A stretch of DNA of 13,640 bases from a bacterium (lineage in GTDB: Bacteria; Zhuqueibacterota; Zhuqueibacteria; Oceanimicrobiales; Oceanimicrobiaceae): contig JBHHXN010000141.1 in NCBI GenBank assembly GCA_046757025.1, positions 1-13,640 on the forward strand. Reading direction: 5' to 3'. Position 1 is the first letter of the stretch. Every line of letters starts with the position of its first letter. This document shows positions 1-13,640 of the stretch, piece by piece. Both the position numbers and the translations under genes were made by a program. The notes beneath the pieces were generated by a model. It did no database searches. It saw only the letters and a program-made list of their open reading frames with translations, and was not told the origin of the DNA.

Positions 1-605
1 TGCCCCGCTTGCCTACTTTGAGCCGCCACCTCTGCTTCTCGCGGAGAACCAGCGGAGTCCCTTTTAGCTTTGCTTTGAATTCCAAATTCGTACCCCCGGT
101 CAAAGGCCCTTTTATTCAATTCCAGATAGCGCGCCGGCACGCTACCCGGAATGGCTTTTTTGAACGACGCCGCGGAAATCGTGCCCGCTACTGCCGAAAA
201 GAAACCGAGCATCACTAAATTCGCCAAGATTTTATTGCCTAACTCCTCGGCAAAACGCGTGGCTGGAATGGTGAATTTCTTTATGGCGTCGTTGACGGAT
301 GCGGTCTTCACCAGGTCTTCATCCACTAAAAGCACCCCCCCATTTTCCAGTTCTGGCAAGAACTTGTCGCAGGCATCCTGGGACATCGACACCAAAATGG
401 TTGGTTTTGTAATGTACGGATAAAGTACCGGTTCATCCGAGACCACTAGCTGTGCGCTGCAAGCGCTGCCCCGGGCTTCCGGGCCGAAGCTCTGGGTCAT
501 GGTGGCGTGCTTGTTGTCAAATAGGGCGGCGGCTTTACCAGCCAAGATACCGGACAGGATGACACCTTGTCCGCCGAATCCCGAAAATCTAATTTCCGTT
601 CTCAT
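1..605 (-). CDS. korC: 2-oxoacid:ferredoxin oxidoreductase gamma subunit (3' end runs off window)
   Basis: Manual translation from ATG at 605, overlapping the beta-subunit stop: MRTEIRFSGFGGQGVILSG...TQSFGPEARGSACSA...ANLVMLG...LNKRAFDRGY. It has the GxGGQG and GPEARG gamma motifs. No stop before position 1, which explains its absence from the ORF track. Confidence 0.92.
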   Translation of the reverse strand, partial: MRTEIRFSGFGGQGVILSGILAGKAAALFDNKHATMTQSFGPEARGSACSAQLVVSDEPVLYPYITKPTILVSMSQDACDKFLPELENGGVLLVDEDLVKTASVNDAIKKFTIPATRFAEELGNKILANLVMLGFFSAVAGTISAASFKKAIPGSVPARYLELNKRAFDRGYEFGIQSKAKRDSAGSPREAEVAAQSRQAG

Positions 606-1476
606 CAGCAACCTTCCCATAAGATTCATATTTTTCCCCAAAGACTTTACGAAACCGCTGATTCAGCGCGTCCATAAAAGTCGGACGCTCAGTGTCCACA
701 AATTTGCCAATAACGATCTTATCGCGATAGGCGATGTCCAACTCCCGCGTGTCTATGCCATGTTTGATCACACTGCTGTCGTGATAATATTTCAACTCAT
801 CCAATCCATCGCCCAGTCGATTTCGGCGCGAATAGAGAGTCGGACAGGGCGCGACAATCTCCACGAAGGAGAAGCCTTTTTTCTGCAAGGCTTCAGTCAT
901 CGATTTTGTGAGCCGCCGGATATGCAGCGCCGTCCAGCGCGCGACATAGACGGCGCCGCTGCTTTCAGCCAGAAAAGGCAAGTTAAAAGGGTGTTCAAAG
1001 CAACCGTAAGGGGACGTCGTGGTAGTGGCCGGTTCCGGGGTCGTAGGGGCCAACTGGCCGCCGGTCATCGCGTAGTTGAAATTGTTGATGCACAGCACGG
1101 TGAGGTCCACATTCCTGCGAGCCGCGTGAATAAAGTGGTTGCCGCCAATGGCGATGAGGTCGCCGTCCCCGCTGAAGACCACGACCTTCAACTCCGGATT
1201 CGCCAGTTTGAGACCGGTTGCGAAAGGAATAGCGCGGCCGTGGGTGGTATGGAACGAATCCAATTTAACGTAACCGGCGATGCGCCCGGAACAGCCGATT
1301 CCGGAAACCACCGCAATCTTGTCCAGAGGAATTCCTGCTTTCTCCAACGCCATCGCGAAGGCGGTTACGGCGGTGCCGATGCCGCAGCCGGGACACCAAA
1401 TGTGAGGCATCCGGTCCATACGCAGAAGACTCTCCATGGGATGGGTCGGTTGACCGGCGTGAATCGCTGAGTTCAT
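589..1476 (-). CDS. korB: 2-oxoacid:ferredoxin oxidoreductase beta subunit (TPP-binding)
   Basis: Motifs WCPGCG, SGIGCS, HGRA, GDGD...GGNH, NNFNYAMTGGQ and CPT. Start reassigned to ATG 1476, which has a GGAGG RBS and an ATGA overlap with the alpha stop. Substrate (2-oxoglutarate vs other 2-oxoacids) cannot be resolved. Confidence 0.93.
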   Translation of the reverse strand: MNSAIHAGQPTHPMESLLRMDRMPHIWCPGCGIGTAVTAFAMALEKAGIPLDKIAVVSGIGCSGRIAGYVKLDSFHTTHGRAIPFATGLKLANPELKVVVFSGDGDLIAIGGNHFIHAARRNVDLTVLCINNFNYAMTGGQLAPTTPEPATTTTSPYGCFEHPFNLPFLAESSGAVYVARWTALHIRRLTKSMTEALQKKGFSFVEIVAPCPTLYSRRNRLGDGLDELKYYHDSSVIKHGIDTRELDIAYRDKIVIGKFVDTERPTFMDALNQRFRKVFGEKYESYGKVADENGN

Positions 1477-2636
1477 TTTGTCGCCTCCTGAATGATTTTG
1501 AAAATTTCTTTGGGATCGTGCACCCAGCCGCCGGCGTGGGGCGCGAGGAAGACTTTGGCGTTGCCGGCCACGCACCGCTCTAACTCATAGACCATCTGTC
1601 CGAGATTAAGCTCGACCATGACAAACGCTTTTACTTTTTTGGCAAGCTGTTTAATACGTTTTTCGGGAAATGGCCAGGCGGTCAGAAGCCGGAATGACCC
1701 GACCCGCAAGCCCTTTCTTTTGGCCATTTCAATCGCTGGCAGGGACACTCTCGAACTTATGCCGTACGAGACGACCACGATGTCCGCATTTTCGACCCCA
1801 TCTTCTTCATATTGGATAATATCCTTGGCGTTTTTGTTGATTTTGTTTACAAGCCGGCAAACGCTCTTCTTCTGCACCTCGGCATTCATGGCCGGGTAGC
1901 CTCTCTCATCGTGCGTCAGACCCGTTACGTGAAATCGGTAGCCATCGCCGGCATTCACCATGAGCGGTATCATTCCGTTATCGCCGTTGACAGCGTAGGG
2001 TAAGTATTGGTCTTTAGGGCCGGCATACAATCGCCGGTTAGAGACATCGATTTTATCCGCTGGCGGAATCACGACCTTTTCGGTCATGTGGCCCACGCAT
2101 TCATCCATCATCACCAGAACCGGCACCCGATAGGTTTCCGACAGATTAAACGCCCGGACAGTCAAATCAAAGCATTCTTGCGGAGAGTTGGGGACTAGGG
2201 CGATGATTTCGTAATCTCCGTGTGAGCCCCAGCGCGCCTGCATCATGTCTTGCTGACCCGGCAGCGTCGGCAAACCCGTGGATGGCCCGCCCCTCTGGAC
2301 ATTCACGATGACGCAAGGCGTTTCAGTCATCACACCCAGCCCGATGTTCTCCATCATTAAAGAAAAGCCCGGCCCGGAAGTGACGGTCATGGATTTTTTC
2401 CCACCCCAGGAGGCGCCCAGAATGGCCGCTATAGAAGCCAGCTCATCTTCCATTTGGATAAAAATGCCGCCAACCAACGGAAAGCGCGCGGCAATTTTCT
2501 CCGCGACCTCTGTGGAGGGTGTGATCGGATACCCCGCAAAAAATCGGCAGCCGGCCGCCAACGCGCCCTCAGCGCAGGCATGATCGCCGTCTAAATAATG
2601 AGCTCCGGTCAAAACACCTTTGGGGTCAGGTTTCAA
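1473..2636 (-). CDS. korA: 2-oxoacid:ferredoxin oxidoreductase alpha subunit
   Basis: Motifs AGYPITPSTE, QMEDE, TSGPGFSLM, QRGGPSTGLPT and VELNLGQ. Likely start is TTG 2636 (GGAG just upstream, overlapping the end of delta). The ORF-track start is 2660. Confidence 0.93.
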   Translation of the reverse strand: MKPDPKGVLTGAHYLDGDHACAEGALAAGCRFFAGYPITPSTEVAEKIAARFPLVGGIFIQMEDELASIAAILGASWGGKKSMTVTSGPGFSLMMENIGLGVMTETPCVIVNVQRGGPSTGLPTLPGQQDMMQARWGSHGDYEIIALVPNSPQECFDLTVRAFNLSETYRVPVLVMMDECVGHMTEKVVIPPADKIDVSNRRLYAGPKDQYLPYAVNGDNGMIPLMVNAGDGYRFHVTGLTHDERGYPAMNAEVQKKSVCRLVNKINKNAKDIIQYEEDGVENADIVVVSYGISSRVSLPAIEMAKRKGLRVGSFRLLTAWPFPEKRIKQLAKKVKAFVMVELNLGQMVYELERCVAGNAKVFLAPHAGGWVHDPKEIFKIIQEATK

Positions 2637-2943
2637 GGATCTCCACCCCCTTTCCTGCATCCACCGTCATCTCGGGTATTGGCTGCTGGTCTTTTAATGT
2701 GACAAAAATCGAAAATTCAGGACAAATGATTTCACACAGTTGGCATTGGACACACTCGTTTGCTTTGACAACAACGGGGGGATGGTATCCCTTGGTATTG
2801 AAACCATCGGAGAGTTGCAAAACCTCTATGGGGCAGTATTCCACGCAAAATCCACATCCTTTGCACTGGTCTTCAAGGATGTGAATCACGCCTCGGGGAA
2901 CTTCAATTTTATCGGCATCCAAAGGTTTACGCCAGTGTTTCAC
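2626..2943 (-). CDS. korD: 2x[4Fe-4S] ferredoxin-like delta subunit of the 2-oxoacid oxidoreductase
   Basis: Two CxxCxxCxxxCP motifs (CKGCGFCVEYCP, CVQCQLCEIICP). GTG start with AAGGAG RBS. First gene in delta-alpha-beta-gamma order. Confidence 0.9.
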   Translation of the reverse strand: MKHWRKPLDADKIEVPRGVIHILEDQCKGCGFCVEYCPIEVLQLSDGFNTKGYHPPVVVKANECVQCQLCEIICPEFSIFVTLKDQQPIPEMTVDAGKGVEILET

Positions 2944-2982
2944 GGAGTTTTCTCCTTCAAATAGATTTCAGTTTCAAAAGTT

Positions 2983-3010
2983 CCAATTACTAAATTCCAA
3001 TCACCAATCG
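2983..3010. repeat. Degenerate heptamer tandem repeat
   Basis: CCAATTA CTAAATT CCAATCA CCAATCG: four 7-nt units in the GNAT-korD spacer. Confidence 0.4.
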
Positions 3011-3055
3011 TCAGTTGTTTTTTGAGATTTATGTCAGTTTGTGAGGTTTGTTTTT

Positions 3056-3652
3056 CTATCCATTATGAATTCGAATATCAAAGTCACCTATGTGATCCTC
3101 CATCAAATACCAGTAATCTTCTATGTCAAGGGTCATAATAATGAGGTTTTCTCGTTTACCGTGTGTATCGGTAACGTGCTTTCTGAGCGTGGCTTCTTTT
3201 CGGAACCCGAACCTTTCGAAGGCAGTGATCGCGGATTCTTGAGCTTCAACCATTTCAGCCTGAAGTTTGTGAATTTTGGCTTTCAAAGCATAAAAAAATA
3301 GTTCACGAACAAGAATTGTTCCCAGACCATTTCTTCGGTAGTTTGGAACGATCAGCACCCTGACCTCACCCAAATGGCGTTTCCAACCCATCTCTGCTTT
3401 AAATATCGTTGCAATCCCGATTATTTTGTTTTCATCAAACGCAAGAATGGGATAAACATGGACGTAATCTAAGTTGCCAAATCGACGTTCAACCTTTTTT
3501 CTGTCGGTCACATCAATGCGGAGAAATTGTCTATTCTCCTCAGGTATGGAGCGATAAAACTCCAGTAGCGCATCCAGGTCTTCCTTGACCATTAATCTTA
3601 ATGTTAATTCACTATTATCCTTCAAAGTTACTATCTTGGGATATTCTGCCAT
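3056..3652 (-). CDS. GNAT family N-acetyltransferase
   Basis: Acetyl-CoA motif A (VPNYRRNGLGT) and motif B (AITAFERFGF). N-terminus VTLKDNSELTLRLMVKED resembles the GNAT domain of Pat-type protein acetyltransferases. GAGG RBS. Confidence 0.88.
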   Translation of the reverse strand: MAEYPKIVTLKDNSELTLRLMVKEDLDALLEFYRSIPEENRQFLRIDVTDRKKVERRFGNLDYVHVYPILAFDENKIIGIATIFKAEMGWKRHLGEVRVLIVPNYRRNGLGTILVRELFFYALKAKIHKLQAEMVEAQESAITAFERFGFRKEATLRKHVTDTHGKRENLIIMTLDIEDYWYLMEDHIGDFDIRIHNG

Positions 3653-3845
3653 GATTTTGCCTCATTTTCCGTTCTTTTTGCCAAAATAAAACGGGTGTAT
3701 ATTAAGACTGCTAGTCCCTTCAGTGAATAGCTCACTTTTATTTAAATTTGCTGCGATTTCGGGGGGATCCAGAGAACCAAAGCGAAACGTTATGCGCCCT
3801 CGGCACATGGTTGCCTCATTTAAAAAAATAGTCCCCTGCGGTACC

Positions 3846-3861
3846 TTCAAAAATCGTGCCC
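3846..3861 (-). promoter_or_regulatory. Putative sigma54 -24/-12 promoter for the GNAT-kor arm
   Basis: Minus strand GGGCACGATTTTTGAA vs consensus TGGCACG-N4-TTGCW. Spacing is correct, but -12 is GA instead of GC. Confidence 0.45.
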
Positions 3862-3897
3862 AAACCCTGCACTTATTGGTTCTATCTTTGTACAATT

Positions 3898-3910
3898 TAA
3901 GCTATTGATT
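3898..3910 (-). promoter_or_regulatory. Putative IHF binding site
   Basis: Minus strand AATCAATAGCTTA matches WATCAANNNNTTR, about 40 bp upstream of the minus-strand sigma54-like element. Confidence 0.45.
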
Positions 3911-3972
3911 TTATTTAACATCCAGACAAAGTATCTGCATAGACAGGTCTCGAATTTTTGTCATTCTTAATA

Positions 3973-4018
3973 GAAACTCTGTTGATTTTCCTATTTTTAG
4001 GAAAATCAACAGAGTTTC
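3973..4018. repeat. Perfect 21-bp inverted repeat with 4-nt loop
   Basis: GAAACTCTGTTGATTTTCCTA-TTTT-TAGGAAAATCAACAGAGTTTC. Confidence 0.9.
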
Positions 4019-4080
4019 GAAAGTCACGGAAGTTTCAAAAACTTATGGGGAAATTCTAAAGAGGTAGTTAACAAAAGCTG

Positions 4081-4161
4081 CTAACTCGGCGAAATCAGAG
4101 CGACAATCGACGATATTTCCTCGCTCAACGGATAACATACTCCGTAGGGGTCGTGTTTCAT
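4081..4161 (-). CDS. Candidate 26-aa small ORF or gene remnant
   Basis: AAGGAG-ATAAG-ATG; translation MKHDPYGVCYPLSEEISSIVALISPS*. No recognisable homology. Confidence 0.3.
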   Translation of the reverse strand: MKHDPYGVCYPLSEEISSIVALISPS

Positions 4162-4393
4162 CTTATCTCCTTACAATAAAACTGGACTGAGCGGTAACTG
4201 CCTGTCCCGGGAGCGGTAAATGGTAAACGATAATCGAAAGTCGCGCGAGCCAACTTCGCTCACTTATTCCCAACTGTCATGAGTCACTACACTTTCCAGA
4301 GTTGGTTTTCTGACAACTCTTTGCGGTTACCACCTTAACTGCCTTATACTGCAAGAGATAACACCAACCCTTTAATACCTTTTTTTACAGTCC

Positions 4394-4430
4394 TGTAATG
4401 AAACACTACAATTTGTCCTGATTCATTACA
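4394..4430 (+). promoter_or_regulatory. Tandem upstream activating sequences for a sigma54 enhancer-binding protein
   Basis: Two TGT-N11-ACA sites 20 bp apart: TGTAATGAAACACTACA (4394-4410) and TGTCCTGATTCATTACA (4414-4430). The outer arms TGTAATGAA/TTCATTACA form a perfect inverted repeat. Confidence 0.6.
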
Positions 4431-4477
4431 AGAACGCCTTTTCTAAATTCCTCATTTTGCATCATTTATTAATAAGC

Positions 4478-4490
4478 TAAGTAATTGATA
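4478..4490 (-). promoter_or_regulatory. Putative IHF binding site
   Basis: Minus strand TATCAATTACTTA matches WATCAANNNNTTR and lies between the UAS and the -24/-12 element. Confidence 0.6.
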
Positions 4491-4520
4491 TTGCTAAAAT
4501 AAGTCACAGGACCGATTTGC

Positions 4521-4535
4521 TGGCATTCTCTTTGC
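4521..4535 (+). promoter_or_regulatory. sigma54 -24/-12 promoter
   Basis: TGGCATTCTCTTTGC has exact GG-N10-GC spacing, about 70 bp upstream of ATG 4604. Confidence 0.7.
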
Positions 4536-4603
4536 CTGAACTAAAGGTCAAATGTCATATCCGATGGATTTCAATTTTCGTCATTTTAAAATGTAGGCCT
4601 TCC

Positions 4604-4981
4604 ATGAAATCAATACTACTTGTCAGTGCTGATTTTAAAGCGAGTGTCCAGTTGGTGAAAAAGGTGCGGAGATACGGTTTGGATGGGTATTGGGTCAATA
4701 CTGGCCGAGAGTGTCTCGAAATTCTAGAAAGTAGTGAGCTTTATGCCGTGCTAATTGATAACTCTATTATCGACATAAATGGGGTCATTTTACTGGAATT
4801 AGTGATTAAGTTAAAGCCGAAAATAAATTTGATATTTGTCAACAGCAAGCAAAAACCGAAGATCGAATCTCAGGCTCGTCAGGCTGGGATTATTTATTAC
4901 ACGACGGACATGCGAGATCAAGAGATTACTCGCGTCATCTCGGAATTAGCGACAAAGCATCCACAACAATATAAAATGTAA
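4604..4981 (+). CDS. Stand-alone atypical receiver (CheY-like) domain protein
   Basis: Receiver-fold pattern MKSILLVSAD...TGRECLEIL...AVLID...NGVILL...LIFVN...ARQAGIIYY. Start reassigned to ATG 4604 because the track start at 4517 lies at the promoter. Confidence 0.75.
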   Translation: MKSILLVSADFKASVQLVKKVRRYGLDGYWVNTGRECLEILESSELYAVLIDNSIIDINGVILLELVIKLKPKINLIFVNSKQKPKIESQARQAGIIYYTTDMRDQEITRVISELATKHPQQYKM

Positions 4982-5038
4982 TAAGAAAGTGCCGCAGACA
5001 CAGGTGTTTATTTCTCATAAAACGGAGCGGGTCGAATC

Positions 5039-7498
5039 GTGAAAATCAGAAAAATCTTCTATAGATATTGTACTGCAATCCTATTAATTGGCGTGGTATT
5101 TTGGTCGTGCAAAGACCAATTTATAGTATCTTCACCTACGCTCACAGTGACACTCACTGCCACCCCTGTATTCGGAGAAGCTCCCCTCAGCGGAGTAGAT
5201 CTTACCGCTCAGATTAGCGGGGGCGGCAAAGGTGCCGTCACCTACCGATTTGATTGCACGAGCGATGGAATTTTTGATGTGGAGACAACCACCGATGACG
5301 AGACGTTTACTGCTGTCGACGTGTGTAGCTATGAGAATCCCGGGACGTACACAGCAAGAGTCGTAGTGGAACGTGGCGATATGTCTTCAAATGCAACCAT
5401 TACCCTTAATGTTGCAGCACCATCGCCCTCTCAGACTGCAGAAGATAGCATCGTCGTTTCCATGGAAGACAACTTTTTTTCTCCGAAAGAAGTGACTGTG
5501 AAACCCGGTACGAAGATCATCTGGCTCAACGTTGGTCAAAGACCGCATACATCGACAAGCGACGATGATCTATGGGATTCAGGAACCATCAATAAAGGCG
5601 AGACCTACAGTTGGATAGTTCCTGAGGAGACTCAATCGGGAGCCAGTTACCCGTATTATTGTGTGTTTCATGGGGCTAAGGGTGGAATAGGAATGGCAGG
5701 TTTGATTAATATAGACGACGGAACCGGGACACCGCTATCTGACACAGTGAATGTTTCCATGAAGGATAACTTTTTCTCACCGAAAGATGTAACCGTTGAA
5801 CCCGGAACAACGATTCTTTGGAAAAACTTTGGACTCATTGCGCATACCTCCACAAGCGATGACAATATTTGGGATTCCGGTACAGTTGGACAAGGGGAGT
5901 CCTACGCCTGGAAGGTTCCGGCAGACACACAAATGGGCGTTGATTTTCCTTATTATTGTATCTTTCACGGAGATCCAGGCGGTGTAGGAATGGCGGGTAC
6001 TATCCATGTCAGTCCAGGAGGGCCAACGCTCTCTGTAGCATTGACCGCCGAACCGGCTGCTGGAGAAGCGCCGTTGCAGGGCGTCGACCTGACGGCTCAG
6101 GTCAGCGGCACGGCCACCGGTTCAATTACCTACCGTTTTGACTGCACGGGCGACGGCGCCTTTGAGCATGAGTTTACCGGCAGCTCCGATATTTATACCG
6201 CTGTTGATGTGTGTGGTTACGACAGCGCCGGTAGCTATACGGCGAAAGTCGTGGCGGAACGGGAAGGTTTAACGGCGGAAGCCACAACGACGCTGACTGT
6301 TGATGAGCCACCGCCTCCACCGACCGGCGGAGAGATGACGGTTTCGATGAAGGATAACTTTTTTTCACCGCGAGAAGTGACGGTGAAACCGGGCACGAAG
6401 ATTGTCTGGCCCAATGTGGGGGCCAGACCTCATACATCGACGAGCGACGACGGCGTCTGGGACTCCGGCACGATTAATACCGGTCAGTCCTTTAGCTGGA
6501 CCGTGCCTCAGACCGCACAATCTGGCAACGATTTTCCTTACTACTGTGTTTTCCATGGCGCCCAGGGCGGTATTGGCATGGCCGGATTGATTCATGTTGA
6601 TGAAGCGCCGCCAACAGGGCCAACGCTGTCCGTTGCTTTGACCGCCGAACCGGCTGCTGGAGAAGCGCCGTTGCAGGGCGTCGACCTGACGGCTCAGGTC
6701 AGCGGCACGGCCACCGGTTCAATTACCTACCGTTTTGACTGCACGGGCGACGGCGCCTTTGAGCATGAGTTTACCGGCAGCTCCGATATTTATACCGCTG
6801 TTGATGTGTGTGGTTACGACAGCGCCGGTAGCTATACGGCGAAAGTCGTGGCGGAACGGCAAGGATTAACGGCGGAAGCGACGGCGACGATCACGGTAGA
6901 TGAGCCGCCCCCGCCGCCGACGGGCAATGAAGTAACGGTTCAGATGAAGGACAACTTTTTTTCGCCCCGGGATGTTGTCGTTCAACCCGGGGTCAAAATA
7001 ACGTGGGAAGCTGTCGGCCGGAAAGACCACACCTCGACCAGCGATACCGGCATCTGGGATTCGGGTAGGTTGGCCCCGGGTGGTTCGTATAGTTGGACGG
7101 TTCCTGCAAATACTCAAGAGGGTACTAACTTCCCTTACTACTGTGTCTTCCATGGAGACAGAGGCGGTAAAGGGATGGCCGGCACCATTCATGTAAGTAA
7201 TGATAGTACGCCACCCCCGGTAGTCAGCGATACGGTTATAGTAACGGTTTCAGGGTCTTCCTTCAGCCCGGAAAAGGTAGAGATAGAGCCGGGGACCACC
7301 GTGCTCTGGAAATTTTCTGGCGCCACCCACAATGTGACCTTCGAAGACGACGAGGAGACGCCACCCGGAGGTAATATTCCGGATTCGCCGCCAGGTTCTG
7401 AAGTGGCGCGGATATTCCCGGCTGAAGGCGACTACGATTATGAATGCACTTTGCACAAAGGTCAGGAAGGAAGAATTCGAGTGCGAAATGAAAACTAA
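5039..7498 (+). CDS. Lipoprotein with five cupredoxin (type-1 Cu) domains and three PKD-like domains
   Basis: Lipobox-like VVFWS-C24. Four domains with HTSTS...YYC(V/I)FH-x7-M and a fifth with HNVTF...CTLHKGQ. Three PKD-like repeats (GEAPL.GVDLTAQ...YRFDC..DG...VC.Y...G.YTA.VV). Pro-rich linkers. Confidence 0.88.
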   Translation: MKIRKIFYRYCTAILLIGVVFWSCKDQFIVSSPTLTVTLTATPVFGEAPLSGVDLTAQISGGGKGAVTYRFDCTSDGIFDVETTTDDETFTAVDVCSYENPGTYTARVVVERGDMSSNATITLNVAAPSPSQTAEDSIVVSMEDNFFSPKEVTVKPGTKIIWLNVGQRPHTSTSDDDLWDSGTINKGETYSWIVPEETQSGASYPYYCVFHGAKGGIGMAGLINIDDGTGTPLSDTVNVSMKDNFFSPKDVTVEPGTTILWKNFGLIAHTSTSDDNIWDSGTVGQGESYAWKVPADTQMGVDFPYYCIFHGDPGGVGMAGTIHVSPGGPTLSVALTAEPAAGEAPLQGVDLTAQVSGTATGSITYRFDCTGDGAFEHEFTGSSDIYTAVDVCGYDSAGSYTAKVVAEREGLTAEATTTLTVDEPPPPPTGGEMTVSMKDNFFSPREVTVKPGTKIVWPNVGARPHTSTSDDGVWDSGTINTGQSFSWTVPQTAQSGNDFPYYCVFHGAQGGIGMAGLIHVDEAPPTGPTLSVALTAEPAAGEAPLQGVDLTAQVSGTATGSITYRFDCTGDGAFEHEFTGSSDIYTAVDVCGYDSAGSYTAKVVAERQGLTAEATATITVDEPPPPPTGNEVTVQMKDNFFSPRDVVVQPGVKITWEAVGRKDHTSTSDTGIWDSGRLAPGGSYSWTVPANTQEGTNFPYYCVFHGDRGGKGMAGTIHVSNDSTPPPVVSDTVIVTVSGSSFSPEKVEIEPGTTVLWKFSGATHNVTFEDDEETPPGGNIPDSPPGSEVARIFPAEGDYDYECTLHKGQEGRIRVRNEN
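6041..6859 (+). repeat. Intragenic direct repeat: identical 222-bp copies at 6041-6262 and 6638-6859
   Basis: Base-by-base comparison; offset 597 bp; encodes the cores of PKD-like domains 2 and 3. Confidence 0.9.
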
Positions 7499-7655
7499 GA
7501 AATATTTATGGGTCTTGCTGCCGCTGGGATCGGTCAAGTGACTCGGCACCATTCCCCCAAAAAAAACAGGGAAGGGGAGATCATTGTTATCAGGCAACCA
7601 TCATGATCAATTGTAAATTAATTAATTATTAACTAAACAAAAGAGGAGGCGTACC

Positions 7656-9500
7656 ATGAAAAAGTACGTAATTTTAGGTGTGATTGCGGCATTGTCAGTA
7701 ACCATGTGGCTGGTGAGCTGCAAGAGCAGTAAATCACCAACCGGGCCCGACCCGTCGCCTTTCAAGAAGGCATCGGATTGGGTAGCCGGTGTAGATTGGG
7801 ATACCAGGACGGTTGTGACCATGAACATGGTCGAATCGGGCTCCGCATTATCGTTCAGTCCCAATAACCTTACCTTCGAAGCCGGCAAACCCTATGTTCT
7901 AAAGGTTGTGAATCCAGCAGGGAACGCCAGCAAGCACTATTTTGCCACCCAGGAAGTGTTTCCGGATTTTTACAAATCCATCGCAACCCGCAAGATTGAG
8001 ACGGCAGACGCTGAGTACAAGGCGCCTTATTTCCGGGCTGTAGAATTGCTGATCGGCGGCGAGCTTGAGATCTACTTTGTGCCGGTTCTTGCTGGAGAGT
8101 ATGACTTCCTGTGTACGATTCCTGGACATGCTGCTGCCGGAATGACCGGCAAGATCACCATTACCGGCGGCGAAGGCTATGAATTAGATTTGGAGGTAGA
8201 CCCCAGTTTTGATACCGGTCTGATCACCGATCCCAGAACCTCCGGTTCGCATGAAGTCTGGACGACTGCTCGGGAACTTACCGTTGAGATGGTTGAAAAT
8301 GCCGACGGCTCTTTGGCCTACAGTCCATCTAATTTGAATTTGATGGTGGGCAAAGGATACAAAATCAACATCGTGAATGCGGCCGGACATGTGAGTAAAC
8401 ACTACTACACCGCAGCCGAGTTTTACAAAACGACGGTCACGCGGAAGGCTGAAGATGGGTATGCCGAGATAAAGATGCCCTACATGAAAGCCGTAGAGCT
8501 GCTGATTGGCGGCAAAACCGAACTCTTTATGGTGCCGACCAAAGTTGGAACGTACGAAGTATTCTGCACCATTACCGGACACAGAGCCGCGGGCATGGAA
8601 GGACTCGTCATAACAGTGGCGGATGCGCCATCGCCTTTTGTCAACGCATCAGATTGGGTGGGCGGTGTGAATTGGGATGAAAAAGAAGAGGTGACGATAA
8701 ACATGGTCGAATCGGGCTCCGCATTATCGTTCAGTCCCAATAACCTTACCTTCGAAGCCGGCAAACCCTATGTTCTAAAGGTTGTGAATCCAGCAGGGAA
8801 CGCCAGCAAGCACTATTTTGCCACCCAGGAAGTGTTTCCGGATTTTTACAAATCCATCGCAACCCGCAAGATTGAGACGGCAGACGCTGAGTACAAGGCG
8901 CCTTATTTCAGGGCCGTCGAATTGTTGATCGGCGGCGAGCTTGATATCTACTTTGTGCCGGTTATCGCCGGAACGTATGACTTCCTGTGTACGATTCCCG
9001 GCCATGCCGCAGCCGGAATGACCGGAAAGATCGTCATTACCGGCGGCGCAGGGTATGAGTTAGATTTGGAAGTAGACCCGGGTTTCGATACCGGTCTGAT
9101 CACCGATCCCAGAACCTCCGGTTCGCACGCAGTATGGTCGACTGCTGAAGAACTCACAGTCAACATGGTTGAAAACGCCGACGGCTCTCTGGCTTATGAT
9201 CCGCCCAATTTGAACCTGACGAAAGACAAAGGTTACAAAATACACATCGTTAATGCAGCCGGGCATGTGAGTAAACACTACTACACGGCCTCTGAGTTCT
9301 ATAAGACCACGGTTACGCGTAAAGCTGAAGATAACCACGGCGAGATAAAGATGCCCTACATGAAAGCCGTCGAGCTGTTAATTGGCGGCGAAACCGAACT
9401 TTTTATGGTTCCGACTGTGGCAGGACAATTCGAGGTATTCTGCACCATCACCGGCCACAGAGCCGCGGGCATGGAAGGACTCGTCATCGTAGTCGAGTAA
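7656..9500 (+). CDS. Lipoprotein with four cupredoxin (type-1 Cu) domains (duplicated two-domain unit)
   Basis: GAGGAGG RBS; lipobox WLVS-C. Four KHY(F/Y)...CTI(P/T)GH(A/R)AAGM motifs, i.e. a C-x4-H-x4-M loop as in rusticyanin, auracyanin and CopI-type cupredoxins. 292-aa internal repeat. Confidence 0.9.
   Translation: MKKYVILGVIAALSVTMWLVSCKSSKSPTGPDPSPFKKASDWVAGVDWDTRTVVTMNMVESGSALSFSPNNLTFEAGKPYVLKVVNPAGNASKHYFATQEVFPDFYKSIATRKIETADAEYKAPYFRAVELLIGGELEIYFVPVLAGEYDFLCTIPGHAAAGMTGKITITGGEGYELDLEVDPSFDTGLITDPRTSGSHEVWTTARELTVEMVENADGSLAYSPSNLNLMVGKGYKINIVNAAGHVSKHYYTAAEFYKTTVTRKAEDGYAEIKMPYMKAVELLIGGKTELFMVPTKVGTYEVFCTITGHRAAGMEGLVITVADAPSPFVNASDWVGGVNWDEKEEVTINMVESGSALSFSPNNLTFEAGKPYVLKVVNPAGNASKHYFATQEVFPDFYKSIATRKIETADAEYKAPYFRAVELLIGGELDIYFVPVIAGTYDFLCTIPGHAAAGMTGKIVITGGAGYELDLEVDPGFDTGLITDPRTSGSHAVWSTAEELTVNMVENADGSLAYDPPNLNLTKDKGYKIHIVNAAGHVSKHYYTASEFYKTTVTRKAEDNHGEIKMPYMKAVELLIGGETELFMVPTVAGQFEVFCTITGHRAAGMEGLVIVVE
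7824..8909 (+). repeat. Intragenic direct repeat: identical 210-bp copies at 7824-8033 and 8700-8909
   Basis: Base-by-base comparison; offset 876 bp, within a larger diverged duplication. Confidence 0.9.
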
Positions 9501-9541
9501 TGGACGAAGAGTACGAATCATAACCTTTTTCATCGTTGAGC

Positions 9542-9571
9542 ACAGAGGGGACAAATAAAAGTCCCCTCTGT
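9542..9571 (+). terminator. Stem-loop after the tetra-cupredoxin gene (terminator or mRNA-stabilising hairpin)
   Basis: ACAGAGGGGAC-AAATAAAA-GTCCCCTCTGT, a perfect 11-bp stem, but with no clean U-tract. Confidence 0.55.
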
Positions 9572-9612
9572 AGAAATTATTTAATAAAAGTGATTAAGTG
9601 TATCGCAGATTC

Positions 9613-10056
9613 ATGAAAGTTCATCTCCAGATTATTCATTTATTCATAGCGGTGCTTTTTGTGTTTCAGCAAAGCCCGTTCTTTTGGTTGGGGTTTCAAA
9701 AGGAGGATTCCGTAGCTTGTTCACGTGGAGAAATGGGCTCCTGCTGCCGCGGTTCTGGAAACGGCGAGGTGCGATGCAAGAGTGGAGAACCTGATGCTGA
9801 TGAAGGAATGTGCTATGTGGCCAGTTCATGCCATAATGATTCAGAACCGAATATGGTTGTGGAAATATTCAAACCCTATCTCTCAGTGCCTTTCTGCACA
9901 CAAATGCCCTATACGGGGAAATCGTTGAACTTTCACTGTGATTTAGAGATTTATTCAGATGTCAAACTACCGTGTCACGAAAAACCTCCTGAGGAGTCGC
10001 TCAGGTTTAGCTCATACTCTTATCCTTTAATGTATATGAACGACAAACGTGTGTGA
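9613..10056 (+). CDS. Cys-rich exported/membrane small protein, candidate metal-responsive leader
   Basis: N-terminal hydrophobic helix, Cys cluster (C-x7-CC...C...C-x5-CH) and late CHEKPP motif, directly upstream of a beta-barrel gene. Start is ATG 9613 or GTG 9598. Confidence 0.6.
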   Translation: MKVHLQIIHLFIAVLFVFQQSPFFWLGFQKEDSVACSRGEMGSCCRGSGNGEVRCKSGEPDADEGMCYVASSCHNDSEPNMVVEIFKPYLSVPFCTQMPYTGKSLNFHCDLEIYSDVKLPCHEKPPEESLRFSSYSYPLMYMNDKRV

Positions 10057-10072
10057 ACAGGAGGAATCCAAA

Positions 10073-11104
10073 ATGAAGAAATTAACCAGTGTCGTCGTTT
10101 TTATCGGGGGTGTTTTTCTTGGCAGTTGGCAGAATAGTCAGTTCTCGATAATTCCCGATTCTGTCTCAGCATGCGACTATTGCATATTAACCCGTGGATT
10201 TACCCCTCCGGAAACTCTACCGGGGTTTGGGCTGCGAGTAGATGCCCGATACACTCTTCTTAACTCGGTCTTTTCAGGCACGAATCAAGTTATAAACCAT
10301 AGCGGTGAAAAGGAAACCCACTTTACCACCCAGATCACCATGTTCTACAATTTTTCAGACAAATTTTCACTCGTGGGGATCTTGCCTGTTCCAAGACGAT
10401 CAGTGTCCGTAAATGCCCGGGCGGAGCACCATGACGGCGAAACGGAAATTGAAGCGGCGCATGGCCATGATCCGGTTCATAGACACACCGGCTCTGGTAC
10501 ATCCTTTAATTTGGGGGACTTAAATATCTTAGGCAGATATACATTTCTACGACTTAACTCATTTAAGCAATCTACTACGCTGACTTTGGAAACCGGTATT
10601 AAAATTCCGACCGGCAGCACCAACTCCCGGGACGCCGAAGGCAATTTCTTAGATGCTCATATACAACCGGGGACAGGTTCCTGGAACTTCCTGATTGGGT
10701 TTTCTGTCAATCACGCCAATGACTACTTTGGTCTTTCAAGCAACCTTCTCTATTCGATAAACACCACAGGAGAAGCCGGGGATGATAACTATCGATACGG
10801 AAATTGGTTGAATGCCGACCTTACCGCAAAGTATGAGATGTTTGCATCTGAAATGAGAAATCGAAATCTGTTTCTAACGCTTGGAATAAATGGTGAGTTT
10901 CGCGGCAAAGAAGAAATAGACGGCCAGGGCATTAAGAATACCGGCGGCAAGGTTCTGTACATAGTTCCTGGTTTTCAGTTTATGATTTCACCAGCTATCA
11001 CTATCGAGGCTTCGTTTCAATATCCCTTTCACCACAATCTAGATGGTGGGGAGCAACTCGGTGAAAGCTTAAAAACTTTCTTCGGTGTTAATTATTTATT
11101 ATAA
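10073..11104 (+). CDS. Outer-membrane beta-barrel transporter (MetA-pathway/SphA-like family) with N-terminal CxxC and His-rich loop
   Basis: AGGAGG RBS before ATG 10073; signal-like N-terminus then ACDYC. Family-like motifs GDLNILGRY, GIKIPTG and QPGTGSW. His-rich loop EHHDGETEIEAAHGHDPVHRH. Beta-signal-like C-terminus FFGVNYLL. Confidence 0.75.
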   Translation: MKKLTSVVVFIGGVFLGSWQNSQFSIIPDSVSACDYCILTRGFTPPETLPGFGLRVDARYTLLNSVFSGTNQVINHSGEKETHFTTQITMFYNFSDKFSLVGILPVPRRSVSVNARAEHHDGETEIEAAHGHDPVHRHTGSGTSFNLGDLNILGRYTFLRLNSFKQSTTLTLETGIKIPTGSTNSRDAEGNFLDAHIQPGTGSWNFLIGFSVNHANDYFGLSSNLLYSINTTGEAGDDNYRYGNWLNADLTAKYEMFASEMRNRNLFLTLGINGEFRGKEEIDGQGIKNTGGKVLYIVPGFQFMISPAITIEASFQYPFHHNLDGGEQLGESLKTFFGVNYLL

Positions 11105-11146
11105 TATTATTGCAGACTTTTGCACTTTTTTGCAAAAAAATTAAAT

Positions 11147-11401
11147 TGCAAAAATCAAATAGCAAAATGACAATACAAAAATTAAAAACTACCGGACAGC
11201 AGATGTCCGGATACCAGGCCAACAATATTGTGCTGTTGTATAATTAAAGAAGCAGTAACGAACAGCACATAAATTAAGTTATCAGAGAATCTTATTCTGT
11301 GTCAATTTCAATTCTGTGGGCTACTTTTTTCGCAGCACTTGAGTTCAAGTTTATATTTAGATTTGTCATTTTACATTTTCATCTTTGATTTTGCATTTTG
11401 C
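11147..11401. repeat. Imperfect long inverted repeat with A-rich/T-rich, roughly heptameric arms enclosing small hairpins
   Basis: AAAATCAAA (11151-11159) pairs with TTTGATTTT (11384-11392); AAAATGACAA (11164-11173) pairs with TTGTCATTTT (11363-11372). Internal stems CCGGACA/TGTCCGG and TGTGCTGTT/AACAGCACA. Confidence 0.55.
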
Positions 11402-11540
11402 GGCTTGCCGCGCTGGGATAGGAATTGTAAATAAATGGTTGCCATGCAAGAATTGACTAGGCGAGGGCGTCTGCGTGAGCATCTGGGGAGTTTTCTTTCA
11501 GACACTAACTACTTTGTAGTGATCCGAGCTGAAAATTAAT

Positions 11541-11735
11541 GTGGCTACCCCCCAAAAATTGGGATTGAATGAAGCAATAAGTCCATACAAAACAATAAGT
11601 TATATAATACAAAAAAATTAAAATATTCAATTCTGATTCTACACAGTTTCTAACTGTGTATGTATCGCATTTGTGCCTAAACACGGTTGCAAACCGTGTT
11701 GGATCATGCTAATTCAAAAAAATGGGGGGTAGCCA
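11541..11735. mobile_element. MITE-like non-autonomous element
   Basis: Perfect 13-bp TIRs TGGCTACCCCCCA (11542-11554) / TGGGGGGTAGCCA (11723-11735), flanked by direct repeats GAGCTGAAAATTAAT (11526-11540 and 11736-11750). No transposase ORF. Confidence 0.82.
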
Positions 11736-11753
11736 GAGCTGAAAATTAATTTC

Positions 11754-11782
11754 TTGACTTTTTAATCAAATTTATATATAAT
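11754..11782 (+). promoter_or_regulatory. sigma70-type promoter for the cytochrome c operon
   Basis: TTGACT-N17-TATAAT, about 160 bp upstream of ATG 11941. Confidence 0.7.
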
Positions 11783-11940
11783 AGACGCCTATTAAAATAA
11801 TGTCCTTAACTTCCACAGCTCTGATCAACCCGCTCAATCCAAATTAGACTCCTGGTTACCGAAATTCTCAAAGAAATGCAGAGTTGAGAAGATTTGTTAC
11901 AAAGACTGTATCAACTTAAAATCGTATTGAGGGAGGGATT

Positions 11941-12864
11941 ATGACCGATCGAATAAAATATACCCCGCTGCTTTTTTCTCTGCTGATTTTGCTGCAGGGT
12001 CATCCCGAAGCGCTGTTTAGTCAGGGACAAACGGAGGCTGCAGCAGCCCTTGTCCGTGGCGAGCAGATTTACCGAGGGGCTTGCGCGCCCTGTCACGGAG
12101 TAAATGGCGATGGCAAGGGACCGTATTATGAGGCGCTAACCCCCAAGCCTCGTAATTTCACAACCGGAAAATTTAAGTTTCGCACCACATCTTCCCGGTC
12201 GGTGCCAACTGATCAAGACCTCTTCAAAACGATATCAAAAGGGTTGCCCGGGACGTTCATGCCCGCCTGGGAAGATCTGCTTTCTGAAAAGGATCGGATG
12301 GCTTTGGTTCAGTACATCAAGACTTTCTCAAAAAGATTTGCGAGATCTGGTGATTCATTCGAACTAATTGAAGTGTCCAATGAGGTTCCCTACTCGCGTG
12401 ACAGCATCATCAAGGGTAGGAAGGTGTATAGAGATCTGGAGTGTGCAAAATGTCACGGAGATGAGGGCCGGGGTAATGGCCCCTCAGCCAAGGATCTGGA
12501 AGACGAATGGGGTTATCCAATCCGCCCTCGTGATCTTACAAAAAGTTGGGAATTCAAAGGCGGAATTAGCAGAAAGAAGATTTACCTGCGACTGATGAGT
12601 GGGTTATCCGGTGCACCCATGCCATCCATGGCAGAGAGTTTCGTTCTTGATGAAGAGATCGATGACATCAAAATCAAGATCGAAGATGAGGAGGAACTCA
12701 CGGCTGAGGAGCAGCAGAAGTATGATGCGGCAATGGCCGAGATACGCGAGAAGGTATGGCATCTTACTAATTTTGTGAGATCCCTTTCAGGAAGCCCGAG
12801 CTTACTTTACCGTTTGTTTGTTGAGGATACTGAAGTAACCAAACAAAGGAGTGAGGAAAAATGA
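11941..12864 (+). CDS. Periplasmic diheme cytochrome c
   Basis: Signal peptide; CAPCH and CAKCH; PRNFT..KFKFRTT and PRDLT motifs; candidate Met axial ligands in MPAW and MPSM; GAGGGAGG RBS. Confidence 0.9.
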   Translation: MTDRIKYTPLLFSLLILLQGHPEALFSQGQTEAAAALVRGEQIYRGACAPCHGVNGDGKGPYYEALTPKPRNFTTGKFKFRTTSSRSVPTDQDLFKTISKGLPGTFMPAWEDLLSEKDRMALVQYIKTFSKRFARSGDSFELIEVSNEVPYSRDSIIKGRKVYRDLECAKCHGDEGRGNGPSAKDLEDEWGYPIRPRDLTKSWEFKGGISRKKIYLRLMSGLSGAPMPSMAESFVLDEEIDDIKIKIEDEEELTAEEQQKYDAAMAEIREKVWHLTNFVRSLSGSPSLLYRLFVEDTEVTKQRSEEK

Positions 12865-13346
12865 AGGCTAAATTACTTGGGGACATATCATATCTTGCGG
12901 GACTAATCTTGATCTGCATGTTTATATGGGTTTCTTGTAGAGGGGATGGCGTCGGTTTGACCGAAAGCGGCGACTTGCCCACTGAAGGCCCTTTAAGCTT
13001 TGCCAGTCAAATTCAACCTATCTTCGACGCTAATTGCACACGCTGTCATACGTCTGGCGGCGTTGGTTTCAATGCCACGGGCGGGAGCCAGAATAACGGA
13101 TTGGACTTAACCTCTGGGAATTCTCATGGAAGATTGGTAAATCAGCGGACTTTTGAGTTGTCGAATGTACAGCCGAGATGGCGCATACTTCCGAATGAAC
13201 CCGACAGCAGTTACGTTGTACAAAAAATCACCTCTTCTTCACCCAAATTCGGAAACCGTATGCCGTTGGATGGACCGCCCTATCTTTCGCAAAGTCAAAT
13301 TCAATTGATTAGAGATTGGATTGAACAAGGTGCGCCAAATAACTAG
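12861..13346 (+). CDS. Lipoprotein monoheme cytochrome c (planctomycete cytochrome c-like domain)
   Basis: ATGA overlap with the upstream gene; lipobox IWVS-C; FASQIQPIFDANCTRCH...RMPL...IRDWIEQGA. Confidence 0.85.
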   Translation: MKAKLLGDISYLAGLILICMFIWVSCRGDGVGLTESGDLPTEGPLSFASQIQPIFDANCTRCHTSGGVGFNATGGSQNNGLDLTSGNSHGRLVNQRTFELSNVQPRWRILPNEPDSSYVVQKITSSSPKFGNRMPLDGPPYLSQSQIQLIRDWIEQGAPNN

Positions 13347-13359
13347 GAGGAGGGAAGCG

Positions 13360-13640
13360 ATGACTAAGAGTTTAGGCAGTATTGTAATAGTTATTGTTTT
13401 ATTACTTGAGGTTCTTGTTTTTGAAACTTTGCCCGCTCGCGCCGAACCCTATCTGGCGATTCGTACGGGATTTAAATGTAGTCAATGTCACGTAAACCGC
13501 ACCGGAGGCGGCAAACGGACGGCCTTTGGCGTCATCTACGCTCAGACCAGGCTCTATACCAAAATCATTCAATCTGCTAAACGGTCCAGCTTTTTTGACG
13601 GGAAATTGAGTAACTCGGTCTCAATTGGAGCCAATTTTCG
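13360..13640 (+). CDS. Cyc2-like monoheme cytochrome c, probably porin-fused (partial, runs off window)
   Basis: Manual translation after an AGGAGG RBS: MTKSLGSIVIVIVLLLEVLVFETLPARA-EPYLAIRTGFKCSQCHVNRTGGGKRTAFGVIY...VSIGANF. Signal peptide with AxA, then a P-x-x-A-x-x-TG-x-x-CxxCH motif near the mature N-terminus, as in Cyc2. The barrel lies outside the window. Confidence 0.65.
   Translation, partial: MTKSLGSIVIVIVLLLEVLVFETLPARAEPYLAIRTGFKCSQCHVNRTGGGKRTAFGVIYAQTRLYTKIIQSAKRSSFFDGKLSNSVSIGANF

What the first reader, a model, noticed from the sequence alone, without database searches (positions are those of the whole stretch)
4394..13640. Candidate new envelope electron-transfer system: nine blue-copper sites on two lipoproteins next to a Cyc2-like cytochrome operon
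Seen: two adjacent lipoproteins with 5 + 4 complete type-1 Cu ligand sets, a CxxC/His-rich beta-barrel, a diheme cytochrome c, a lipoprotein monoheme cytochrome c and a Cyc2-like N-terminus, all co-oriented. Known: the Acidithiobacillus rus operon links Cyc2, diheme Cyc1 and single-domain rusticyanin for Fe(II) oxidation, and most electron-transfer cupredoxins are single-domain. Inference: polymeric, membrane-tethered cupredoxins could act as 'copper wires' or capacitors, analogous to multiheme cytochromes, with the barrel supplying Cu. An alternative is CopI-like copper sequestration. The copper and heme genes have separate promoters, so linkage is unproven.
Basis: partly seen in the sequence, partly recalled or inferred. 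Interest (0 to 1): 0.85.

Follow-up and report, generated by a model that had tools for sequence, protein, structure and literature searches.

The report
Multi-copper relay beside cytochrome-porin conduit
Uncultured bacteria carry predicted lipid-anchored proteins built of repeated blue-copper domains next to haem proteins and a predicted haem-plugged outer-membrane pore, and this conserved gene set likely forms a previously undescribed copper-rich route for drawing electrons into the cell.

Summary
(1) There are nine type-1 ligand sets, but the fifth in the 819-aa protein has an axial Gln, not Met. (2) The last ORF is not a Cyc2-family member: 0 of 92 homologs carry either Cyc2 motif. It is a separate cytochrome-porin family, predicted as a 16-strand OprP-like barrel and distantly homologous to Cyc2-like proteins.

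A paralogous locus in the same genome and loci in KSB1, Gemmatimonadota and Bacteroidota keep it: 21 of 29 loci of the four-domain protein's family have a cytochrome-porin within 10 kb. Six of 12 long loci continue into the bd-like oxidase module known from Nitrospira and Manganitrophus. One CopG-type gene, but no copper-efflux or multicopper-oxidase gene, was found among 86 neighbours.

Against: the haem triplet usually occurs without the copper proteins (6 of 80 loci). Cu-Cu distances could not be measured, and the 819-aa protein looks like beads on a string rather than a wire.

Best reading: an envelope electron-uptake chain, an analogue of the Acidithiobacillus rus pathway, with tethered poly-cupredoxins as relays or electron stores. 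The donor is unknown. No description was found in the searches run.

The parts
4517..4981 (+). Stand-alone response-regulator receiver, conserved directly upstream of the copper genes
   Evidence: Pfam Response_reg E 4e-5, below cut-off; homologs upstream of B or A in G001, G004, G013
5039..7498 (+). Protein A, predicted lipoprotein: PKD-Cup-Cup-PKD-Cup-PKD-Cup-Cup(Gln); four His-Cys-His-Met sets and one His-Cys-His-Gln set; acidic (pI 4.3)
   Evidence: paralog of 1223 aa with seven cupredoxin domains on C63
7656..9500 (+). Protein B, predicted lipoprotein: two copies of a two-cupredoxin unit, four His-Cys-x4-His-x4-Met sets, auracyanin/AcoP-like domains
   Evidence: (halves 86.6% identical in DNA)
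9598..10056 (+). Small Cys-rich ORF (152 aa from GTG; ATG at 9613), no family hit
   Evidence: homolog at the same place in G001
10073..11104 (+). Predicted outer-membrane barrel, MetA/PF13557-like, with N-terminal CDYC and a His-rich loop; possible metal importer
   Evidence: Atlas look-alikes score 0.98, PF13557 in 17-57% of members, TM 0.78-0.80; no direct Pfam or NCBIfam hit
11542..11735 (.). MITE-like insertion with 13-nt terminal inverted repeats and 15-nt flanking direct repeats (11526-11540, 11736-11750)
   Evidence: second copy on C185, 94.5% identical, with its own flanking repeat
11754..11782 (+). Sigma-70-like site (11 of 12) upstream of the haem genes
   Evidence: the scan overall found 18 sites against 15.2 +/- 3.8 expected, so this is weak evidence
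11941..12864 (+). Diheme cytochrome c, two predicted His/Met haems (C48/C51/H52/M107; C168/C171/H172/M227)
   Evidence: 55% identical to the diheme part of the diheme-EB_dh protein of G013
12861..13346 (+). Monoheme cytochrome c, predicted lipoprotein (Cys26; CxxCH at 59-63)
   Evidence: beside the cytochrome-porin in 67 of 80 loci
13360..13640 (+). N-terminal 93 residues of a ~360-aa cytochrome-porin fusion, cut by the contig end

Best explanation
The region encodes two predicted lipoproteins with nine blue-copper ligand sets beside three haem proteins, and together they likely form an envelope chain that would carry electrons from a donor outside the cell to a terminal oxidase. Proposed order (inferred, not shown): a dissolved donor, most likely Fe(II) or Mn(II), reduces the single haem plugging the cytochrome-porin. 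The electron passes to the adjacent monoheme lipoprotein. The lipid-tethered poly-cupredoxins accept one electron per site and act as relays and a short-term store. The His/Met diheme carries electrons on to an O2-reducing oxidase: the bd-like TO_1 module in relatives, and here either an unassembled downstream copy or one of the genome's two haem-copper oxidases. The CxxC/His barrel would supply copper. Shown: ligand sets, domain architecture, conserved gene order. Predicted: barrel fold. Inferred: copper binding, electron flow, direction, donor.
For: - Same genome, contig C63: canonical-motif Cyc2-like gene, cupredoxin-like gene, kinase, sigma-54 regulator, B (2 domains), A (7 domains), diheme, monoheme, complete cytochrome-porin, two more cupredoxin-like genes.
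- G013: window's order without A, continuing into bd-like oxidase, two cytochromes and diheme-EB_dh; its two contigs overlap by 55 nt.
- G004:C71: A-barrel-diheme-monoheme-porin with no gap over about 20 nt between the longest ORFs.
- 29 GTDB loci of B: 21 have a cytochrome-porin within 10 kb (18 Cyc2-like, 14 this family); 17 have the diheme next, one of them partial; 6 of 12 with 9 kb or more downstream reach the bd-like oxidase. In 7 of the 17 the first haem motif starts within 200 nt of B's stop.
- L029: Cyc2-like, B, decaheme, MtrB/PioB porin.
- L058: 17-, 32- and 8-haem cytochromes fill the slot before the diheme where B usually sits.
- Among 167 genomes of the phylum, A and B occur in the same 4, all among the 6 with the cytochrome-porin (these are kin, not independent).
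- Porin fold: OprP Z 24.2, rmsd 2.7, 275 aligned, the template also reported for Cyc2 (10.1101/228056).
- Precedent: Cyc2-rusticyanin-Cyc1-oxidase (PMC13741234); diheme-to-AcoP transfer (PMC10804444); Cyc2 and TO_1 highly expressed in a Mn(II) lithotroph (10.1101/2021.11.15.468770).
Against: - The haem genes mostly occur without the copper proteins: B in 6 of 80 cytochrome-porin loci, and in 4 of 35 with 3 kb or more upstream; A-type in 1. The copper proteins are therefore optional.
- 7 of 29 B loci show no diheme or cytochrome-porin neighbour. Four of these end within 3.5 kb downstream; L027, L033 and L042 do not.
- No bd-type oxidase gene was found in this 94.8% complete genome, nor in G004.
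- The window's porin fails the Cyc2 motifs, so iron-oxidase evidence for Cyc2 does not transfer. Function is called most uncertain even for cluster 3 Cyc2.
- 18 of the 29 loci are Gemmatimonadota, so the counts are not independent.
- A promoter-like site and a long gap separate copper and haem genes in this window.
- Domain number varies from 2 to 7, which fits dosage or storage more than a fixed-length wire.
Confidence: 0.52

Rival explanations
1. A and B are CopI-like periplasmic copper buffers or copper donors that protect, or help assemble, a haem- and copper-rich operon, and carry no respiratory electrons.
For: CopI protects c-type cytochrome assembly from copper (PMC4600104 passages), which would explain co-location with cytochromes. 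B scores weakly against CopI models (50.6 bits). Variable domain number fits dosage. A possible metal-import barrel is in the cluster. One DUF411 (CopG-type, name recalled) gene lies near a stand-alone B at L027.
Against: The score is far below the CopI cut-off of 280. CopI's His-rich and His/Met-rich segments (PMC13308877 abstract) are absent: B has 2.3% His, 2.9% Met and no HxH. No CopA, Cus or multicopper-oxidase family appeared among 86 of 86 unlabelled neighbours within 4.5 kb. A buffer need not sit within 200 nt of the diheme gene.
Confidence: 0.17
2. The chain serves nitrite oxidation or nitrate reduction, with the cupredoxins as carriers between a periplasmic Nxr/Nar-type enzyme and the bd-like module, and the porin as an anion channel or sensor.
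For: The downstream module matches the NXR-associated cluster of Nitrospina, Nitrospira and anammox bacteria, where copper carriers were proposed (PMC3578206 passages). This genome has a TAT-type DMSO-reductase type II operon with a diheme-EB_dh gene on C19. The closest porin folds include anion-selective ones.
Against: The Mo enzyme was found in only 2 of the 4 KSB1 genomes with A and B, and not in G001 (99% complete) or G004 (97%). It was found in 1 of 5 Gemmatimonadota genomes with the cluster (completeness not given). It is not adjacent in the loci read.
Confidence: 0.1
3. The chain moves electrons outward to an external acceptor, or reports the external redox state to the linked histidine kinase and sigma-54 regulator, and conserves no energy from an outside donor.
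For: A kinase and sigma-54 regulator pair is conserved upstream. The genome has 34 reading frames with four or more haem motifs, up to 31. Some loci link to bc-type complexes. A 98%-conserved His in the porin's last strand could give a bis-His, low-potential haem (inference).
Against: Type-1 copper and His/Met haems are usually high-potential (established knowledge, recalled), which suits uptake towards O2 better. Several loci run straight into a candidate oxidase.
Confidence: 0.13
4. A and B face the cell exterior and themselves oxidise metal ions or contact minerals, a copper counterpart of MtrC/OmcA, passing electrons inward through the porin.
For: PKD-like spacers and Pro-rich linkers are common in surface proteins (recalled). 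B units also occur in a 1740-aa predicted secreted protein and fused to PF18962 or Big_2 domains. Predicted extracellular cupredoxins rise during magnetite oxidation in Sideroxydans (PMC11429942 passages).
Against: No localisation evidence was obtained. No type-2/3 motifs for O2 reduction are present. A single haem at the periplasmic mouth could not span the membrane (argued for Cyc2).
Confidence: 0.08

Closest known systems
Acidithiobacillus ferrooxidans rus pathway (Cyc2, rusticyanin, Cyc1, AcoP/Cup, aa3 oxidase)
   Same: Fused cytochrome-porin, diheme cytochrome c, type-1 cupredoxins and, in relatives, a linked terminal oxidase. AcoP is the top, though tied and modest, single-domain match to B (Z 9.2, rmsd 2.4, 115 aligned).
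   Different: The cupredoxins are multi-domain (2-7 sites) predicted lipoproteins. Many loci have two kinds of cytochrome-porin. There is an extra monoheme lipoprotein. The linked oxidase is bd-like, not aa3. B is below the rusticyanin cut-off (73 vs 146.7 bits).
Cyc2 fused cytochrome-porins
   Same: One N-terminal CxxCH and a predicted 16-strand OprP-like barrel; profile match to the neighbouring Cyc2-like family over 315 columns, probability 94.4%, E 9e-8.
   Different: No PxFAR[QK][TY] and no PxL motif in 92 of 92; closest members are 359-360 aa; a conserved C-terminal His.
TO_1 / NXR-associated bd-like oxidase module (Manganitrophus, Nitrospira, Nitrospina)
   Same: bd-like subunit, two cytochromes c, a haem-b EB_dh protein and cupredoxin-like genes lie directly downstream in G001, G013 and six Gemmatimonadota loci.
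   Different: Here it is joined to cytochrome-porins and poly-cupredoxins, which the passages read do not describe. It was not found in the window's own assembly.
CopI (Rubrivivax) copper-tolerance cupredoxin
   Same: Periplasm-type cupredoxin with a C-x4-H-x4-M type loop; weak profile score.
   Different: CopI carries His-rich and His/Met-rich segments, which A and B lack. CopI is single-domain. No copper-efflux genes lie nearby.
Multicopper oxidases, ceruloplasmin, Cu nitrite reductase
   Same: Several cupredoxin domains in one chain; these top the Foldseek list.
   Different: Every domain here has a type-1 set and none has HxH/HCH type-2/3 motifs. Multi-domain superpositions have rmsd 13-25 A.

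Membership tests
Cyc2 | Single N-terminal CxxCH after a signal peptide | tested here: met
   92 of 92 have one CxxCH; leader helix in the model; no signal-peptide predictor was run
Cyc2 | 16-strand OprO/OprP-like porin | tested here: met
   Model of P0001, a stand-in 88% identical over the window's 93 residues: 16 long strands, pLDDT 89; OprP Z 24.2, rmsd 2.7, 275 aligned
Cyc2 | AxPxFAR[Q/K][T/Y] motif upstream of CxxCH (10.1101/228056) | tested here: not met
   0 of 92, also 0 with a relaxed pattern; the neighbouring Cyc2-like family has 8 of 17 strict and 16 of 17 relaxed
Cyc2 | PxL motif after CxxCH | tested here: not met
   0 of 92, against 17 of 17 in the Cyc2-like neighbours
Cyc2 | Length of 365 aa or more (FeGenie filter) | tested here: inconclusive
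   The window's gene is truncated; closest homologs are 359-360 aa; 48 of 92 reach 365
Cyc2 | FeGenie Cyc2 HMM match; Fe(II) oxidase activity | not testable with these tools
   The HMMs are not among the libraries; no assay possible
Type-1 (blue) cupredoxins | Cupredoxin fold with His...Cys-His-axial ligand | tested here: met
   eight Met sets and one Gln set. A was not modelled
Type-1 (blue) cupredoxins | Bound Cu with type-1 UV-vis/EPR signature | not testable with these tools
   Needs protein
Multicopper oxidases | Type-2/type-3 HxH and HCH motifs | tested here: not met
   None in A or B
Multicopper oxidases | MCO/NiR-like domain packing | tested here: inconclusive
   Only single domains superpose well on the predicted model of B
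CopI | NCBIfam CopI cut-off | tested here: not met
   B 50.6 and A 36.5 bits against 280
CopI | His-rich and His/Met-rich segments | tested here: not met
   feature taken from the abstract of PMC13308877
CopI | Copper induction and tolerance phenotype | not testable with these tools
   No expression data available
rus operon | Cyc2, diheme and cupredoxin in one cluster | tested here: met
   C63 paralog locus; 18 of 29 B loci have a Cyc2-like gene; in the window itself the porin is the non-Cyc2 family
rus operon | Rusticyanin proper and a linked aa3 oxidase | tested here: not met
   TIGR03095 73 vs 146.7 bits; the linked oxidase in relatives is bd-like; what follows the window is unknown
TO_1 / NXR-associated module | bd-like oxidase, two cytochromes c and a periplasmic haem-b protein in a row | tested here: inconclusive
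   Met in G001, G013 and 6 of 12 long loci; not found in G000; oxidase clade (OR-N subfamily) not tested

The most novel reading that the evidence does not exclude
Poly-cupredoxin lipoproteins are copper counterparts of multihaem cytochromes: interchangeable chains of type-1 sites that conduct and store electrons between a new family of cytochrome-porins and a bd-like oxidase, letting uncultured KSB1 and Gemmatimonadota draw energy from Fe(II) or Mn(II).
Probability: 0.2. Interest if true: 0.9.

Novelty: new variant of a known kind. Interest (0 to 1): 0.7.

Why it matters
Known multi-centre electron conduits in cell envelopes are haem-based (recalled), and the electron-transfer cupredoxins of the rus pathway are single-domain. 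Proteins with up to seven type-1 sites and no oxidase centre, genetically tied to cytochrome-porins, make it directly testable whether copper chains can relay or store respiratory electrons. The cluster also links a Cyc2-type entry point to the enigmatic bd-like TO_1 oxidase, both highly expressed in the Mn(II) lithotroph Manganitrophus, which gives a gene-order argument for a complete outside-to-oxygen chain. It adds a cytochrome-porin family that motif-based Cyc2 screens would miss, and suggests metal-fuelled energy metabolism in two lineages usually treated as heterotrophs.

Tried and rejected
- Remainder of the last ORF: not found in the assembly by tblastn with an 88% identical homolog or by end overlap.
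- Family scans of full-length cytochrome-porin homologs: no Pfam or NCBIfam hit over cut-off; no PDB sequence relative for that family or, beyond one chance-level hit, for the Cyc2-like family.
- Cu-Cu distances: the folding tool returns no coordinates. A was not modelled because both jobs went to the porin and to B.
- Complex prediction for B with the diheme was not available, so binding is untested.
- No RNA holder was listed.
- Sigma-54 and FNR/CRP pattern scan (consensus recalled): no convincing intergenic site in the window. Promoter and terminator counts were at chance level.
- MtrB/PioB, multicopper oxidase and cydA families: not found in this genome. The NosZ search was uninformative because no control rang.
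- G001 contigs C45 and C112 share no exact overlap; their adjacency is inferred from the split A gene only.
- Literature: no description of this cluster or of all-type-1 poly-cupredoxins appeared in ten searches. The library lacks most subscription papers, and no supplements were opened. PMC10367259 reports 'sulfocyanin' in two Gemmatimonadota genomes, which may be this family under another label; this was not checked.
- Rejected: multicopper oxidase (no type-2/3 motifs), chance motifs (invariant ligands), Cyc2 membership (motifs absent).
Full report
Setting. The window is the whole of contig C141 of a 5.96-Mb genome, 94.8% complete. The last gene is therefore cut by the assembly, and its remainder is not on another contig. 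A GTDB locus titled candidate division KSB1 matches a same-family relative in gene order and sequence, so the lineage is likely KSB1. The genes left of 3652 (2-oxoacid:ferredoxin oxidoreductase subunits, a GNAT) are on the other strand and unrelated.

The copper proteins. A (819 aa) reads PKD-Cup-Cup-PKD-Cup-PKD-Cup-Cup. Four domains have His...Cys-x2-His-x7-Met; the last has His764, Cys803, His806 and Gln809. The Gln domain closes 9 of 9 A-type proteins examined, which carry 2 to 7 cupredoxin domains where complete. Full-length A is rare: 3 of 43 hits, two from this genome. B (614 aa) is a duplicated two-domain unit (86.6% DNA identity between halves) with four His...Cys-x4-His-x4-Met sets that align to auracyanin B. 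Among 81 homologs, 51 have two sets, 23 have four and one has six. All 16 ligands are invariant in the 23 four-domain proteins aligned. The model of B has pLDDT 90.5 and pTM 0.64, which I read as well-formed pairs with an uncertain hinge. Only single domains superpose on solved structures (best AcoP, Z 9.2, rmsd 2.4, 115 aligned, tied with others); multi-domain fits have rmsd 13-25 A. Neither protein has HxH or HCH motifs or His/Met-rich stretches, and both fall below the cut-offs for CopI, rusticyanin and plastocyanin. Tandem type-1 proteins are not unique to this family: 16 of the 150 best representatives have three or more sets, 12 of them outside the B family.

The last ORF. It belongs to a family of about 350-400 aa (105 hits) with no Pfam, NCBIfam or PDB sequence match over cut-off. 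A homolog 88% identical over the window's 93 residues folds at pLDDT 89 into a short haem-binding segment and 16 long strands. It matches OprP (Foldseek E 1e-11; Z 24.2, rmsd 2.7, 275 aligned). Cyc2 is defined by a PxFAR[Q/K][T/Y] and a PxL motif around the haem site (10.1101/228056, passages). None of 92 aligned members (92 of the 105 hits) has either, whereas 17 Cyc2-like neighbours have PxL in 17 and the strict upstream motif in 8. The two profiles align over 315 columns (94.4%, E 9e-8). It has the Cyc2 architecture, is a distant homolog, and is not a member. A His in the last strand is 98% conserved and is the only conserved His besides the haem motif; a role as sixth ligand is an inference.

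Linkage. Contig C63 of this genome carries a Cyc2-like gene with the canonical-type motif, a cupredoxin-like gene, a kinase and sigma-54 regulator, a two-domain B, a seven-domain A, then after 358 bp the diheme, monoheme and complete cytochrome-porin, and two more cupredoxin-like genes. G013 repeats the window's order without A and continues into a bd-like oxidase, two cytochromes and a diheme-EB_dh protein; its two contigs overlap by 55 nt. G001 has the same downstream run after A and the haem genes. G004 has B-diheme-monoheme-porin and, on another contig, A-barrel-diheme-monoheme-porin tightly packed. Among 167 genomes of the phylum, A and B were found in the same four, all among six with the cytochrome-porin; Cyc2-like genes were in 18 and the bd-like gene in 6. 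These are kin and not independent.

Across GTDB, 29 B loci were returned, 18 of them Gemmatimonadota. Twenty-one have a cytochrome-porin within 10 kb (18 Cyc2-like, 14 this family). Seventeen have the diheme next, one of them partial; that is 16 of 24 with at least 1 kb downstream. Six of 12 with at least 9 kb downstream reach the bd-like gene. In 7 of the 17 the first haem motif starts within 200 nt of B's stop, against 141 nt from start codon to motif in the window's diheme, leaving little room for a promoter. In L029 B lies between a Cyc2-like gene and a decaheme plus MtrB/PioB porin. In L058 17-, 32- and 8-haem cytochromes occupy B's slot. The gap in this window is partly a MITE-like insertion, followed by an 11-of-12 sigma-70-like site (overall count at chance level).

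Results against. In the best 80 of 180 confirmed metagenome loci of the cytochrome-porin, the monoheme is in 67, the diheme in 36, B in 6, an A-type gene in 1 and the bd-like gene in 3; B is in 4 of 35 with at least 3 kb upstream. The haem triplet is the core and the copper proteins are an add-on in some lineages. Seven of 29 B loci show no diheme or cytochrome-porin neighbour. No bd-family gene was found in this assembly, which has two haem-copper oxidases over cut-off. In A, ~95-residue PKD-like domains and Pro-rich linkers separate most sites. Efficient tunnelling needs roughly 14 A (recalled), so a fixed wire is unlikely there unless the chain folds back. Distances and binding could not be computed.

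Rivals. CopI protects cytochrome c assembly from copper (PMC4600104, passages), which could explain co-location. But its His- and Met-rich segments (PMC13308877, abstract) are missing, and 86 of 86 unlabelled neighbours within 4.5 kb of B gave no copper-efflux or multicopper-oxidase family, only one DUF411 at a stand-alone locus (thresholds 1e-6 and 1e-15). The downstream module is the NXR-associated cluster of nitrite oxidisers, where copper carriers were proposed (PMC3578206, passages), and TO_1 of Manganitrophus (10.1101/2021.11.15.468770, passages). This genome has an Nxr/Nar-like operon, but that enzyme was found in only 2 of 4 KSB1 and 1 of 5 Gemmatimonadota genomes with the cluster.

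Mechanism. Shown: ligand sets, architecture and conserved gene order. Predicted: barrel folds. Inferred: a dissolved donor reduces the porin's haem, and electrons pass through the monoheme lipoprotein, the tethered copper sites and the His/Met diheme to an oxidase, as in Cyc2-rusticyanin-Cyc1-oxidase (PMC13741234, passages) and diheme-AcoP transfer (PMC10804444, passages). The barrel resembles MetA/PF13557 channels and keeps CxxC and a His loop in 4 of 4; copper import is a guess. I give this mechanism 0.52; some electron-transfer role in any direction about 0.8.

Novelty. Cyc2 homologs have been reported in KSB1 and Gemmatimonadota (PMC9769843, passages), and 'sulfocyanin' in two Gemmatimonadota genomes (PMC10367259, passages). 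Ten searches showed no description of this cluster, this porin family or all-type-1 poly-cupredoxins. The library is partial and no supplements were opened; FeGenie tables there could list members. Other papers seen as passages: PMC11429942, PMC10732223 (no mention of copper or cupredoxin in the main text), 10.1101/2021.01.16.426971, PMC8301774, 10.1101/2020.06.24.168906. The rest were search listings only. Verdict: a real, conserved system; a new variant of the cytochrome-porin/cupredoxin/oxidase chain with two undescribed parts; function untested.

Noticed in passing
window 11526-11750; G000 contig C185: A 194-bp MITE-like element with 13-nt inverted ends and 15-nt target-like direct repeats; a second copy (94.5%) lies on C185.
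   Followed up: yes
P0001 residue 357 (alignment A1): A His in the last barrel strand is 98% conserved; it may be the sixth haem ligand. Cyc2-like neighbours have an invariant Asp at a similar place.
   Followed up: partly
L029:3-6319: A Cyc2-like gene, two-domain B, a diheme fragment, a decaheme and an MtrB/PioB porin in a row.
   Followed up: partly
L058:737-9191: 17-, 32- and 8-haem cytochromes stand directly before the diheme-monoheme-porin triplet.
   Followed up: no
L013:1-5221 (G001:C183); P0137: The B two-domain unit is embedded in a 1740-aa predicted secreted protein, and fused to a PF18962 sorting domain in another protein.
   Followed up: no
P0289, P0290, P0305, P0313, P0353, P0364 and others: Twelve proteins outside the B family with 3-6 type-1-like sets on flexible linkers, several with twin-arginine lipoprotein-like leaders.
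   Followed up: no
L181 (G000:C19:17000-27000): An Nxr/Nar-like DMSO-reductase type II operon with a diheme-EB_dh subunit; found in 15 of 167 genomes of the phylum.
   Followed up: partly
G000 contigs C52, C186, C94, C12: 34 reading frames with four or more haem motifs, including 31, 23, 21 and 20.
   Followed up: no
G000 contig C103:5477-18370: A second Cyc2-like gene beside a cupredoxin-like gene and a Rieske/cytochrome b/octaheme cluster; in G001 the same block lies directly upstream of B.
   Followed up: partly
window 3973-4018: A 46-nt near-perfect palindrome in the intergenic region left of the finding.
   Followed up: no
window 1-3657; G000 contig C90: The 2-oxoacid:ferredoxin oxidoreductase and GNAT block has a paralog about 70% identical on C90.
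   Followed up: no

Follow-up and report, generated by a model that had tools for sequence, protein, structure and literature searches.

The closest described counterpart of the locus analysed here is the rus operon of the acidophilic iron oxidiser Acidithiobacillus ferrooxidans, for which the available text of PMC13741234 gives the gene order cyc2-cyc1-cup-coxBACD-rus. With this operon, as excerpts of PMC13741234 and PMC9592645 describe it, our locus shares a monohaem-porin fusion, a dihaem cytochrome c, and two kinds of cupredoxin, one of them with a rusticyanin-like loop. Rusticyanin is described as an electron reservoir in the accessible part of PMC9592645, electron transfer is reported for the complex of AcoP with a dihaem c4 in that of PMC5982212, and Cyc2 is defined in passages of PMC8406198 by a signal peptide, a single N-terminal CXXCH, and a fused porin.

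The locus lies in a DNA stretch of 13,640 nucleotides, here called the window, and its centrepiece is a gene with a GTG start that encodes a mosaic of PKD-like, long-loop cupredoxin, and terminal cupredoxin domains (Table 1). We observed this architecture together with complete ligand sets, domain folds, a conserved gene neighbourhood, and a matching genome distribution. A sequencing artefact or a wrong reading frame was ruled out by homologues of 61-75% identity in other genomes.

Table 1. Features of the cassette in the window (K, PKD-like domain; C, long-loop cupredoxin; T, terminal cupredoxin).
Feature	Position	Strand	Details
Predicted cassette promoter, sigma-54 type (-24/-12)	4521..4535	+	motif match
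Free-standing receiver-like protein encoded at the head of the cassette	4604..4981	+	PF00072 E 3.6e-5, below cut-off
PKD/cupredoxin mosaic, predicted lipoprotein, 819 aa	5039..7498	+	order K-C-C-K-C-K-C-T
Predicted lipoprotein signal peptide ending at Cys24	5039..5110	+	sequence; equivalent Cys in 11/11 N-termini
K1, two-Cys PKD/Ig-like domain (C73, C96)	5135..5416	+	PF00801 stretch 38-125; own HMMs
C1 cupredoxin	5444..5716	+	H170/C208/H211/M219
C2 cupredoxin	5741..6013	+	H269/C307/H310/M318
K2, PKD/Ig-like domain (C369, C392)	6020..6304	+	model vs PKD 4xed Z 9.3, rmsd 2.5, 89 aligned; 2c4x Z 9.2
C3 cupredoxin	6329..6604	+	H465/C503/H506/M514
K3, PKD/Ig-like domain (C568, C591), recent K2 duplicate	6617..6901	+	vs 4xed Z 9.8, rmsd 2.2, 91 aligned
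C4 cupredoxin	6926..7201	+	H664/C702/H705/M713; model vs azurin 1a4a Z 9.6, rmsd 2.2, 92 aligned
T, terminal plastocyanin/amicyanin-like cupredoxin, Gln axial	7229..7489	+	H764/C803/H806/Q809
Predicted lipoprotein with four C-x4-H-x4-M cupredoxins (rusticyanin/auracyanin-like loop)	7656..9500	+	PF00127, 4 stretches
Small Cys-rich protein, no family	9598..10056	+	homologue precedes barrel gene in G001
Predicted outer-membrane barrel, Phenol_MetA_deg transporter-like; N-terminal CxxC, His-rich loop	10049..11104	+	
Dihaem cytochrome c, two invariant Met	11941..12864	+	PF00034 75 bits
Monohaem cytochrome c, predicted lipoprotein	12861..13346	+	
CxxCH-plus-porin-like fusion, 5' part (contig end cuts gene)	13321..13640	+	full-length paralogue P0053

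The earlier note had read the order of the mosaic as lipobox-PKD-Cup-Cup-PKD-Cup-PKD-Cup-Cup, and this was borne out by a motif census, our own HMMs, Pfam, and fold searches. Pfam scores exceed their cut-offs for Cupredoxin_1 (104 bits), Copper-bind (88), and PKD (37), while whole-protein scores against the NCBIfam models for plastocyanin (75.3 < 87.85), halocyanin (65 < 93.8), and amicyanin (29.2 < 110.2) lie below theirs. Folding the whole protein from its single sequence gave a poor model (mean pLDDT 45.9) that was usable for the K2 and K3 parts only, and a three-domain model reached a pTM of 0.42 with low confidence at the C4/T linker. The poly-Pro linkers that had been proposed exist in that EPPPPPTG is present, but it occupies only two of the seven inter-domain linkers; across the family, the Pro-rich linkers differ in length, and the spacers vary in number and position.

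The type-1 ligand set His...Cys-x-His-x-Met is complete in C1-C4, each of which would bind one type-1 Cu. All four share the C-x2-H-x7-M loop with intact ligands as the earlier note had it, but the x7 spacing is hardly special, since it is present in 173 of the 555 cupredoxin segments of our hit set. The fifth cupredoxin differs in type, which had been missed: T is 27-36% identical to the other four (57-74% among themselves) and has a short C-x2-H-x2-Gln loop in which Gln809 replaces the axial Met. Models of C4 and T match the Greek-key fold of azurin, plastocyanin, and amicyanin, with PF13473 and PF00127 above cut-off, and matches of T include plastocyanin 7zqe (Z 12.2, rmsd 1.7, 84 aligned), 5fc9 of N. 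maritimus (Z 12.1), and amicyanin 1aac (Z 11.9); C1-C3 were assigned to the fold because they are 57-74% identical among themselves and with C4. While the His, Cys, and His of T are invariant and the axial Gln is found in 9 of 11 aligned homologues, the axial place as such is variable and can be taken by Gln, Met, or His (P0187) or be absent (L074). This variability would also fit a non-redox or open site, an observation against reading the mosaic as an electron carrier. A lower potential is predicted for the Gln site than for the Met sites.

A single stretch by itself scores 37.3 bits against PF00801 (cut-off 23.5), and models of K2 and K3 match PKD chains with Z 9.3-9.8, tied with other Ig-like folds. 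Two conserved Cys per unit had been proposed, and indeed 265 of 277 ungapped homologous units (283 aligned) carry both; because they are co-conserved, the pair likely forms a disulfide. The suggested D-x-x-x-D-G turn is likewise present, but Ca binding by it appears doubtful because position 3 is mostly Thr (169 of 283 units), which clashes with the Dx[DN]xDG motif of Ca-binding turns. At the N-terminus, a Cys follows a hydrophobic stretch in all 11 sequences inspected, but the F-W-S-C24 of the mosaic itself is atypical of the lipobox consensus, and the residues after the Cys differ among homologues (KDQ, GDK, RDT, DTF, DEG).

Relatives of the mosaic hold two to seven cupredoxins per chain, and the same C-T pair ends every complete one (CT, KCT, KCCT, KCCCT, KCCKCKCT, KCCKCKCKCT, and KCKCCKCKCKCT). 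Duplications are lineage-specific, comprising C3-5 in G004 (support 99/97) and C1-2 in L074 (99/93), and PKD2 and PKD3 hold an identical run of 222 nt. The count of five cupredoxins in the window carries a caveat from this run and from 11 other letters at 6581-6653 in contigs of three runs from one study, which may reflect strain variation or the collapse of one further unit. These letters resemble neither PKD2, with which they agree at 2 of 6 covered places, nor the C63 paralogue, to which blastn gave no match (10 of the 11 places compared), and read depth across Cup3 is only about 1.1-1.25x that of the flank. The runs with the mosaic are hydrothermal-vent metagenomes (three runs, one study), with no RNA runs among those listed as containing its sequence.

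The architecture, which the earlier note did not recognise from any characterised protein, is indeed unusual: only 6 of 199 stored domain-bearing proteins fuse the two-Cys PKD with these cupredoxins. Within the phylum, the PKD-cupredoxin unit occurs in 4 of 167 genomes; these four are kin of one family and not independent, and five more genomes match one cupredoxin only. Our literature search, with thin coverage of subscription papers, found no description of a PKD/cupredoxin architecture. In the hit lists, the modules belong to three separate protein families and are fused only in the small family of the mosaic. K units are 54-65% identical in uncharacterised tandem-PKD proteins without cupredoxins, some of them labelled Ca. 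Wildermuthbacteria; C domains are 41-51% identical in uncharacterised poly-cupredoxin proteins, and T is 55-62% identical in uncharacterised T-repeat proteins with Big_2 domains. At least three cupredoxins are present in 101 of 112 cupredoxin-only matches, though this count comes from a list whose ranking favours repeats. Judged by sequence, only the fusion is rare, with the long loop, the two-Cys PKD module, and poly-cupredoxin strings each common elsewhere.

A redox or Cu role, as the earlier note had suggested, is strongly backed by gene context. Counterparts of the receiver-like gene head the cassette in G001, G004, and G013. The single sigma-54 motif match in the window is at chance level when taken alone (0.87 expected), but 6/6 tested family loci that contain the cassette head have such a match upstream of it, against 0/5 other regions; the match is identical between the window and G004, and genes for a sigma-54 activator and a sensor kinase flank relatives (L022; similar ORFs elsewhere). 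Scans for sigma-70 promoters (18 found vs 12.8 +/- 4.6) and terminators (9 vs 8.5) stayed at chance level. The rusticyanin-loop protein has the same genome distribution as the mosaic (4 of 167), and its PDB matches are auracyanin and rusticyanin, yet with 73 bits against TIGR03095 (cut-off 146.7) it falls short of a true rusticyanin orthologue. The barrel downstream (Atlas feature score 0.98, TM 0.78-0.80; family on 17-57% of cluster members) may be a copper entry route. With a barrel that may take up metal and a Cys-rich protein, the operon is as compatible with copper handling as with electron transfer.

The genes for the dihaem cytochrome, the monohaem cytochrome, and the haem-porin follow the mosaic in all six same-family loci with its 3' end (window, L022, L016, L017, L018, and L021). 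Both CxxCH motifs of the dihaem protein as well as M77 and M197 are invariant in 14/14 sequences, so that its haems are likely His/Met-ligated. Among eight close metagenome loci, four have the dihaem gene beside or near the mosaic in shuffled gene order (L070, L071, L073, and L074, of which L070 and L071 look like one organism), and the other four, which span 1.9-3.2 kb, contain no gene of the trio; no match to the dihaem or haem-porin proteins was found in 42/42 loci of more distant cupredoxin proteins. The mosaic is accessory because the trio also occurs without it (L062, L063, and L065; L066 begins just before the dihaem gene). In G001, where the cassette is split over two contigs, both of which break off within the mosaic gene, it is flanked by Rieske/cytochrome b/multihaem genes on one side and by a bd-like subunit and cytochromes on the other. 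Genome G000 (94.8% complete) encodes two aa3-type subunit I proteins, with its coxA genes on contigs other than that of the window, and queries for NosZ over the cut-off, NirK, cytochrome bd subunit I, and RuBisCO had no match in it.

The truncated haem-porin product matches P0053, which has 531 homologues, at 70%, and its family occurs in 6 of 167 genomes that include all four with the mosaic. A single CxxCH is present in 117/120 homologues and a C-terminal Phe in 109/120, and Atlas neighbours by features include Porin_O_P and BBP2 clusters. The family thus has the signal peptide, single N-terminal CXXCH, and fused porin of Cyc2, but its consensus is A-E-P-Y-[IL]-A-V-R-T-G before CXXCH, where Cyc2 has AXPXFAR[Q/K][T/Y], and V-N-x-T-G-G-G after it, where Cyc2 has PXL. 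On these motifs the haem-porin was ruled out as a Cyc2, and it matches the Cyc2-motif protein of L022 with only E 0.017. That protein, found near the cassette in relatives, matches in 112 of 167 genomes and therefore marks no special metabolism.

On balance, we consider it probable that the mosaic both carries single electrons and stores them, as a tethered member of an envelope redox chain that also comprises the dihaem cytochrome, the monohaem lipoprotein, and the haem-porin. Counting against this reading are the loci with the trio but no mosaic, the kinship of the four genomes, the four close loci without cytochrome genes, the missing Cyc2 motifs of the haem-porin, and the lack of a RuBisCO match in G000. 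The K domains, with their likely disulfides, would form a stalk from which the cupredoxins hang, leaving the Cu face free for docking partners because both termini of the cupredoxin fold lie away from Cu. A spacer measures about 4 nm compared with an electron-tunnelling limit near 1.5-2 nm, which makes a conducting stalk unlikely; in an extended chain, the gap between neighbouring Cu sites would be too wide for electrons to hop directly, so that they would move by domain swinging and exchange with cytochromes. The C-T pair may be the working head, with extra K-C units adding reach and capacity, and electrons would likely flow inward from a high-potential outer-membrane donor to aa3-type oxidases as in the rus chain.

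Instead of carrying electrons, the repeats could soak up, store, or deliver envelope Cu as a buffer or loading platform that supplies copper oxidases and protects from vent metals, a role reportedly proposed for CopI or CupA-type cupredoxins. Freely expanding copy number would suit such a capacity, as would nine predicted Cu sites over two adjacent genes, the vent origin of the three runs, and the operon context of a barrel with CxxC and a His-rich loop next to a small Cys-rich protein. However, matches to CopI models are weak (NF051440 36.5 bits, far under the cut-off of 280), the barrel is missing from L022, L017, L018, and L074, which keep cytochromes, no neighbour is as constant as the dihaem cytochrome, and no Cu ATPase, Cus, or Sco was recognised among 36 neighbour proteins scanned. 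We regard this explanation as unlikely, although a chaperone-like role is also suggested for AcoP in the available part of PMC10804444. Less likely still, the mosaic might be an outer-face lipoprotein whose adhesin-like PKD rod exposes Cu sites to minerals or dissolved metals and supplies the haem-porin from outside. Adhesin and S-layer domains are among the fold matches of the PKD units, tandem K units occur in proteins that have signal or membrane segments but no cupredoxins, a disulfide would suit an exposed protein, and excerpts of PMC11429942 describe predicted-extracellular cupredoxin-domain proteins induced on magnetite in Sideroxydans; yet the residues after the lipobox Cys vary, and minimal homologues without any K domain (L070 and L073) indicate that a stalk is not needed for function. 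A rigid wire of packed domains with Cu-to-Cu hopping, as a copper analogue of multihaem cytochromes, is highly improbable because metal-free spacers increase the Cu-Cu distance, spacer and linker geometry varies, and the three-domain model is poorly defined at the C4/T linker, even though chains have up to seven sites, two site types could set a potential gradient, and spacer-free C-C tandems exist.

Multicopper oxidases and copper nitrite reductases likewise have several cupredoxin folds per chain, and the top Foldseek and VIA matches are extra cupredoxin domains of 9cck and 6hbe; an identity as multicopper oxidase or NirK was ruled out, with no HxH or HCH in 819 aa and a whole-chain TM of about 0.25 at an rmsd above 13. 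Single-domain type-1 cupredoxins (plastocyanin, amicyanin, azurin, and the purple cupredoxin 5FC9) share the fold (Z 9.6-12.5, rmsd 1.6-2.3) and the ligand order His-Cys-His-(Met/Gln), and auracyanin D has the axial Gln of T according to passages of PMC10804444, whereas the mosaic has a His-to-Met spacing of 7 and five domains per chain; AcoP matches the fold only remotely (Z 8.6). The parts of the mosaic are small and expressible and offer natural tests of copper-site chemistry, including an uncharacterised His-x7-Met loop of very wide occurrence in metagenomes and a domain with axial Gln, Met, His, or none.

By gene content, the cassette, which combines genes for a haem-porin, a dihaem cytochrome c, and cupredoxins, is best read as a rus-operon-like envelope chain. 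Compared with the rus operon, its cupredoxins are multiplied (5 + 4 domains) and predicted to be lipid-tethered, it adds a monohaem lipoprotein and a second barrel under predicted sigma-54 control, and it has no oxidase genes: the contig of the window ends in the haem-porin gene, and the paralogous locus L022 continues without them. A tentative and rather unlikely extension is that the mosaic represents a length-tunable copper counterpart of multihaem conduits. Its two to seven lipid-anchored type-1 Cu sites, headed by a Gln-ligated one of low potential, would bridge or buffer electrons between the respiratory chain and an unstudied haem-porin family, so that an uncultured lineage could draw on reduced metals or minerals in habitats that are not acidic. 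Such a system would escape surveys that look for metal-oxidation genes by motif, and its design of a tethered, expandable poly-copper carrier with a haem-porin without Cyc2 motifs would differ from known envelope electron conduits, which are multihaem cytochromes or single soluble cupredoxins.

The 819-residue protein encoded by the ORF is a real mosaic of two-cysteine PKD-like domains (K), long-loop cupredoxins (C) and a terminal cupredoxin (T), and it is rare as a fusion. A motif census, purpose-built HMMs and Pfam concordantly recovered the domain order claimed in an earlier note, K-C-C-K-C-K-C-T. The ligand pattern claimed there, His followed by C-x2-H-x7-M, holds for C1-C4 (57-74% identical to each other), but the fifth cupredoxin T is of another type with 27-36% identity to C1-C4 and the loop C803-x2-H806-x2-Q809. 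In an alignment-based structure prediction of K3-C4-T (pLDDT 77, pTM 0.42), K3 resembles PKD chains (Z 9.8), C4 resembles azurin (Z 9.6), and T resembles plastocyanin, amicyanin and the N. maritimus cupredoxin (Z 11.9-12.2). A multicopper-type oxidase was rejected because a sequence motif check found no HxH or HCH in the protein and whole-chain matches to multicopper oxidases reached a TM of ca. 0.25, which argues for a string of separate domains. Both cysteines are kept in 265 of 277 ungapped homologous K units, so the disulfide proposed previously is likely; the D-x-x-x-D-G turn is also present, but its suggested calcium binding is uncertain because the third place is usually Thr when compared with the generally known calcium-turn motif.

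Homologue searches yielded 319 stored proteins. One or more of the three modules occur in 199 of them (81 only K, 112 only cupredoxins, 6 both). Fusions with this kind of PKD domain are thus rare, whereas long loops and poly-cupredoxin strings are common: in hit lists biased towards repeat proteins, 101 of the 112 cupredoxin-only proteins hold at least three cupredoxins (maximum 12), and the x7 loop occurs in 173 of 555 cupredoxin segments. Our literature search found no description of the long loop or of poly-cupredoxin strings, though supplementary lists could name such proteins, and several independent designs appear undescribed. Among them are the very large secreted-type proteins P0177 and P0020, in which Cys-containing spacers separate as many as 12 long-loop cupredoxins (3670 aa).

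A search of 167 genomes of the phylum recovered the K-C unit in four (G000, G001, G004 and G013), all of one family, with a second copy in G000 on contig C63 and two 3' halves in G013. Outside this family, K is closest to tandem-PKD proteins (54-65%), among them some with the label Ca. Wildermuthbacteria, T to T-repeat proteins with Big_2 domains (55-62%), and C to C-repeat proteins (41-51%); judged by sequence, their nearest kin are three different protein families. Complete homologous chains always end in C-T and comprise CT (loci L070 and L073), KCT (stored protein P0195), KCCT (stored protein P0187), KCCCT (locus L074), KCCKCKCT (the window), KCCKCKCKCT (G004) and KCKCCKCKCKCT (G000 C63). 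A tree restricted to the 31 C domains of this series (T and outside proteins excluded; 13 of 28 inner branches open) places duplications inside lineages. Of the 11 sequences aligned, 9 carry Gln as the axial residue of T, P0195 carries Met and L074 has none; in P0187 it is His. A Gln in this place usually means a lower potential. An excerpt of PMC4059628 supports tuning of the cupredoxin site by its axial ligand and by the length of its loop. In the C63 paralogue, the second Cys is missing from one K unit, and the database protein (P0002) begins 27 codons late and so misses the lipoprotein signal.

The number of repeats counted in the window may be wrong by one unit, because a run of 222 bases is identical in K2 and K3 and, over the C3-K3 junction, the contigs of three runs show 11 differing letters. 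Six of ten compared differences are silent, and they represent either a strain allele or a collapsed extra unit. The three DNA runs holding the stretch belong to one study labelled hydrothermal vent metagenome, and one may be the source itself.

Coordinates of features in the window and at related loci
Location	Strand	Feature
Window 3-2943	-	ORFs resembling 2-oxoacid:ferredoxin oxidoreductase subunits (by inspection)
Window 3056-3652		GNAT acetyltransferase
Window 5039-7498	+	Mosaic predicted lipoprotein
Window 6581-6653		C3-K3 junction, run-contig differences
Window 7656-9500		Tetra-cupredoxin lipoprotein: two-domain unit twice (copies ~88% identical), rusticyanin-like loops
Window 11105-11940		Gap without genes
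Window ~11540-11770		94.5% identical to a stretch of contig C185
Window 11507-11815		Run depth ~250
L021:3233-9943, L062:4959-11001		Downstream module: cytochrome bd-like subunit I, dihaem, monohaem and EB_dh-domain cytochromes
L022:2587-3147 and 4098-4535		Cytochrome P460-domain lipoprotein and another single cupredoxin, end of paralogous cassette
L022:7462-11133 (G000:C63)		Mosaic paralogue: 5 K, 6 C, 1 T
L123:2-5221 (G001:C183)	-	Secreted-type protein, 1740+ aa, open at contig end

In all six same-family loci that include the 3' end of the gene, genes for a dihaem cytochrome c, a monohaem cytochrome lipoprotein and a CxxCH-porin fusion (haem-porin) lie downstream, either immediately or with at most three genes in between. 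Among eight close metagenome loci, possibly non-independent given a shared prefix in their record names, four have the dihaem gene adjoining or near the mosaic in differing orders, and four on short contigs (1.9-3.2 kb) have none of the three genes. The 42 loci examined for more distant cupredoxin proteins yielded no dihaem or haem-porin gene, and one of them has a monohaem-like match within a large ORF; a further genome locus, L026, combines one C domain with dihaem and haem-porin genes that lie next to it on the opposite strand. The neighbouring lipoprotein of 614 aa, which has four rusticyanin/auracyanin-like domains, shares the mosaic's distribution (the same 4 of 167 genomes), and the haem-porin is found in 6 including these, a co-occurrence weakened as proof by the kinship of the holders. 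The two-domain unit of the 614-aa protein is also a mobile module, since the L123 protein carries it (76% identical) inserted between unrelated repeat domains.

L062, L063 and L065 have the trio but no mosaic (twice with a rusticyanin-loop protein in front), which makes the mosaic accessory. Upstream of the cassette head, a sigma-54-type site is present in 6/6 family loci tested (probability at most 0.03 per locus in single-base shuffles), and five other regions checked have none; in relatives, sigma-54 activators and sensor kinases adjoin the cassette. G001 has a Rieske/cytochrome b/multihaem set before the cassette and a bd-like subunit with cytochromes after it, and G000 has genes for two aa3-type subunit I proteins, of which one scores over the CoxA cut-off. 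We take the bd-like module of L021 and L062 to be reminiscent of those in nitrite and manganese oxidisers. The window's first two entries in the table are divergent from the cassette, and none was seen beside it in relatives; identity to C185 and run depth suggest a small repeated element in the gap.

From architecture, ligands, folds and neighbourhood, we somewhat favour the mosaic as a tethered carrier and reservoir in envelope electron transfer resembling the rus chain of Acidithiobacillus ferrooxidans. Predicted to be anchored through Cys24, it would hold one redox copper per cupredoxin, and the constant C-T head would likely contact partners. An Ig domain is ca. 4 nm long, both ends of a plastocyanin-type fold lie away from its copper, and electron tunnelling needs less than ca. 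1.5-2 nm, which argues for K units as a stalk and cupredoxins as side beads with free docking faces. This geometry favours a tethered carrier and reservoir over a rigid wire. That the protein instead buffers copper seems unlikely, that it is a surface-displayed stalk slightly more so, and a rigid wire is very improbable given the Ig span against the tunnelling limit.

P0053, a full-length haem-porin paralogue, retrieves 531 relatives (E 0.001 or better). Language-model features give it porin-type neighbours, and searches of Pfam and NCBIfam assigned it to no family. Its homologues have one CxxCH in 117/120 and a terminal Phe in 109/120 cases. It shares the Cyc2 layout but lacks AXPXFAR and PXL, the Cyc2 motifs in the excerpted text of Keffer et al. 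(PMC8406198). A second protein with these motifs lies upstream in L022, L016, L074, L124 and L125. Iron oxidation is not thereby demonstrated, because its family matches 112/167 genomes and the function of cluster 3 is called most uncertain in the same excerpt (PMC8406198). The available part of PMC10732223 treats the metal-cycling potential of KSB1 with no tie to the present genome.

The rus chain is the closest worked-out system. There, as far as the source extracts go, Cyc2 passes electrons to rusticyanin and dihaem Cyc1 and on to an aa3 oxidase, with rusticyanin doubling as a reservoir (PMC13741234, PMC9592645), and AcoP and the dihaem cytochrome exchange electrons (PMC5982212). The operon explains the mosaic better than sequence alone does, and its system is a variant, itself new, of porin-cytochrome/cupredoxin envelope electron transfer.
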